A DNA stretch of 64,000 nt from a virus, in IMG/VR virus record IMGVR_UViG_3300021963_004854, positions 32,001 through 96,000 of that record; one strand, 5' to 3'. Shown here piece after piece: positions 1-64,000 of this stretch. Every line of letters begins with the position of its first letter. Positions within the stretch are counted from its first letter, which is position 1. The position numbers and the translations under genes are program-made. The notes under the pieces are model-generated. The model saw nothing but the letters and a program-made list of their open reading frames with translations. It made no database searches and was not told the DNA's origin.

Positions 1-639
1 ACATCCAATAATGGTGATGGCGTTAATGACGGCTCAGCTTCTCCGGGTGGTGAAAGCGTAGTTGGTCCATATAATCCTCCGCCAAGTGGACCATATAATA
101 AATCTCCATCCGGTAAGACTTATGCTCTACCCACTGTTACTGGTAAAAATATTCCACAAACACTGCAACTATCAGATCACTATACTGTTAAAGACCTAAT
201 GGCTGGTTCTTACTATAAGGGCTATTATCAGTCAGTGAAGCACTGGGCGGTTCAGGATATTCTTATCAATCTTCAAGCAATGGCAAACCTTGTATTGGAG
301 CCATTGAGACTCAAATATCCAGGCTTCACTATGACTTCTGGGTATAGAACTTATCCATATGCACCTGGTAACGGCGCAAAACTTTCCGCTCACCACATCG
401 GCTGCGGCATCGATTTTCAGTGGCGAGGAAGAAACTATAAGGGTATGCTAGAAGTTGGTAACTGGATCGCAAAAAATATTGCGGTTGACCAAGTAATCTA
501 TGAAGCTCAAAGTTGGATTCACATCGGTCTGTATGCACCAAGTGCATCTGGTAGAAAACAAAGAAGACAGTGGTTTGAATCTGATAAGAATGGTAATTCA
601 ATTAAAGGCAAAATTTATAATGCTGGCATTCGTGTATAA
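1..639 (+). CDS. C-terminal part of a protein with a peptidase M15-like (Zn D-Ala-D-Ala/endolysin-type) domain; probably baseplate hub gp5 (5'-truncated)
   Basis: Frame 1 is open from base 1 into the 199..639 ORF. Motifs LSDHYTVKDL, TSGYR, SAHHIGCGID, WIHIG. Lies directly upstream of gp25. Confidence 0.65.
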   Translation, partial: TSNNGDGVNDGSASPGGESVVGPYNPPPSGPYNKSPSGKTYALPTVTGKNIPQTLQLSDHYTVKDLMAGSYYKGYYQSVKHWAVQDILINLQAMANLVLEPLRLKYPGFTMTSGYRTYPYAPGNGAKLSAHHIGCGIDFQWRGRNYKGMLEVGNWIAKNIAVDQVIYEAQSWIHIGLYAPSASGRKQRRQWFESDKNGNSIKGKIYNAGIRV

Positions 640-642
640 ATA
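635..642 (+). promoter_or_regulatory. T4-type late promoter TATAAATA
   Basis: Exact consensus, 5 nt before the gp25 ATG. Confidence 0.75.
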
Positions 643-647
643 TACTC

Positions 648-1046
648 ATGGCTATAAAACAAGTAAACAAAATATATTCGGATATTGATCTAAACTTCTC
701 GTCACATCCCATAACTGGTGATGTGGCGATGAAGTATGATGTGCAGTCAGTAAAGCAGTCTTTAAAAACATTAATTCTTACTCAATACTATGAGCGTCCT
801 TTTCAGCCAAGATTAGGGTCTCCTATTTACAAATTATTATTTGAGAATTTAGATGTTATTACCGCTAATGCATTGAAGATTCAATTAGAACTATTGATTG
901 CAAAACATGAGCCAAGAATAAAAACACATACGGTAGACGTTCTTCCTTTGTATGATAGTAATTCTTTTAGAGTTGAAATATATTTTCATGTTATAGGAAT
1001 TTCCGAACCAGCAACATATTCAACTATTCTGAGAAGAAGAAGATAA
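648..1046 (+). CDS. gp25: Baseplate wedge subunit gp25
   Basis: YSDIDLNF..HPITGD, SVKQSLKTLILT..YERPFQP.LGS, EPRI motifs; synteny. Confidence 0.92.
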   Translation: MAIKQVNKIYSDIDLNFSSHPITGDVAMKYDVQSVKQSLKTLILTQYYERPFQPRLGSPIYKLLFENLDVITANALKIQLELLIAKHEPRIKTHTVDVLPLYDSNSFRVEIYFHVIGISEPATYSTILRRRR

Positions 1047-1047
1047 A

Positions 1048-2922
1048 ATGGCAGAACTAAATGTCTCCGATCTTGATTTTGACACAATCAAAGAAAATCT
1101 AAAAGGTTATTTGAATTCTCAAACGGAGTTTTCAGACTATAATTTTGATGGTTCTGGTCTGTCCATTTTACTTGATATTCTAGCATACAACACTCACTAC
1201 AATGCTACTCTTGCACACCTTGCAGCAAACGAAATGTTCCTCGACAGCGCGGTGAAAAGAGGTTCTGTAGTATCGATTGCAAAGTCTATGGGCTATACTC
1301 CTAGAAGTATGACTTCTGCTAAAGCAGTCTTAGATATTATCATCACGCCATCTACTTCTTACAACTCGACTTCTCTCACATTAGAAAAGACTGTTGGCTT
1401 TTCTGCCGCAGCTAATGGTAAAGTTTATACATTTTATCCAAAAACTTCACAAACGGCGCAAAAGATTAATGAAGTCTTCACGTTCTATGATGTTGAAGTT
1501 GTAGAGGGTTCGAGACTAAAAAATACATTTACAATTGATCAGGCAACTCTTTCTGGTCCGCTAGTTATTCCTAACTTAAATGTTGACAAATCTTCGTTTA
1601 AAGTTATCGTGCAAGAATCCGCGTCTACTCCTACCGTTGAAACATATTCATACTATGACAGCATTTTAGATGTTGATAGCACATCTAAGGTATTTTATGT
1701 GGATGAAAATCCATACGGACTTTATGAGATTAGATTTGGAGATGGTGTAGTCTCGAAACAACTAACTGTAGGAAATATAGTAACTGTAGAATACATTGTC
1801 TCAAACGGACCAGCAGCAAATTATATTTCTGCATTTAGCATGAATGGCAATTTAACTGGCTCTGGCGAAACTAAACAAATATTCACCAATGTATCCGCAG
1901 CTGGTGGAGCGAATGCGGAAAGCATAGAATCTATTCGCTTAAACGCACCTCTGTATAATGCAGCAAAAAATAGAGCGGTAACAGCAAACGACTACTCGGC
2001 GCTTATCAAATCTCGTTTTGATAATGTAAATTCCGTCATGGTATGGGGCGGCGAAGAAAACGATCCACCAGTATATGGCAAGGTTTTTGTTTCTATCGAT
2101 CCTCTGCCGAATTCTATTATTACTGCTTCTGATAAAGACTTTATTGTTAGAGAAATAATTAAGCCAAGAAGCGTTGTGTCGATTCAAACCGAATTCGTGG
2201 ATCCAATTTATCACTATCTCACGGTAAATGCCACGGTGAGATATGATAGAACAGTCACAACAGCAACTAGCGCAACTATTCAGAGCGCGGTAGATGCGGC
2301 AGTTAGAACATACTTCACAGAAAATCTTAACGCGCTAGAGAAGAATTTTTATTATACAGATTTGATCAAATACATTCAGCGAGTTTCTTCTGCTATCTTC
2401 TCGGTTTCTATCGACCTTAAACTTCATAGAAGAATTGGTATTTACGAAGCCGCAGAAAATGTTCTCGATTTAGTATTCAACACAGAAGTCGAACAAAATT
2501 CTTTCCGTAGTTCCAATTTCTTTACTACAATCGGTTCGGCATCAGCAAAAGTATACCTCACAGATAGAATTGATAATGACCCGTTATCAACCACTGGTGA
2601 TATTGTTGCAAGAAGAGTTGACACAGATGAAATACTTCTACGAAATGTAGGAACAATCAATTACACAAATGGAAAAATTCAAATTCCATCTATCTTCATC
2701 ACAAGCACAGTTGATGAATTTAGATTTTATGTTACTCCAGCTGGTACTGCTCCAGATGTATTGACCGTCGACCTAACCAGAATTGCTGATATTTCGACCG
2801 CTGCCGTATTTCCGTTAGCTGCTAGAAATACAGTTCTTAAATTAGACGACTCAGGTGGAAATACGCTAGAGAATATTTCTGCTGGTCTAATTGTGAATGC
2901 AATTCAAAGTGTTGGTAAGTAA
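1048..2922 (+). CDS. gp6: Baseplate wedge subunit gp6
   Basis: LDFDTIKENL, DYNFDGSGLSILLDILAYNTHY, FGDG, RAVTANDY, WGGEENDPPVYGKVF. Confidence 0.95.
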   Translation: MAELNVSDLDFDTIKENLKGYLNSQTEFSDYNFDGSGLSILLDILAYNTHYNATLAHLAANEMFLDSAVKRGSVVSIAKSMGYTPRSMTSAKAVLDIIITPSTSYNSTSLTLEKTVGFSAAANGKVYTFYPKTSQTAQKINEVFTFYDVEVVEGSRLKNTFTIDQATLSGPLVIPNLNVDKSSFKVIVQESASTPTVETYSYYDSILDVDSTSKVFYVDENPYGLYEIRFGDGVVSKQLTVGNIVTVEYIVSNGPAANYISAFSMNGNLTGSGETKQIFTNVSAAGGANAESIESIRLNAPLYNAAKNRAVTANDYSALIKSRFDNVNSVMVWGGEENDPPVYGKVFVSIDPLPNSIITASDKDFIVREIIKPRSVVSIQTEFVDPIYHYLTVNATVRYDRTVTTATSATIQSAVDAAVRTYFTENLNALEKNFYYTDLIKYIQRVSSAIFSVSIDLKLHRRIGIYEAAENVLDLVFNTEVEQNSFRSSNFFTTIGSASAKVYLTDRIDNDPLSTTGDIVARRVDTDEILLRNVGTINYTNGKIQIPSIFITSTVDEFRFYVTPAGTAPDVLTVDLTRIADISTAAVFPLAARNTVLKLDDSGGNTLENISAGLIVNAIQSVGK

Positions 2923-5900
2923 TGTCTCAGGTACCTTCATACTATAAAAAGGTAGTATCAGCAACAATCGTATCTGGTGGCTCAGGGTATACCTCTGCAC
3001 CGGAAGTTACTTTTGTTGGAGGTAAATCTGGAACATCGAACAGTGCATTTTCGACTGCCGCCGGCACCGCAATAATTCAAAATGGCAGTGTTGTTTCTAT
3101 TGAAATTACAAATGAAGGGTTTGACTATCTTTCTACACCCGAAATTACATTTTCTGGCGGGGGTGGAAATGGTGCATCTGCTACAGCAAATCTATTAACA
3201 ATAGACAGTATCTACGGAGACTTCAAGGGTTCTCTGGGTCATTTGATTCAACATCAAGTCCCATCATTTGTTCGACAAGAATATCCGCAGTTTGTTTTAT
3301 TCCTTGAGAAATACTATCAGTTCTTAGAGCAAGATAATCAAGCTAATAACATTATTTTACAACTTGAATCATTTTCTGATATTCATAGAACATTAGATTT
3401 ATTCATTCCTCAATTTAGATCGCAGTATCTAAAGTATTTTCCTAAAAATACAAGAGTAGATGAAAGACTTCTCATAAAATTCATTAGAGATTTTTATGAG
3501 GCTAAAGGCTCTGAAAAATCTATCAAGTTTTTATTCCGTTTGCTATTTGATGAGAACGTTGAAATTTATTATCCGTCGGAGAATATTCTTCGGGCGTCTG
3601 ACGGTGTTTGGATCACAGACAATGTAATTAGACTTACACCCACGGATGGTGAAAATGTTTTCTCTCTAAAGGGTAAAATTGTCGATGTTGTTAGCTACTT
3701 GTCGATTGGCAGTATTACATCTCAGTTAAAAACCGAAGTAATTATTCTAGATGTTAGAAAACTAGCGTATACATCACCCGCAATCTATGAGCTAATTGTT
3801 GATAGAGACATTTCAAATATTCCAGTTCCTGGATTCGGTGCGACCGCTACAGTTGTTTTGGCGGAAGATTATACAATCGATACGATTGAATTAGATTCTG
3901 CTGGCTTTGGTTATTTTGCTAATCCGGCAATAGTTATAAACTCATATACCGGCACAGGTGGTGCAGCAAAAGCTGTTATCAATTCGTCTGGAAATATATC
4001 CGAAATAATTTTAACAGACCCGGGTTCTAAATACGGCGGCACAACAGCAGGCGGTGAAGACTATTATTTCGATGGTAATAATTTTCTTTCAGATGATGAC
4101 TGGCCGCAGGTTATAGACACAACATTCAGATTTAATTCCGATGACGCAACAGCGGTCACAGAAATTTATGTGAATAAAAATTCTATATATCGTGATAGCT
4201 CCACGTGGCTTGAAGATATTGCAGATCAAATTTCAAATACAGACGATACTGGCTATCTTACTTTATTCTCATCAACAAAGCAATTTCTATATAAAGTTAC
4301 TGCCGCGGCAGTTGATAACACTACATTATACGACTACTGGAAATTCATTGTCGAATATCAATGGGGTACCGATGGTAATTTCTCCAATGCAGAATCTTGC
4401 ACCATCGCTTTCTCGCCAACAATTGTTATTCCTTCTGTAGAATTTTCAACTGATAGCATTTCAACAAGCATTGTTTCGAAGACTACTCCAAATATCAATT
4501 ATGGTAATCTTCTTCGTATTCTAAGTTCGGTTAGCATAGGCGATGACACTCTTGCATCGGGAGAAACTAACTACGGTTTCAAAGAGAATACGATTTATGA
4601 TATCGTGGAATCAGGTTCAACGGGATTATATGCATACTCAGGTTATTTTGCCGGTGACTATGTTCAGCCGGGTATTAACAACAAGGCATCTATCAAGGTA
4701 ATTACTGTTAACGCAAACGGACTACCAACTAAGATTGCCATTGCATTCTCTGGTTATGGATTCCAATCACAAGAATTTACCGCGACGATTACTTCGCCCA
4801 ATGGCAGTCAATTGGATGTAGTTTGTGTAACCGGATCACAATTTACCACGACTGGTAGATTTAAAGATTCTCGCGGATTCCTTTCAGATGCTAATAAACT
4901 TCAAGACAACTACTATTACCAAAACTATTCTTATGTAGTTCGTTCAAGTGTTTCTGCTAGAAACTGGCTAGAAATTGTAAAGAATACAGTTCACCCTGCC
5001 GGTATGGCAATATTCGGCGAATTGATGATCAATCAAAATATTGATTTCAGTCAGAATATAACAGTTCTAGAAGATAAACTTCAACTTTATAGATTCCCAA
5101 TGGATGTTGCAATCGCATCGGTTCAAACATTCTCGTTCGGTGTTGAAATTTTAAAGTCAACTTCTGATACAGCAACACAAAAAGAATTTGACCGTGCTAC
5201 AGATTATCTAGTAGCATTCGCTAAAGTTACTTCCGACCAAACTACAAATTATGATGACCAAACCACCGAAGTTGGAAAGAATGTAGATGATTCTGTTGCC
5301 TCTGCCGACTTCCTTGATAGAGACACAAATATAATTGTCTCATATAATAGAGAGCCAGAAGATGTTGCAACTACAAGCGAAGCTCTTGACTTCGATCTAG
5401 GCACATCTAGAAGTGATACGGCAACACAAAAAGAATTTGACCGTGATGCGGACTATCTAGTAAACTTCTCTAAACTTATAACATATCAAGACGATCTTGA
5501 GCTGGTGGGTGATTATGTATTTGACCCTGCGACTCCGTATTTCGCAGAAAATTATGTCGAAGAACCTGGTCTAGCTCAAATTCTTGTTAACACAATAGAT
5601 GTTACAGATATAGAAACTGGTAAAAATATTAGTGATACCGCGTCAACTATTGCGGACATTGATAATTTCATTGTATATAAAGTTCTTGTAGATACTGTGA
5701 TTGCAACGGATACAATCCAGTCAATTGAACCGATGTTTATGATTCCAAATGATGACCCAATCATCACGGACATTGCTGAAATTACAACACATAAATTCTT
5801 GACTGACGGTGTTACTACTAGCGACACTCATAGTAAAAACATTCTCCAGGCAATTGAGGAAAGTATACCACACGGTGTAAACGAAGATATTAGTATTATT

Positions 5901-6077
5901 GAGCCGGGTAAAGCGGCTCAATCTACTCTTCACACAATGGAACATATATATTCTGATATCAATAAAAACCCAACAGAAACTACAACCACAACTGATACAG
6001 GTCTTATAAATATACAAGACTATTGGTCAGCAGATTTTGCGTCCGGGGATTATGTCGGCGCAGGCTATTCATTTTAA
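2922..6077 (+). CDS. gp7: Baseplate wedge initiator gp7-like
   Basis: FLEKYYQFLE, IRDFYEAKGSEKSIKFLFRLLF, LQDNYYYQNYSYV, VHPAGM; GSGY repeats; follows gp6. Confidence 0.85.
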   Translation: MSQVPSYYKKVVSATIVSGGSGYTSAPEVTFVGGKSGTSNSAFSTAAGTAIIQNGSVVSIEITNEGFDYLSTPEITFSGGGGNGASATANLLTIDSIYGDFKGSLGHLIQHQVPSFVRQEYPQFVLFLEKYYQFLEQDNQANNIILQLESFSDIHRTLDLFIPQFRSQYLKYFPKNTRVDERLLIKFIRDFYEAKGSEKSIKFLFRLLFDENVEIYYPSENILRASDGVWITDNVIRLTPTDGENVFSLKGKIVDVVSYLSIGSITSQLKTEVIILDVRKLAYTSPAIYELIVDRDISNIPVPGFGATATVVLAEDYTIDTIELDSAGFGYFANPAIVINSYTGTGGAAKAVINSSGNISEIILTDPGSKYGGTTAGGEDYYFDGNNFLSDDDWPQVIDTTFRFNSDDATAVTEIYVNKNSIYRDSSTWLEDIADQISNTDDTGYLTLFSSTKQFLYKVTAAAVDNTTLYDYWKFIVEYQWGTDGNFSNAESCTIAFSPTIVIPSVEFSTDSISTSIVSKTTPNINYGNLLRILSSVSIGDDTLASGETNYGFKENTIYDIVESGSTGLYAYSGYFAGDYVQPGINNKASIKVITVNANGLPTKIAIAFSGYGFQSQEFTATITSPNGSQLDVVCVTGSQFTTTGRFKDSRGFLSDANKLQDNYYYQNYSYVVRSSVSARNWLEIVKNTVHPAGMAIFGELMINQNIDFSQNITVLEDKLQLYRFPMDVAIASVQTFSFGVEILKSTSDTATQKEFDRATDYLVAFAKVTSDQTTNYDDQTTEVGKNVDDSVASADFLDRDTNIIVSYNREPEDVATTSEALDFDLGTSRSDTATQKEFDRDADYLVNFSKLITYQDDLELVGDYVFDPATPYFAENYVEEPGLAQILVNTIDVTDIETGKNISDTASTIADIDNFIVYKVLVDTVIATDTIQSIEPMFMIPNDDPIITDIAEITTHKFLTDGVTTSDTHSKNILQAIEESIPHGVNEDISIIEPGKAAQSTLHTMEHIYSDINKNPTETTTTTDTGLINIQDYWSADFASGDYVGAGYSF
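5172..5445 (+). repeat. 25-bp exact direct repeat within gp7 (5172-5196 and 5421-5445)
   Basis: GCAACACAAAAAGAATTTGACCGTG twice; encodes ATQKEFDR. Confidence 0.9.
6005..6012 (+). promoter_or_regulatory. Late promoter TATAAATA
   Basis: Exact consensus in the gp7 3' end, upstream of the 6097 ORF. Confidence 0.65.
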
Positions 6078-6096
6078 ACAAGAAGGTAATTGACAT

Positions 6097-6537
6097 ATGA
6101 TCAAAGAATTTCTCAGCGCAAAGGGTGTTCTATCAATCGCAGTTCGCGATGAAACAGGAGCATTGAAGCAAGAATACGAGGCAACAAATCTTGTTGTCGA
6201 TACTGGTCTTGCTTACATTGCATCCCGTATGAAGGACACATCTAAAACCGCAATGTCTCACATGGCAATCGGTTCGGGTTCAACTGCACCTGCAGCGGGT
6301 AACACAACACTTGGCTCACAACTAGGTCGCGTTGCCCTAACTTCGACTACTGTAACAGCAAACTCAGTAGAGTATATCGCATCATTCCCTGCTGGTACTG
6401 GCACTGGTGCAGTAACAGAAGCTGGCATTCTAAATGCATCATCTGGTGGTGATCTTCTTTGCCGCACAACCTTTGATGTTATCAACAAGGCTGCTGGCGA
6501 CTCGATGACCATCACTTGGACGGTAACTGTAGAATAA
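6097..6537 (+). CDS. Putative virion structural (baseplate/tail) protein
   Basis: NLVVDTG, MAIGSG, GAVTEAGILNA, TITWTVT pattern common in phage tail proteins; AAGGT SD. Confidence 0.65.
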   Translation: MIKEFLSAKGVLSIAVRDETGALKQEYEATNLVVDTGLAYIASRMKDTSKTAMSHMAIGSGSTAPAAGNTTLGSQLGRVALTSTTVTANSVEYIASFPAGTGTGAVTEAGILNASSGGDLLCRTTFDVINKAAGDSMTITWTVTVE

Positions 6538-6551
6538 TAGGTATATAAACT

Positions 6552-8165
6552 GTGCCTATTCTTCTGTGTAATCAGGCTAGAACGGAACTCGCTAGAAGTT
6601 TCTATCGTGACATAGCAAATGAAAATGATTTTTTGTATTTCTATGTTGCTAGAACTCAGGTGTGGAACGACGAAGAGGATCCGGAAACTCCTGTAGATTC
6701 CGTATCTTATATCAATGCGTCTAGAAAAAATATGATGTTAATGCGTAGAGTAACATCTGCGGATGCGGTATTGATGGCGACAAGATATGATTGGGTTTCT
6801 GGTACTGTTTATGATCACTATGATGATAAACTTGGTACCCTAATTGACCCGACAGACCCTGCATCTGAAATCTATACATCATATTCGGGCGCATCCACAC
6901 TTAAAGATGCTATCTTTTATGTCATGACCGATGAATATAATGTGTATAAGTGTTTAGACAATAATAACGATTCTCCTAGCACGGTTCAGCCCACAGGCAC
7001 AGATATATCTACTTTTGAAACCGCAGATGGCTATATTTGGAAGTTTCTATTTAGAGTAGAAACTGCCGATAGAATTAAGTTCCTGACTCCAGACTATATT
7101 CCAGTTCGGAAAATGTCCGGGGTTGGAATTCCTCTGTATGATGTAAACGGCATCATTGATGATATTAATCTAGTAGATGGTGGCTCTGGCTACACTTCGC
7201 CACCAACAATTGTAATTCATGGTGATGGAACAGGTGCAGTTGCTACAGCGACTTTATCTGGCAATTCAGTTGCAAGTATTAACCTCAATAATGCAGGTAG
7301 CGGATATACGTTTGCATATGTTACGTTCGAAAGCTCAAGTGGCGATGGCGCAACTGCCGAAGTTATCTTAGGTGGAATTGATTCGACTACGCCGCAACAA
7401 GATGTTGAAAGCGCCGCAATTGGTGGAACCGTTGATAAGATCAATATTATTAATACGGGCGTGGACTACATTCCGGGTGATGTAATTGTTACGATTTCTG
7501 GAGATGGCTCAGGCGCAGAAGCTATTGCTACCGTAGATGATAATGGCGAAATTGCCGCAATCACGGTTACAGATGTTGGCTCTGGCTACTCATATGCAAA
7601 TGTTACTATAACAAATAACGTAGGGATTGGCACAGGCGCAACCGCAAGAGCGATTGTCTCTCCTCTATATGGTCACGGCGGAAATGCACAGAGAGAACTT
7701 TTTGCTGACAAAGTTTGTATCTCTGTAAATCTAGATAACGATACTTCCGATTATTTCTTTAACAACGATTTTAGACAACTTGGTCTAATTAAGAATGTTA
7801 CTGAATATGAATCTACAAATTATTTTACTGACCAAACAGGCACAACACTTCATAAAATTGAAGTAGATGATATAACAAAATATAATATAGATGATATCGT
7901 TATTACAGATAGCGGTGGTAAATTCACAGTCATCAATATTGACCAAACCAACAATCTAATTGGTCTTTTATCCGATGTTGATCTAATAACATCCGAGAGT
8001 ATAATTACAAATTTGACTACCGGTGATGATAATTTGACTATAAATAGTCTTACTGAGCCTGAAATTGATTCTAAAACTGGTACTGTATTGTATATCGATA
8101 ACAGAACCTATATAATCAGACAGGAAGATCAGGTAGAAAAGATTAGAACTATCTTACAGTTTTAA
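6552..8165 (+). CDS. gp8: Baseplate wedge subunit gp8
   Basis: RYDWVSGTVYDHY, FYVMTDEYNVYKCLDN, DGYIWKFLF, GHGGNAQREL, FRQLGLIKN; GTG start. Confidence 0.9.
   Translation: MPILLCNQARTELARSFYRDIANENDFLYFYVARTQVWNDEEDPETPVDSVSYINASRKNMMLMRRVTSADAVLMATRYDWVSGTVYDHYDDKLGTLIDPTDPASEIYTSYSGASTLKDAIFYVMTDEYNVYKCLDNNNDSPSTVQPTGTDISTFETADGYIWKFLFRVETADRIKFLTPDYIPVRKMSGVGIPLYDVNGIIDDINLVDGGSGYTSPPTIVIHGDGTGAVATATLSGNSVASINLNNAGSGYTFAYVTFESSSGDGATAEVILGGIDSTTPQQDVESAAIGGTVDKINIINTGVDYIPGDVIVTISGDGSGAEAIATVDDNGEIAAITVTDVGSGYSYANVTITNNVGIGTGATARAIVSPLYGHGGNAQRELFADKVCISVNLDNDTSDYFFNNDFRQLGLIKNVTEYESTNYFTDQTGTTLHKIEVDDITKYNIDDIVITDSGGKFTVINIDQTNNLIGLLSDVDLITSESIITNLTTGDDNLTINSLTEPEIDSKTGTVLYIDNRTYIIRQEDQVEKIRTILQF
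8039..8046 (+). promoter_or_regulatory. Late promoter TATAAATA
   Basis: Exact consensus upstream of the 8181 ORF. Confidence 0.65.
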
Positions 8166-8180
8166 GAGAGAATTGAACAC

Positions 8181-11100
8181 ATGGCACTGAATTTAAATGT
8201 TTTTCCTTATTTTGATGATACAGCCGGACTTGCTGGCGCGGATCTAAAAAATTATAATAGAATTCTATTCAAGCCAGGCTATGCAGTTCAAGCAAGAGAG
8301 TTGACTCAACTCCAGTCCGTTCTTCAAGGACAAATTGGTAAATTTGGCAATAAGATTTTTACTAACGGCTCTGTAATCTCGGGCTGCGAAGAAACGTTTG
8401 ATACTCGGTTATCTTATGTGAAAATTATAGACCAGGATTCGAGTGGGAACGAACTATCGAATGACTTATCTGCATATGTAGGAGACGAACTTGTTTCTCC
8501 CACTGGCATGAAAGCAGTCATTGTTGATTACGTTCCTGGGAATACCTCCTCGCAGCCAGATTTAAAAACATTCTATCTAAGATATGTTAGTGGTGATAAC
8601 TCTGATTATTCACACTTCTGGTTAGGCGAAACGCTTGAAGTAGAGTCAACGAATTCGGGTAGAAATGGTGATACGTTCGTAGTAGATTCGACGTATGGTC
8701 TTTCTGGCACATCTGAATATGATGCCGTGGGTCATGCTTCTGTAATGTCTATTAAAGATGGTCTAATTTATTTTGACGACAAATTTGCATATTTTTCTGC
8801 ACAGAATGTAGTAATTTCAAAGTATGCAAATAAAGTAACTGGGGTCGTTGGTTTTGAACTCGAAGAAAGCATTGTAAGCGCCGAAGAAGATCAAACACTT
8901 CTAGATCCTGCACAGGGAACATTTAACTATCTTGCGCCAGGTGCTGATAGACTCAAGCTGACTTTAAATCTAAAGTTCTATCGCTGGGATGAAACACCAC
9001 CTGCCAATTTCGCTGAATATCTAAAAATTCAAGCGGGTGAGGTTCTTCGCAAGAAGGATAACAATAATATCTATGCAGATATTTACGATATGATTGCCAC
9101 CAGAACGTTTGAAGAATCTGGCAACTATACCGTAAAAGCACCAGCACTTCATATCAGAGAACACTTGAACGATGGTTCAAATTACGGTGTATTCACTGCG
9201 GGTGAAGGTGGCGATGCTAGAAAACTTTGGGCTGGCGTTGAAGCATCTACGTTCTATGTTGGCGGAAGAAGACATTCACCTGCTACTACAACACCGCTCG
9301 TTCTATATAAGGGAGTTGATAACGTAGCAATTACGGATCTACCCCTTACTTTCGATTACGGAAATTATGTAGAAGTAAATCAGCTTGCTGGTGTATGGAG
9401 CATTAGTGCAGGTACCCTAGTAACTCTATACGACGAAGCAAATACTGTTGTTACAGATGGGACGTTCTCGAATTCCACTGTTACTGGCACTGCTATTGGT
9501 ACCGCCAGAGTCCGTCAACTTGTCTATGTGTCTGGTACTCCTGGTGCTGCAAATGCCGTCTACAGAATGTATCTGTATGATGTGACAATGACAACTGGTG
9601 CGTTCTCAGACGTTGGATGTGTATATTACAATAACGGCACTGCAAAGGGCTTTGCAGATGTTATCAGCGGCACACTAGTTGATAGCAATTATGACCGCTC
9701 TCTAATTAGATTCCCATTCCGTGCGCTTAAAACAACGAAGCCGGATGGTACCACATTTAATAACAATTTCTTATACACGAAAGAAATTGATGGTCAGATC
9801 GACACTAACGGGTCAATTACACTAAACGTTTCTGGAAAAGAAAGATTCCAGACAGGTACAAGTGGAACATTCCTAAAAGAGAACTATATTATGGTTCTCG
9901 GTGCAAACGTTACGCTTGATGGCACATTGCGATACAAGGGTGAGTTTGTAAATCTTTCATCGGCAACGGCAACTGTTGGTGGTGGTGGAACTTCTCTCAC
10001 TATCGATCTTCCTGGCACAGCTTCCGCAATTACAGCGGTAAAAGTTTATGCTAACATTTCAGTTAGCAATGGTGACCCAACTCTAAAGCAATTGCGCGAA
10101 AATATATACGTTAAGGTAGATACGGCAACTGCTGGTGCGAGTGGAACATATCCATTAGGCTTCTCAGATGTTTATAGAATTGTTTCTATTAAGATGGGCG
10201 CATCTAGTGCGCTTTATGAGACTATTGCCGCGTCTGGTCAAGATGTAACTTCTGAATTTTTACTAGATACTGGTCAGACCGATACCCTTTATAAAACATC
10301 AAAAATTGTAAAGAAAGCTACAAGTTCTCTCGGCAGCTTGGCTAATAAGAAACTGGTCATCAAGCTAGACTACTTCACCCATGACGGCAACTCGCCATCT
10401 GGGACTTTCTTCACAATTGATTCATATCCAATTGATGATACTGGTGTAGCTGCTGGCACAATTAAGACGCAAGATATTCCAACGTATCTTTCTCCTACGA
10501 CAAAAGAAACATACGATCTAAGAGATGTTTTAGATTATCGTGGAAGAATTGCTGATACTGCTTCAAGAACTACAGTTCTGGCCGATGCATCGGAGAATCC
10601 AACTGTTGGTACTGCACTATCGACACCTGTAGTTGGTTACACTTCTCCGGTAGTTAATACAGATTTCACGACAGACGTTTCATATTATCTTGCCAGACAA
10701 GATAGAATTGTTGTGGGTCTAACTGGTGAATTCAGAGTCATCACTGGTACATCAAGTATTACACCTGTTGTTCCTGTTGAGCCTGAAAATACGATGACAG
10801 TTGCTACTGTCTATATTCCGCCTTATCCATCACTCTCGGCTCAAGCGGCAACACTAGCAAATAGATCAGATTATACTGTTTCCTCGACTGCGGTTGAAAA
10901 CAGACGATATACAATGCGTGATATTGGCGCACTGGAAAAGAGAATCAATCGTCTAGAATATTATGCATCTCTATCTCTCCTGGAGCAATCTGCGGCTTCG
11001 ATGACCGTTCCAGATGCAAATGGTTTAGATCGTTTTAAGAATGGTATTCTAGTAGATTCGTTCATGGGACACAACATTGGTAATGTGTATGATGGAAATT

Positions 11101-14100
11101 ATCATTGCGCAATTGATCCTATCAATAGAGAACTAAGACCATATTTCAATTTAGAAAATATCGACGTAAATCTAAACTGGTCAAAGAGCGCGTATGTTAG
11201 AAAAACTGGTGACCTTCTAACTCTTCCATATGTCGAAACTGAATATATGGCAAACAATTCTTATTCAAAGATAAGAAATTGTGTTAGTGAACTTCTGTTC
11301 GATTATATGGGTGATATTAGCATGGATCCGCCAGACGATAACTGGTTCGATACTACTGCTATAACTCCATCACAAATTAATATTGAGGGAACCGCAGACG
11401 CATGGAATAATCTAGCGGATGCATGGGGAACACAATGGGGTGATTGGAGCACCAATTGGACGGGTGAGGAGACGACTCGAGGTCCAGTCACTGCGGGCAC
11501 TCCTTTTGTCGGTGGCGACGGTAGAACAGTATATCAAAGTCAAACACAACAAGTTACCACAACTAGAACTGGCACTCAAACGAGGGCGGGAACACAACTC
11601 GACGTTTCAACATCGACAATTCCACAAACTCAAACAACCGGCGCTAGAGTAGTTGACGTTTCAGTTATTCCATATATGCGCTCGAAGGTTATAACCTTCA
11701 AAGCAAAAAGATTAAAGCCCAATACAAGGGTTTATCCATTCTTTGATGGTATGGATGTATCGGCACATTGTCGTCCAATCTCAACCTTGCTTGTAGATTA
11801 TCAACCAGAAGACCCAACTTCTGGCTACCTAGACGCTTCATTCCTAATCGCAGGTAAAGAAGCATATGGTTCAACTCTAGTATCGGATTCAGAGGGTGTA
11901 GTCTGCGGTCACTTCTTGATTCCAGAAAATACATTCAAAACCGGTTCTAAGATTTTCAGACTTGTTGACGACAAGTTTAATAGATCGTCATTTACAACCA
12001 CATGGGCAAATGTAACGTTCACCGCTAGTGGTTTTAATCAGACGGTACAAGATACGGTTGTATCTACTCGTCAGGTACAACTTGCGGTATCAACAGTTAA
12101 TGACAGCGAAAACTTGAGACAATCATCTACAGTTGAGTCTCGCTTAGGCGACAGAGTAGTTGGAACACTTCCACCTCCACCTCCGCCGCCGCCACCAACT
12201 GTAATCTATGTTGAACAATCTACTACACCATCGCCAGTTGTAACTTCGACGCCTGGTCCTACTCCATCGTCTACAGTAAATGTTCCGACAAGCACAACCA
12301 CAACAGCTGGACCAACTTCTACAACTACAACAGCGGGACCATCGCCCTCTACTACAACTACAACTACGGGGAAAGTGCAGCCCCCGGTACAGCCGCCGCC
12401 GTCAACAACTCCAGACCCATGCGCGACGGTTGAAGTATGCTCGCCGCCATGGACGGAAACAATCACAAGCATCGAATATGTTGATGTTCCTGATGTATGG
12501 CGTTATGGTAGCGAAATTTACGGTGGTTTTTATCCTTGGGCAGAAACAGTTCAGGCGCCGCCTAAGGTTATTACTGAAACTGTCACGCATGAAGGCATTT
12601 GCACTCAATTTAATCCGTGTGAAGTTGCGACAATTCAAATCGGACCGTTTGGCTTCGACCCTATCGCACAAACATTCTTTGTTTCCGGAATGAAAGATGG
12701 CATGTTTGTAACATCGCTCGATCTTCGTTTCCAAAGTAAGTCGACCACAATGGGCGTAACTGTTCAACTTCGCGAAGTTGAAAATGGATATCCTAGCAAC
12801 AGAGTTATTCCTTTTGCAGAGAAGTTCTTGGCTCCATCAGATGTTGACGTTAGCGAAGATGGTACCGCACTTACTAGTTTTGTATTCCCATCACCAGTCT
12901 ACCTAAAGACTGAAACTGAATATTGCTTCGTGGTTCTTCCTCAGGGCAATAGTCCAGACTATAATCTTTGGGTGTCTGAATTAGGTGAAAACCAGTATAA
13001 TACAAATACAAGAATTTCTCAACAGCCTAATGCTGGTGTTCTATTCACTTCTGCGAATAATAGAACATGGACGGCATGGCAGTCAGAAGACATTTCATTC
13101 CAATTGAACCGAGCATCATTCTCAATTGGCTTGCCGGGTGTTGCCACATTCTCGAATTACAATACTGATTATCTGAAACTTGCAGATTATACTAATGGAT
13201 ATTTCAATCCGGGTGATGCAATCTACAGCTATAATATTCAAATTGAAGACGGTGGCACAGGCTATAGCAACGCAACTGTTTCGGGAACACTTACGGGCGG
13301 TAATGGAACTGGTGCGACTGTAGCAGTAACAATTTCTGGCGGTTCTGTCACTAACGTGGTTGTTACAAATCCAGGTATTGGTTACACTACTGCGCCAACC
13401 GGAATTAGTTTTACTAGTGGCTCGCCAACAACAGTAGCTTCGTTTTCAATCGAATATGTGAAGGGTATTGTCAAAGAAGTCAATACTTTCTACGGTGTGG
13501 CAGAAGTATCTGTTATGGGTTCGGTTGCATTTGTCGCAGGCAATAGAATAACAAATAATTCTACTATTGCTACCATTTCAGAAATTCAAGATAAGAAGGC
13601 GAACTTAGTAAGAACTAACGTTGCGTCTATGTCACCAAATAGCACTGAATTGAATTGGGGATTAGGTCTATCACAATCAGCCGATACGGCAGGTCCTGCC
13701 GGTCTTATTGGTATGATTAAAGATCAGGATCTTCTTCTTCCAGCAGAATCTTATGTTCGCTCATACTCGAATGAACTTGAAGTTCTAGGTGGAAACAAAT
13801 CGACAGAATTTAGTGCCGTGTTTGGCACTAGAAACGAAGCAGTTTCGCCGGTTATTGATATGAAGAAAAATTCTTTAATCATTGTTCGAAATGATATCAA
13901 TAACGATGCAACTAATGAAACATCTAATCGTGGTAATGCAGCATCTAGATATATCTCAAGAAATGTAATTCTTGAGGACGGCCAAGATGCAGAAGATATG
14001 AAAATATATCTATCGAGTCTTCTGCCAGCTGGTACAGATGTTAAGGTGTATGGTAAATTCAGAAATGTCGATGACGCAACGGCACTAGATGATATCGATT

Positions 14101-14339
14101 GGATTGAACTAGAGCGTGAAGTTGAGCCAACCGTGGCATCCAGAAAAACGCAGACAGATTATGTCTACAATATTCCAGATGCCTATAAGAACGGCGATAA
14201 CGTATATACATATAATATAGGCTCTTCACCAGTTACGGGCTTCAAGACTTTTGCTGTTAAAATTGTTCCTCTATCGGATAATACTTCTGTTATTCCTGTA
14301 ATCAAGGATTTCAGAGCAATAGCACTACAGAGATATTGA
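8181..14339 (+). CDS. Large VrlC-like (DUF4815-type) virion structural protein
   Basis: NVFPYFDD, ILFKPGYAVQARELTQLQ, APGADRLK, RTFEESGNY, YTMRDIGALEKRI.RLEYY, DRFKNGILVDSF, DPIAQTF, C-terminal DFRAIAL. Confidence 0.85.
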   Translation: MALNLNVFPYFDDTAGLAGADLKNYNRILFKPGYAVQARELTQLQSVLQGQIGKFGNKIFTNGSVISGCEETFDTRLSYVKIIDQDSSGNELSNDLSAYVGDELVSPTGMKAVIVDYVPGNTSSQPDLKTFYLRYVSGDNSDYSHFWLGETLEVESTNSGRNGDTFVVDSTYGLSGTSEYDAVGHASVMSIKDGLIYFDDKFAYFSAQNVVISKYANKVTGVVGFELEESIVSAEEDQTLLDPAQGTFNYLAPGADRLKLTLNLKFYRWDETPPANFAEYLKIQAGEVLRKKDNNNIYADIYDMIATRTFEESGNYTVKAPALHIREHLNDGSNYGVFTAGEGGDARKLWAGVEASTFYVGGRRHSPATTTPLVLYKGVDNVAITDLPLTFDYGNYVEVNQLAGVWSISAGTLVTLYDEANTVVTDGTFSNSTVTGTAIGTARVRQLVYVSGTPGAANAVYRMYLYDVTMTTGAFSDVGCVYYNNGTAKGFADVISGTLVDSNYDRSLIRFPFRALKTTKPDGTTFNNNFLYTKEIDGQIDTNGSITLNVSGKERFQTGTSGTFLKENYIMVLGANVTLDGTLRYKGEFVNLSSATATVGGGGTSLTIDLPGTASAITAVKVYANISVSNGDPTLKQLRENIYVKVDTATAGASGTYPLGFSDVYRIVSIKMGASSALYETIAASGQDVTSEFLLDTGQTDTLYKTSKIVKKATSSLGSLANKKLVIKLDYFTHDGNSPSGTFFTIDSYPIDDTGVAAGTIKTQDIPTYLSPTTKETYDLRDVLDYRGRIADTASRTTVLADASENPTVGTALSTPVVGYTSPVVNTDFTTDVSYYLARQDRIVVGLTGEFRVITGTSSITPVVPVEPENTMTVATVYIPPYPSLSAQAATLANRSDYTVSSTAVENRRYTMRDIGALEKRINRLEYYASLSLLEQSAASMTVPDANGLDRFKNGILVDSFMGHNIGNVYDGNYHCAIDPINRELRPYFNLENIDVNLNWSKSAYVRKTGDLLTLPYVETEYMANNSYSKIRNCVSELLFDYMGDISMDPPDDNWFDTTAITPSQINIEGTADAWNNLADAWGTQWGDWSTNWTGEETTRGPVTAGTPFVGGDGRTVYQSQTQQVTTTRTGTQTRAGTQLDVSTSTIPQTQTTGARVVDVSVIPYMRSKVITFKAKRLKPNTRVYPFFDGMDVSAHCRPISTLLVDYQPEDPTSGYLDASFLIAGKEAYGSTLVSDSEGVVCGHFLIPENTFKTGSKIFRLVDDKFNRSSFTTTWANVTFTASGFNQTVQDTVVSTRQVQLAVSTVNDSENLRQSSTVESRLGDRVVGTLPPPPPPPPPTVIYVEQSTTPSPVVTSTPGPTPSSTVNVPTSTTTTAGPTSTTTTAGPSPSTTTTTTGKVQPPVQPPPSTTPDPCATVEVCSPPWTETITSIEYVDVPDVWRYGSEIYGGFYPWAETVQAPPKVITETVTHEGICTQFNPCEVATIQIGPFGFDPIAQTFFVSGMKDGMFVTSLDLRFQSKSTTMGVTVQLREVENGYPSNRVIPFAEKFLAPSDVDVSEDGTALTSFVFPSPVYLKTETEYCFVVLPQGNSPDYNLWVSELGENQYNTNTRISQQPNAGVLFTSANNRTWTAWQSEDISFQLNRASFSIGLPGVATFSNYNTDYLKLADYTNGYFNPGDAIYSYNIQIEDGGTGYSNATVSGTLTGGNGTGATVAVTISGGSVTNVVVTNPGIGYTTAPTGISFTSGSPTTVASFSIEYVKGIVKEVNTFYGVAEVSVMGSVAFVAGNRITNNSTIATISEIQDKKANLVRTNVASMSPNSTELNWGLGLSQSADTAGPAGLIGMIKDQDLLLPAESYVRSYSNELEVLGGNKSTEFSAVFGTRNEAVSPVIDMKKNSLIIVRNDINNDATNETSNRGNAASRYISRNVILEDGQDAEDMKIYLSSLLPAGTDVKVYGKFRNVDDATALDDIDWIELEREVEPTVASRKTQTDYVYNIPDAYKNGDNVYTYNIGSSPVTGFKTFAVKIVPLSDNTSVIPVIKDFRAIALQRY

Positions 14340-14340
14340 T

Positions 14341-14565
14341 ATGGAAAAGATAAAAATTGAACACTCTGATAACTATGTGCGTGACAGGCATTCAAAAGCC
14401 ATTTTGTCGGCCGACAGTGGTGGATTAGAGGCATATAAACGCACAAGAGAGAGAATGAAACAGATTCAAACTTATGGAGATGATATAAATAATCTCAAGA
14501 CAGAATTTTCAGAAATAAAGTCTCTCTTACAACAGATACTTAAAAATCAGGATAAGGCAACATGA
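14341..14565 (+). CDS. Small conserved phage protein
   Basis: VRDRHSKAIL...DINNLKTEFSEIKSLL pattern typical of the gene after VrlC-like genes. Confidence 0.7.
   Translation: MEKIKIEHSDNYVRDRHSKAILSADSGGLEAYKRTRERMKQIQTYGDDINNLKTEFSEIKSLLQQILKNQDKAT
14484..14491 (+). promoter_or_regulatory. Late promoter TATAAATA
   Basis: Exact consensus upstream of 14562. Confidence 0.6.
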
Positions 14566-15047
14566 CAAGTATTACCTTTAGAGATGTAAAGGGATCTCCT
14601 TTAACAAACGCGGAAGTTGATGCCAACTTTCGAAATTTAAATGATAATAAGTATGAGTCTGGAGATAACCCAAGTTTTGGTGACCTAACTCTTACTGGCA
14701 CACAAACGAATTCTTCTGAATCTGTTTCTGCCGCGGGCACGACACAGGGCACTGCTACCCCATTAACAAAGACAGTGGTTTTTGTAACGTCGGTAACGGC
14801 ATCTAGTGCAGAGGGTGTTGCCTTACCGGGCGCTGTTGCTGGACTAAAGATGGTGGTGACGAATACAACTTCGACTAACTTAAAGGTTTATCCAGCCTCT
14901 GGTGATGGTATAAATGATTTATCAGCTAACGCGGCATTTACTATTCCGGGTGAGTCTTCGATGGAATTTTATGCTAAAGATAGCACCAACTGGCTTTCTT
15001 TAACACAAACTGTCATCTATGATTCGAGCGGCACAAGACTAAATTAA
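14562..15047 (+). CDS. Putative fibre/baseplate adaptor protein
   Basis: N-terminal KGSPLTNAEVDANF motif seen at fibre N-termini; C-terminal IYDSSGTRLN. Confidence 0.6.
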   Translation: MTSITFRDVKGSPLTNAEVDANFRNLNDNKYESGDNPSFGDLTLTGTQTNSSESVSAAGTTQGTATPLTKTVVFVTSVTASSAEGVALPGAVAGLKMVVTNTTSTNLKVYPASGDGINDLSANAAFTIPGESSMEFYAKDSTNWLSLTQTVIYDSSGTRLN

Positions 15048-15058
15048 GGTTATAAGAA

Positions 15059-16483
15059 ATGAATCCTCTAAAGATCAAGGCATCTGCTACGCCGATAACC
15101 TCTTCAAACTTTCAAGGTTTGCAGACCATGTCGGATACAGAAGTTAAAAATTATATTGCTAATAAGATCACAGTAGGATTTGCTGGCGCGGCAAATAATG
15201 GTTCTAATACTGCCGACCTTAATGTGGATACAGCAAATGTATTGTCTGGCACAGCAATCGGCAGTTTTGTTGATACTGATAGAAACGAAGCAACAGGCAC
15301 TCACCCAGCTACTGGCGCTATTACTACTACAACTTATTATGCAAAGCAAATTACTGCAACCGATTCTGGCACAATCACTAATCGCCCAATCGGTTACGAT
15401 ACTGCAATTAGACAGTTGACAGATGCCCAGATTAATTCGGATATTCTCGACAAAGCAATTACTGCCATGGTCACTGAATCCGATTATACTGCTGGTCAAT
15501 ATCGCCTAGCTGGTTCAGCTCCATCTGGTGGCACATGGACCGCTCGTTACACGATTACCGATGTTGCCAACGGTGGTAATACAACTTATTACATCTGGCA
15601 GAAGACTGCGGCTACATCATCACCTGATGCCGATCTTCGCCCACTTAAAACATACAGTGGGAATAACGTAAAGCAAATGTCGGATGCTGAAATTCAGGAA
15701 ATGATTCCTTATTTCAGAAATCGTATTATCAGCACTGGTGTTGGTACATATAAACTACAAGCATCGACACCTGCTGGTGGAACATGGGTTCAAATGGGTT
15801 CTGGTTCTGATACTCGTGAGCAAGTTGCATCACAGAACTATACTGGCACTTATGGTGGTACTCGTTCATACAGCACAACTTATGGTGGTAACAGAACTTA
15901 TAGCACCTCATATGCAAATACTTTCGCTGGTACTAGAACATATTCTAACGTTGCATATGCTGGTAACAGAACATATTCTAACACATATGTATCCGAATTT
16001 GCTGGTACTAGACCTTATGCGGGTTCAAGAACTTATTCCGGAACATATATAACACAGTTTTCTGGTACTAGACCATATGCTGGCTCTAGACCATACTCAG
16101 GAAATTATATTCTGTATTACGGTGGTTTTGTTGGTGGAACGTTTGCCGGTTCTAGAACATATTCGGCAAACTATGTATCTGCCCCACAGAACTTTGCTGG
16201 TTCGTTTGCTGGCACAAGAACATATTCTGCAAACTATATTTCCGGCACTCTATACTTTTCTAGTGGATACGCCGGTTCAAGAACTTACTCTGCCAACTAT
16301 TCCGGTTCGAGAACATATTCTGGTACGTATGGCAATACTTTTGCTGGTTCTAGAACATATTCTGCAACGTATGCTGGTACAAGAACTTATACGGGTTCGT
16401 ATTCTGGTACATATGCTGGTGACACAATTCAGGCAACTAAAGATACAGTAACTACAGTATCTCTTTGGATTCGCACCGCTTAA
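15059..16483 (+). CDS. Tyr/Gly/Ser/Thr-repeat fibre-like structural protein
   Basis: Repeated N-terminal PL...MSD.E modules; 14 copies of G-[STN]-R-[TSP]-Y in the C-terminal half. Confidence 0.7.
   Translation: MNPLKIKASATPITSSNFQGLQTMSDTEVKNYIANKITVGFAGAANNGSNTADLNVDTANVLSGTAIGSFVDTDRNEATGTHPATGAITTTTYYAKQITATDSGTITNRPIGYDTAIRQLTDAQINSDILDKAITAMVTESDYTAGQYRLAGSAPSGGTWTARYTITDVANGGNTTYYIWQKTAATSSPDADLRPLKTYSGNNVKQMSDAEIQEMIPYFRNRIISTGVGTYKLQASTPAGGTWVQMGSGSDTREQVASQNYTGTYGGTRSYSTTYGGNRTYSTSYANTFAGTRTYSNVAYAGNRTYSNTYVSEFAGTRPYAGSRTYSGTYITQFSGTRPYAGSRPYSGNYILYYGGFVGGTFAGSRTYSANYVSAPQNFAGSFAGTRTYSANYISGTLYFSSGYAGSRTYSANYSGSRTYSGTYGNTFAGSRTYSATYAGTRTYTGSYSGTYAGDTIQATKDTVTTVSLWIRTA
15836..16420 (+). 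repeat. Imperfect coding tandem repeats (YAGSRTYS-like)
   Basis: Recurrent GCTGGT.CTAGAAC.TATTC-type DNA units. Confidence 0.85.
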
Positions 16484-16527
16484 ACTATACTATATACTTT
16501 ATATTATTTCTTTTTATGGAGATTTGA

Positions 16528-16995
16528 ATGACTGTGGATGAAGATGCCATTGTATTGGATTCGGCTACTATTACCGAAACAAAAGATTACGAAGAACCTT
16601 TTTGGTTAAATAAAGAACTAAAGCAAGTAATGGTGATTATCATCTATCCAGATGGTAAGAGACTGCCTGCATCCGTATCTGGCGAAGGCAGCAATCCAGA
16701 TTATATTGCTATCATGGAAAAGTTCACGGAAGAAGAAATTGACGATAATACTCGACGCCGCGAAGAGCGCCGCGCCGAAGAAGTTCGCCAACGCATGGAA
16801 CGTTCAAAGGTCGATATGCAGCGCCGCAAAGATGAGGCGCTATTCGAAGCCAAGTTGGAAGCCTTTGAAGTTCCTATTATCAAAAAATCTACTAACAAAG
16901 CCATGAAGACTAAGATCCGTAGATCGAAGTCCGCGCTAGAAGTTATGGCATATGCTACCATGCTTATCATGGAAGAAGAAAAGAATGCAGAATAA
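16528..16995 (+). CDS. Hypothetical protein (charged helical C-terminus; possible fibre chaperone)
   Basis: GGAG SD; LFEAKLEAFE..IKKS.NK..K.KIRRSKS. Confidence 0.7.
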   Translation: MTVDEDAIVLDSATITETKDYEEPFWLNKELKQVMVIIIYPDGKRLPASVSGEGSNPDYIAIMEKFTEEEIDDNTRRREERRAEEVRQRMERSKVDMQRRKDEALFEAKLEAFEVPIIKKSTNKAMKTKIRRSKSALEVMAYATMLIMEEEKNAE

Positions 16996-17683
16996 CGGAT
17001 TTGTTTATGTAGCATCGCTTCGTAGGGGTTACTATAGGGCAGCCAAAAACTCCGCATTATCTCTACTAGACTATTGGCCAGAAGCAAAGATTACATTATT
17101 CACTCACCCGGAATGGGTAGAACCCGGTGACGAAGAAATCTTTGAAAACATCATCACCGATGGTGTTCCCTATCACAAGAGAGCTAAACTATGGGCGCTG
17201 GATAAAACACCATATGACTTGACAGTTTATATGGATTGTGATACAGAAGTTCAACACGAAGACATTCAAAAAATCTTTGACCAGATTCCAGATGATGTTG
17301 ATGTTTTGTTTACTGCAAATCGCCCATACAATGCAGCCCTCACAAAGTTATCAGAGACAGAAGAGATGACCGAACACTGCGGTCTATTTGTGTATCGCAA
17401 CAACCCTCAGACATTAAAATTGATGGGTGCCTGGTGGGGTGAATATTGTAAGCAGAATGAGCCTGGTTTTGATCGACAGCATTATCCAGCAGATGCACTC
17501 CAGTGGGACACATTCACTATGTGGCGACTATTGACCTACGGCAACATGGGTGTGAAGACAGGGAGATTTCCAGATCCAGACGCACGATGGAACTTCGTTG
17601 TCGGATATAAAGAAGAAGAATTACGGGGACAAGAGATTGTCATTTATCACTACACGTTGCCACCGGCAGTCAGGGACAAGTAA
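16985..17683 (+). CDS. Glycosyltransferase (GT-A fold, DxD)
   Basis: GFVYVAS, SALSL, KLWALDKTPYDLTVYMDCDT, RWNF, IYHY; likely start ATG 16985. Confidence 0.75.
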   Translation: MQNNGFVYVASLRRGYYRAAKNSALSLLDYWPEAKITLFTHPEWVEPGDEEIFENIITDGVPYHKRAKLWALDKTPYDLTVYMDCDTEVQHEDIQKIFDQIPDDVDVLFTANRPYNAALTKLSETEEMTEHCGLFVYRNNPQTLKLMGAWWGEYCKQNEPGFDRQHYPADALQWDTFTMWRLLTYGNMGVKTGRFPDPDARWNFVVGYKEEELRGQEIVIYHYTLPPAVRDK

Positions 17684-18330
17684 TGAAGTTTTCTAACAGT
17701 ATCAATCCAGAACTTCTGGAAATCCTGATGCCCTACACAGAATGGTTCTTTTCGCAAACTGATCTTGATAGTCTACGAGAGCCAGACAGACGCCGCGGAT
17801 TTGATATTGACAGCGGCACTTCTGAAAAGTATATGAATGAAATCGTCGGCAAAGATGGAGAGCATGAAGGCTATCCAGAAACCGCATTCTGTTGCGATAT
17901 CGGAATGGTAGATTCTGTCCCCAAACATCACCGAGACATGCAACAGAAACTAAATCGTGAATTGATTTCGTTTCTAGGCGCTAAAAATAATGCAGTCCAT
18001 GTTTATTATCCAGAAAATGGATTTATGGGTTGGCACACAAACTGGAACGCAAGCGGCTATAACATTCTTCTATCTTATAATACAGAAGAAGGCGGGGGCT
18101 TCTTTAGATATCTAGATCCAATAACAAAAGAAATGGTCACTCTTTGGGACCCCAAGGGATGGTCGGTCAAGGTCGGTTATTTCGGTAGGCGTAGTGAGAC
18201 TGATAAGGTCTTCTATCATTGTGCTGGGAGTCGCAGTAAGCGGCTCACTCTCGGTTATGTCATTCCCCATGAGGACCTCTGGAAATCGATGGTTGAAGAT
18301 ATTTCTGGTGTAGATTTTACTGATCTTTGA
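17683..18330 (+). CDS. 2OG-Fe(II) oxygenase-like (double-stranded beta-helix) protein
   Basis: YYPENGFMGWHTN ... FYHCA ... KRLTLGY matches the HxD/E..H..R layout, with Asn in place of the acid. Confidence 0.6.
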   Translation: MKFSNSINPELLEILMPYTEWFFSQTDLDSLREPDRRRGFDIDSGTSEKYMNEIVGKDGEHEGYPETAFCCDIGMVDSVPKHHRDMQQKLNRELISFLGAKNNAVHVYYPENGFMGWHTNWNASGYNILLSYNTEEGGGFFRYLDPITKEMVTLWDPKGWSVKVGYFGRRSETDKVFYHCAGSRSKRLTLGYVIPHEDLWKSMVEDISGVDFTDL

Positions 18331-18982
18331 ACTTTTCACGCTCAACATATTTGTTTACTAATTCCTCTAGAATAGTCAATTGTTCGTGCATCTTTTCAAG
18401 GTCATCTAGCATTTTGGGCACAGCAAATTTGGCGCGCTGAATAATTGCAGTCTCGTAATTTTTAATACCTACAGTTGCAACTTGTATTCTCCGTCTACGG
18501 AGAAATGCATTAATCCGGTTCCATAGAGACGGCTTTCTCTGCTTAACTAGATTCAATTGATTGCCACGTTCTTCTGTTGCCTTATTCCTCGCCGCAATAA
18601 TTTGTTGTTCGCGGGCTTTTTCGGCAGCTTCTTTTTCTCTTAGTAGCCGTTCGTTCGCAACACGCAAGGCTTCAATCTCAGCAAGAAGTTCTGGATTCTT
18701 TTTTGCGGCTTTCTTTTCTAACTTCTCTCTTTTCTTGGCCTCTTCATCGGCAGCGGCTTTTTGTCGTTGTAGCTCTTCGTATTTCTCTTGTGCAATACGT
18801 TCTTTTTCTAACTCTTCTTCCGATGGTCCCTGAGGTTCCTCTGGCACAACAACTTCTTCTAGCTGTTCTTGTAGATTGCTATCTAGCCATTCCTGGGCGA
18901 TAACCTCTTCTACGGGTTCGGCAACTAGTGGCTCTGGAGTATAATCTTTTGGTGGTGGCGCTACAACTCTAGCTCGTCCCAT
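18317..18982 (-). CDS. Hypothetical coiled-coil protein
   Basis: E/K/A-rich 221-aa ORF with an AGGAAGG SD; last gene of the minus-strand operon. Confidence 0.7.
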   Translation of the reverse strand: MGRARVVAPPPKDYTPEPLVAEPVEEVIAQEWLDSNLQEQLEEVVVPEEPQGPSEEELEKERIAQEKYEELQRQKAAADEEAKKREKLEKKAAKKNPELLAEIEALRVANERLLREKEAAEKAREQQIIAARNKATEERGNQLNLVKQRKPSLWNRINAFLRRRRIQVATVGIKNYETAIIQRAKFAVPKMLDDLEKMHEQLTILEELVNKYVEREKFKDQ

Positions 18983-18983
18983 A

Positions 18984-19640
18984 TTATTTCCTTCCTATTA
19001 CCATAAATCTATCAAAGTCTACCTTACCATCCCATGACCAATAAAACTGATTGATGTTGCCACTATAGAGAACATCTTCAACACCAACATTTTCTATATG
19101 GTCTTCAATTGTTGGCACACAATTTATACCATACATTTCACGGAACACATTAGATGACTGACATGCAAAAATGCAATCTGGATTTGCAGTAGTCATATTC
19201 TTCAAAGGATACATAGTTTCGCAGCCAAGAGAAATTACTACATCTGTATTTAGTGCATTGATATCATGATATGCAAACGGTACATCCCAATTAAGATGAT
19301 TAAGTTCAATATCTTTTTCAGTGTAATAGCGATTGAAGACTTTGGACAACTCCAATGCGTCTTTGTCAATATCGATTAGATTTAACTTCTTTACGCTTAG
19401 ATTTTCGCAAAGCAAAGGAACAAGAGGAAAACCAAGCCAAGAGTTTAGAATTGTGATATCAAGTTTCTTAGTGAAGTCAACATGTTTTTTCAGTTCTTCC
19501 ACTAGCCATATTGCAGCATCCATTGTATTTGGATTTAGAGACTTGCGAAAGTCTTCGTGCTTCCATGGCATCTCATGGTTGATCTTTTCCAGACCTTCAC
19601 CCCAATTACGATAGTTATTCAAAAAATTATAGTTTAGCAT
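18984..19640 (-). CDS. Class I SAM-dependent methyltransferase-like protein
   Basis: ITILNSWLG (degenerate motif I), LNLIDID, VVISLGCETM, CQSSN, NCV, RFMVIG; probable start 19640. Confidence 0.6.
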   Translation of the reverse strand: MLNYNFLNNYRNWGEGLEKINHEMPWKHEDFRKSLNPNTMDAAIWLVEELKKHVDFTKKLDITILNSWLGFPLVPLLCENLSVKKLNLIDIDKDALELSKVFNRYYTEKDIELNHLNWDVPFAYHDINALNTDVVISLGCETMYPLKNMTTANPDCIFACQSSNVFREMYGINCVPTIEDHIENVGVEDVLYSGNINQFYWSWDGKVDFDRFMVIGRK

Positions 19641-20310
19641 CTTGTGGTCTTTCCATTGAATCATATAAACAAATTAGTGGCTCTTCTCGTAGAACTTGTT
19701 CCCTAGTATCTGTCGGCCACATATATCCATAATTGTAACTGTATACCCAGCCGTCCGGAAAATAATCGATCTTTAAAAGACGTTCTCTTTGATGACCGAA
19801 CATATTATCAAGACCGCGATAATAATAAAACATTTGGTCAGGATAATCTCTAACGAACTTGGTGATTTTATCAACATCCAATTTGTCATTCCATCTCAAT
19901 ACACTCGAATTGAGGTCTGTATACTTATGAGGAATATCCTTAGTATCACTTTTCATCTTCTTTAGATTGTGCCAATGTGTTCGAATGAAAGTAAGTTTAT
20001 CTTCGGGATCATGTTCAACAATACAATCAATGTTCTGTTGAATATCAATATCCAGATCGAAGAATAGTTTCTCACCTTGTTTACGAATAAAATGTTTGTC
20101 AAATAGATAAAGTTTATTCCACCATTTTTCGTAATAGTTATCAGCCGGTAGCGGAACAATAATTATTTCTGGATTCAATCCAACTTCATGTTCTGTTATA
20201 CAGTGAAACTCAAAATCACTGGTGATATGCTTCTTACATTGCTCAAACAATTTATTGACATATTCTGGACCATATTTGAAGCCCCATTTTACGGTGTAGA
20301 TATTAATCAT
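19627..20310 (-). CDS. Glycosyltransferase paralog 4 (GT-A, GT8-like)
   Basis: TVKWGFKYGPEYVNKL, WWNKLYLF, FFDLDI, NSSVLRW, YSYN. Confidence 0.8.
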   Translation of the reverse strand: MINIYTVKWGFKYGPEYVNKLFEQCKKHITSDFEFHCITEHEVGLNPEIIIVPLPADNYYEKWWNKLYLFDKHFIRKQGEKLFFDLDIDIQQNIDCIVEHDPEDKLTFIRTHWHNLKKMKSDTKDIPHKYTDLNSSVLRWNDKLDVDKITKFVRDYPDQMFYYYRGLDNMFGHQRERLLKIDYFPDGWVYSYNYGYMWPTDTREQVLREEPLICLYDSMERPQDAKL

Positions 20311-21128
20311 CAAACATTCCAATGCTCTAATAGGTCAGGGTCGACTAGCGATTCTTGTTTTACTTTACCTCTGCGGTCATCTTGGAATGGAAGTAAGTCT
20401 ACATTAAAGACACACAGAATACAATCTTTTCTATATTTACCAACCTCAAGATCGCCTTCGTGCCAGTTACGACCACGATTATATGAATACGCAAATGTGC
20501 TTGGGAAATGTCTCCAGAGTGGAGTATCACTAAAGTCACCCCAACGCCAACTGTGATAGTTATCAGTTCCATCTGTAAATGTGAACCAGATACGCTCTTG
20601 ATGTTCTAGAACATCCTGCCAAATACATTCTGTCTGATCATCTGACCAGACCATGCAGCTACCATTTGTATATGCGCCATGCGCCAACTTGAAGTTGCGA
20701 GACTTCATGGGGCGAGGGTCTTGCCACCATGACCGCAACTTAGTGGGATTCTCTAGGTCGTAAGTGATGATTGGCGACAAATCATTTTGTATGATAACAT
20801 CAAGGTCGAAAAAGACAAATCTTCCAGTGGGGTTATCGTCTGCGAAGTTGTGCGTATTGAAGATGAACGTCTTTGGTCTGTCCCAACAACGTGCCATGCC
20901 GTATTTGAAATCATCTGAACCAAACCAGTATTTCGGATGAATGTCGGGAATGTCTGGGAAGTCGATGACTTTAATTTCATTTTCAAATCCATCACTGTTG
21001 TCTGTATAACAATAGAAATGAAACTCAAAATTATCTGGTGTATGCTTCTTTGCCATCCGATATAGACGGTTGACAAACTCGGCATCATATTTGGTACCCC
21101 ATTTACAGCAAACGTAATTAACTCTCAT
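20310..21128 (-). CDS. Glycosyltransferase paralog 3
   Basis: CCKWGTKYDAEFVNRL, FYCYTD, FFDLDV, NGSCMVW, GTDNY, YSYNRG. Confidence 0.8.
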   Translation of the reverse strand: MRVNYVCCKWGTKYDAEFVNRLYRMAKKHTPDNFEFHFYCYTDNSDGFENEIKVIDFPDIPDIHPKYWFGSDDFKYGMARCWDRPKTFIFNTHNFADDNPTGRFVFFDLDVIIQNDLSPIITYDLENPTKLRSWWQDPRPMKSRNFKLAHGAYTNGSCMVWSDDQTECIWQDVLEHQERIWFTFTDGTDNYHSWRWGDFSDTPLWRHFPSTFAYSYNRGRNWHEGDLEVGKYRKDCILCVFNVDLLPFQDDRRGKVKQESLVDPDLLEHWNV

Positions 21129-21889
21129 TTCCATAATCCAATAATATTCTTATCTTTGCACTCTGACAATTCAACATGGTCTTTTGTAGATGGATGAGGA
21201 ACGTTATCAGTATTAAATACACAGATTTTGGCATCATCTCTAAACTTGAAACGTTCTACGTCATCTGGATGATAACGTCCTCTGTTCCAGGAATAAATCC
21301 AATGGTCAGGAATGTTTTTCCAGAAGTCTCTTTGTCGCCAGAAATGATAGTTGTCAGTTCCTTTGAAGAAAGTTTTGAAAATGATTTCGCTTTCTTCCCA
21401 AACATCATAATATATATGCTGACATTGACCGTATGACCATAGCATCATGCTAGAGTTATAATATGTGCCTCGGGTTTCAATAAAGAATCTTTCATCAAGT
21501 TGACCAGCTGGCTGCCAAAGACTATGAGCAATTCTTGGCTTTTTTGCCAGCTCATCAATTTCATCGATATTATTTTGAATAACAATGTCTAAATCAAAAT
21601 AGCAAAATTGATCTTCCGGTTCACAGTTAATCCATTCTTCTGAATTAAATACCAGAAATTTTGCTCGGTCAAAACAATATTCTTCTTTACCGAAATAATA
21701 TTTTGGATGCAGAAGGTCGTCATCTGGAATAGGAACGACCTCAATATTCTTATTAATCTTCTTTGCATCGTCTGTGTAACAAATAAATCTGAAATCTTTT
21801 GTATAATTCTTCTTTACCATCTTGTAAAGATTGTTCACATACTTTTCGGAATATTTGTCACCCCATTTGATTGTTAGAAAGTTCATCAT
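21125..21889 (-). CDS. Glycosyltransferase paralog 2
   Basis: TIKWGDKYSEKYVNNL, FICYTD, YFDLDI, NSSMMLW, GTDNY, YSWNRG. Confidence 0.8.
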   Translation of the reverse strand: MMNFLTIKWGDKYSEKYVNNLYKMVKKNYTKDFRFICYTDDAKKINKNIEVVPIPDDDLLHPKYYFGKEEYCFDRAKFLVFNSEEWINCEPEDQFCYFDLDIVIQNNIDEIDELAKKPRIAHSLWQPAGQLDERFFIETRGTYYNSSMMLWSYGQCQHIYYDVWEESEIIFKTFFKGTDNYHFWRQRDFWKNIPDHWIYSWNRGRYHPDDVERFKFRDDAKICVFNTDNVPHPSTKDHVELSECKDKNIIGLWK

Positions 21890-22544
21890 ATTTCTTGTCA
21901 TATCCTGGATAATAATCTAAACCATTGAGTAGACATACTGTATACTCTGGTCGGTATCTGTCTACAATTCTCTTTTCTGGGTCGTAGTAATCTGCTCCGT
22001 AAAGAAACGAATAAAACTCGCCCTTGGGAAACCACTTAAAATCAAAATTCTCATGCCATAAAAATCTATCGTCGCCCCAATACTTGACCATGTAATAGTC
22101 CATGTCTTTTTCAAAGTGTTCCCAAATCTCTTTGGCTTTTGGACTACCAGAGCGCCATAGAACGGCACTGGAGTTATAGTTACTCAAATATTGTTCGCTA
22201 TAAGACCTAGCATTTTTATCCACCCAACTTATATCTTTCCAATATGTATAGCATATAGTTGGGCGTTCGTCAAGATAATTCCATAGATGATCAATATCTT
22301 TTTGTATTCTAATGTCGAGGTCAAAGTAAAGAACATCACCCAAATCTTCTAGGCCATACATCCATATTTTAATAAAAGTACCGTCCACATCTTCTGGCAA
22401 AGGAATTACTTTGACTCTGGGATCGAGGGTAGTGTCATCGGTGATGCAGACGTAATTATACTTGCCATCCGTCGCTTCGATGATACGATCTACATCTTCT
22501 TTGGAATATTTTGTTCCGTATTTCAACATCAATATTGTTTTCAT
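21858..22544 (-). CDS. Glycosyltransferase paralog 1
   Basis: MLKYGTKYSKEDV, CITDD, YFDLDI, NSSAVLW, GDDRFL, YSF. Confidence 0.8.
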   Translation of the reverse strand: MKTILMLKYGTKYSKEDVDRIIEATDGKYNYVCITDDTTLDPRVKVIPLPEDVDGTFIKIWMYGLEDLGDVLYFDLDIRIQKDIDHLWNYLDERPTICYTYWKDISWVDKNARSYSEQYLSNYNSSAVLWRSGSPKAKEIWEHFEKDMDYYMVKYWGDDRFLWHENFDFKWFPKGEFYSFLYGADYYDPEKRIVDRYRPEYTVCLLNGLDYYPGYDKKYDELSNNQMG

Positions 22545-22558
22545 TAGTCATCCAAAAG

Positions 22559-22566
22559 TATAAATA
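22559..22566 (+). promoter_or_regulatory. Late promoter TATAAATA for the fibre cluster
   Basis: Exact consensus in the 49-bp divergent intergenic region. Confidence 0.75.
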
Positions 22567-22576
22567 AGAACATAAA

Positions 22577-22584
22577 GATTTATA
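22577..22584 (-). promoter_or_regulatory. Near-consensus late promoter TATAAATC for the GT operon
   Basis: GATTTATA on +; lies upstream of a GGATGA SD and the 22544 ATG on the minus strand. Confidence 0.5.
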
Positions 22585-22593
22585 AGGGTTCTC

Positions 22594-22923
22594 ATGGCAC
22601 AAGTTCAAAACATTTATATTGATCAAGGAACAACGTTCTCGTTTACGATTGCCGTTGCCGATCAATATGGCGATGTAAAGGATTTAACAGATTATGAGGC
22701 TGCCGCTCAAATGCGTAAGTCTTATTATACAAATACATCTATTGATTTTACCACAGACGTATCTTCACCGTTAGATGGTGAAGTTACTGTTAGTTTGACG
22801 GCAGAAGAGACTTCTGCAATCAAAGCAGGTAGATATGTCTACGATATAGAAATCACAAGCAGCGAAGAGACACTAAGAGTTCTCGAAGGTATTGTAGTAG
22901 TCAATCCGGAGGTAACTAAATAA
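22594..22923 (+). CDS. Small virion structural protein (Ig/BppU-like adaptor)
   Basis: NIYIDQGTTF, DLTDY.A.AQMRKSY, LTAEETSAIKAGRYVYDIEI, RVLEGIV.V.PEVT. Confidence 0.7.
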   Translation: MAQVQNIYIDQGTTFSFTIAVADQYGDVKDLTDYEAAAQMRKSYYTNTSIDFTTDVSSPLDGEVTVSLTAEETSAIKAGRYVYDIEITSSEETLRVLEGIVVVNPEVTK

Positions 22924-23138
22924 TGGCTATAAAAGTCACGGTTCCAAACAGCAAAACTATAAATACAAGCATAGTAAGTAAGCGTGGCGCTGCGGCTGTC
23001 CAATCTTTGGCAGATGTGGATGCAACCGGTTTGCAAGATGGATATACATTGATTTACAATTCAGAAACAAGAAAATGGGAAGCAGTAAATCCCGCAACCG
23101 CAGTAGCTCCCACAGCAATTGACGGCGGAACGTATTAA
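22923..23138 (+). CDS. Small fibre-associated protein
   Basis: LADVD...DGYTLIYN...KW; ends IDGGTY. Confidence 0.65.
   Translation: MAIKVTVPNSKTINTSIVSKRGAAAVQSLADVDATGLQDGYTLIYNSETRKWEAVNPATAVAPTAIDGGTY
22958..22965 (+). promoter_or_regulatory. Late promoter TATAAATA
   Basis: Exact consensus upstream of 23168. Confidence 0.55.
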
Positions 23139-23167
23139 AAATATAATAGTAAGAAAAGGAAAACAGA

Positions 23168-24847
23168 ATGTCAACTATTATTCAAATTAAGAGAAGTTCG
23201 GGTTCAACTGCCCCATCAACTTCCGATCTATTAGAAGGTGAAATGGCGTATGCAGAAGACGCAGCCAACAATGGTACCGCTGGCGTTCTGTATATCGAAT
23301 CCGTAAACTCTTCTGGTGGTGCTGTTATCGACGCTATCGGTGGTAAGAAATACACCGCCGCTGTTGATGGTGCTACAAACGCAAACACTGTATCAACAAT
23401 CGTAAAGCGCGATTCGTCAGGTAACTTCTCGGCAGGAACAATCACTGCCGATCTTACAGGTGACGTAACTGGTACAGTTTCATCTATTGCCAACCACGAC
23501 ACAGATGCTCTTGACGAAGGTTCAACAAACCTTTACTTCACAGATGCAAGAGCAAGAGGCGCAATCAGCGTTTCTGGCGATCTTTCGTATGACTCAGTAA
23601 CTGGTGTTATCTCATATACAGATGCCGGTGTATCTCTTTCTGGTTTCGACACAGATGATCTCTCTGAGGGAACGAACAACCTTTACTTCACAACTGGTCG
23701 AGTTGAAACTGCCGTAGACAACTATCTCGTTGGCGGAACAGGTATTTCCTACTCAGCCGGACAAATTGATCTCGACAATACGACGGTAACTGCTTCTTCT
23801 TATGGTTCGGCATCGGCTGTTGCAACTTTCACAGTTGACTCTCAGGGTCGTCTGACTGCGGCAAGCGATACTACTATTGATATCACTGCATCGCAAGTTA
23901 ATGACTTTACAACTGCGGCAGAAACTGCTATTGATGGTCACGTTACTGGCGGAACAGGACTTACCTACACCAACGGAACAATCGATCTAGACGATACCAC
24001 AGTAACTGCCGGTTCGTATGGTTCTTCAACTCAAATCCCAACATTCACAGTTGACGCACAAGGTCGTCTGACTGCGGCAAGTTATGAATCAATTTCTACC
24101 GATCTTGATATTGCGGGCGACACTGGCACAGATACAATCTCGCTTGCCTCGGAAACTCTGACTTTCACAGGCGGAACAGGCGTTACAACTTCGGCATCTG
24201 CTGGTGCGGTAACAATCGGCATCGGACAGGATGTTGGAACAAGTGCGGACGTTGATTTTGGTAGCGTTTCGACCGACACAATCAAGGACTCTGGTGGCAC
24301 AACCGCACTTACACTTGACGGTGCAAACGTTACTGTTGCTGGTAACCTAACAGTTTCGGGAACAACAACTACTGTTAACTCGACAACACTTACTGTTACT
24401 GACCCTCTCGTATTCGTAGGTAACGACAACAATGCAACCGACGCGGTTGACCTTGGTCTGTTCGGTATGTATGATACAACAGGTTCGCAAGACCTTTACG
24501 CTGGTCTGTTCCGCGATGCATCTGACGGCAAGTGGAAGCTCTTCAAGGGTCTACAATCAGCGCCAACAACAACTGTTAACACAGCTGGAACAGGTTACTC
24601 TGTTGCTACTCTTGTTGCTAACCTCGAAGGTTCGCTCTCGGGTGGTACAGTTTCCGGTCTATCATCTGCAATCGCAGTAGGTGACGGTGGTACTGGTGTA
24701 ACAACTCTAACTGCTAACGGTGTTCTGTTCGGTGGTGGCACAAGTGCAATCAGCGCAACCGCTGTTGGCACTGCCGGTCAAGTTCTAAAATCAAACGGTT
24801 CAGGCAATGCGCCTTCGTTTGGCAACATCGACGGTGGCACATACTAA
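23168..24847 (+). CDS. Tail fibre/appendage protein
   Basis: N-terminal IQIKRS..LEGEMAY; EGSTNLYFT and TFTVD.QGRLTAAS repeats; GNLTVSGTTTTVNS; ends IDGGTY. Confidence 0.8.
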   Translation: MSTIIQIKRSSGSTAPSTSDLLEGEMAYAEDAANNGTAGVLYIESVNSSGGAVIDAIGGKKYTAAVDGATNANTVSTIVKRDSSGNFSAGTITADLTGDVTGTVSSIANHDTDALDEGSTNLYFTDARARGAISVSGDLSYDSVTGVISYTDAGVSLSGFDTDDLSEGTNNLYFTTGRVETAVDNYLVGGTGISYSAGQIDLDNTTVTASSYGSASAVATFTVDSQGRLTAASDTTIDITASQVNDFTTAAETAIDGHVTGGTGLTYTNGTIDLDDTTVTAGSYGSSTQIPTFTVDAQGRLTAASYESISTDLDIAGDTGTDTISLASETLTFTGGTGVTTSASAGAVTIGIGQDVGTSADVDFGSVSTDTIKDSGGTTALTLDGANVTVAGNLTVSGTTTTVNSTTLTVTDPLVFVGNDNNATDAVDLGLFGMYDTTGSQDLYAGLFRDASDGKWKLFKGLQSAPTTTVNTAGTGYSVATLVANLEGSLSGGTVSGLSSAIAVGDGGTGVTTLTANGVLFGGGTSAISATAVGTAGQVLKSNGSGNAPSFGNIDGGTY

Positions 24848-24856
24848 TAAATTATA

Positions 24857-24878
24857 GGGGAGGGACTATTCCCTCCCC
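24857..24878 (+). terminator. Strong GC hairpin (terminator or mRNA stabiliser)
   Basis: GGGGAGGGA-CTAT-TCCCTCCCC perfect 9-bp stem; weak U tract. Confidence 0.55.
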
Positions 24879-24896
24879 ACATTTTGGAGATACATA

Positions 24897-25136
24897 ATGG
24901 ATCAAACTAAGTTCATCAATTCGTATATTAATAATTTGGCAGAGCAACTTAAAGCATCGACGCTTGACAACATCATGGTGAAAACCCAGTTGGCAATGGC
25001 AAACGAGACTGTAGCTGAATTGACAGCCAAGATACAGGAATTAGAAGAAGCATTAAAACTTGCATCTACTACTCCTACCTCAAACAAAGCCGCTAAATCT
25101 GACTGGGACGAAGGTACGTTTAAATCAGATGAATAG
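24897..25136 (+). CDS. Small coiled-coil protein
   Basis: GGAG SD; heptad-like helix. Confidence 0.65.
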   Translation: MDQTKFINSYINNLAEQLKASTLDNIMVKTQLAMANETVAELTAKIQELEEALKLASTTPTSNKAAKSDWDEGTFKSDE

Positions 25137-25146
25137 GACTTAGCAT

Positions 25147-25497
25147 ATGTCAACGGTCGTTCAAATTAAAAGAAGTGAAACTACGGGCGCCGAACCAGGT
25201 GCAAGTGATCTCGCAGTAGGCGAACTGGCCGTAAATCTTGAAGATAAGAAAATCTTTTCCAAGAAGACAGACGGCACAATAGTAGCATTAGGTGGCGTAG
25301 AAGTAAATGATGGCGGCGCGGCAACAAGCGTTGCTACCATCTCGTTTGCTGACACCGCGTTTAGTGATTTCGATGTAGATACAACTACCACGCCAGGCAC
25401 TGCGATCATTCGCCTCAACCAGCTAACAGACTTAGATTACGGCTTGATCACAGATGCGGTTGCAGCATACAATTCTGTAGATTACGGGAGCATTTGA
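25147..25497 (+). CDS. Fibre-module protein
   Basis: VQIKRSE..DLAVGELAVNL.D.KIFSK; ends DYGSI. Confidence 0.7.
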   Translation: MSTVVQIKRSETTGAEPGASDLAVGELAVNLEDKKIFSKKTDGTIVALGGVEVNDGGAATSVATISFADTAFSDFDVDTTTTPGTAIIRLNQLTDLDYGLITDAVAAYNSVDYGSI

Positions 25498-25498
25498 T

Positions 25499-25702
25499 AT
25501 GGCAGCTAGAGTAAAACTAAGAAGAGGCACAGCTTTACAACATCAAAGTTTTACTGGTGCCGAAGCGGAAATCACAGTAGACACAACGAATTGGTCTGTT
25601 AGAGTTCATGATGGTTCCACTGCTGGAGGCCATGAACTTTTAAAGACTTCATTAGATAACATAGAAGACGGTGCCATTCTAGATGGTGGAACATATAGCT
25701 AA
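25499..25702 (+). CDS. Stand-alone Mtd-N-like (major tropism determinant N-terminal-like) module
   Basis: VKLRRGT..QH.SFTGA..EITVDT...VRVHDGSTAGG; ends LDGGTYS. Confidence 0.7.
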   Translation: MAARVKLRRGTALQHQSFTGAEAEITVDTTNWSVRVHDGSTAGGHELLKTSLDNIEDGAILDGGTYS

Positions 25703-25726
25703 ATAGAGTGGGATTAGGAGATACAA

Positions 25727-26863
25727 ATGGCAACGATTTTACAACTTCGTAGAGGCACTACAGTCCAACACTCTAGTTTCACTGGTGCAGTTGGTGAAGT
25801 TACTGTAGATACAACTAAAGATACTGTAGTAGTTCATGACGGCACCACTGCGGGTGGCTTTGCTTTAGCTAAAGAATCTGCATTATCTGGATTTATTTCA
25901 TTGACTGCCCTTTCAGGCGGCACCGGTCTAGATTATAATAACACAACTGGCGTATTCGATATTGATAGCACCGTAGCTACAAAAACTTATGTTGATACTG
26001 CGGTTCAAGGCAAAGACAATACGGATGAAATCACAGAAGGCTCAACAAACCTCTACTTCACAAATGCTAGAGCAAGAGGCGCAGTATCGGTAACAGATTC
26101 CGGCGGCGACGGCTCACTTGCATATAATAGCACAACTGGCGTAATTACATATACTGGACCAAGTGCCTCAGACGTTCGCGCCCACTTTAGTGCAGGAACA
26201 GGCATCACTATTACTAATGGTGCGGTCGCAGTAGATTCTACAATTGCCACTAAAACTTATGCAGATAATGCCGCGACAACCGCAGTTGCCAACGTTATTG
26301 ATACTGCACCGGAAGCATTGAACACATTAAACGAACTTGCTGCCGCACTTGGCGATGATGCCAACTTCTCGACCACAATCACTACCAGCATCGGAACTAA
26401 GTTAAATTCTTCTGCGGTTAGTGCATTTGGCTTAACTCTAGTAGATGACGCAGACGCCGCCACCGCACGAACAACACTTGGTCTTGGCACCGCAGCTACA
26501 ACCGCTGCTACTGCTTACGCTACTGCCGCTCAAGGAACTAAAGCGGATGCTGCCTTACCGTCTTCAAGCGTAAGTGTATTTGGTCTATCTCTAATCGATG
26601 ATGCAGATGCCGCAGCCGCAAGAACGACATTAGGACTAGGCACCGCAGCAACTACAGCATCATCGGCATATGCTACCGCGGCACAAGGTGCTACGGCAGA
26701 TGCGGCTCTACCAGCAGCATCGTATACCGCCTCAGATGTTCTAACTAAACTTAAAACAGTTGATGGTGCAGGATCAGGACTTGATGCTGATTTACTAGAT
26801 GGCAATTCAAGCGCATATTTTCGTATTAATATCTATGACTCTGCAGGGACATTATTGAACTAA
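25727..26863 (+). CDS. Tail fibre protein with Mtd-N-like N-terminus
   Basis: LQLRRGT..VHDGTTAGG; APEALNTLNELAAALGDDANF; duplicated DDADAA.ARTTLGLGTAAT; DGAGSGLDADLLDG. Confidence 0.8.
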   Translation: MATILQLRRGTTVQHSSFTGAVGEVTVDTTKDTVVVHDGTTAGGFALAKESALSGFISLTALSGGTGLDYNNTTGVFDIDSTVATKTYVDTAVQGKDNTDEITEGSTNLYFTNARARGAVSVTDSGGDGSLAYNSTTGVITYTGPSASDVRAHFSAGTGITITNGAVAVDSTIATKTYADNAATTAVANVIDTAPEALNTLNELAAALGDDANFSTTITTSIGTKLNSSAVSAFGLTLVDDADAATARTTLGLGTAATTAATAYATAAQGTKADAALPSSSVSVFGLSLIDDADAAAARTTLGLGTAATTASSAYATAAQGATADAALPAASYTASDVLTKLKTVDGAGSGLDADLLDGNSSAYFRINIYDSAGTLLN

Positions 26864-26864
26864 T

Positions 26865-27107
26865 ATGACAACTGTAGTCCAATTAAAACGAAGTGAAACC
26901 TCTGGTTCTATTCCTAGTGCAAGTGATATTGCAGTAGGAGAACTTGCTGTAAATTTGGCGGACGGCGCACTATATTCAAAAAAGACTGATGGTAGTATCA
27001 TCGAAGTCGGTGGATATAATCCAGATTTTTTCACAGTACCAGAAACCATAGATTTGGGTGATATTGCTGGAGTCAATCCGACAACCTATGATATGGGTTC
27101 GTTATAA
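26865..27107 (+). CDS. Fibre-module protein, paralog of 25147
   Basis: VQLKRSE..DIAVGELAVNL.D..LYSKKTDG. Confidence 0.7.
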   Translation: MTTVVQLKRSETSGSIPSASDIAVGELAVNLADGALYSKKTDGSIIEVGGYNPDFFTVPETIDLGDIAGVNPTTYDMGSL

Positions 27108-27110
27108 ATA
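27103..27110 (+). promoter_or_regulatory. Late promoter TATAAATA for gp13
   Basis: Exact consensus 19 nt before the ATG. Confidence 0.8.
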
Positions 27111-27129
27111 GTCCTAAAGAGGACACGAT

Positions 27130-28098
27130 ATGACAATTTCATCTAGACAAGGACTAATCGATTACTGTCTCCGTAGACTCGGATTTCCAGTAATCGAAAT
27201 TAACGTTGATGACGATCAAATAGAAGATCGTATCGATGACGCTTTGCAGTATTTTCAAGAGTTCCACTTTGACGGTGTTGAGAGAGTATATCTCCACCAT
27301 CAAGTAAGTGGTGCAACGCTAAGATTTTCTGGTCTTTCTTCGCCCAGCTTTGAAGCAGGTGAAACATTACAGGGCGCAACTTCGGGTGCAACATGTAAAG
27401 TTATCTCTATAACTGGCACTACTCTATCAGTAAGTAAAGTTAGAGGAACATTTCAGGCATCTGAAACAGTCACGGGTGTAACATCGGGCTTTAGTAGAGC
27501 ATTGGCTCCATCGAATCCATATACTGCGGGTGACATTCAGAATGGATATGTTTCCATTCCAGATTCTGTAATTGGTGTTATTAGAGTATTACCAATCAAT
27601 GGTCCTAGCTCTGGTATGAATAATGCAAACAATATGTTTGATGTTGTTTATCAATTCCGTATGAATGATATGTATAATCTTTTGTCCGCGGACATGATTT
27701 ATTATACACAGATGAAGCAATACCTTTCGATGCTAGACATGCTTCTAGTGGGCGATAGGTCGTTTGCATATAATCGTAAGACTGACAAATTAGAAATTCA
27801 TTGCAACTGGGAAGATGTTTTTGATCCTGGTGATTACATTATTGTAGAATGTTATCGTATAGTGGACCCAAACACATATACACAAGTATATAATGACCGC
27901 TTTCTCAAGACTTATGCTACTGCGCTAATCAAAAAGCAATGGGGTGACAACATGAAGAAGTTTGGTGGTATGCAACTACCAGGCGGTATCGTCATGAATG
28001 GTCAACAAGTCTATGATGAAGCAGTAGAAGAAATTAGAATGATTCAACAGGACATGCAATTAAGTTCCGAGTTGCCAGTCGATTTCATGGTGGGCTAA
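27130..28098 (+). CDS. gp13: Neck protein gp13
   Basis: LIDYCLRRLG.PVIEINVDDDQIEDRIDDALQYF, YATALIKKQWG.N..KF.G.QLPGG..MNG. Confidence 0.95.
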   Translation: MTISSRQGLIDYCLRRLGFPVIEINVDDDQIEDRIDDALQYFQEFHFDGVERVYLHHQVSGATLRFSGLSSPSFEAGETLQGATSGATCKVISITGTTLSVSKVRGTFQASETVTGVTSGFSRALAPSNPYTAGDIQNGYVSIPDSVIGVIRVLPINGPSSGMNNANNMFDVVYQFRMNDMYNLLSADMIYYTQMKQYLSMLDMLLVGDRSFAYNRKTDKLEIHCNWEDVFDPGDYIIVECYRIVDPNTYTQVYNDRFLKTYATALIKKQWGDNMKKFGGMQLPGGIVMNGQQVYDEAVEEIRMIQQDMQLSSELPVDFMVG

Positions 28099-28102
28099 GA
28101 TT

Positions 28103-28858
28103 ATGCCTACAAACTTCTACTTTCAATCAGGAAATACATCTGGCACAACAAACGAACAACGTTTGTTGGAGGACCTGATTATTGAAAGCATGAAGATTTA
28201 TGGGCATGATGTTTATTATCTACCTAGAACAATTGCAAATGAAGATCCAATTCTAGGTGAAGACCCATTATCGTTCTTTTCTCAGGCATATCCACTGGAG
28301 ATGTATCTAGAAAATACCGAGGGCTTTGAGGGACAGGGCGAATTGTTGACTAAGTTTGGTTTTGAGTTTCGCTCGAATGCCACCTTTGTTGTTGCAAGAC
28401 GCCGCTGGGAAGAATCCGTTGGTAGAAATGCAGAGAATTTACAACTACCAGAGCGCCCGGCAGAAGGTGATTTGTTGTTCTTTCCGAAAACAAAAACATT
28501 CTTTCAAATTGATTATGTAGACTTTCTGAATCCATTCTACCAGCTAGGTAAGATTTATACTTATAGAATGTCTTGCTCTACATTCGAATTCAGTTCTGAA
28601 AATATTGATACTGGTATTTCAGAAATTGATGGTATCACGGATGGTAAGACGCAGGATTCTCTATCGTGGACTCTGCTAATGCAATCTGGTGATCGAGTAT
28701 TGACACAAACCACAGATGCAATAATTCAACAGAAATACGGAACAACGAATATTGACCCTCTAGATGATGCCAATGATTTTGAGTATGAAGCAGAATCCAT
28801 TCTAGACTTCACAGCATTCAATCCATTTGGCGAAGTGCAAGTTAGGACGGCAGCATAA
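28103..28858 (+). CDS. gp14: Neck protein gp14
   Basis: EQRLLEDLIIES.KIYG.DVYYLPR, EMYLEN.EGF.G, RPAEGDL.FFP, NPFGE. Confidence 0.95.
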   Translation: MPTNFYFQSGNTSGTTNEQRLLEDLIIESMKIYGHDVYYLPRTIANEDPILGEDPLSFFSQAYPLEMYLENTEGFEGQGELLTKFGFEFRSNATFVVARRRWEESVGRNAENLQLPERPAEGDLLFFPKTKTFFQIDYVDFLNPFYQLGKIYTYRMSCSTFEFSSENIDTGISEIDGITDGKTQDSLSWTLLMQSGDRVLTQTTDAIIQQKYGTTNIDPLDDANDFEYEAESILDFTAFNPFGEVQVRTAA

Positions 28859-29634
28859 TGTTTTTGAAACAACATTTTTATCATCAACATATTAGAAAAG
28901 CTATCGTAGCATTCGGTACTATATTCAATCAATTGACGGTTGAACGTAAAAATTCCGCCGGTGAAGTTGCACAGTCTATTCGAGTGCCACTGTCATATGC
29001 ACCGAAGCAAAAGTTTTTAACTCGCGTTGCGGCAGTTCCTGGTATTGACCCAGCTTCAATGGCAATTACTTTGCCAAGAATTGGTTTTGAGATTACAGGA
29101 CTGCAATATAATCCGGCGAAGAAAATCAATCTACTAACAAAAAATGTTGCGGTTGGTGCGACCGATGATCCTAATAAATTAAGGTCGCAGTTCACTAGCA
29201 CACCATATGATATGAGTATTGCATTATATGTTGCTGCAAAAAATCAAGACGATGGCTTACAAATCTTAGAACAGATTTTGCCTTTCTTCAATCCAGATTT
29301 TTGTGTCACTATCAATGATATTCCAGAGATGGGAATCAAAAGAGACTTACAAATCATTCTTGAAAATATCTCATACGAAGATAATTATGAGAGTGATTTC
29401 ACGCAAAGAACAACTTTAATCTGGAATTTAAATTTTACACTCGGACTAAACTTCTATGGTCCAGTTGAACAGCAATCTATTATTAGAACCGCGATTGCAA
29501 ATACATATGCAGCAATCGACCCTAATAGTTCAACAATAAACTATCAAGTTACAACAAATCCTTCAGATGCTACCGTGGTTGATAATTGGGATTATGTGGA
29601 GCAATTTAATGAAACCTTCGAACAATCAGTATGA
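28858..29634 (+). CDS. gp15: Tail sheath stabiliser/terminator gp15
   Basis: FYHQHIRKAIVAFGTIFN, VPLSYAPKQKF, LPRIGFEI, QILEQILPFFNP. Confidence 0.95.
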   Translation: MFLKQHFYHQHIRKAIVAFGTIFNQLTVERKNSAGEVAQSIRVPLSYAPKQKFLTRVAAVPGIDPASMAITLPRIGFEITGLQYNPAKKINLLTKNVAVGATDDPNKLRSQFTSTPYDMSIALYVAAKNQDDGLQILEQILPFFNPDFCVTINDIPEMGIKRDLQIILENISYEDNYESDFTQRTTLIWNLNFTLGLNFYGPVEQQSIIRTAIANTYAAIDPNSSTINYQVTTNPSDATVVDNWDYVEQFNETFEQSV

Positions 29635-30070
29635 TAAATTAGATGCCATTTTTGGCACGCACATGGAGGAAGTTCTTAATAATAAAGAACAACTGCCAGC
29701 TGTGGTAGAAGAACCATTGGTACCAGAGATTGTGTCTACTGGCGATGATATCGAAGATGACTATAACGTGGCTAGAAGTAAGCTGAATACTACTCTAGAG
29801 CAAACGGATCAGGCTTTGCAGGGTATGTTAAATGTTGCCCTTGCTAGTGATAGTCCTCGCGCATATGAAGTTGTGGGTCAGCTACTAAAGATTAAAGGCG
29901 ATGCGGCTAAAGATTTACTAGCTCTCCAAAACGCAAAAAAGAAATTACGCCAAGAAGAGCCAAAGAAACAGAATATTGATACACAAAACAATATCATCTT
30001 TTCCGGTTCTACTTCGGATTTACTCAAAGCATTGAAAGCAGAGAAAGCAAAAGTCATAGATCATGAGTGA
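29609..30070 (+). CDS. gp16: Terminase small subunit gp16
   Basis: DDYNVAR, SDSPRAYEVVGQL, NNIIFSGSTSDL; probable start 29609. Confidence 0.9.
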   Translation: MKPSNNQYDKLDAIFGTHMEEVLNNKEQLPAVVEEPLVPEIVSTGDDIEDDYNVARSKLNTTLEQTDQALQGMLNVALASDSPRAYEVVGQLLKIKGDAAKDLLALQNAKKKLRQEEPKKQNIDTQNNIIFSGSTSDLLKALKAEKAKVIDHE

Positions 30071-31706
30071 GGAATCCTCGTATCACGGTAATATTAACTT
30101 AAAGCCGCTGGGTCACAAACATAATTTTACTTTAGAGCAACTGGCAGAAATTGAAAAGTGCCAGGAAGATCCAATTTATTTTATTGAGAACTACTGCCAG
30201 ATTGTTACTCTTGACCACGGTCTACAGCTATTCAAGTTGTATGATTGTCAGAAAGAAAAAGTTCTTCACATTCTAAACAATCGTAAAGCTATCCTTATGG
30301 AAGGTCGCCAGCAGGGTAAGACTATTACATCTGCGGCTTGTATTTTGTGGTATACTCTATTTCAAGACAGCAAGACAGTTGCTATTATGGCCAACAAGAC
30401 AGCCGCTGCTAGAGAAGTTATGTCTCGTTATCAGGGCATGTATGAGAACTTGCCACTTTGGATGCAACAAGGCGTGAAGACCTGGAATAAAGGTGACGTA
30501 GAACTAGAAAATGGTTCTAAGATTTTCACCGCTGCTACAACAGCATCTGGTATTCGTGGTAAGTCAGTTAACTGGCTATACATCGACGAAGCCGCAATCA
30601 TTCCAAATACCGTTGCAGAACAGTTCTTCGCTTCTGTTTATCCTACGATTTCGGCTGGTCAAACTACTAAGATTCTATTGACTTCTACTCCGCTTGGCTA
30701 TAATCACTTCTGGAAATTCTGGAACGAAGCAGAGAAGGGTCACAATGGCTTTGTGCCTATGTTCATTCCTTATCATAGAATTCCAGGTAGAGATGACGCA
30801 TGGGCAGAAGAACAACTAAAACTTCTTGGTGAATTGAAATTCAATCAGGAAGTTCTTTGTGAGTTTCTTGGCTCAAGTAATACACTGATTAATGCCAAGA
30901 CATTGGGTGCGATGAGTTCTATTGATCCCATCCACTCGAAAGATGGACTGGATATTTACGAAGAACCAGTCGATGGTCATATCTATGCAATGGGTGTAGA
31001 TACGGCGCGTGGTGTTGGCGGTGACTATTCTGCTTTTACCGTATTAGATGTTACAGAAACCCCATATAGATTGGTGGCCAAGTATCGTGATAATAAGATT
31101 GCGCCTATGTTGTTTCCAAACATCATAGCGAAAGTTGGTAATGACTATAACAAGGCATATATTCTAGTCGAAATCAATGATATTGGCCAACAAGTGGCTG
31201 ATATTCTCCACATGGAACTAGAATATGATAACATTTTAACAACTGTAAAGACGCAATTAAAACAGTATTTGTCACCGGGTTTTGGTACAAAGACACAGCG
31301 TGGCGTTAGAATGACTAAACAAGTTAAACGACAAGGCTGTTTTGCTTTGAAGTCCATACTTGAAGAGAATAAACTACTAGTATTTGATGCCGAGACTATT
31401 TCTGAGTTCTCTACTTTCATTGAAAAGCAGGGAAGTTGGATGGCGGATGAGGGTTATTTTGATGACCTTGTGATGAGTTTAGTTTTGTTTGCTTGGATGA
31501 CAAGCAATCCTTACTTTAAAGATATGACAAATGTGGACATTCGTGAGAAAATGTATAAAGACCAGATGGATAGTATCGAAGATGAGTTGACTCCATTTGG
31601 TGAAATAAATAGTGGATTTCAAGAAGATTATTTTGTGTCGAACGGCGACCTGTGGAAAGTATCACAAGATGATGAAGCGCCTGAACGTAAAAACTGGATG
31701 TTCTAA
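30063..31706 (+). CDS. gp17: Terminase large subunit gp17
   Basis: RQQGKT Walker A, LYIDEAA Walker B, STPLGYNHF, VDTARG.GGDYSA, DDLVM. Confidence 0.97.
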   Translation: MSEESSYHGNINLKPLGHKHNFTLEQLAEIEKCQEDPIYFIENYCQIVTLDHGLQLFKLYDCQKEKVLHILNNRKAILMEGRQQGKTITSAACILWYTLFQDSKTVAIMANKTAAAREVMSRYQGMYENLPLWMQQGVKTWNKGDVELENGSKIFTAATTASGIRGKSVNWLYIDEAAIIPNTVAEQFFASVYPTISAGQTTKILLTSTPLGYNHFWKFWNEAEKGHNGFVPMFIPYHRIPGRDDAWAEEQLKLLGELKFNQEVLCEFLGSSNTLINAKTLGAMSSIDPIHSKDGLDIYEEPVDGHIYAMGVDTARGVGGDYSAFTVLDVTETPYRLVAKYRDNKIAPMLFPNIIAKVGNDYNKAYILVEINDIGQQVADILHMELEYDNILTTVKTQLKQYLSPGFGTKTQRGVRMTKQVKRQGCFALKSILEENKLLVFDAETISEFSTFIEKQGSWMADEGYFDDLVMSLVLFAWMTSNPYFKDMTNVDIREKMYKDQMDSIEDELTPFGEINSGFQEDYFVSNGDLWKVSQDDEAPERKNWMF

Positions 31707-31723
31707 CTGTAACTTTCACATTT

Positions 31724-31731
31724 TATAAATA
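31724..31731 (+). promoter_or_regulatory. Late promoter TATAAATA for gp18
   Basis: Exact consensus, intergenic. Confidence 0.85.
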
Positions 31732-31784
31732 AAAACATAAAAACGACAAGTGAATATTGTCTAGTTTACAACGAGGAGAAGAAT

Positions 31785-33470
31785 ATGGCTTTTCAATTAT
31801 CGCCTGGTGTTCTAGTAACTGAAAAGGATCTAACTAATGTTGTTCCTGCAGTTTCGTCATCGGCAGCCGCATTTTGCGGGGACTTCGCTTGGGGTCCAGT
31901 AAATACAGTTCAACTAGTTACATCTGAAAACGAACTGGTTAAAAAGTTTGGTAAGCCAGGCTTTAGAAACACAGTAGATTGGTTCTCGGCTGCTAACTTC
32001 CTAGGCTATGGCAACAACTTACAAGTTGTTCGTGCCGTTCCAGAAGATGCTGAAAACGCAACTTCCGATGGCAATGGTATCTTCATACCAAATGAAGAAA
32101 GCTATCTAGCAGTAAATGCTAGTGGCGATAACGGCGAAGGCGTATTTGCAGCCAAGCATCCAGGTGCTTTCGGTAACGGTCTGACCATTGAAATGGCAGA
32201 CAACAATACCTTTACTGGCTGGGATTATGCTGGCGAATTTTCAAAAGCCCCAGGTACATCAGGTTATGCTGATACGGCTGATGCAGTAGACGACGAACTA
32301 CACATTGTTGTTGTCGATACTCGCGGCGTTTTCAGTGGCGTAAAAGGTACTATTCTAGAAAAGTTTGCTTTCGTTTCTAAGGCATCGGATGCTAAGAATT
32401 CGGACGGCTCTTCTAACTACTACAAGAACGTTCTGAATGCTCAGTCAAAGTATGTTTGGTGGTTAGACCATCCAGCAGATGGCGATAACTGGGGTTCTGT
32501 AGCAAGCGGCGTAGTAGATGGTCAATTCGACAATCTTAACAGCCGCGTTGTGAACACTCTCGGTGGTGGATCAGATGGCACAGAAGCACCAGTTGCTGGT
32601 GATATCACAGCTGGTTATGCGTTGTTCAAGAATAAAGAACTTTATGACGTATCTCTGATCATCACTGGTGGTCATGGCTCAGTTGTTCAACAATATTGCA
32701 TTGACGATATTGCTCTAGACCGCCTAGACTGTGTAGTGTTCCTTTCACCAGATCTCGCATCTGTTCTAAACAATTCAAATGATGCGGCCGCGGACGTTGT
32801 TGCATACAGAACAACCACAGTAAATCGTGACACATCTTATGCTGTCATGGATTCTGGCTGGAAAGTTCAATATGACCGCTACAATGATGCATACGTTAAC
32901 ATTCCTCTGAACCCAGATACAGCTGGTCTTTGCGCCCGCACTGACAGAACGAATGATGCATGGTGGTCACCTGCTGGTCTGAACCGTGGTCAAATTAAGA
33001 ATATTGTAAAACTTCTTTGGTCGCCAAATCAAGCCGAGCGTGACGAATTGTATAAGAATGCAGTTAATCCTGTTGTTACCTTCCCAGGTCAAGGCACTGT
33101 TCTTTATGGTGATAAGACCCTTCGTTCTAAGCCATCTGCATTCGACCGCATCAATGTTCGTCGTCTGTTTATCGTGCTTGAGAAGGCAATTGCAACCGCT
33201 GCTAAGTATCAACTGTTCGAATTCAACGATGTATTCACTCGTTCGCAGTTCCGTTCGCTAGTCGAACCATTCCTGCGTGACGTTCGTGGTCGTCGCGGCA
33301 TCTATGACTTCCGCGTTGTTTGCGATGAAACAAACAACACCGGGGAAGTAATCGACCGTAATGAATTCGTTGCTGATATCTACATCAAGCCAGCGAAGTC
33401 GATCAACTTCATTTACCTAAACTTCATCGCGACCCGCACAAGCGTTTCGTTCGAAGAAGTTGGTGCCTAA
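31785..33470 (+). CDS. gp18: Tail sheath protein gp18
   Basis: MAFQLSPGVLVTEKDLT, WSPAGLNRG, FDRINVRRLF, IKPAKSINFI.LNF. Confidence 0.97.
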   Translation: MAFQLSPGVLVTEKDLTNVVPAVSSSAAAFCGDFAWGPVNTVQLVTSENELVKKFGKPGFRNTVDWFSAANFLGYGNNLQVVRAVPEDAENATSDGNGIFIPNEESYLAVNASGDNGEGVFAAKHPGAFGNGLTIEMADNNTFTGWDYAGEFSKAPGTSGYADTADAVDDELHIVVVDTRGVFSGVKGTILEKFAFVSKASDAKNSDGSSNYYKNVLNAQSKYVWWLDHPADGDNWGSVASGVVDGQFDNLNSRVVNTLGGGSDGTEAPVAGDITAGYALFKNKELYDVSLIITGGHGSVVQQYCIDDIALDRLDCVVFLSPDLASVLNNSNDAAADVVAYRTTTVNRDTSYAVMDSGWKVQYDRYNDAYVNIPLNPDTAGLCARTDRTNDAWWSPAGLNRGQIKNIVKLLWSPNQAERDELYKNAVNPVVTFPGQGTVLYGDKTLRSKPSAFDRINVRRLFIVLEKAIATAAKYQLFEFNDVFTRSQFRSLVEPFLRDVRGRRGIYDFRVVCDETNNTGEVIDRNEFVADIYIKPAKSINFIYLNFIATRTSVSFEEVGA

Positions 33471-33506
33471 TAACCCGAATAAATAAAATTATAGGAGAAA
33501 TCTAAT

Positions 33507-34040
33507 ATGGATATTTCAGCATTTAAGGGGTTACTAGGGGCTGGTGGTGCAAGACCAAACCAATTCAGAGTAACACTAAACACACCAGCAGGTGGTGGTG
33601 CCCTAGACCAGAAGTCTCTTCTGGTCACAGGTGCAGCAATGCCAGCATCAAACGTTAATCCAACAATCGTCCAATATCGTGGTCGTGAAGTCAAACTAGC
33701 TGGCGAACGTATCTTCGATCCGTGGACAGTTACGATTGTTAACGATTCCGAATTTTCACTCCATGCACCACTTATGCAGTGGATGAATTCGATTAATAAC
33801 GTTAATGACAATACCGGCGCTATTACTCCAAATGAGTATTATGCTCAGTTGGAAGTTGAACATCTTGATCGTAACGATTTCACAATCGCCAAGTATGTTC
33901 TTAGAGATGCTTTCCCAATTAACATTTCGGAAATCGCTCTAAACTACGGACAAAACGATGTGATTGAAGAATTCAGCGTTACGTTCCAATATCAAGATTA
34001 CGTCTACACTTCAAACAGCGGTTCTGTAGGGGCCGCTTAA
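33507..34040 (+). CDS. gp19: Tail tube protein gp19
   Basis: GGARPNQFRV, YRGR.VKLAGERIFDPWTVT, IEEFSVTFQY. Confidence 0.96.
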   Translation: MDISAFKGLLGAGGARPNQFRVTLNTPAGGGALDQKSLLVTGAAMPASNVNPTIVQYRGREVKLAGERIFDPWTVTIVNDSEFSLHAPLMQWMNSINNVNDNTGAITPNEYYAQLEVEHLDRNDFTIAKYVLRDAFPINISEIALNYGQNDVIEEFSVTFQYQDYVYTSNSGSVGAA

Positions 34041-34058
34041 TTGAAAGACTTTTAAATA

Positions 34059-35633
34059 ATGGAAATTTTTGGTTATAAAATTGAGAGATCCATGGCGCCA
34101 CAGACAGAGAAATCGTTTGTGGCGCCAACGGACGATGGTGGCGTAGAAACTATCAGAGCCGGTGGCTATTATGGCACATACATCGATATCGATGGCACCG
34201 CAAATAATGAAGTAGAATTGATTCGTAAGTATCGTGAAATCGCAATGATGGCAGATATTGATACTGCTATCGATGATATTGTAAACGATTCTATTGCAAA
34301 CTTAGATGACGAAGCACCAGTAAAGATTGATCTGGATGACGTTGAACTTTCACAGAATATCAAGAAATTAGTTCAGGAAGAATTCCAAACTATTCTTAAT
34401 ATGCTTGATTTTAATCTAAGAGCGCAAGATTACTTTAGACATTGGTATATCGACGGAAGACTATTCTTTCACAAGGTTGTTGATACTGCAAATCTAAAGA
34501 AGGGTCTAGCTGATATACGCTATATCGACCCAAGAAAAATTAAGAAGATGAGAGAGATCCTAAAAGAAAAGGATCCAAAAACTGGCGTAGAGTTTATTAA
34601 AGAAATCAAAGAATACTTTGTCTATAATGACAGAGGTCTTGTTCCTAATAAAACTTTTACACCAGCCGCATCACTCTCTTCTACTGCCGGTGCAACAATG
34701 CGCATCGAAAAGGATTCTATCTGCTTTGTTCCTTCTGGCTTGAAGGACATGGACAGAAACATGCCGCTTTCTTATTTGCACAAGGCTATTCGCCCAGCAA
34801 ATCAGTTGCGTATGATGGAAAATGCCGCAGTCATCTATCGTATCACTAGAGCACCAGAGCGCCGCGTATTCTATGTTGACGTTGGTAATCTTCCAAAGAT
34901 TAAAGCCGAACAGTATCTCAAGGGTATTATGAACCAGTATCGTAACAAGGTTGTTTACGATTCAAACACTGGTGAAATCCGCGACGATAAAAAGTTTATG
35001 TCAATGCTTGAAGATTTCTGGTTGCCACGCCGCGAAGGTGGTAGAGGCACACAGATTGAAACTCTACCTGGTGGTCAGGGTCTAGGCGAAATGGGAGACA
35101 TTGAATACTTCCAGCGCAAACTATATCAAGCGTTGAACGTTCCTATGTCAAGACTAGAACAACAGACTGGTCTAAACTTTGGTCGCGCCGCAGAAATTAA
35201 TAGAGACGAATGGAAATTTACCAAGTTCATTTCTAAACTGCGCCGCCGTTTCACACTTCTATTTGATGATCTACTAAAGACACAACTTATTCTCAAGGGC
35301 GTCATTACAGAGGCCGACTGGGAAAAGATGAAGTATGACATTAGATATGTTTTTGCAACCGATGCATTCTATACAGAATCCAAGGAACAGCAAATCCTAC
35401 AGTCAAGAGTTGAAATCTTGCAGGGTGTTGCACCGTTTATTGGCACAATGTATAGTAAAGAATATGTTCAAGAGAACATTCTTAAATTGTCGGATGACGA
35501 GATTAAAGAGATTAAAAAGCAAAATGATGCAAGTCCTCCTGAAGTTTCGCCGCCCGACTATTCACCACTAGAAGGCGAACCGCCAGCGGCGATTCAACAG
35601 CAAAACCAAGGACAAGATGATGGACAACAGTAA
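34059..35633 (+). CDS. gp20: Portal protein gp20
   Basis: SYLHKAI.PANQLRMME.A.VIYRI.RAPERRVFY.DVGNLP, EDFWLPRREGGRGT. Confidence 0.97.
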   Translation: MEIFGYKIERSMAPQTEKSFVAPTDDGGVETIRAGGYYGTYIDIDGTANNEVELIRKYREIAMMADIDTAIDDIVNDSIANLDDEAPVKIDLDDVELSQNIKKLVQEEFQTILNMLDFNLRAQDYFRHWYIDGRLFFHKVVDTANLKKGLADIRYIDPRKIKKMREILKEKDPKTGVEFIKEIKEYFVYNDRGLVPNKTFTPAASLSSTAGATMRIEKDSICFVPSGLKDMDRNMPLSYLHKAIRPANQLRMMENAAVIYRITRAPERRVFYVDVGNLPKIKAEQYLKGIMNQYRNKVVYDSNTGEIRDDKKFMSMLEDFWLPRREGGRGTQIETLPGGQGLGEMGDIEYFQRKLYQALNVPMSRLEQQTGLNFGRAAEINRDEWKFTKFISKLRRRFTLLFDDLLKTQLILKGVITEADWEKMKYDIRYVFATDAFYTESKEQQILQSRVEILQGVAPFIGTMYSKEYVQENILKLSDDEIKEIKKQNDASPPEVSPPDYSPLEGEPPAAIQQQNQGQDDGQQ

Positions 35634-35868
35634 CATTAGTGACTTAATAAATAACATTGAAAACGGCACTTTTGCAGATGCCGAGCAAGTTTTTAATGAT
35701 ATTATGGATCTTAAAGCAGGCGAACATCTAGATAACATGCGACAAGATATGGCAAATAGTGTGTTTAACGATACGCCAGATGAAGAAGATTTCGACCACT
35801 ACGAAATCACCGATGAGAATGACCACGGCGACCAGGAAGAGATAGAGGGAACAGATGAAGACCTATAA
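35617..35868 (+). CDS. Prohead core protein, gp67-like
   Basis: Small acidic ORF directly after the portal; synteny. Confidence 0.6.
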   Translation: MMDNSNISDLINNIENGTFADAEQVFNDIMDLKAGEHLDNMRQDMANSVFNDTPDEEDFDHYEITDENDHGDQEEIEGTDEDL

Positions 35869-36313
35869 GCAACTTCAAGAGCGCATCAACATGGCGAAAG
35901 CCAAGATGGGTGATGTTATCAAGGACTTCCAGGATTCGGATGCTCCTCAATTCAAGGGCAAGTCGGCTGAAAAGCGCCGCCAGATGGCTATTGCTGCTAA
36001 GTTGTCAAACGAAGAAGTCGAACAGACCGACGAAGAGCTAAAGGGCGACCAACATAAGATTGACGCCAACAAGAATGGTAAGGTTGATGGACACGATTTT
36101 AAACTTCTTCGCTCTAAGAAGAAAGTTGAAGAGTCTTCTGATCTAAAACCATTCATCGTGGTTCACGCCAAGCATGGTAAATTTGAAACCCATGCAGGTT
36201 CTACATATGAAGCTGCTAAGAATGCCGCAGCACATTGGAAAACTAAAAAGGGTACTGCTGGCATGGATGTGCATCGTGCGGATATCACGCACTCAACACA
36301 ACACGTCGGCTAA
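35855..36313 (+). CDS. Putative prohead core/internal protein with an EF-hand-like motif
   Basis: N-terminus MKTYKQLQE resembles the T4 capsid-targeting sequence; DANKNGKVDGHD. Confidence 0.55.
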   Translation: MKTYKQLQERINMAKAKMGDVIKDFQDSDAPQFKGKSAEKRRQMAIAAKLSNEEVEQTDEELKGDQHKIDANKNGKVDGHDFKLLRSKKKVEESSDLKPFIVVHAKHGKFETHAGSTYEAAKNAAAHWKTKKGTAGMDVHRADITHSTQHVG

Positions 36314-36331
36314 AAGCAAAGGGAATAGCAA

Positions 36332-36721
36332 ATGGCAGCTACTGTTTCTGTCTTAAAATTAACACAAGTTCACGGGGTAGTAAAAGTCCGCGGCACTGGC
36401 GCTGGCACTATTGCTCTTGCTACAACCCTAAAGAAGTCAACTGAATCTGTTAGCACACCTAACGTTCATATTAAGTCAATCTATTATTCACTAGCAAGCG
36501 GTGCCTCTGCAACAATTGTTAGAAATAGCCAGACACTGTGGACATTAAACGATCAAGGTTCTGGATGGCTGGACTTTGCTGGGTGGTCAGACAATGAAGA
36601 AAGCACTTCCAATATTGTTGTTACATTCACTGGCGGTGATGGCACGGTAGTTTTAGAACTTACTAAGGTAGCTGGCTATGGTCCGCAGCAACATCAAGAC
36701 GCAGACGGGGATCTAGGCTAA
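36332..36721 (+). CDS. Conserved head-region protein
   Basis: Beta-rich ORF ending LELTKVAGY, directly before gp21. Confidence 0.65.
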   Translation: MAATVSVLKLTQVHGVVKVRGTGAGTIALATTLKKSTESVSTPNVHIKSIYYSLASGASATIVRNSQTLWTLNDQGSGWLDFAGWSDNEESTSNIVVTFTGGDGTVVLELTKVAGYGPQQHQDADGDLG

Positions 36722-37377
36722 TGAAACTTATCACAGAAGTAAACGAACAAGTTCGTTACATCACAGAAGAAAAGAATGGTAAAAAAGCACTCTATATCGA
36801 GGGCGTTTTTCTGCAATCAAATTTAAAGAACCGTAATGGTCGTATGTATCCTGCTGAAATCATGGAGAAAGAAATTTCTCGTTACATGAAAGAAGCGGTT
36901 GAGAACAACAGAGCATTCGGCGAACTAGGACACCCAGATGGTCCATCGATCAATCTGGATCGTGTATCGCATATCATCACAGAACTTCGCCGCGATGGTG
37001 ACAACTGGGTAGGTAAAGCGAAACTCACTGAAACACCAATGGGCAATATCGCTCGTGGTCTAATTGAGTCTGGTGGTCAACTTGGCGTTTCGTCAAGAGG
37101 CCTCGGTACTTTGAAGGAAAACAGAGACGGTGTTCAAGTTGTGCAAGATGACTTCCATCTAGCAACAGCGGCTGATATCGTAGCTGACCCCTCAGCACCA
37201 GATGCTTTCGTTCGTGGCATCATGGAAAATAAAGAATGGGTAGTTGTGAATGGTGTTTGGACCGAACAGCATTGCGATATGTCCAAAAAGTATATTAAGA
37301 AAGCAAGTAAGAAACAACTCGAAGAAGCAAAACTGCATGTCTTTGAACGTTTCTTGCGTCATCTTTCTTCAAAGTAA
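36721..37377 (+). CDS. gp21: Prohead protease gp21
   Basis: MKLITE, NRNGRMYP, GELGHP, GVSSRGLG, DIVADPSAPDAFV. Confidence 0.97.
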   Translation: MKLITEVNEQVRYITEEKNGKKALYIEGVFLQSNLKNRNGRMYPAEIMEKEISRYMKEAVENNRAFGELGHPDGPSINLDRVSHIITELRRDGDNWVGKAKLTETPMGNIARGLIESGGQLGVSSRGLGTLKENRDGVQVVQDDFHLATAADIVADPSAPDAFVRGIMENKEWVVVNGVWTEQHCDMSKKYIKKASKKQLEEAKLHVFERFLRHLSSK

Positions 37378-37383
37378 TATTTT

Positions 37384-37391
37384 TATAAATA
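37384..37391 (+). promoter_or_regulatory. Late promoter TATAAATA for gp22
   Basis: Exact consensus, intergenic. Confidence 0.85.
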
Positions 37392-37420
37392 AAATATAAA
37401 AATCCATTTAGGAGACGCAA

Positions 37421-38575
37421 ATGAGTGTAGAAAACAAAATCAGAGAGTTGCTGACTAAGAAGCAACTATCCGAAGAAGTTCTAGACGAAAAGGTTGCTGG
37501 AGACACAACCAACCCTAAGCAGGGTTCGTCAGAAGATGCTTCGCCTGAGGGCGAAATGGGTGCATCGAAGGGCAAAGATACTTCGATTCCAGGTAAGGTA
37601 GCGGGCGATCAAACTCAGCCTCGTCAAGGTTCATCGCAAGATGCAACAATTTCAGGCGAACGTGACGACGATACAGCAAATCCAGGTGCAAAAGAATCAT
37701 CATCTCTCAAGGTTGATGATCTAATGTCACATACTGGTACTGTTGGTGCTGCACCTAATTTCGTAACCCACAGCGATCCTGCTTCTGTAGTTAACCAACC
37801 TTCATCGAAGGGCAATGTAGCTCAGGAAGAAACAGAGGAAGATGGCGAAATGATCGAAGAAGATTTCACCGCTGATCTAGCAACACTGTTCGATGGTAAC
37901 GAAGAGCTATCAGAAGAATTTCGTGGCAAGGCTTCGTCGTTGTTTGAAGCGATGGTAACTGCCCGCGTAGCCAATCAAGTTCAAAGCATCGAAGAAAGCC
38001 TAATTTCAGAAGCGGCTGAATTGATGGAAGAATTTAAGGCTGACTTGACCGAGAAGGTCGATTCATATCTTAGCTATGTAATTGAAAAGTGGGTTGAAGA
38101 CAACCAACTGGCTGTCGATAATGGTCTCCGCAATGATATTGCAGAGTCGTTCATCAATGGCATGAAGAACCTGTTCGCAGAACATTATATCGATGTTCCC
38201 GAAGAGAAATATGATGTGCTTGGTGAAATGCAAGGCCAGATCGAAGAACTTTCGGCTAAGCTGGACGAGCAAATTGCTGCAAATGTAGAACTGCACAATA
38301 ACAATGTAGAACTAATGAAAGAAGGCGTTTTCGCCGTTGTTGCTGAGGACCTTGCTAAGACCGATGCAGAGAAGTTCAAGTCATTGGTGGCTGATGTAGA
38401 ATTCGAGAATGCAGGCATTTTTGAAGAAAAGTTAAACGTTATCAAGGAAAATTATTTCCCAGCTTCTAAGTCTACCATTGTGGAAGACAAGCTAGAAGAC
38501 GAAGGCGTTGAACTAGTAGACGAATCGACAGTCAATAAGTATGTTGAAGCACTCAACAAAATGGCTCAAAAGTAA
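37421..38575 (+). CDS. gp22: Prohead scaffold gp22
   Basis: LSEEFRGKA..LFEA, KVDSYL.YV..KW..DN, F..GMKNLF.EHYIDVPEEK, IKENYF. Confidence 0.93.
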   Translation: MSVENKIRELLTKKQLSEEVLDEKVAGDTTNPKQGSSEDASPEGEMGASKGKDTSIPGKVAGDQTQPRQGSSQDATISGERDDDTANPGAKESSSLKVDDLMSHTGTVGAAPNFVTHSDPASVVNQPSSKGNVAQEETEEDGEMIEEDFTADLATLFDGNEELSEEFRGKASSLFEAMVTARVANQVQSIEESLISEAAELMEEFKADLTEKVDSYLSYVIEKWVEDNQLAVDNGLRNDIAESFINGMKNLFAEHYIDVPEEKYDVLGEMQGQIEELSAKLDEQIAANVELHNNNVELMKEGVFAVVAEDLAKTDAEKFKSLVADVEFENAGIFEEKLNVIKENYFPASKSTIVEDKLEDEGVELVDESTVNKYVEALNKMAQK

Positions 38576-38580
38576 TTTTT

Positions 38581-38588
38581 TATAAATA
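38581..38588 (+). promoter_or_regulatory. Late promoter TATAAATA for gp23
   Basis: Exact consensus, intergenic. Confidence 0.85.
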
Positions 38589-38618
38589 AAAGATATTGAA
38601 ACTCAAGGAGAAAACTAA

Positions 38619-39917
38619 ATGTTTCTTTCAGAATCACTACAAAAGAAGTGGGAACCAGTTCTAAATCATGAAGGTCTCGGCGCAATTGCTGACCCTTACA
38701 AGCGTTCGGTTACCGCAGTCGTTCTCGAAAACCAAGAAAAAGCACTACGCGAAGAAAAGGCTGCCCTTTTCGAAGACGCACCAGCAAATAACATTGCCGG
38801 TTCGGGTGCAGCAAACATCGACCGTTATGACCCAATCCTCATCTCGCTCGTTCGCCGCGCTCTTCCAAACCTGATGGCTTATGATGTTGCTGGCGTTCAG
38901 CCAATGACAGGTCCAACAGGCTTGATCTTCGCTATGAAGTCGCGCTATAGCACACAAGATGGTGCAGAAGCTCTCTTCAACGAAGCAGATACCGATTTCT
39001 CGGGTGACGCAAACGGCGCATCACACGACGGTTCGAACCCAGTTGATGGTACTTACACAACTGGTGTTGCAATGCCAACATCAACCGCAGAAGCTCTTGG
39101 CACTGACAACGGTGAATCGTTCGGCGAAATGGCATTCTCAATCGAGAAGACAACTGTTACTGCTAAGACACGCGCTCTAAAGGCAGAATACACAGTTGAA
39201 CTTGCACAGGATCTCAAGGCTATTCACGGTCTTGATGCTGAATCAGAACTCAGCAACATCCTTTCGCAAGAAATTCTTGCTGAAATCAACCGCGAAGTTA
39301 TTCGCACAATCTACAAGGTAGCTAAGACAGGTTCGGCTTCGACCGCAACTGCTGGTACTTTCGACCTTGACGTTGACTCAAACGGTCGTTGGAGCGTAGA
39401 ACGCTTCAAGGGTCTTCTGTTCAACATTGAACGTGACGCTAACGTAATCGCTCAAGATACCCGCCGTGGTAAGGGTAACTTCATCATCTGTTCGTCGGAC
39501 GTTGCCGCTGCTCTTGCAATGGCAGGTGTTCTTGACACAGGCCGCGCTCTACAGGGTTCGCCTGACCTGAACGTTGATGACACTGGCAACACATTTGCTG
39601 GTACTCTAAACGGTCGTTATAAGGTTTATGTTGATCCTTACTCAGCCAACACCGGCGCTGCTAGCCAGTTCTACGTTGTTGGTTATAAGGGTGCCAACGC
39701 TTATGACGCTGGTCTCTTCTACTGCCCATACGTTCCACTACAAATGGTTCGTGCTATCGATCCTAACAGCTTCCAGCCAAAGATTGGCTTCAAGACACGT
39801 TACGGCATGATTGCTAACCCATTCGTAACACAGTCGAACGGCACAACTGACGGTGATACATTCACTGCCAACCGCAACCAATACTATCGTCGCGTTAAGG
39901 TTACTAACCTTATGTAA
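38619..39917 (+). CDS. gp23: Major capsid protein gp23
   Basis: KKWEPVL, LENQE, GVQPMTGPTGLIFAM, RALKAEYT.ELAQDLKAIHGLDAE, FQPKIGFKTRYG. Confidence 0.98.
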   Translation: MFLSESLQKKWEPVLNHEGLGAIADPYKRSVTAVVLENQEKALREEKAALFEDAPANNIAGSGAANIDRYDPILISLVRRALPNLMAYDVAGVQPMTGPTGLIFAMKSRYSTQDGAEALFNEADTDFSGDANGASHDGSNPVDGTYTTGVAMPTSTAEALGTDNGESFGEMAFSIEKTTVTAKTRALKAEYTVELAQDLKAIHGLDAESELSNILSQEILAEINREVIRTIYKVAKTGSASTATAGTFDLDVDSNGRWSVERFKGLLFNIERDANVIAQDTRRGKGNFIICSSDVAAALAMAGVLDTGRALQGSPDLNVDDTGNTFAGTLNGRYKVYVDPYSANTGAASQFYVVGYKGANAYDAGLFYCPYVPLQMVRAIDPNSFQPKIGFKTRYGMIANPFVTQSNGTTDGDTFTANRNQYYRRVKVTNLM

Positions 39918-39955
39918 TCGATACCTTCCCATTAGAGGAAGGGTTGCAAGAAACT

Positions 39956-39984
39956 GGGGGGAGCAGAAATGCTCTCCCCTTTTT
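39956..39984 (+). terminator. Rho-independent terminator after gp23
   Basis: GGGGGGAGCA-GAAA-TGCTCTCCCC-TTTTT; a second hairpin CCTTCC/GGAAGG lies just upstream at 39924-39942. Confidence 0.9.
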
Positions 39985-39987
39985 CGT

Positions 39988-39995
39988 TATAAATA
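39988..39995 (+). promoter_or_regulatory. Late promoter TATAAATA for gp3
   Basis: Exact consensus directly after the terminator. Confidence 0.85.
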
Positions 39996-40013
39996 TTGCA
40001 TAAGGAGACACTC

Positions 40014-40598
40014 ATGGTATTAAAAACAGAATTAGGAGTGACAGAAGCTAACTGGGTAAATCAACAACCCAGCGATCTTGATTATCTAAAGCCTAATGGT
40101 TTCAAGTTTCAAATTCACAATCTACCCAATGTGTCATACTTTTGTCAGGCAGCAAACATACCTGCAATTCAAATTGGCTCACCTTCATTGGAAACGCCAC
40201 TGTCAAGAATACCTGTTCCTGGCGATAAACTAGGATACGGTGATTTGGTAATAAGATTTCTCGTTCAAGAAAATATGAGAAACTATATCGAACTCTATAA
40301 CTGGCTAATTGGATTAGGGTTTCCAAACAATCATGATGAATATAGAAGATGGAATGATTCTCAGAGATATAGATTCCCCGCGGTACCAGAAAAAAGATTG
40401 GGCGACTTAGGAAATTTCTCAGATGCAGATTTCTTCATTCTAGATTCCGACAATAATCCTAATGTCAAGATTACATATTATGACGTATTTCCTATAAGTC
40501 TAGAAGGTCTTGACTTTGATATTAGCACAGGTCGTGCCGATTTCTTACAGGGTATTGCAGCATTTAAATATAGACATTACGACATTACGGTTCTATAA
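40014..40598 (+). CDS. gp3: Tail tube terminator/completion protein gp3
   Basis: YL.PNGFKF....PNVSYFCQ.ANIP, PGDKL.Y.DL...FLV.ENM.NY.E..NW; AAGGAG SD before 40014. Confidence 0.9.
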   Translation: MVLKTELGVTEANWVNQQPSDLDYLKPNGFKFQIHNLPNVSYFCQAANIPAIQIGSPSLETPLSRIPVPGDKLGYGDLVIRFLVQENMRNYIELYNWLIGLGFPNNHDEYRRWNDSQRYRFPAVPEKRLGDLGNFSDADFFILDSDNNPNVKITYYDVFPISLEGLDFDISTGRADFLQGIAAFKYRHYDITVL

Positions 40599-40621
40599 TA
40601 TTATTTTTAATTGAGGTTATT

Positions 40622-41062
40622 ATGAAATTATCAGAAGTCCAAGAAATGTGGACAAGTGACTCTAAGATTGATGAATTAAATCTGGGTCGAGAGTCCACAA
40701 AAACACCAGAACTTCACGCTAAGTATCTAAACATTTTATCCAATACTAAACTGCAATTGCGAAAAGCAGAAGCAGATTATTATCGTATGCGCAGAGATAA
40801 AGCAAAATACTTGCGCGGTGAGATGAGCCATGATGAGTTACAAGAACGTGGCTGGGACCAGTATCAAGGTCTAAAGCCATTGAAGCATGATATGGAAGAT
40901 CGTATCAATTGCGATGAAGATATCATTCGGTCAATGGACAAGGTAGAATATGTCAAAGCCATGCTCTATCAATTAGAGCAAATTATACGCTCACTAAATA
41001 GTAGAACATGGGACATTAAGAATGCCATTGAGTGGACTAAATTTACAAACGGGTTGATGTGA
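40622..41062 (+). CDS. uvsY: Recombination mediator UvsY
   Basis: W..DSKID...L..ES.KTP.LHAKYL, R.WDIKNAIEW.KF..G. Confidence 0.93.
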   Translation: MKLSEVQEMWTSDSKIDELNLGRESTKTPELHAKYLNILSNTKLQLRKAEADYYRMRRDKAKYLRGEMSHDELQERGWDQYQGLKPLKHDMEDRINCDEDIIRSMDKVEYVKAMLYQLEQIIRSLNSRTWDIKNAIEWTKFTNGLM

Positions 41063-42540
41063 GTGATCTAAAAGTTTCCAAGAAAAATGAAGTGCATCTG
41101 ACGGTCGATTGTGACCCAGGAATTGCACAAGAACTAAATGATTACTTCACCTTTGAAGTCCCGGGCGCACGTTTCATGCCAACGTATCGCGCTAAACTTT
41201 GGGACGGCAAAGCAAGACTGTTCAATATCTGGACAAAAGAACTCTACGTTGGCCTTTTACCTTATCTCAGAGAGTTTGCAGAAAGACTTGACTATTCAGT
41301 AGACGTTGATATAGAAAGAATTGGTGACCCAGTAACTATAGAGGATGTGCAGAAGTTCGCGGAATCGTTGAACTTGCATAGTCAAGATAAACCAATTGAG
41401 ACTAGAGACTACCAGCTAGAGGCAGTCAAGTATGCTATTCGCATCGGCCGCACGTTGCTACTATCGCCCACCGCATCTGGTAAGTCTCTCATCATCTATC
41501 TGCTAATGCGTTACCATCAACAGTTTGGTCGCAAACAACTTATCATTGTTCCTACCACTTCACTTGTTGAACAGATGTATAAGGACTTTCAAGACTACGC
41601 ATCACACACGGAATGGTATGCATCTCAGAATTGTGCCAGAATTTATGCTGGGCATGAGAAAACAAATGAAGCGCAGATTGTAATTTCCACTTGGCAGTCT
41701 ATCTACAAACTACCGAAAAAATTCTTTGATGAGTTTGATGTTATCTATGGTGACGAAGCGCACTTGTTCAAAGCAAAGTCGCTAACGTCTATCTTTGATA
41801 AATGTGTCAATACAAAGTTTCGCATCGGCACCACTGGGACGCTAGACGGAACGAAGACACACAAACTTATTCTTGAGGGTCTTTTTGGTAAAGTCAAGAA
41901 AGTAATTTCCACAAAGGAACTTATGGACCAAGGGTCCGTGGCCGATCTAGATATTCATTGTATCGTGCTAGACTATACCGATGAAGAAAAGAAAGTCATG
42001 AAGGATTACAATTACCAGCAAGAAATGGACTGGTTAGTTGCACACCCTAAACGAAACAATGTGATTAAAAATCTGGCTACGACTCAGAAGGGTAATACCC
42101 TAGTGTTGTTTCAATTCGTAGAAAAGCACGGCCAAGTTTTGTATGACTTAATCAATAATAAGGTTGGAGATACTCGCCAAGTTTTCTTTGTCCACGGTGG
42201 AACTGATACGCAACAGCGAGAAGCCATTAGAGATATTACGGAAAAAGAAAAAGACGCCATCATTATAGCGTCCTACGGCACGTTTTCAACGGGCATAAAT
42301 ATAAGAAATCTGCACAACGTCATCTTTGCATCACCTTCCAAATCGCGCATCCGAAATTTACAGTCGATTGGTAGAGGTCTTAGAAAAGGTACCGACAAAA
42401 CAGCATGTAAACTGTTTGATATCGGTGATGACCTAACATGGAAAAGTAGAAAAAATTATACACTATCTCATATGATAGAACGAATTAAAATTTACAATGA
42501 AGAAAGTTTTAATTATAAACTAGTAAGGATTCAGTTATGA
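41059..42540 (+). CDS. uvsW: UvsW DNA helicase
   Basis: RDYQ, SPTASGKS, GDEAH, GTTGT, SYGTFSTGINI, QSIGRGLR. Confidence 0.97.
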   Translation: MSDLKVSKKNEVHLTVDCDPGIAQELNDYFTFEVPGARFMPTYRAKLWDGKARLFNIWTKELYVGLLPYLREFAERLDYSVDVDIERIGDPVTIEDVQKFAESLNLHSQDKPIETRDYQLEAVKYAIRIGRTLLLSPTASGKSLIIYLLMRYHQQFGRKQLIIVPTTSLVEQMYKDFQDYASHTEWYASQNCARIYAGHEKTNEAQIVISTWQSIYKLPKKFFDEFDVIYGDEAHLFKAKSLTSIFDKCVNTKFRIGTTGTLDGTKTHKLILEGLFGKVKKVISTKELMDQGSVADLDIHCIVLDYTDEEKKVMKDYNYQQEMDWLVAHPKRNNVIKNLATTQKGNTLVLFQFVEKHGQVLYDLINNKVGDTRQVFFVHGGTDTQQREAIRDITEKEKDAIIIASYGTFSTGINIRNLHNVIFASPSKSRIRNLQSIGRGLRKGTDKTACKLFDIGDDLTWKSRKNYTLSHMIERIKIYNEESFNYKLVRIQL

Positions 42541-42902
42541 AGAACGTGACCGTTCTAAGACTAAAGAATGGAGATACCCTTATTGCCGGAGTTAGAACTA
42601 CAGAAGAAGGAGAAATGCTCTGGCTAGACGACCCAATCGCAGTTATTCCTGTACCTGTTGTTCAGGGCGGAGTAAACGGTGAAACTTTTCTTTTGAAACC
42701 TTGGATAGGCATCGCCGAAGATAAAAGTTTTCTTTTGAGTGTAAGAGAGGTTCTCACCACCGGAACACTGAAGGACCACCTTCTTGAGCAATATAAAATG
42801 TATGTGGGTCACGACCCAATTGCTGCCGAGCCAGAAGAAGAATACGACGAACTCGAAATGCTTCAAGCAAGAATACTAAGAAGCAGAAACTTACTTAATT
42901 AG
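42537..42902 (+). CDS. Conserved T4-like hypothetical protein (Sm-like fold suspected)
   Basis: LRLKNGDTLIA...DPI.V...LKPW; similar to the 58847 ORF. Confidence 0.6.
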   Translation: MKNVTVLRLKNGDTLIAGVRTTEEGEMLWLDDPIAVIPVPVVQGGVNGETFLLKPWIGIAEDKSFLLSVREVLTTGTLKDHLLEQYKMYVGHDPIAAEPEEEYDELEMLQARILRSRNLLN

Positions 42903-42976
42903 ATTCATTCTTTAGGAGCTACACTCCTTTATACCACAAGAATCGCTACCTGTAAATACTTTTTTAAATAAAAACA

Positions 42977-43005
42977 TTGCAATAACCAAATTTTTATTGT
43001 ATAAC
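42977..43005 (+). promoter_or_regulatory. Putative sigma70-like promoter for gp55
   Basis: TTGCAA-17-TATAAC. Confidence 0.45.
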
Positions 43006-43030
43006 AAACTATGTAATATGTGGAGGGCAA

Positions 43031-43603
43031 ATGGCCAAGAATCGTAAAAATAATGTTCACTATGTGGACAACGCTTTATTTCTAGAAAGAATTACCGAGT
43101 ATAGAGAAAGTGTTCTGGCTGCAAAAGCTGAGGGTAAAGAGAAGCCTCGCGTCCCTAATTATCTGGGCGAATGCTTTCTCAAAATTGCCAATCACTTGGC
43201 ATATAAATCTAACTTCATCAACTATACATATCGTGAGGAGATGATCCTTGATGGAATTGAGAACTGCATTACTTACATCGATAACTTCGATCCTGCTAAG
43301 TCTAGGAATCCCTTTGCTTACTTCACACAGATTACCTATTATGCCTTCTTACGCCGTATTGCGAAAGAGAAGAAACAGCAAGCGGCCAAATATAGATACA
43401 TTCGAAATCTAGATGTTCATGATTTAATCACGCAAGACCACGATGGCGGCGATTATGGTAATGAGTTTATTGACTATCTTAAAAAGACTATTGACTTGGT
43501 AGAAGACTTTGATAAGCCTGCCGAAGTCAGTAATATTCCTAAGCGCCGACCAAAATATCTGGACAAACAAAAAACTGTTGACTCGGGACTAGATTTAGAG
43601 TAA
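43031..43603 (+). CDS. gp55: Late-transcription sigma factor gp55
   Basis: HYVDN..F, YLGECFLKIA.HL, NF.NYTYREEMI.DGIENC, NPFAYFTQI.YYAFLRRI.KEKKQ. Confidence 0.97.
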   Translation: MAKNRKNNVHYVDNALFLERITEYRESVLAAKAEGKEKPRVPNYLGECFLKIANHLAYKSNFINYTYREEMILDGIENCITYIDNFDPAKSRNPFAYFTQITYYAFLRRIAKEKKQQAAKYRYIRNLDVHDLITQDHDGGDYGNEFIDYLKKTIDLVEDFDKPAEVSNIPKRRPKYLDKQKTVDSGLDLE

Positions 43604-43606
43604 GAT
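43578..43606 (+). promoter_or_regulatory. Sigma70-like promoter in the gp55 3' end
   Basis: TTGACT-17-TAAGAT; a GACTC (GANTC) site overlaps the -35. Confidence 0.6.
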
Positions 43607-43636
43607 GTAAACATAACTCTAATTGAAAGGCTTATT

Positions 43637-43993
43637 ATGACTACTGAAAATACCCCACGCATTTTGACTGTCCCTGTGGCCAAGAGATTTCTTTCCGATA
43701 ATTGGTTCGCGCTCATCATGCTCGGTGTTGCGGGCACGGGCTTGGTTTCTGTGCTTTCTAATGTGGCAGAACATCGCGAACAAGTGCAGACAATTTCGGT
43801 ACAGAACGCGGGCTGCATCTATCTTGAATCTTCGAAGCTAGGTGAAGGCCAGCACTATATGATTTGTAATGGTCAGATTACACTAAAGCGAGTTGCTGAT
43901 GGTGAACAGACCGACCCCGAACAGGCTCTAGAAGAAGCCATTCCCGCAGAAGCGGCTGCCGAAGCCAACAAGGCTGCACCGCCTACGAAGTAA
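43637..43993 (+). CDS. Single-TM membrane protein
   Basis: Hydrophobic WFALIMLGVAGTGLVSVL segment; two Cys; GAAAGG SD. Confidence 0.65.
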   Translation: MTTENTPRILTVPVAKRFLSDNWFALIMLGVAGTGLVSVLSNVAEHREQVQTISVQNAGCIYLESSKLGEGQHYMICNGQITLKRVADGEQTDPEQALEEAIPAEAAAEANKAAPPTK

Positions 43994-44001
43994 GGTGAAA
44001 T

Positions 44002-44178
44002 ATGAGTAAGGAACTATTGGTCCCTGCTATCGTCCAGCAGATGGTCGATGCTATGGCTGACAAGACAACGCCGACTAATATTCGGCATAATTATATGGTT
44101 AGTGTAGAGAACATTCGTGACTTTTGCGATTTGGCTCTAACAAAATATGCTAAAGATAATGGAATGAAAAAGAAGTGA
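44002..44178 (+). CDS. Small hypothetical protein (58 aa, not in the ORF track)
   Basis: TAAGGTG SD; MSKELLVPAIVQQ...IRHNY..SVENIRDFC; GTGA overlap with the next gene. Confidence 0.7.
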   Translation: MSKELLVPAIVQQMVDAMADKTTPTNIRHNYMVSVENIRDFCDLALTKYAKDNGMKKK

Positions 44179-44714
44179 AAGTAACTGATCTTAATACCGT
44201 TCATGTAATGATTGACTTGGAAACTCTTTCGACAAGAGCCAATGCAACCATTCTATCTATTGGTGCTACTAAGTTCACTCTTGCTGAAGGTATTATCGAT
44301 AAGTTCTATTGCAACATTGATGCTAAATCTTGTAAGGCTGCGGGTCTTCATGTTGACAAGTCTACCATTGAATGGTGGATGCAGCAAAGCGCCGCGGCAA
44401 GAGACGCACTTCTTATCGACCAACTACCTCTTGCGGATGCACTACAAAGTTTTACTGACTGGATTGGTAAAGATAAGGTAATGCCGTGGGGTAATGGCGC
44501 ATCATTTGATATCACTATTTTGGAATCAGCTTATTACGCGGTCGGCCTTGTTTATCCTTGGCGCTACAGTAACATCATGTGTTATCGTACCGTTATGAAT
44601 CTCATGGGTCTAAGCAATGCTAAGATTCGTGCCAATGAAAATGATACACATCACCATGCCCTTGATGATGCTATCAGCCAGACCAATACTCTACTTGGAA
44701 TTTTGAAGTCATGA
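44175..44714 (+). CDS. DEDDh 3'-5' exonuclease (DexA/Rv2179c-like)
   Basis: HVMIDLETL, ILSIGA, T.EWW.QQ, WGNGASFD, HHALDDA. Confidence 0.88.
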   Translation: MKVTDLNTVHVMIDLETLSTRANATILSIGATKFTLAEGIIDKFYCNIDAKSCKAAGLHVDKSTIEWWMQQSAAARDALLIDQLPLADALQSFTDWIGKDKVMPWGNGASFDITILESAYYAVGLVYPWRYSNIMCYRTVMNLMGLSNAKIRANENDTHHHALDDAISQTNTLLGILKS

Positions 44715-45766
44715 AGATTGCGTTGATTACTGACACTCACTTTGGTGCTAGGTCAGATTCCATTCCGTTTGATAACTTCTTTGCGAAGTTTTACACCGAA
44801 ACATTCTTCCCTCATCTAGAGCGAGAAGGTATCAAGACAATCATTCATCTTGGTGATGTTTTTGATAGGCGCAAGTTTATAAATTATAATACGTTGAAGA
44901 AGTGCCGTGAGTATTTCTTTGACAAGACCAGGGACCATGGAATTGACGTTCATATGATTGCTGGCAATCACGATACTTTCTTCAAGAATACTAATGATGT
45001 GAACTCTCTGGACCTTCTTCTCAGAGAATATGAAAACGTTCTTACATATTCGGAAGCGGAAGAAATTATCGTTGATGGTAAAAATTTGTTGCTTGTTCCT
45101 TGGATTTGTTCGGGCAACTATGAACAAACTATGGAGATTGTAAATGCCTCAAGCGCACAAGCCGTATTCGGACACTTCGAATTCGCTGGTTTCGAGATGT
45201 ATCGCGGCCACAAAAATGACCATGGGATGGATACGAAATCTTTCGATAAGTTCCCTCTTGTTTGTAGTGGGCATTTTCACCATCGTAGTCGTTCTGGCAA
45301 TATTGTCTATCTTGGTAACACTTATGAGTTTACTTGGAATGATTATAATGATCCAAGAGGCTATCACATCTACGATACGGAAACTAACGAGGTCGAATTT
45401 TATGAAAACCCGTTTAGGATATTTCATAAAATATACTATGACGATACTAATAGTGACCCTGCTAATATCGATCTTCTACCAATGGCTGGTTCTTGCGTCC
45501 GCTTGGTGGTCGTAAAGAAAACAGACTTCTATAAGTTCGATAGATTTGTCGATAAGTTGTATGACCTAAATCTCATCGAACTAAAAATCATCGAAGACTT
45601 TTCCGAGTTTGAAGCAGAAGCAATGGACGATGAAGAAATGAGTGTAGAAGATACTATGACTGTTCTTTCTGACTTCGTTGATACTATTCAAACCGACTTA
45701 GAAAAAAATCGAATTAAAAATATTCTCCAAGAACTTTATGTCGAGGCACAGAACGTTACTGTATGA
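44711..45766 (+). CDS. gp47: Recombination endonuclease gp47 (Mre11-like)
   Basis: ITDTHFG, HLGDVFDRRK, GNHD, GHFE, SGHFH. Confidence 0.96.
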   Translation: MKIALITDTHFGARSDSIPFDNFFAKFYTETFFPHLEREGIKTIIHLGDVFDRRKFINYNTLKKCREYFFDKTRDHGIDVHMIAGNHDTFFKNTNDVNSLDLLLREYENVLTYSEAEEIIVDGKNLLLVPWICSGNYEQTMEIVNASSAQAVFGHFEFAGFEMYRGHKNDHGMDTKSFDKFPLVCSGHFHHRSRSGNIVYLGNTYEFTWNDYNDPRGYHIYDTETNEVEFYENPFRIFHKIYYDDTNSDPANIDLLPMAGSCVRLVVVKKTDFYKFDRFVDKLYDLNLIELKIIEDFSEFEAEAMDDEEMSVEDTMTVLSDFVDTIQTDLEKNRIKNILQELYVEAQNVTV

Positions 45767-47478
45767 TTATTTTCAACGCAATTCGTTGGAAGAACTTTCT
45801 TTCAACTGGCAACCAGTTCACCGAAATCAAGCTAGACCGCTCACCTAACACTCTGATTGTTGGTGAGAATGGTGGTGGTAAGTCAACGATGCTTGACGCA
45901 TTGTGCTTTAGCCTTTTCGGTAAGCCATTTCGTAACATCAACAAGCCTCAGTTGGTAAACTCAATCAATAAGAAGCAACTTCTGGTTGAGGTGGAATTTC
46001 AATCTGGACGCAAGTCGTATAAGATTGTTCGTGGCATAAAGCCAAATCTTTTTGAAATCTATGTAGACGGTGACCTGATTAACCAAGACGCAGCCGCTCG
46101 TGACTATCAGAAGTATCTTGAGGAATCCATTCTCAAGTTGAACTACAAGTCATTTACACAAATTGTTATTCTTGGGTCTGCCTCGTTCACGCCATTTATG
46201 CAGTTGCCGTCTGGTACCCGCCGTGAAATTATCGAAGACCTACTTGACATTCAAATCTTTACCACAATGAACGTGGTCCTAAAAGACAAGATGAATGAAT
46301 TGAAGGACAGATTACAAGACGCCGACGGTAAGTTGGAAGTTCTAAAGCAGAAGGCTTCGATTCAGAAGGAGTATGTTGATACTCTGGAAGCAAATAAGGA
46401 AAAGAGGGTCGATGAAATTATCTTTCGAATTGACGAAGGTGAATTATCCATCGCAAGTTTCCAAAATCTTGTTACTACACTCGAAGGTAAAAAGATTACG
46501 CAAGAAGAAGCCCGCGCTACCCTTGGCGACCTTGCAGCCAAACAAAAGAAACTCGATCAATTCAAGACAAAGTTTTCCACCCAACTCCGCGACCTCCAGA
46601 AGGAAGTGGCATTCTACAATGAGACAGACGAATGTCCGACATGCCAGCAGGGTATTGCTCACGACCATAAAGAAACCATCGTATCATCTCGGCAGGAGAA
46701 AATCGAAGAACTTTCTTCTGGTATGGCGAAACTCCAGGAAGAGTTTACAAAACTAGAAGAACTTATCGCTCAGGATAATGCTCTGGTTGAAAAGATACAA
46801 GAATTGAACAAGGAAATTCTCGCTAATAACAATGAGATTATTATCGTGCAACGTCTTGTTCAAGCACTTAATCTGGAATTAAATGATATTCAAACTAAGA
46901 CTGCCGACATTGATGTTGAAAAGACCAAGTTAAAATCTTATGCTAAGGAAGTTCTTACACAGAACGAAGAAAAGGCCAAGTTGAATGAAGAAAAGCATTA
47001 CATGGATGCTGTCTCCACTCTCCTCAAGGACACTGGTATTAAGACTAAGATTATTCGGCAGTATCTTCCAGTTATCAATAAACTGGTGAATAAATACCTA
47101 CAGTCCATGGACTTCTTTGTGCAGTTTAATCTGGACGAAAAGTTTGACGAGACTATCAAGTCTCGTCATCGCGATGATTTCAGTTATGCATCATTCTCGG
47201 AAGGCGAAAAGCAGCGCATCGACCTGGCTCTTCTGTTTACCTGGCGCACAATCGCTAAGATGAAGAACAGCGTGGCTACCAATCTTCTAATCTTGGATGA
47301 GGTATTTGATAGTTCGCTTGACAACAACGGTACCGATTATGTTATGTCTCTACTTGATACTCTAGGTGAAGAAACTAACGTATTTGTTATCAGCCACAAG
47401 GGCGACCAATTGTTTGATAAGTTCCGCAGTCTGATTAAGTTCGAAAAGAAAAACAACTACAGCGAACTGGTTGTATGA
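45763..47478 (+). CDS. gp46: Recombination ATPase gp46 (Rad50-like)
   Basis: WKNFLSTGN, GENGGGKST, CPTC zinc hook, FSEGEK, LILDEVFD, VISHK. Confidence 0.97.
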   Translation: MIIFNAIRWKNFLSTGNQFTEIKLDRSPNTLIVGENGGGKSTMLDALCFSLFGKPFRNINKPQLVNSINKKQLLVEVEFQSGRKSYKIVRGIKPNLFEIYVDGDLINQDAAARDYQKYLEESILKLNYKSFTQIVILGSASFTPFMQLPSGTRREIIEDLLDIQIFTTMNVVLKDKMNELKDRLQDADGKLEVLKQKASIQKEYVDTLEANKEKRVDEIIFRIDEGELSIASFQNLVTTLEGKKITQEEARATLGDLAAKQKKLDQFKTKFSTQLRDLQKEVAFYNETDECPTCQQGIAHDHKETIVSSRQEKIEELSSGMAKLQEEFTKLEELIAQDNALVEKIQELNKEILANNNEIIIVQRLVQALNLELNDIQTKTADIDVEKTKLKSYAKEVLTQNEEKAKLNEEKHYMDAVSTLLKDTGIKTKIIRQYLPVINKLVNKYLQSMDFFVQFNLDEKFDETIKSRHRDDFSYASFSEGEKQRIDLALLFTWRTIAKMKNSVATNLLILDEVFDSSLDNNGTDYVMSLLDTLGEETNVFVISHKGDQLFDKFRSLIKFEKKNNYSELVV

Positions 47479-48014
47479 TTTTTAATCAAACCAAAAAGAT
47501 TTTATTTTTTCATATTCCTAAAACTTCCGGCTCTTCAATACGAAAACTATTCACCGATGGTAAAGATTTAAGAATTGATTATAATATAAAAGACGGTCAT
47601 CCTTATCATGTAAAACAAAAACACGTTAGAAATTACCTTTCGCAGTTTGACATGACGGGATATAATGAGTTTACTATTGTCAGAGAACCTCTAGACCGAC
47701 TTATAAGCATGTATAATCATGGTAGAATAGAACTATTTGGAGATTTCTATAAGTTTGCTATTCATGTTTCAGTTTGTTATAATAATCCAGATACTAATCA
47801 CTTTTATCATAGTCAATTAGATTGGATTAAAGAACCAATAACAGACAGTATAAATGTTCATAAGTTTGAGGAGACAGTAGAAAATCTTTCCGTTCACGAA
47901 AGTAAAAACGAAAAGAAGTTCACTATCGAACAACTTACTGATAAAGAATATGAATTCTGTATGAATTTTTTGGCAGAAGAATATGAACTACTTGGATATA
48001 GTCGAAAGAAATAA
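47475..48014 (+). CDS. Sulfotransferase family 2-like protein
   Basis: 5'-PSB FFHIPKTSGSSI; 3'-PB TIVREPLDRLISMY. Confidence 0.8.
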   Translation: MIFNQTKKILFFHIPKTSGSSIRKLFTDGKDLRIDYNIKDGHPYHVKQKHVRNYLSQFDMTGYNEFTIVREPLDRLISMYNHGRIELFGDFYKFAIHVSVCYNNPDTNHFYHSQLDWIKEPITDSINVHKFEETVENLSVHESKNEKKFTIEQLTDKEYEFCMNFLAEEYELLGYSRKK

Positions 48015-48016
48015 TT

Positions 48017-48532
48017 ATGGAACTACTAAAATTTACTGACCCACAACTTCGAGTTGAACCCACTCAATTTGATTTTGATAAAGAAGATGCTAAACAATTA
48101 TCTGACAAACTATGGCTTAAATGTAGAGAACTACATGGTCTGGGGCTATCAGCTAATCAGGTAGGAATTGATGCTAAAGTTTTTGTTATGGGGTCAGATG
48201 ATGCTACCCGGAAAAATGTATTCAACCCTAGAATTGTTGCAATGTCAAAAGAAACCACATTGGCTAAAGAGGGCTGTCTAAGTTATCCTGGTCTGTGGTT
48301 AACGGTTAGTAGACCTTCTTCGATTACTATTTCATACCAGAATGTTGATGGTGAATATATAGTAGAAGAACTTAATGGTCTACCCGCCAGGATCTTTCAA
48401 CATGAATATGACCATATGATTGGCGTAAATTTTTCTGATCATGTATCCAAATTGAAATTGGATATGGCACTAAAATCTCTAGAAAAACGAGCAAAAAGGT
48501 ACGTTAGAAAATATGTCCAACACAACGTATGA
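48017..48532 (+). CDS. def: Peptide deformylase
   Basis: GLGLSANQVG, EGCLSYP, QHEYDH all intact. Confidence 0.93.
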   Translation: MELLKFTDPQLRVEPTQFDFDKEDAKQLSDKLWLKCRELHGLGLSANQVGIDAKVFVMGSDDATRKNVFNPRIVAMSKETTLAKEGCLSYPGLWLTVSRPSSITISYQNVDGEYIVEELNGLPARIFQHEYDHMIGVNFSDHVSKLKLDMALKSLEKRAKRYVRKYVQHNV

Positions 48533-48887
48533 TTTCGGATTTACATTCGAAGACCCAACCGAAACTGTAATTCATGTCCAAGAGCCGTATAGTTCTCAAT
48601 CGATAGATACTGACGACCTAAAAGATGAGATTATGGCCAAGCTCTATGACCTTGAAGCCAGACTTCTCACTGTAGACCAGTCAACTCTTATCACAGAGCA
48701 TAAGAGACTTGTGGAAATGGAAGTTGCAGAAAAATTGAAGCAGGTAGAAGATTTAATTTTACCTTTATTATATAACCTGATGAAAAATCCTGAAAAGGAA
48801 TACATCCACTGGCCGAATAGGACACCCATAATTGATAACCAAATTGAAAAGATCACCGCAATCACACGATTCTATGAACGAGTTTGA
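48513..48887 (+). CDS. Conserved T4-like hypothetical protein
   Basis: DFGFTF; ILPLL.NL.KNPEKEYIHWPNR. Confidence 0.75.
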   Translation: MSNTTYDFGFTFEDPTETVIHVQEPYSSQSIDTDDLKDEIMAKLYDLEARLLTVDQSTLITEHKRLVEMEVAEKLKQVEDLILPLLYNLMKNPEKEYIHWPNRTPIIDNQIEKITAITRFYERV

Positions 48888-49467
48888 AAGTCCTTCGAAA
48901 GCTAGATTCTTTGCGCAGCCAGTAGCTACCGCAGTAAATCTATATCTTTGCGGCGAAATCAAAGCCGCAGAAGAATATGTAGAGTGGTTTCAGTTGTTCC
49001 GTGCTGCGGGTGAAAATGATATCATTTACATTCGTATCAACAGTGAGGGTGGCGACTTGTTTGCCGCTCTACAGATAGTAAGAGCAATTCAAGAATCGAA
49101 TGCTACTATTGTCTGTTCGGTAGAAGGCATTTGTATGTCGGCTGCAACTCTTATCTTCCTTAGTGCGGACCGCTTCGAACTCTCTGACCACACTATGTTC
49201 ATGTTCCACAACTATTCGAGTGGTACCATTGGCAAAGGTGGTGAAATGTATGACCAAATCACCCACTTCCGGTCATGGTCTGAGAAACTATTCACTTCAT
49301 TCTATAAGGACTTCCTGACGCCAGAAGAAATCAAATCGATGCTTGACAACAAGGATATCTGGCTTGACGCGGAAGAAGTTGCGAAGCGTTTGAAGAACCG
49401 CATCGAAGCAGACGCGGGAGAAGCTCCTAAGCCTAAAAAGACAAGGAAGAAAGCCGTTCCTGCATAA
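48874..49467 (+). CDS. ClpP-like serine protease
   Basis: IRINSEGGD, GICMSAATLIF (Ser), FMFH (His), KDIWLDAEE; probable start 48874. Confidence 0.82.
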   Translation: MNEFESPSKARFFAQPVATAVNLYLCGEIKAAEEYVEWFQLFRAAGENDIIYIRINSEGGDLFAALQIVRAIQESNATIVCSVEGICMSAATLIFLSADRFELSDHTMFMFHNYSSGTIGKGGEMYDQITHFRSWSEKLFTSFYKDFLTPEEIKSMLDNKDIWLDAEEVAKRLKNRIEADAGEAPKPKKTRKKAVPA

Positions 49468-49474
49468 ATACTAC

Positions 49475-49503
49475 TTGACATTCATTCACGAATCGAGTAG
49501 TAT
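49475..49503 (+). promoter_or_regulatory. Early sigma70-like promoter with CGAATCG spacer motif
   Basis: TTGACA-ttcattca-CGAATCG-ag-TAGTAT. Confidence 0.8.
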
Positions 49504-49509
49504 ATAAAC

Positions 49510-50115
49510 ATGATTGGTTTTAAACAGTTTCTAAGTGAGTCGCAAGACGGTGCCGGGTTAACTATCTGGGACATTGACGAAACTTTATTTAAGACCACCG
49601 CCCGCGTCCACATCATCAAAGATGGTAAGATTATCAAGACGCTAGGCAACAAACAATATAATACATATCATTTACAGCCGGGTGAGTCCTTCGACTTTAG
49701 AGAGTTTAGGGACGCCCGGCATTTTCAATCTACCAGCGAACCCATCGCAAAAGCGATTCGCAAACTGATAGCAATGCATAAGAATATCAAGGCCAAAGGT
49801 AGCAAGATGGTTGTCATTACAGCCCGCTCCGACTTTGATGACCGTGATATTTTTCTAGACACATTCCGTAAGCAAGGCATTGATATCGATGATATCCATG
49901 TCCATCGTGCTGGCAATCTTGGTGCCATGCCCTCTGCGGCTGCTAAGAAAATCTACATCAAACAATACCTTGACACTGGTAAATATACTCGCGCCCGTCT
50001 CTTTGATGACGCGGTGTCCAATCTCCAGATGTTCAAGGACTTGGCTCATGAATATCCAAACGTGAAGTTTGAGCCTTTCCTGGCTCACGAAGATGGTTCA
50101 ATGACTCGTTTTTAA
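49510..50115 (+). CDS. HAD-superfamily phosphatase-like protein
   Basis: WDIDETL (motif I), ITAR (II), K (III), LFDD..SNL (IV). Confidence 0.75.
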   Translation: MIGFKQFLSESQDGAGLTIWDIDETLFKTTARVHIIKDGKIIKTLGNKQYNTYHLQPGESFDFREFRDARHFQSTSEPIAKAIRKLIAMHKNIKAKGSKMVVITARSDFDDRDIFLDTFRKQGIDIDDIHVHRAGNLGAMPSAAAKKIYIKQYLDTGKYTRARLFDDAVSNLQMFKDLAHEYPNVKFEPFLAHEDGSMTRF

Positions 50116-50116
50116 C

Positions 50117-50144
50117 TTGACATTACCATCGATTCGTCTATACT
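50117..50144 (+). promoter_or_regulatory. Early sigma70-like promoter with CGATTCG spacer motif
   Basis: TTGACA-ttaccat-CGATTCG-tc-TATACT. Confidence 0.8.
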
Positions 50145-50165
50145 AATAATAGAAGGAGAATGATT

Positions 50166-50507
50166 ATGATTAAGTCTATTGTTTCTAGTTTGATTGCTGT
50201 TAGTGTTCTTGCTACGCCTGTAGCCGCCGAGGCTCGTGGTCGGGACCATCAGCGCACCGAACATCGCCAGCGCGGTTTGAATACCGGCGAAGCGATTGCT
50301 CTAGGTGTCGGTGCTTTTATTCTTGGTGCTGCTATTAAAAGTGATAGGAACCGAGAGCGCGAAGTCGAACGTGAAGTTTATGACCGCGAGTATGACTACC
50401 ATATCCGCCGCCGCGAATACACTCGCACTTGCTATGAGTATCGGTCACCCGTTTATGACCGTTATGGTCGTTTTGTTTATAATGAAATTTACACCCGCTG
50501 CAATTAA
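50166..50507 (+). CDS. Small exported protein (signal peptide; Arg/Tyr-rich)
   Basis: Signal peptide ending ATPVAAEA; hydrophobic AIALGVGAFILGAAI segment; AAGGAG SD. Confidence 0.75.
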   Translation: MIKSIVSSLIAVSVLATPVAAEARGRDHQRTEHRQRGLNTGEAIALGVGAFILGAAIKSDRNREREVEREVYDREYDYHIRRREYTRTCYEYRSPVYDRYGRFVYNEIYTRCN

Positions 50508-50516
50508 ACGAATCAC

Positions 50517-50545
50517 TTGACATTTGGTCGCGAATCGACTATAGT
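50517..50545 (+). promoter_or_regulatory. Early sigma70-like promoter with CGAATCG spacer motif
   Basis: GAATCac-TTGACA-tttggtcg-CGAATCG-ac-TATAGT. Confidence 0.88.
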
Positions 50546-50580
50546 AAATAATGTGATTGATTGATTGAAGAGGTGTTGTT

Positions 50581-52800
50581 ATGTCCCAGTTTGCTGAAAA
50601 GTCGATTCTCGCCAAGTTGTTGGCGACCGAAAACGTTCACGTTGAACACCAGAAGGTAAGCACCGCTTACTTCAATCTTGAAAGCCGCACGGTCGTGTTG
50701 CCGATTTTCAAAGAAATGTCGGCTGACCTTTACGACCTGCTGATCGGCCACGAAGTCGGTCACGCTCTCGAAACACCCGCACAGGGCTGGCACTCCAGCA
50801 TTTCTGAAAAAGGTCAGGGCTTCAAGTCTTTCCTTAATATCATTGAAGACGCCCGTATTGAGCGCAAGATGAAGACCCGTTATCCTGGTCTTCGTCGGTC
50901 GTTCTACAATGGCTACAAGGAGTTGTTCGAACAGAACTTCTTCGGTGTAGAAGGTATGGACGTTAACAAGTTGAAGTTTATCGACCGCATCAACCTCAAC
51001 GCTAAGGTTGGTTCGTTCCTCAACATCAAGTTCTCGCCTGAGGAACAGGTAATCGTTGATCGCCTCGACACCCTCGAAACGTGGGATGATGTGGTCGCTC
51101 TCGCTACCGAACTCTACGACCGTGCCGACCAATCGACCGAAGAATATGACTTCGAACAGTTCCTCAACCAGTTCCAGATGGACGGTGATGACGACGGCGA
51201 GTTTGATCCTACGGCTGAATATATCGAAGTTCCTTCTGATGGTCAAGCTAATACTGATAAGCCTGAACGTCAAGCGCCTCCTTCTAAGGGTCAGAAGTCC
51301 GAAGATAAGAAGGAAGATGAATCGAAGTCTTCCTCGTCGGACAGCACCGATGAGAAGACCGATGAAAAGAGCGATGACTCGACCGAAGATAGCAATTCTG
51401 ACGGTGAAAAGCAAGAGAAAATTGAACCAACTTCGTTCACCGACGAAAACTTCCGTGAGAACGAGGACAGCCTCGTGGATCAAAGCGCCCGTGAGACGTT
51501 TTATGCCAAGCTCCCTGTTCTGAACCCTGCTGATTATGTTATCGGCATCAACACCGTCGAGAAGATGATGACCTTCTCTGTCGGTGGCACTGCTAGCCGC
51601 ACTGGCAAGACTGCCGACCAGGTCAAGATGGAACTCTACAAAGAGTTTCTGGCTAAGAACGGCAAGTATCTGTCTGCCATGGCACAAGATTTCGAACGTA
51701 AGAAGAAAGCCCAGTCGCTTATGCGCGCCCAGACTTCTAAGACTGGTCGCATCAACATGGACAAGGTATGGGCTTACAAGATTACCGAAGACCTGTTCCT
51801 TCAGAACACGGTTGTTCCAAATGGTCAGAACCATGGTATGCTTCTGTACCTCGATATGTCGGGTAGTATGAACTCAAACATGGCTGGTACCATGGAGCAG
51901 CTGGTTCTTCTGGCTTCGTTCTGCCAGAAAGTCCGTATCCCATTCGAAGTTTATGGTTTCATTTCTTCCAATGGTGTTCCTCATGATTATTACAACTCGG
52001 TTCGTGGGCGTAATAATTACTCAGATGACAAGAACCTGGTCATCGCAGACGGTAGTTTCCGTCTGCTCCAGCTTGTGGCTACTGGCGTTTCTGGTGGTAA
52101 GTTCAAGACCCAGATGGCAAACCTTCTGGCCCTTGGCAAGTCTTATGACCGTAATTTCTATGACCTCTATCTAGATGGCGATGCTGCTAACGCTTTCAGT
52201 CTTGGTAGCACTCCGCTAGAAGAAGCCATTCTGATCGGTCGCTATATCGCTGAAGGCTTCAAGACTCGTAACCGCATTGAAGTTCTCTCATCGGTGTTCC
52301 TGACTGACGGTGAAGGTGATTGCAACTTCGAAACTGCTGGTAGCAATGATGCCTATCGTAAGAACCTTGCGATTGTTGATACCAAGACTCGTCGCACCTT
52401 TACGCAGCCCTATGACGGCAGTGGTAGCTATCGTAGCAAGTCTTATTGCAAGGCTCTTCTTGACTTGTACCGTGAAACTACTGGTTCGCGAGTGATTAAT
52501 TTTTACCTGATTAATCCATATGAATTCAAGTATTTTCTTAATCGTTCGCTTGTCTTTGGTGCAGATGCAGAAGTTGCTCGTAAGACTTTTCGTAAGGAAA
52601 GTGCCGCACTTCTAAAGAATATCAATGGCTTTGATGACCTGTTTGTGATTAAGGCTGGCCGCGACCTTCAAGTTACCGAAGATACTCTCACGGTAGACTC
52701 GACCGACAAGAAGGAACTGACCAAGGCTTTCAAGGCGTTTCAAGATAAGAAAGCAATTGGTCGTGTGATTCTTACAAAAATGGTTGAGGCTGTGGCGTAA
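50581..52800 (+). CDS. CobT-like protein: N-terminal HEXXH zincin domain, acidic linker, VWA domain
   Basis: LAKLLATEN, HEVGHAL, NIIEDARIE, MIDAS LDMSGSM, STPL, FLTDGEG. Confidence 0.85.
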   Translation: MSQFAEKSILAKLLATENVHVEHQKVSTAYFNLESRTVVLPIFKEMSADLYDLLIGHEVGHALETPAQGWHSSISEKGQGFKSFLNIIEDARIERKMKTRYPGLRRSFYNGYKELFEQNFFGVEGMDVNKLKFIDRINLNAKVGSFLNIKFSPEEQVIVDRLDTLETWDDVVALATELYDRADQSTEEYDFEQFLNQFQMDGDDDGEFDPTAEYIEVPSDGQANTDKPERQAPPSKGQKSEDKKEDESKSSSSDSTDEKTDEKSDDSTEDSNSDGEKQEKIEPTSFTDENFRENEDSLVDQSARETFYAKLPVLNPADYVIGINTVEKMMTFSVGGTASRTGKTADQVKMELYKEFLAKNGKYLSAMAQDFERKKKAQSLMRAQTSKTGRINMDKVWAYKITEDLFLQNTVVPNGQNHGMLLYLDMSGSMNSNMAGTMEQLVLLASFCQKVRIPFEVYGFISSNGVPHDYYNSVRGRNNYSDDKNLVIADGSFRLLQLVATGVSGGKFKTQMANLLALGKSYDRNFYDLYLDGDAANAFSLGSTPLEEAILIGRYIAEGFKTRNRIEVLSSVFLTDGEGDCNFETAGSNDAYRKNLAIVDTKTRRTFTQPYDGSGSYRSKSYCKALLDLYRETTGSRVINFYLINPYEFKYFLNRSLVFGADAEVARKTFRKESAALLKNINGFDDLFVIKAGRDLQVTEDTLTVDSTDKKELTKAFKAFQDKKAIGRVILTKMVEAVA

Positions 52801-52807
52801 GAATCAC

Positions 52808-52836
52808 TTGACATTTACCCGCGAATCGCTTATAGT
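52808..52836 (+). promoter_or_regulatory. Early sigma70-like promoter with CGAATCG spacer motif
   Basis: GAATCac-TTGACA-tttacccg-CGAATCG-ct-TATAGT. Confidence 0.88.
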
Positions 52837-52884
52837 AGTATTTGTTGATTGATGATGTTTGTTTATGAAAAAGGTGATTTTATT

Positions 52885-54057
52885 ATGATTAATACCCGTG
52901 AAGCCATGCTGGCTGCTCTTCGTGCCGCTGATACTAATAGTGGCGTTTTCCGTAAGCGCGATGTGATCGCTGTGTCAAATGCTCTCGGCTTCAAGAGCCG
53001 TGCTGCCGACAAAATCATGGAAGAAGGCCTTAAGGTCTCCCGTGGCGTTTATGACCTCTCGCCTCTGATGGCGGGCATCTCGCCTGTCGCCGCTCCAGTA
53101 ACTCAGCCAGTTGCTGAGATTATCACGAAGCCCACTGCAAAGATTGTTACCCAGGCTAAGATGGAAGTCACTGTCGATAATCTGGTTCCTCGTCTTGACC
53201 CGACTTTCGTTCCGTTCGGTTTCTACCGCGACCTTATCAAGGTTCTCAAGGCGGAAGCCTTCTATCCCACGTTCATCTCTGGTCTGTCTGGTAACGGTAA
53301 GACCACGATGGTCGAACAGGCTTGCGCTAAGTTGAAGCGTGAATGCCTCCGTGTCAACATCTCGGTCGAAACGGACGAGGATGACCTGATTGGTGGCAAT
53401 ACCCTTGTCGATGGCAACGTGGTGTACCGCGAAGGCCCTGTTCTCACTGCCATGAAGCGTGGTGCAATTCTTATTCTTGATGAAATCGACCGCGGTTCGA
53501 ACAAGATGATGTGCCTTCAGGCAATTCTCGAAGGTAAGCCTTACTTCAATAAGAAGACTGGTGAGACAATCTTCCCTGCTAAGGGCTTCAACGTGATTGC
53601 CACGGCTAACACTAAGGGTCGTGGTTCCGACGATGGTAAATTCATCTCGGCCCAGATTCTTGATGACGCCTTCCTTGAGCGTTTCGCCATCACGGTTGAA
53701 CAAGAATATCCTTCTGCAAAGATTGAAAAGCAGATTGTCATGAACAAGATGGAAAAGGTTGCTGCGGTTGATGAAGAATTCGCCGACAACCTGGTGACTT
53801 GGGCTGAAATCATCCGTAAGACTTTCTACGATGGTGGTATTGACGACCTGATTTCTACTCGCCGTCTTGAACATATTGTCAACGCCTTTGCCATGTTCAA
53901 GTCGCGCCAGAAGGCAGTCGAACTCTGCGTTAACCGCTTTGATGCTGATACAAAGTCGGCATTCCTCGACCTCTACACCAAGGTCGATGCTAAGGTAGAC
54001 ACTGGTCCTACCGATAACGTCAATGAAGACGCATTTTTTGAAGAAACCCCTTTCTAA
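52885..54057 (+). CDS. cobS: MoxR-type AAA+ ATPase (phage CobS-like)
   Basis: GLSGNGKT, ETDEDDLIGG, LILDEID, ATANTKGRG, AFLERF, ISTRRL. Confidence 0.9.
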   Translation: MINTREAMLAALRAADTNSGVFRKRDVIAVSNALGFKSRAADKIMEEGLKVSRGVYDLSPLMAGISPVAAPVTQPVAEIITKPTAKIVTQAKMEVTVDNLVPRLDPTFVPFGFYRDLIKVLKAEAFYPTFISGLSGNGKTTMVEQACAKLKRECLRVNISVETDEDDLIGGNTLVDGNVVYREGPVLTAMKRGAILILDEIDRGSNKMMCLQAILEGKPYFNKKTGETIFPAKGFNVIATANTKGRGSDDGKFISAQILDDAFLERFAITVEQEYPSAKIEKQIVMNKMEKVAAVDEEFADNLVTWAEIIRKTFYDGGIDDLISTRRLEHIVNAFAMFKSRQKAVELCVNRFDADTKSAFLDLYTKVDAKVDTGPTDNVNEDAFFEETPF

Positions 54058-54066
54058 GGAGAACCT

Positions 54067-54588
54067 ATGACAATTGATTATAAGTATAACGAGGGTGACC
54101 TGCTTCGGCAGGTCACCGAGTATGTCAACGCCACTTATGGCCAGCACTACTCGCAGAACAAGTACCAAGCCACCGAGTTTATCATTGATGGTGGACATGG
54201 TGTAGGCTTCACGATTGGAAACATCATGAAGTATGCCCAGCGTTACAGTCATAAGGGAACACCCGAAGAATGGCGTAAAGACCTCATGAAGGTTGTTCAC
54301 TATGCCATCATTGCTCTTTATGTTCATGACAAGACCTATGGACCTAAAGAGATTAATCTAACAGACCTTCTCAAGGAAGTCAAGATTCCTACCACGGACT
54401 TTTCTGAATTGAATCCAGCTAGATTGAAGACTTCCCTTTCTACTGTAGACACTATTAATATTCGTCCAGAAGATACAATTGTTCCTAATTGGCACGATTA
54501 CAATATGGGTACCACTTCTCTCTTGACTTCCGATGAAAGTTCTAGTATAACAATTACTGGTACTAAGACCAAAAAGAAAAAAGGTTAA
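54067..54588 (+). CDS. DUF3310-like protein with C-terminal extension
   Basis: YKYNE, TY.QHYS, GF.IGNIMKYAQRY..KG, DLMKV.HYAII. Confidence 0.75.
   Translation: MTIDYKYNEGDLLRQVTEYVNATYGQHYSQNKYQATEFIIDGGHGVGFTIGNIMKYAQRYSHKGTPEEWRKDLMKVVHYAIIALYVHDKTYGPKEINLTDLLKEVKIPTTDFSELNPARLKTSLSTVDTINIRPEDTIVPNWHDYNMGTTSLLTSDESSSITITGTKTKKKKG
54523..54551 (+). promoter_or_regulatory. Putative sigma70-like promoter for gp45
   Basis: TTGACT-17-TATAAC. Confidence 0.55.
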
Positions 54589-54594
54589 TATATT

Positions 54595-55254
54595 ATGAAA
54601 ATTTCCAACGAAACACTTTCCCTTCTCAAGAACTACGCTGGCATCAATACAAATATTCTGTTTCGGCAGGGTAATGTTATTGGTACTGTAAGTCCTGGGA
54701 AGAACATCTTTTCACGCGCCACGGTCACCGAAACCTTTCCGCGTGAAATTGCCGTCTATGACCTGAACAGCCTTCTGGCACTTCTGACCCTCATGGAAGA
54801 TCAGGACGTAGATTTTGGCGAGAACAGCATCAAGGTTAGTAAGGATGGGTCGAAGTTCGAATACTTCTATTCTGATCCTGGCACCGTGACCGCTGCTCCC
54901 GACAAGAACCTTGAGATTGAACCTGTGTGGTCGTTCGATCTTTCGTCGGATGAAATCAGTATGATTCTCCGCGCCGCATCAATCACCTCGGCACCAATCA
55001 TCAGCATTGTATCGGATGGCGCCCAGGTTCAACTCAAGGTTGGCGACCCCACCAATTCATCGGCAAACTCATACACTAAGACTATCAGCACCGATGCTGC
55101 TCCTGTGTTTGATTGCCGAGTGAAGACCGAGAACCTCAAGGTCCTGTCTGATAACTACACTGTCACGCTTGGTAAGAAGCGCGCCATGGAGTTTAAGAGC
55201 AAGGGTCGTGAACTCGTTTATTATATTGCCATGGACCCTGCGTCCTCTATCTAA
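54595..55254 (+). CDS. gp45: Sliding clamp gp45
   Basis: MKISNETL.LLKNY..IN..I, FP.E.AVYDLN.LL, YYIAM. Confidence 0.93.
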   Translation: MKISNETLSLLKNYAGINTNILFRQGNVIGTVSPGKNIFSRATVTETFPREIAVYDLNSLLALLTLMEDQDVDFGENSIKVSKDGSKFEYFYSDPGTVTAAPDKNLEIEPVWSFDLSSDEISMILRAASITSAPIISIVSDGAQVQLKVGDPTNSSANSYTKTISTDAAPVFDCRVKTENLKVLSDNYTVTLGKKRAMEFKSKGRELVYYIAMDPASSI

Positions 55255-55265
55255 GGTGATATAAT

Positions 55266-55496
55266 ATGATTGTGACCTATCTGCCATGGCTAATGTCTTG
55301 TCTGACAATTTGGATGACACTACTTGCTGGAAACAACCATCCAGGTGCCTGGGCAGTAGGTCTAGTCAATCAAGTGTTCTGGGTGACATGGATTATTGCT
55401 AGTCAAACTTGGGGATTAATTCCTATGAGTATTGCACTAGGTATTGTTTATGCCCGTAATCACTTCAAGTGGAATCCCACAGAAGATATTAAATAA
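55266..55496 (+). CDS. Small 3-TM membrane protein (PnuC-half-like)
   Basis: Three hydrophobic segments; W..GLVNQ..W...WG; C-terminal W. Confidence 0.55.
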   Translation: MIVTYLPWLMSCLTIWMTLLAGNNHPGAWAVGLVNQVFWVTWIIASQTWGLIPMSIALGIVYARNHFKWNPTEDIK

Positions 55497-55514
55497 AATT
55501 TAAGGAGATATAAT

Positions 55515-55682
55515 ATGACAAAGCTAGAATTCACTCTTAACGCCCGTGTTCCCTATGATGCCGAAGAAGATGCTCGGTCGGTAGACATTTCGTTTACTAC
55601 TGCCGATGCCGCAGAAGTTATTCGCCAGTTCAATAAGTTTCTTATTCTTAATGATCTAGATATTCAGGTTACGGTAGCATAA
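55515..55682 (+). CDS. Small hypothetical protein (55 aa, not in the ORF track)
   Basis: TAAGGAG SD; MTKLEFTLNARVPY...; TAATG overlap with the peroxiredoxin gene. Confidence 0.7.
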   Translation: MTKLEFTLNARVPYDAEEDARSVDISFTTADAAEVIRQFNKFLILNDLDIQVTVA

Positions 55683-56263
55683 TGGTAGAAACAGTTTCCT
55701 ATTTGTCAAAGTGGGACACTGAGCCACAGGAAGTAAAACTTCCTGGGGTAGTCCCTGCCGAAGTCTTTAAGACTCGCGTCCGTGACAATTCGATTGAAGG
55801 TCCAAATCCTTTCCGTTGGGAAGATAAGACCACTTATGATTACTTCTCTGGTAAGCGGGTGGTTCTCTTCTCTCTTCCGGGTGCTTTCACTCCAACTTGT
55901 TCGACCTACCAGTTGCCAGGTTTTGAAAGCAACTTTGCGGAATTTAAGGCACTAGGTATCAAAGACATTTATTGTGTGTCCGTGAATGATGCCTTTGTTA
56001 TGAATTGCTGGGCCAAGGATCAGAAGATCAAGAAGGTCAAGATGATTCCTGATGGTTCGGCTAAGTTTACTCGCCAGATGGGAATGTTGGTAGAGAAAGA
56101 CAATCTTGGTTTTGGTTTTCGCTCTTGGCGCTATGCATGTGTTGTCAATAACGGCCTTATTGAGAAGTGGTTTGTTGAACCTGGTATGGAAGATAACTGC
56201 GAAACTGATCCTTACGGTGAAACTTCGCCTGAAAACATTCTTGACTGGTTGCGCAACAACTGA
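55682..56263 (+). CDS. Peroxiredoxin (Prx5/Redoxin type)
   Basis: FSLPGAFTPTCS, SVNDAFVM..W, PDG...FT, GFG.RSWRYA. Confidence 0.93.
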   Translation: MVETVSYLSKWDTEPQEVKLPGVVPAEVFKTRVRDNSIEGPNPFRWEDKTTYDYFSGKRVVLFSLPGAFTPTCSTYQLPGFESNFAEFKALGIKDIYCVSVNDAFVMNCWAKDQKIKKVKMIPDGSAKFTRQMGMLVEKDNLGFGFRSWRYACVVNNGLIEKWFVEPGMEDNCETDPYGETSPENILDWLRNN

Positions 56264-56269
56264 TATAGT
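56241..56269 (+). promoter_or_regulatory. Sigma70-like promoter for gp44-62-regA
   Basis: TTGACT-17-TATAGT. Confidence 0.75.
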
Positions 56270-56274
56270 GAATG

Positions 56275-56321
56275 CTGGTCACTAAGCCAGAGTTCGTGGA
56301 TGCACTAACATCGCGACGGAC
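56275..56321 (+). promoter_or_regulatory. Structured 5' leader: two hairpins with identical CACTAA loops
   Basis: CTGGT-CACTAA-GCCAG and GTTCGT.GATG-CACTAA-CATC...ACGGAC. Confidence 0.65.
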
Positions 56322-56347
56322 ATTTTATTTTATTATGGAGAATGAAT

Positions 56348-57280
56348 ATGCGTGAAGACTTCCTCTGGGTTGAGAAGTATCGTCCTCGTAAGCTGGACGA
56401 TTGTATCCTTCCCGACGAACAACTGAATACCTTTCGCCAGTTTGTGGCGACTGGTGAAATTCCCAATATGCTCCTCTGTGGTTCGGCTGGTGTAGGTAAG
56501 ACTACTATCGCCCGTGCCATTTGTGAGGAACTTGGTTGTGACTATATCGTTATCAACGGTTCAGAAGAATCTGGTATCGATGTTCTCCGCACCAAGATTC
56601 GAGAGTTTGCATCCTCTGTCTCGTTTAGCGGCAAGACTAAGGTTGTCATTCTAGACGAAGCCGATTACCTGAATCCAAACTCTACGCAGCCAGCCCTTCG
56701 TGCCTTCATTGAAGAGTTTGCTAACAACTGCCGCTTCATCTTTACCTGCAACTTCAAGAACCGCATCATTGCACCTCTGCATAGTCGGACTGCGGTGATT
56801 GAATTCAAGTTGACTAAGGCTGACCGACCCAAGATGGCTGGTCGTTTCATGAAGCGCCTTGGCGACATTCTTGAAGCCGAGAATGTGCAATATGATGACA
56901 AGGTTGTAGCGGAAGTCCTTAAGAAGCACTTCCCAGATTATCGCCGTGTTCTTAATGAACTCCAGAGATACAGCGTAGGCGGTGTTATCGATGCTGGCAT
57001 TCTAGCCAACGTCCAAGAAATCAACATGAAAGAACTTGTTGATGCCCTTCGTGGCAAAGACTTCCGCAAGGTGCGCCAGTGGGTCGTAGATAATATCGAC
57101 AACGATCCTGGTATCATCTTCCGTAAGATTTACGATACACTCCTGGATGATGTGAAGTATCCATCGGCTCTGATTATTCTTCTGGCCGATTATCAATACA
57201 AGTCTGCTTTTGCTGCTAACCAAGAAATCAATCTCGTGGCCTGTTTGGTTGAGATTATGGCTGGGGTGGAGTGGAAGTAA
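56348..57280 (+). CDS. gp44: Clamp loader large subunit gp44
   Basis: LWVEKYRP, GSAGVGKTT, INGS, ILDEAD, Q.ALRAFIEEF, PLHSR, FPDYRR. Confidence 0.97.
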   Translation: MREDFLWVEKYRPRKLDDCILPDEQLNTFRQFVATGEIPNMLLCGSAGVGKTTIARAICEELGCDYIVINGSEESGIDVLRTKIREFASSVSFSGKTKVVILDEADYLNPNSTQPALRAFIEEFANNCRFIFTCNFKNRIIAPLHSRTAVIEFKLTKADRPKMAGRFMKRLGDILEAENVQYDDKVVAEVLKKHFPDYRRVLNELQRYSVGGVIDAGILANVQEINMKELVDALRGKDFRKVRQWVVDNIDNDPGIIFRKIYDTLLDDVKYPSALIILLADYQYKSAFAANQEINLVACLVEIMAGVEWK

Positions 57281-57735
57281 TGGATGGTATTCTAGAGGGT
57301 CTTGGTGATCCGAAGGTAGAATACAAGCCAGAAGACTTTGTAGAGAAGAAAGCCAAAATCTCTCCCTTCGATTTCATCAACGATATCAATCACAAAAAAT
57401 CTAATCTCATTGTAGATGACTGGGCCGAGAAGCAATACAATCCTTGGATAATCAATCGCGGTTTGAGTTTCGCTATAGACACGGTGATTCCAGCCAATGA
57501 GATGAACTGTCGACCACACCTAGATAAAGCATTACAAAACTCTTTTCTTATAAATACAATACGCGCAAAGAAGCGATTTGATAAATGGATCAAAATCGAA
57601 GACGATGCCGAAATTGAGATGATTAAAGAGTATTATGGTTATAGCAATGACAAGGCTCGCCAGGCTCTTACAATTCTCTCGGAAGAACAAAAGAAAATAA
57701 TAAAAGAGAAATTGTATAAAGGTGGTAGAAAATGA
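57280..57735 (+). CDS. gp62: Clamp loader small subunit gp62
   Basis: PFDFIN.IN, Y.PWIINR.LS, ANEMN, IKEYYGYSNDKA. Confidence 0.93.
   Translation: MDGILEGLGDPKVEYKPEDFVEKKAKISPFDFINDINHKKSNLIVDDWAEKQYNPWIINRGLSFAIDTVIPANEMNCRPHLDKALQNSFLINTIRAKKRFDKWIKIEDDAEIEMIKEYYGYSNDKARQALTILSEEQKKIIKEKLYKGGRK
57549..57556 (+). promoter_or_regulatory. Late promoter TATAAATA inside gp62, upstream of regA
   Basis: Exact consensus. Confidence 0.45.
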
Positions 57736-58148
57736 GCGAAGATTTTTTTGACATTGACTTTCCTGGTTACGCACCACTGGAAGTCAAACTAAAGAATCCT
57801 GATGACTTTCTTAAGGTTCGCGAAACACTTTCGCGTATTGGCGTTGCGTCTCGGAAAGATAAGGTTCTTTATCAATCGTGTCATATTCTACACAAGCAAG
57901 GTAGATACTTTATTGTTCACTTTAAGGAACTCTTTGCCCTAGATGGTAAGGATGCTGACTTTAGTGATAACGATCTACAGCGTAGAAATACAGTGGCACA
58001 CCTACTCTCTGATTGGGGTCTGATTACTATTCTCAATCCAGAAATCCATGAGGACAAAGCTCCTCTAAATCAAATCAAGGTCATTGCTTATAAAGAAAAA
58101 GGCGAATGGGAACTAGTTCAAAAGTATAACATTGGTCGCAAAAAGTAA
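57732..58148 (+). CDS. regA: Translational repressor RegA
   Basis: PDDFLKVRETL.RIG.AS, LYQSCHILHKQG.Y.IVHFKELFALDG, KY.IG. Confidence 0.97.
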   Translation: MSEDFFDIDFPGYAPLEVKLKNPDDFLKVRETLSRIGVASRKDKVLYQSCHILHKQGRYFIVHFKELFALDGKDADFSDNDLQRRNTVAHLLSDWGLITILNPEIHEDKAPLNQIKVIAYKEKGEWELVQKYNIGRKK

Positions 58149-58179
58149 TTGACATAATATAAAAATTGGTGTATAAATA
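58149..58179 (+). promoter_or_regulatory. Composite promoter for hsp20 (TTGACA-17-TATAAATA)
   Basis: Consensus -35 spaced 17 nt from a late TATAAATA box. Confidence 0.7.
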
Positions 58180-58211
58180 AAGGGTGCTATGCTTCGGATA
58201 GCACCCTTTTT
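58179..58211 (+). terminator. Terminator-like hairpin with a cUUCGg loop
   Basis: AAAGGGTGCTAT-GCTTCGG-ATAGCACCCTTT-TT. Confidence 0.75.
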
Positions 58212-58237
58212 ATTACTCGCTTAATAGGAGAACAATT

Positions 58238-58726
58238 ATGAAATTTGATACTACAAGTTTACCAAACATCGACCGTTATTTCGTTGGCGCAGACCGCGTT
58301 ATGAAAAGGTTAGCAGATATTGCTGACCAATCTGCGCACATGATGCCAGTTAAATATCCTCCATACAATATCAAGAAAGTTGATGAAAATCGCTACGTTA
58401 TCGAAATGGCAGTTGCTGGTTTCGGTAAGACGGATATTGATATTGAACTACAAGAGGGCATGTTGTCCATCCAAGGGAAGTGCGAAACGCCTGACCCGGA
58501 GCAATATCTCTACAAGGGAATTGCTGAACGAGGATTCAAGCGCGAATTTACTCTTGCTGACAACGTTGAAGTAAAAAGTTCCACACTGGTCAATGGTATG
58601 CTGAAAATTTGGCTGGAAGCATTGATTCCAGAAGAAAAGAAGCCAAAGAAAATCGACATTACCGACGGTGATAATGAATATCCATCGGAAGCTGCCGAAT
58701 TCTTGGCAGAAGGTAAAACTAAGTAA
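58238..58726 (+). CDS. hsp20: Small heat-shock protein Hsp20 (IbpA-like)
   Basis: YPPYNI, IEMAVAGF, YLYKGIAER.F.R.F.LA, L.NGML.I, IPEEKKP..I.I. Confidence 0.95.
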   Translation: MKFDTTSLPNIDRYFVGADRVMKRLADIADQSAHMMPVKYPPYNIKKVDENRYVIEMAVAGFGKTDIDIELQEGMLSIQGKCETPDPEQYLYKGIAERGFKREFTLADNVEVKSSTLVNGMLKIWLEALIPEEKKPKKIDITDGDNEYPSEAAEFLAEGKTK

Positions 58727-58824
58727 TGTTTAATCACAAGTATGTTTTACCCGTCTCTCGTGCAGCCCATATCACAGTAGCAAGTTTGCTAATGATTATG
58801 GGTTATGCAATTCTAACAATCTAA
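58726..58824 (+). CDS. 32-aa hydrophobic peptide
   Basis: TAATG overlap with hsp20; MFNHKYVLPVSRAAHITVASLLMIMGYAILTI. Confidence 0.45.
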   Translation: MFNHKYVLPVSRAAHITVASLLMIMGYAILTI

Positions 58825-58846
58825 ATAATTTAAAAAGGTGACTGTT

Positions 58847-59146
58847 ATGTCCAATGTCAAATGTGTAAAGCTAATCAGCGGCGAGGAAATCATTGCTGAT
58901 ATTGATGAAGGTATTGAAGGCCTCGTTATTCTGAAAAAGCCTCTACTGATTATGATGGTGCCAAACCAGAACAATCAATTTGGCATTGGACTAGCACCCT
59001 TCTGTCCGTATGCCCAGGACGGAGATATTCCTGTTCGTTCTGGTGCCGTAATTTCAATTTTCGAACCTGATACTGGTATGAAGAATGAGTATAATGTTCG
59101 ATTTGGTAGTGGCATTGTAATGCCGGAAAGCAAGATTATCGTATGA
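58847..59146 (+). CDS. Conserved T4-like hypothetical protein (Sm-like fold suspected)
   Basis: VKCVKLISGEEIIA, KPL, LAPF.PY, Y...FGSGIV.P. Confidence 0.75.
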   Translation: MSNVKCVKLISGEEIIADIDEGIEGLVILKKPLLIMMVPNQNNQFGIGLAPFCPYAQDGDIPVRSGAVISIFEPDTGMKNEYNVRFGSGIVMPESKIIV

Positions 59147-59565
59147 AACTATTCACAGCATTTTTAGCCGCTTCTCTAATTGCGACTCCCGCTCTAGCAG
59201 TAGAGCATTCGTGGAAGGTAACAAGAGTTATGGACGGCGACACAATCGAAGTCGAAGCTCCATGGGTACCAGCTCCAATTCCTCCGGTAATTAAAATCCG
59301 TGTATTGGGTGTTGATACTCCTGAAAAAGGTGGACGCGCACAGTGTCCTAAGGAAGCAGCGGCAGGTGAAGCAGCAACAAACTTTACTAAGTCTGTAATC
59401 AAACCCGGACAGGTTATTCAGGTTGACCTTAAAGAATGGGACAAGTTTGGTGGTCGTGTTCTTGGTTATGTAAAGTATAACGGCAAGGATTTGTCGGCTG
59501 AACTTATCAAGGGCGGACTTGCTCGTGCCTATATGGGCGAAAAGAAAGCATCATGGTGTAACTAA
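59143..59565 (+). CDS. Thermonuclease (SNase-like) with a signal peptide
   Basis: RVMDGDTI, IRVLGVDTPE, DKFGGRVL, LIKGGLAR.Y; leader ending TPALA. Confidence 0.88.
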   Translation: MKLFTAFLAASLIATPALAVEHSWKVTRVMDGDTIEVEAPWVPAPIPPVIKIRVLGVDTPEKGGRAQCPKEAAAGEAATNFTKSVIKPGQVIQVDLKEWDKFGGRVLGYVKYNGKDLSAELIKGGLARAYMGEKKASWCN

Positions 59566-59571
59566 AACCTC

Positions 59572-59600
59572 TTTACTTTTGTCATGTTTTATAGTATATT
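59572..59600 (+). promoter_or_regulatory. Putative sigma70-like promoter for gp43
   Basis: TTTACT-17-TATATT. Confidence 0.5.
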
Positions 59601-59626
59601 AGTATTTGAATTGAAAAGAGGTTTAC

Positions 59627-62152
59627 ATGAAGTTTTATACCAGCGCACACCAATATGGCTCCAAGATTCTCGTTCGAGGTGTTCATAATGGTGTGCGCTT
59701 CAATCGTAGGGAAGACTTCTCTCCCACTCTCTATGTGAAGAGTAAAGAAGAAAGCATCCACAAGTCGCTGTATGGTGAGAACCTTCAGCCGATTGATTTC
59801 GAAACCAATAACGAAGCCAAAGAGTTTGTCCAAACATATGGTGAAGTCGATAACTTTGCCATCTATGGTCAGACTAACTTTGGCTATCAGTATATCACTC
59901 GCACTTTTCCCAAAGAAATTCAATGGGATATGAATGCGCTAAAGATACAGACTGTAGATATCGAAACGAAAACCGAGTTTGGTTTTCCTGATATCAATAA
60001 TCCCATCGAAGAGATTCTCCTCATCACGGTCAAGGACCTAGTTTCCCGTCAAATTATTACCTATGGTTGCGGAGACTTTGATGATAAGAACTCTGAAATT
60101 ATCAATAACCTTCGAGCTAGTGGTAATAAGTTTCTGTATGTCAAGTGTGACAATGAACGTGACCTATTAGAAACCTATGTCCGTTTCCATTCTGATAATC
60201 ATCCAGATATCATTACTGGTTGGAACGTTGAACTGTTCGATATTGCATATCTGATTGCCCGTGTAGAGCGACTGTTCAATGATGAAAATGCCACTAAGAA
60301 GAAGTTTTCTCCTTGGGGTCTTGTGCAGCGCAAGAACATGAACGTCATGGGTCGCGAGATGTTCACCTATGAAATGAAGGGTATTGCTGTTCTAGATTAC
60401 TTAGACCTCTTTAAGAAGTTCACATATTCTAACCAAGAGTCCTATAAGCTAGACCACATTGCTTCCGTAGAACTTGGTAAGAACAAGCTGGAAAATCCGT
60501 ATGAAAGTTTCCGTGAGTTTTATACCAAAGATTGGCAGCGGTTCGTTGAATACAACGTTGTTGACGTTGAAATTGTGGACGAACTTGAACGTAAGTTAAA
60601 GTTGATTGAACTTATTCTCACTATGGCATATGACGCCAAGTGTAATTACAATGACGTTTTCTCACAGGTTCGAACTTGGGATTGTATTATCTACAATCAC
60701 TTGTATGCCAAGAACATTCACATTCCACAGAAGCGTGACCAACAGGGCCGCGGCATCGAGGGTGCATTCGTCAAAGAACCTAAGCCAGGTAAGTATGACT
60801 GGGTTGTTTCGTTTGACGCAACTTCGCTATATCCTTCCATCATTATGCAGTATAACCAATCGCCCGAAACATTGGTGAATGGTACTGTATACGATACTAC
60901 TGTAAAGGGTCTTCTAAATCGTCAACATGATTTGTCTAGTCTTCAGGACCAAGACTATTGTATGACTGCGAATGGTTATTGTTATACTCGCACTAAGCAG
61001 GGTATCTTTCCTGAGATTGTTGAAAAGTTCTTTGATGACCGTCAACGCTACAAGAAGTTGATGATTGCGGCTCAGAAGGAATACGAGAGCACCAAGAATG
61101 AAAAGCTAAGAAACGATATTTCTAAATATAATAACTTCCAGATGGCAAGAAAGATTCAGTTGAACTCTCTCTTTGGTGCCATGGGTAATGAATACTTCCG
61201 TTACTATGATGCCCGCGTAGCAGAGGGTATCACCATGACTGGCCAGTTTATCATTCAAGAGGTTGGCAATGCTCTAAATGAATACCTTAATAAGGTTGTA
61301 GGTACCGAGAACCATGACTACTCTTTCTACTCTGATACTGATTCTTGTTACATTTCCTTGGACCCTCTTGTTCGTAAGTTTTATCCTAATGTGGACCGCG
61401 ATAAGCTCATTGATATTCTCGATAAAATCTGCGAAGAGAAAATCACAGAGGCAATCAACAAGAGTTGTGATCGACTTGCGAACTACACGAATGCATTTCA
61501 GAAGAAAATTATCTTCAAGCGTGAAGCAATCGCGGAACGTGGCATCTGGGTTGCAAAGAAACGGTATGCACTTAATGTCTATGACAACGAAGGCGTCCGT
61601 TACAAAGATCCGAAGCTCAAGGTCATGGGTCTCGAAATCGTTAGGTCATCGACGCCCGCGCCCGTTCGCACGAGTCTCAAAGAAGCCGTCAGACTCTGCC
61701 TGACTACAGATGAAGAGACACTACAGAAGTTCATTGAAGTTACCCGCGAGAACTTCAACAGACTTTCACCAGAAGAGATTGCGTTCCCTCGTGGTGTAAA
61801 TGGCCTACAGAAGTATACATCAACATCGGACATTTATGCCAAAGGTACACCGATGCATGTTCGTGGCGCCCTGATGTATAACCATCTAATCGCCAAGCAG
61901 AAACTTGATAAGAAGTATGAACTTATTCAAGAAGGTGAGAAGATTAAATTTCTTTATCTTAAAGAGCCAAATACAATTCGTGAAAATTGTATCGCTTTTC
62001 TTGGAACTATGCCAAAAGAACTTGACATTCACAAGTATATAGATTATAAGATGATGTTCCAGAAAGCATTTCTTGACCCACTTAATATGATTGTTGACGG
62101 CTTAGGCTGGTCGACCGAACCTAAAGCAACATTGGAGGACTTATTCGCATGA
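59627..62152 (+). CDS. gp43: Family B DNA polymerase gp43
   Basis: DIET, TGWN...FD, YN..D, SFDATSLYPS, K..LNS.FG, YSDTDS, KKRY. Confidence 0.98.
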   Translation: MKFYTSAHQYGSKILVRGVHNGVRFNRREDFSPTLYVKSKEESIHKSLYGENLQPIDFETNNEAKEFVQTYGEVDNFAIYGQTNFGYQYITRTFPKEIQWDMNALKIQTVDIETKTEFGFPDINNPIEEILLITVKDLVSRQIITYGCGDFDDKNSEIINNLRASGNKFLYVKCDNERDLLETYVRFHSDNHPDIITGWNVELFDIAYLIARVERLFNDENATKKKFSPWGLVQRKNMNVMGREMFTYEMKGIAVLDYLDLFKKFTYSNQESYKLDHIASVELGKNKLENPYESFREFYTKDWQRFVEYNVVDVEIVDELERKLKLIELILTMAYDAKCNYNDVFSQVRTWDCIIYNHLYAKNIHIPQKRDQQGRGIEGAFVKEPKPGKYDWVVSFDATSLYPSIIMQYNQSPETLVNGTVYDTTVKGLLNRQHDLSSLQDQDYCMTANGYCYTRTKQGIFPEIVEKFFDDRQRYKKLMIAAQKEYESTKNEKLRNDISKYNNFQMARKIQLNSLFGAMGNEYFRYYDARVAEGITMTGQFIIQEVGNALNEYLNKVVGTENHDYSFYSDTDSCYISLDPLVRKFYPNVDRDKLIDILDKICEEKITEAINKSCDRLANYTNAFQKKIIFKREAIAERGIWVAKKRYALNVYDNEGVRYKDPKLKVMGLEIVRSSTPAPVRTSLKEAVRLCLTTDEETLQKFIEVTRENFNRLSPEEIAFPRGVNGLQKYTSTSDIYAKGTPMHVRGALMYNHLIAKQKLDKKYELIQEGEKIKFLYLKEPNTIRENCIAFLGTMPKELDIHKYIDYKMMFQKAFLDPLNMIVDGLGWSTEPKATLEDLFA

Positions 62153-63213
62153 ATGCGCTACTAGATAAATTGAAGAAGAACAGCACCATTAAAGAAACAA
62201 ATGTGCTATCAGAAAGCAAACTCTTTAGCACTAAGGATCTTATCCAGACCTCAGTGCCTGCCTTAAACGTGGCACTGTCAGGTAAGTTAGACGGTGGTCT
62301 GACTCCCGGGTTGACTGTCTTTGCGGGGCCATCGAAGCACTTCAAGACTGCCTTTGCCATGATGCTGGCTAAGAGTTTTCAGACAAAGTATCCCGATGGC
62401 ATCATTCTGTTCTATGACTCCGAGTTTGGTGCACCACAGTCATACTTTGAAAACTTTGGCATCGATACGGGTAAGGTTATCCATACACCTATCACCGACA
62501 TTGAACAGTTGAAGCATGATGTTATGAAACAGATTAATGAGATTGAACGTAAAGATAACGTCATGATCATTGTTGACTCTGTTGGCAACCTTGCTTCTAA
62601 GAAAGAAGTTGATGATGCCCTAGATGGTAAGTCGGTTGCAGATATGACTCGCGCCAAGCAGATGAAGTCTCTGTTCCGTATGATTACACCACATCTTACC
62701 ATCAAGGATCTCCCGATGGTAGTTGTCAATCATACTTACATGGAAATCGGTATGTTCCCCAAGGCAATCGTCTCTGGTGGCACTGGCATCTACTACTCTG
62801 CCGACAATATCTTTATCATTGGTCGCCAGCAAGAGAAGCAGGGTACCGAGATTGTTGGTTATAACTTTATCATCAACGTTGAAAAGTCTCGCTACGTTCG
62901 TGAGAAGTCCAAGATTCCTATCGAAGTTACCTTCGAAGGTGGTATCAGTAAGTGGTCTGGTCTGCTAGACATTGCACTAGAATCCGGTCACGTTATTAAG
63001 CCATCGAATGGTTGGTATCAGATTGCAACCGATGAGAAGAAGTATCGTCTTGCTGATACATACAACAAGGAATTCTGGATGCCTGTATTGACAGATCCTA
63101 CCTTTGGTGAATGGATTGAAAAGAGATACCGCATGGCAGGTGGGCAAATGATGGAGGGTGAAAATGTGGACATTTCTGACGAAGATATTTCAGAGGAATA
63201 CGAAAACCTGTGA
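62149..63213 (+). CDS. uvsX: RecA-like recombinase UvsX
   Basis: LNVALSG, AGPSKHFKT, FYDSEFG, DSVGNLASKKE, DMTRAK, SGGTG..YS. Confidence 0.97.
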   Translation: MNALLDKLKKNSTIKETNVLSESKLFSTKDLIQTSVPALNVALSGKLDGGLTPGLTVFAGPSKHFKTAFAMMLAKSFQTKYPDGIILFYDSEFGAPQSYFENFGIDTGKVIHTPITDIEQLKHDVMKQINEIERKDNVMIIVDSVGNLASKKEVDDALDGKSVADMTRAKQMKSLFRMITPHLTIKDLPMVVVNHTYMEIGMFPKAIVSGGTGIYYSADNIFIIGRQQEKQGTEIVGYNFIINVEKSRYVREKSKIPIEVTFEGGISKWSGLLDIALESGHVIKPSNGWYQIATDEKKYRLADTYNKEFWMPVLTDPTFGEWIEKRYRMAGGQMMEGENVDISDEDISEEYENL

Positions 63214-63385
63214 GCATTGCGGTTGCGGCATCAATCCTAAGAAAGATGCCGCAATCTGCCTACACGGTGAAGAGCATGGCATTGTTTTCGAACAGTGGGT
63301 ATGCGAAGATTGCTGTATGAAAATCGCTTATGAATACGAAGCATATTATGAACTAGAGGACTCCGCAGTTGTCGAAGAAAATTGA
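63164..63385 (+). CDS. Small Zn-finger-like protein
   Basis: CEHC...CEDC; GGAGG SD 6 nt before ATG 63164; overlaps uvsX and gp41. Confidence 0.55.
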   Translation: MWTFLTKIFQRNTKTCEHCGCGINPKKDAAICLHGEEHGIVFEQWVCEDCCMKIAYEYEAYYELEDSAVVEEN

Positions 63386-64000
63386 AACGATTATCCTGAG
63401 TAAGTTGATTTCGGATGAGGATTACCTGCGTAAGGTAATCCCATTCATTAAAGATGAATATTTTACTGACAATGCCGAGAAGTTAATCTATCGGTATATC
63501 AATGAGTTTGTAGCCAAATATAATTCTCTTCCGACAATTGATGCTATCAACATTGCTCTACAGAATGACCGTAAGGTGAATGAAAAAGAGTATCAACATG
63601 TTACTGAAACTCTAACTGCACTTGATGATGAAGTAGATGCCAATGAGAAGTGGCTTCTAGACCAGACTGAAAAGTTCTGTAAAGACCGAGCCGTGTATAA
63701 CGCCATCATGCAATCTATTCAGATTATCGATGGGGAAGACAAGGTGCATTCGCAAGACGGCATCCCTTCTATTCTTCAAGATGCGCTATCAGTTGGCTTT
63801 GATAACAACGTGGGTCATGACTATATCGATAACGCCGACAATCGTTTTGACTTCTATCATCGGTCAGAAACCAAGCTACCGTTTGACCTTGAGATGTTCA
63901 ACAAGATTACCAATGGTGGTCTGCCAAATAAGACATTGAATATTGCTCTTGCTGGTACTGGTGTTGGTAAGTCGCTGTTCATGTGCCACATGGCAGCCGG
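63369..64000 (+). CDS. gp41: Replicative helicase gp41 (3'-truncated; TTG start)
   Basis: Manual translation MSKKIETIILSKLISDEDYLRKVIPFIKDEYF...TEKFCKDRAVYNAI...GHDY...GGLPNKTLNIALAGTGVGKSLFMCH; AGAGGA SD. Confidence 0.95.
   Translation, partial: MSKKIETIILSKLISDEDYLRKVIPFIKDEYFTDNAEKLIYRYINEFVAKYNSLPTIDAINIALQNDRKVNEKEYQHVTETLTALDDEVDANEKWLLDQTEKFCKDRAVYNAIMQSIQIIDGEDKVHSQDGIPSILQDALSVGFDNNVGHDYIDNADNRFDFYHRSETKLPFDLEMFNKITNGGLPNKTLNIALAGTGVGKSLFMCHMAA

Follow-up and report, generated by a model that had tools for sequence, protein, structure and literature searches.

Control of phage promoters by host adenine methylation is familiar from enterobacterial phages, in which the promoters of Mu mom (Dam/OxyR) and P1 cre are set by methylation at a short palindrome; in these systems, which rely on GATC and Dam and concern single promoters, a repressor is blocked or recognition of the -35 element is altered. 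A second, bacterial system is that of the GcrA-activated and CcrM-methylated sigma70 promoters of Caulobacter crescentus (Fioravanti 2013, PMC3667746; Haakonsen 2015, PMC4647560; Wu 2018, PMC5887438). Sites of the GcrA regulon are 'narrowly centered around -20' and '+2 to +30' (Haakonsen 2015, PMC4647560), the DNA-binding domain of GcrA has been modelled at -20 +/- 1 and +5..+30 with -41/-42 beyond the reach of the RNA polymerase-bound protein (Wu 2018, PMC5887438), and TGATTCG is the top GcrA consensus as well as the crystal sequence (Haakonsen 2015, PMC4647560; Wu 2018, PMC5887438). Equally, T4-type phages carry repeated, highly conserved and recombining promoter cassettes, termed PeSL, the consensus of which varies by phage pair (Arbiol 2010, PMC2839356; Comeau 2014, PMC4122927). 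The nearest cultured relatives of the phage described here are the Methylophilales phage Melnitz and the Pelagibacter phage HTVC008M (Buchholz 2022, PMC9004378).

The window, a stretch of 64,000 nucleotides, comes from the 171.6-kb genome of a T4-like phage that is uncultured and falls in the pelagimyophage/Melnitz group; its MCP is 66% identical to that of Melnitz/HTVC008M. Common to the phage and these two relatives are the curli CsgGF genes, an alpha-type two-piece tmRNA and families of sigma70-like early promoters, each with its own conserved spacers; the spacer word is TTTGTT-N-AAAACA in Melnitz and ATTGTGA in HTVC008M, and GANTC is present in neither. Assignment to the typical cyanomyophages was rejected since psbA is absent from the phage, and an S21 gene was equally looked for in its genome and not found. 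Megablast and blastn searches with the region and with one cassette gave no match among cultured phages, related sequence was not found among 185,579 species genomes, and no matches came from bacterial genomes when CobT, the ClpP-like gene or the full cassette pattern served as query.

Four promoters in this region (P1 to P4, Table 1) had been proposed to combine TTGACA with CGAATCG or CGATTCG ending 2 nt before the -10 hexamer, and all four were located where the original prediction had placed them; the second GANTC ascribed to two of them was recovered as GAATCAC immediately 5' of the -35 in P3 and P4. A GACTC thought to overlap a further -35 at 43578 does occur there as TTGACTC, but it belongs to a weak 9/12 promoter-like match within an ORF and lies outside the family. 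In P1, the G of the GANTC in the box is at -20 and the ATG at 49510 follows the -10 after only 6 nt, so that the mRNA may be leaderless. The box of P2 is the flipped form and matches YGAKTCK on the top strand, and the CobT-like protein whose gene P3 drives shares 33-34% identity with its homologues from HTVC008M and cyanomyophages.

Table 1. Promoters P1 to P4, associated GANTC words and neighbouring genes, in positions of the window
Feature	Position	Strand	Description
P1	49475..49503	+	-35 TTGACA 49475-49480; box CGAATCG 49489-49495; -10 TAGTAT 49498-49503
HAD-superfamily phosphatase-like gene	49510..50115	+	driven by P1; weak PF03767 match, 23.7 bits, under the 27-bit cut-off
TGAGTCG	49536..49542	+	about +28 of P1, among the opening codons of the HAD-like gene; top strand matches YGAKTCK
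P2	50117..50144	+	-35 TTGACA 50117-50122; 16-nt spacer; box CGATTCG 50130-50136; -10 TATACT 50139-50144
115-aa ORF	50160..50507	+	driven by P2; function unassigned
P3	50509..50545	+	-35 TTGACA 50517-50522; spacer box CGAATCG 50531-50537; -10 TATAGT 50540-50545
P3 upstream box CGAATCA	50509-50515	+	at -42; GAATC 50510-50514
CobT-like 'peptidase' gene	50581..52800	+	739 aa; driven by P3
P4	52800..52836	+	-35 TTGACA 52808-52813; spacer box CGAATCG 52822-52828; -10 TATAGT 52831-52836
P4 upstream box AGAATCA	52800-52806	+	at -42; GAATC 52801-52805
CobS-like AAA+ ATPase gene	52885..54057	+	AAA_5 + CbbQ_C; driven by P4
Peroxiredoxin gene	55682..56263	+	Rhodobacterales chromosomal homologues at 66-73% identity; host hint
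RegA translational repressor homologue	57732..58148	+	PF01818, E 7.7e-47

P1 to P4 are four of the 18 near-consensus sigma70 cassettes that make up one family in the whole phage genome (TTGACA-N16/17-TATAGT-like, with 10-11 of 12 matches to the sigma70 -35/-10 and an extended -10 TGC in several), 13 of which are found at genome positions 127-162 kb among small ORFs. In coordinates relative to the predicted transcription start sites, the G of GANTC stands exactly at -20 in 14 of the 18 within a box CGAATC[A/G/T], so that the suggested positional enrichment of the motif holds genome-wide. Among the box letters, A/T at -18 and T at -17 are kept in all 18 cassettes, G at -20, A at -19 and C at -16 in 16 each and C at -21 in 14, which amounts to 1.1-1.8 bits at the box positions versus at most 0.56 bits at -26..-22; in fact, conservation of the box equals that of the -35 and -10 hexamers, and the adjoining spacer bases vary, as had been noted for the four spacers. 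Over the window as a whole, CGAWTCG is no more frequent than expected (7 seen, 6.97 expected); the signal is one of position. GANTC density is 5.5/kb in intergenic versus 2.9/kb in coding DNA (57 seen, 35.5 +/- 6 expected), and TTGAC-N8-11-GANTC occurs 23 times, where simulations gave 6.7 (maximum 12).

A zone of +/-60 around the 18 predicted starts holds 35 GANTC sites, with 14 at -20, 11 at +18..+22 and 3 at +28/+30; between -15 and +17 there is none, and +18..+30 holds 14. Counted on either strand, the 7-mer TGATTCG is seen again in 11 cassettes at +18..+22, and 4 have it at -41/-42. YGAKTCK is fitted by 28 of the 35 cassette sites versus 129 of 519 (25%) genome-wide; the CGAATCT of 5 cassettes reads AGATTCG on the other strand and misses the consensus Y. 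The orientation of the word flips at the same places, with CGATTCG in P2 and CGAATCA replacing TGATTCG in two leaders, which suggests that the word is read in double-stranded DNA. Near-identical cassettes are present in close relatives and a few natural variants without GANTC persist (cgTttcg, cAattc, CTAATCT). The box is a real, selected and position-fixed element.

Judged by polymerase identity, the box does not track phylogeny. It is kept in the T4-like lineages L065 and L058 at only 42-44% polymerase identity and occurs in the T4-like lineages L063, L081 and L087, and was found in 0 of 78 cases in a sister clade at 76-80%, in which the spacer motif differs (GTTTCGGGG); with this presence in distant lineages and absence from close ones, the box behaves as a swappable, host-linked module. 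It was equally looked for and absent in Cr30, HTVC008M and Melnitz, the latter two, box-less relatives having SAR11 and OM43 hosts, and the architecture is absent from roseophage SIO1. What is shown directly is the element with its positions and selective conservation, its occurrence across unrelated T4-like lineages and the lack of a phage GcrA/CcrM. The box-plus clades together with the box-minus sister clade (78% polymerase identity) provide a natural experiment on promoter-module swaps upon host change.

Compared with the described systems, the phage promoters resemble those of Caulobacter GcrA in being sigma70-type, in holding GANTC within the extended word TGATTCG/YGAKTCK, the leader word TGATTCG being identical to the top GcrA consensus, and in having sites at about -20 and within +2..+30 in either orientation with the -10 left free. 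Unlike those, they reside on a lytic T4-like phage, have a near-consensus -35/-10 and are repeated as 18 cassettes, which frequently hold two or three boxes, among them the one at -41/-42 outside the GcrA model. The likeness to PeSL cassettes comprises repeated conserved early sigma70 units with small genes in hyperplastic regions (Arbiol 2010, PMC2839356; Comeau 2014, PMC4122927), a consensus that varies by phage group and apparent movement between lineages; the excerpt on PeSL (Comeau 2014, PMC4122927) describes no conserved word between the -35 and -10. The stem-loop upstream of PeSL has a possible counterpart in only some of the phage cassettes, among them the one at genome position 151419 with GGTCGTGAAATGACC ahead of its -35; such short stems ending in ACCGC 5' of the -35 were not seen in P1-P4. 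In contrast to Mu mom and P1 cre, the site is GANTC, has a fixed position in the spacer and characterizes a whole promoter class.

We give an about even chance to the reading that the box is a docking site of a host GcrA-type cofactor; as the promoter boxes are the GcrA word at fixed positions, the phage may borrow an alphaproteobacterial host factor. In this model, for which we infer who the reader is, that the box is methylated and to which class the host belongs, the four promoters would be members of PeSL-like early cassettes read by host sigma70 RNA polymerase, and the spacer word CGAATC[A/G/T] ([T/C/A]GATTCG on the opposite strand) would, together with the leader copy at about +20, most likely form a joint docking site. 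Carried on sigma70 domain 2, GcrA would read the GANTC word beside the -10 with its DNA-binding domain, methylation of GANTC by host CcrM would tighten the reading and GcrA at the box would aid promoter opening, such that expression of the first phage genes would be strongest in alphaproteobacterial hosts with GcrA. Of the proposed wiring to a host or phage GcrA, the selected, position-fixed box with the word (TGATTCG/CGATTCG) and positions of GcrA stands, but a GcrA encoded by the phage is excluded for this genome, since the search for gcrA/ccrM homologues found none; matches to the N6_N4, D12 and C5 DNA methyltransferase families and to GcrA were equally absent from the phage. Against GcrA as the reader counts the lack of such boxes in Cr30, which is T4-like and infects Caulobacter itself. 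Near-consensus promoters may furthermore need no activator, the phage DNA may be hypermodified given two TAGT glycosyltransferases, and progeny phage DNA may be unmethylated under a cell-cycle-limited CcrM.

The main rival, in our estimate unlikely, sees in the box an operator for a DNA-binding regulator that the phage itself encodes, possibly an early-promoter repressor that binds cooperatively at -41, -20 and +20 and serves the early-to-late switch in T4-like phages without AsiA/MotA. It would account for the site at -41/-42, which RNA polymerase-bound GcrA leaves unexplained (PMC5887438), and for the spacing of the three sites (21 bp and about 40 bp), which places them on roughly one helix face. 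A spacer word of their own in Melnitz, HTVC008M and the sister clade fits lineage-specific regulators, and several small early proteins of unassigned function are common to the phage and distant box-plus contigs. On the other hand, no candidate DNA-binding regulator was found, box and regulator would both need to be common to distant lineages, and the identity in 7 of 7 bases with a known host-factor site at known positions would be coincidence.

More doubtful still is the idea that the box has no trans-acting reader, being kept by PeSL recombination and homogenisation, or that it tunes spacer shape or RNA polymerase contacts, with GANTC incidental. Recombining conserved cassettes are known in T4-type phages (PMC2839356, PMC4122927), and both the near-identity of cassettes in close relatives and the persistence of the GANTC-less variants are in line with it. 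However, conservation within the cassettes is uneven, as the box is fixed while adjoining bases are free, the box persists in lineages with differing cassette flanks, and the same 7-mer at two further positions and in both orientations is explained neither by homogenisation nor by local spacer shape.

For T4 RegA, SELEX gave the site AAAAUUGUUAUGUAA; similar to it are AUUCGUUAUG and the leader sequence GAUUCGUUAUG found in leaders outside the window. With a RegA homologue encoded within the window (Table 1) as a possible RNA-level reader of GAUUCGUUAUG in cassette leaders, the leader copy could act in RNA, either as part of a RegA operator (GAUUCGUUAUG by the start codon) or as a stem arm whose partner in read-through transcripts is the upstream or spacer copy; the upstream and leader boxes of cassette 156718 do pair (z = -2.7). 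We consider action in RNA very improbable. A general RNA hairpin between box copies was rejected, since in five of the six cassettes folding does not exceed that of shuffled sequence (z -0.9 to +0.5). Further points against are that the word is inverted to CGAATCA in two leaders, that the -20 copy is untranscribed from its own promoter, that the annotations of HTVC008M and Cr30 include RegA-type translational repressors although the word is missing there, and that at best one of three positions would be covered.

Docking of host GcrA, if true, would mean that phages wire a whole early-promoter class to a host epigenetic reader, for which no published report was found in the literature. It would explain early-gene timing in T4-like phages without AsiA/MotA, make the TGATTCG box at -20 a signature that predicts alphaproteobacterial hosts of uncultured phages and extend GcrA/CcrM biology beyond cell-cycle genes. 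A further-reaching version, which we hold to be improbable, is that early transcription in this and several unrelated T4-like lineages is licensed by host GcrA reading m6A in the GANTC boxes; the mark would stem from the CcrM of the previous host, and its loss after replication would bring about early-to-late shut-off and a tie to the cell-cycle state of the host. Infecting DNA would then bring an epigenetic 'early-on' state.

As to the host, the peroxiredoxin and the alpha-type permuted tmRNA of the phage hint, by sequence likeness, at an alphaproteobacterium, perhaps of the Rhodobacterales. The closest cellular homologues found of the peroxiredoxin are chromosomal genes of Rhodobacter/Paracoccaceae, at 66-73% identity versus 53% for HTVC008M, and GcrA is encoded in five of five Rhodobacterales-type genomes holding the closest homologues. 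A Rhodobacterales-like peroxiredoxin is also present in the box-less sister clade, so that the gene fails to separate box-plus from box-minus phages. The tmRNA was rejected as proof of host, since Melnitz, with a host outside the alphaproteobacteria, bears the same alpha-type tmRNA, which is thus clade heritage. Depletion of GANTC was equally rejected as a host marker, with O/E values of 0.79 in the phage, 0.83 in Cr30, 0.79 in Melnitz and 0.17 in HTVC008M not being diagnostic; the value of the phage is at the level of CCNGG and GGNCC and the depletion is far weaker than that of GATC, GTAC and GGCC, and HTVC008M is nearly without GANTC (43 sites; O/E 0.17 by the Markov model, 0.09 by base composition). 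An NPPW methyltransferase-like ORF (phage genome 15841-16386), considered as a methylation writer, gave no Pfam/PDB match and no link to the box; its homologues, at 48-58% identity, occur in box-less contigs, many of which are strongly GANTC-depleted.

The original prediction had described four window promoters (P1-P4) with a CGAWTCG word in the spacer, and all four were found exactly as described, each in an intergenic gap 5' of a plus-strand gene. Across the window as a whole the word occurs about as often as expected (7 times versus 6.97); its non-random feature is its position. The genome-wide analysis of positional enrichment suggested at the same time identified in the full record (G000) a family of 18 promoter cassettes that follow the pattern (ACCGC or GAATCAC)-TTGACATT-N5-6-CGAATC[A/G/T]-N2-TAT..T, which were aligned on the -10 hexamer with the predicted start (+1) set 7 nt past it. 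The conserved spacer word, the box, is retained in this alignment as C-21 (14/18), G-20 (16/18), A-19 (16/18), A/T-18 (18/18), T-17 (18/18) and C-16 (16/18) with 1.1-1.8 bits per position, as much as the -10 hexamer and the invariant positions of the -35 carry, versus 0.02-0.56 bits at the adjoining positions -26 to -22, so that it constitutes a separate conserved element, more than a copied block. The box is very probably a functional promoter element.

Within 60 nt on either side of the 18 predicted starts, 35 GANTC sites are present. Their G is located exactly at -20 in 14 sites, one in each of 14 cassettes, while 11 sites lie at +18 to +22, mostly as gTGATTCGttATG, three at +28/+30 and four, in four cassettes including P3 and P4, at -41/-42 directly 5' of the -35; none occurs between -15 and +17 across the family. 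The one-strand pattern YGAKTCK fits 28 of the 35 sites versus 129 of the 519 GANTC sites genome-wide, and at corresponding places the word can stand in either orientation (P2 has CGATTCG, two leaders have CGAATCA). Intergenic GANTC density in G000 is approximately twice that of coding regions.

Coordinates of features in the window and in the full record (G000)
Feature	Location	Detail
P1, TTGACA -35	window 49475	HAD-like gene, +
P1, -10 to gene start	window 49498-49512	-10 TAGTAT
P2, TTGACA -35	window 50117	115-aa ORF, +
P3, TTGACA -35	window 50517	CobT-like gene, +
P3, leader repeat	window 50551-50568	
P4, TTGACA -35	window 52808	CobS-like gene, +
P4, leader repeat	window 52846-52860	
Upstream ORF	window 52865-52888	ATGAAAAAGGTGATTTTATTATGA, 7 codons
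Peroxiredoxin gene	window 55682-56260	
Permuted two-piece tmRNA	G000 14709-15050 (L038:14709-15050), outside window	alphaproteobacterial type, tag ANDNVAFAGYALAA
181-aa ORF	G000 15841-16386 (L038:15841-16386), outside window	N6-adenine methyltransferase motifs FYPTP, EPCAGDG, NPPW; phrog_799 'DNA methyltransferase'
Two TET-associated glycosyltransferase (TAGT) genes	G000 163537-165326 (L044:11537-13323)	
CsgF, CsgG, then FecR-domain protein	G000 166900-170057 (L044:14900-18054)	curli secretion genes

The cassettes share word and both zones with the GcrA system of Caulobacter, in which this methylation-sensing cofactor rides on sigma70 and prefers methylated TGATTCG, more broadly YGAKTCK (Haakonsen 2015, PMC4647560), with sites of the direct regulon 'narrowly centered around -20' and 'from +2 to +30' and almost none at -10 (PMC4647560). 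The GcrA DNA-binding domain has been crystallised on TGATTCG and modelled at -20 +/- 1, -30 +/- 2 and +5 to +30, not 5' of the -35 (Wu 2018, PMC5887438); the phage copies at -41/-42 and five CGAATCT boxes fall outside the model. A literature search found no paper that describes boxes of GcrA type in the promoters of phages.

A scan of IMG/VR with TTGACATT-N5-6-CGAATC-N3-TAT matched at least 118 contigs. Among the matches listed, many are close relatives of G000 and others are T4-like lineages with proteins just 27-59% identical, such as L065 and L058 (polymerase 44% and 42% identical) and L063, with a topoisomerase II. In these distant lineages [C/A/G]GAATC[A/G/T] is retained in the same position between differing flanks, and a TGATTCG leader frequently accompanies it. 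The sister clade (L194-L249; polymerase 76-80% identical) carries the box in none of 78 distinct promoter-like sequences and has instead GGGC-TTGACT-N-GTTTCGGGG-TAGAAT-gaaatata, even 5' of orthologous genes such as CobT; equally, the box is absent from HTVC008M, Melnitz and Caulobacter phage Cr30, each with its own spacer words. The box thus behaves as a swappable module independent of phage phylogeny, as would be expected if it were adapted to a host factor or travelled together with a regulator of its own, and this pattern speaks for function over mere copying.

A host GcrA-type cofactor would be the best single explanation for the reader of the box, with roughly even confidence. It is favoured by the match of the word at all seven bases, by sites laid out in two zones, by their independence of orientation and by a distribution that does not follow phylogeny. 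The accompanying suggestion of a phage GcrA was not borne out: neither GcrA (PF07750) nor any of the N6_N4, D12 and C5 DNA methyltransferase families has a match in G000. The 181-aa methyltransferase-like ORF has no Pfam or PDB match and no recognisable target-recognition domain; homologues 48-58% identical are present in box-less contigs, and no link of the ORF to GANTC was found. Its homologues are widespread in aquatic phage contigs. A regulator encoded by the phage, moving together with its module, would also fit the swappable distribution, and is a possible though less probable reader. That homogenisation among cassettes or an intrinsic polymerase effect keeps the box is rather improbable: the cassettes do belong to the general kind of repeated early promoter cassettes (PeSLs) of T4-type phages, which recombine and vary in consensus by phage group (PMC2839356, PMC4122927), but the drop in information next to the box and its persistence between differing flanks in distant lineages argue against it. 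A role of the leader copy as RNA, conceivably read by the phage-encoded RegA, is very improbable, as it accounts neither for the -20 copy nor for inverted leaders. When six cassettes were folded as RNA, z lay between -0.9 and +0.5, save for one at -2.7.

The source, a single IMG/VR virus record of 171,566 bp (42% GC; the window being bases 32001-96000), is a T4-like myovirus by gene content (gp43 polymerase, gp44/62 clamp loader, gp45 clamp, RegA, UvsX, CobS/CobT-like proteins), without psbA. Methylophilales phage Melnitz and Pelagibacter phage HTVC008M have major capsid proteins 66% and 65.8% identical to its own; its polymerase shares about 50% identity with cyanomyophages, 45% with Melnitz and 44% with HTVC008M. 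Shared with these two phages are curli genes, in the gene order of pelagimyophages and Melnitz, and the tmRNA (RF04321 101.8 bits, RF01849 71.8 bits), to which Melnitz adds a glutamine riboswitch. As the host of Melnitz is not an alphaproteobacterium, the tmRNA marks clade ancestry rather than the present host. No related sequences were found in a species-genome collection. To judge from its 25 tRNAs, for A/U-ending codons, the host may have a higher GC content than the phage. The closest cellular homologues found of the peroxiredoxin are from Rhodobacter, Paracoccaceae and Rhodobacteraceae MAGs (66-73% identity; chromosomal contigs, GC 60-69%), and all five genomes holding them encode GcrA; the HTVC008M copy is 53% identical. 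In a small tree with pattern-limited sampling and an unresolved backbone, the phage copies form a clade that adjoins these cellular homologues and stands apart from the cyanobacterial sequences. Since the box-less sister clade carries this gene too, the hint does not distinguish the two clades.

GANTC frequency was uninformative as host indicator. The CcrM/HinfI site is strongly avoided in some phages of the group: HTVC008M (NC_020484) has just 43 GANTC in 147 kb (O/E 0.09 by base composition, 0.17 by Markov model), and several marine contigs with the small methyltransferase homologue are similarly depleted (O/E 0.15-0.4). Several palindromes are avoided far more strongly than GANTC in G000, with AAGCTT and AGCGCT absent (each expected about 43 times over both strands) and GATC, GTAC and GGCC at O/E 0.35-0.47, which suggests pressure from several restriction systems. 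Given the TAGT genes, the DNA may be hypermodified by an unrecognised route, as Tet_JBP and C5-methyltransferase had no match anywhere in G000.

The P1 -10 ends 6 nt 5' of the ATG, without a Shine-Dalgarno sequence; the HAD-like gene may thus be translated from a leaderless mRNA, differing from other cassettes. The P3 and P4 leaders carry GTGATTGATTGATTG and GTTGATTGATGATG repeats, a GATT-repeat variant without GANTC, in place of the GTGATTCG of other cassettes. The upstream ORF shares nucleotides with both the Shine-Dalgarno sequence and the beginning of the CobS-like gene.
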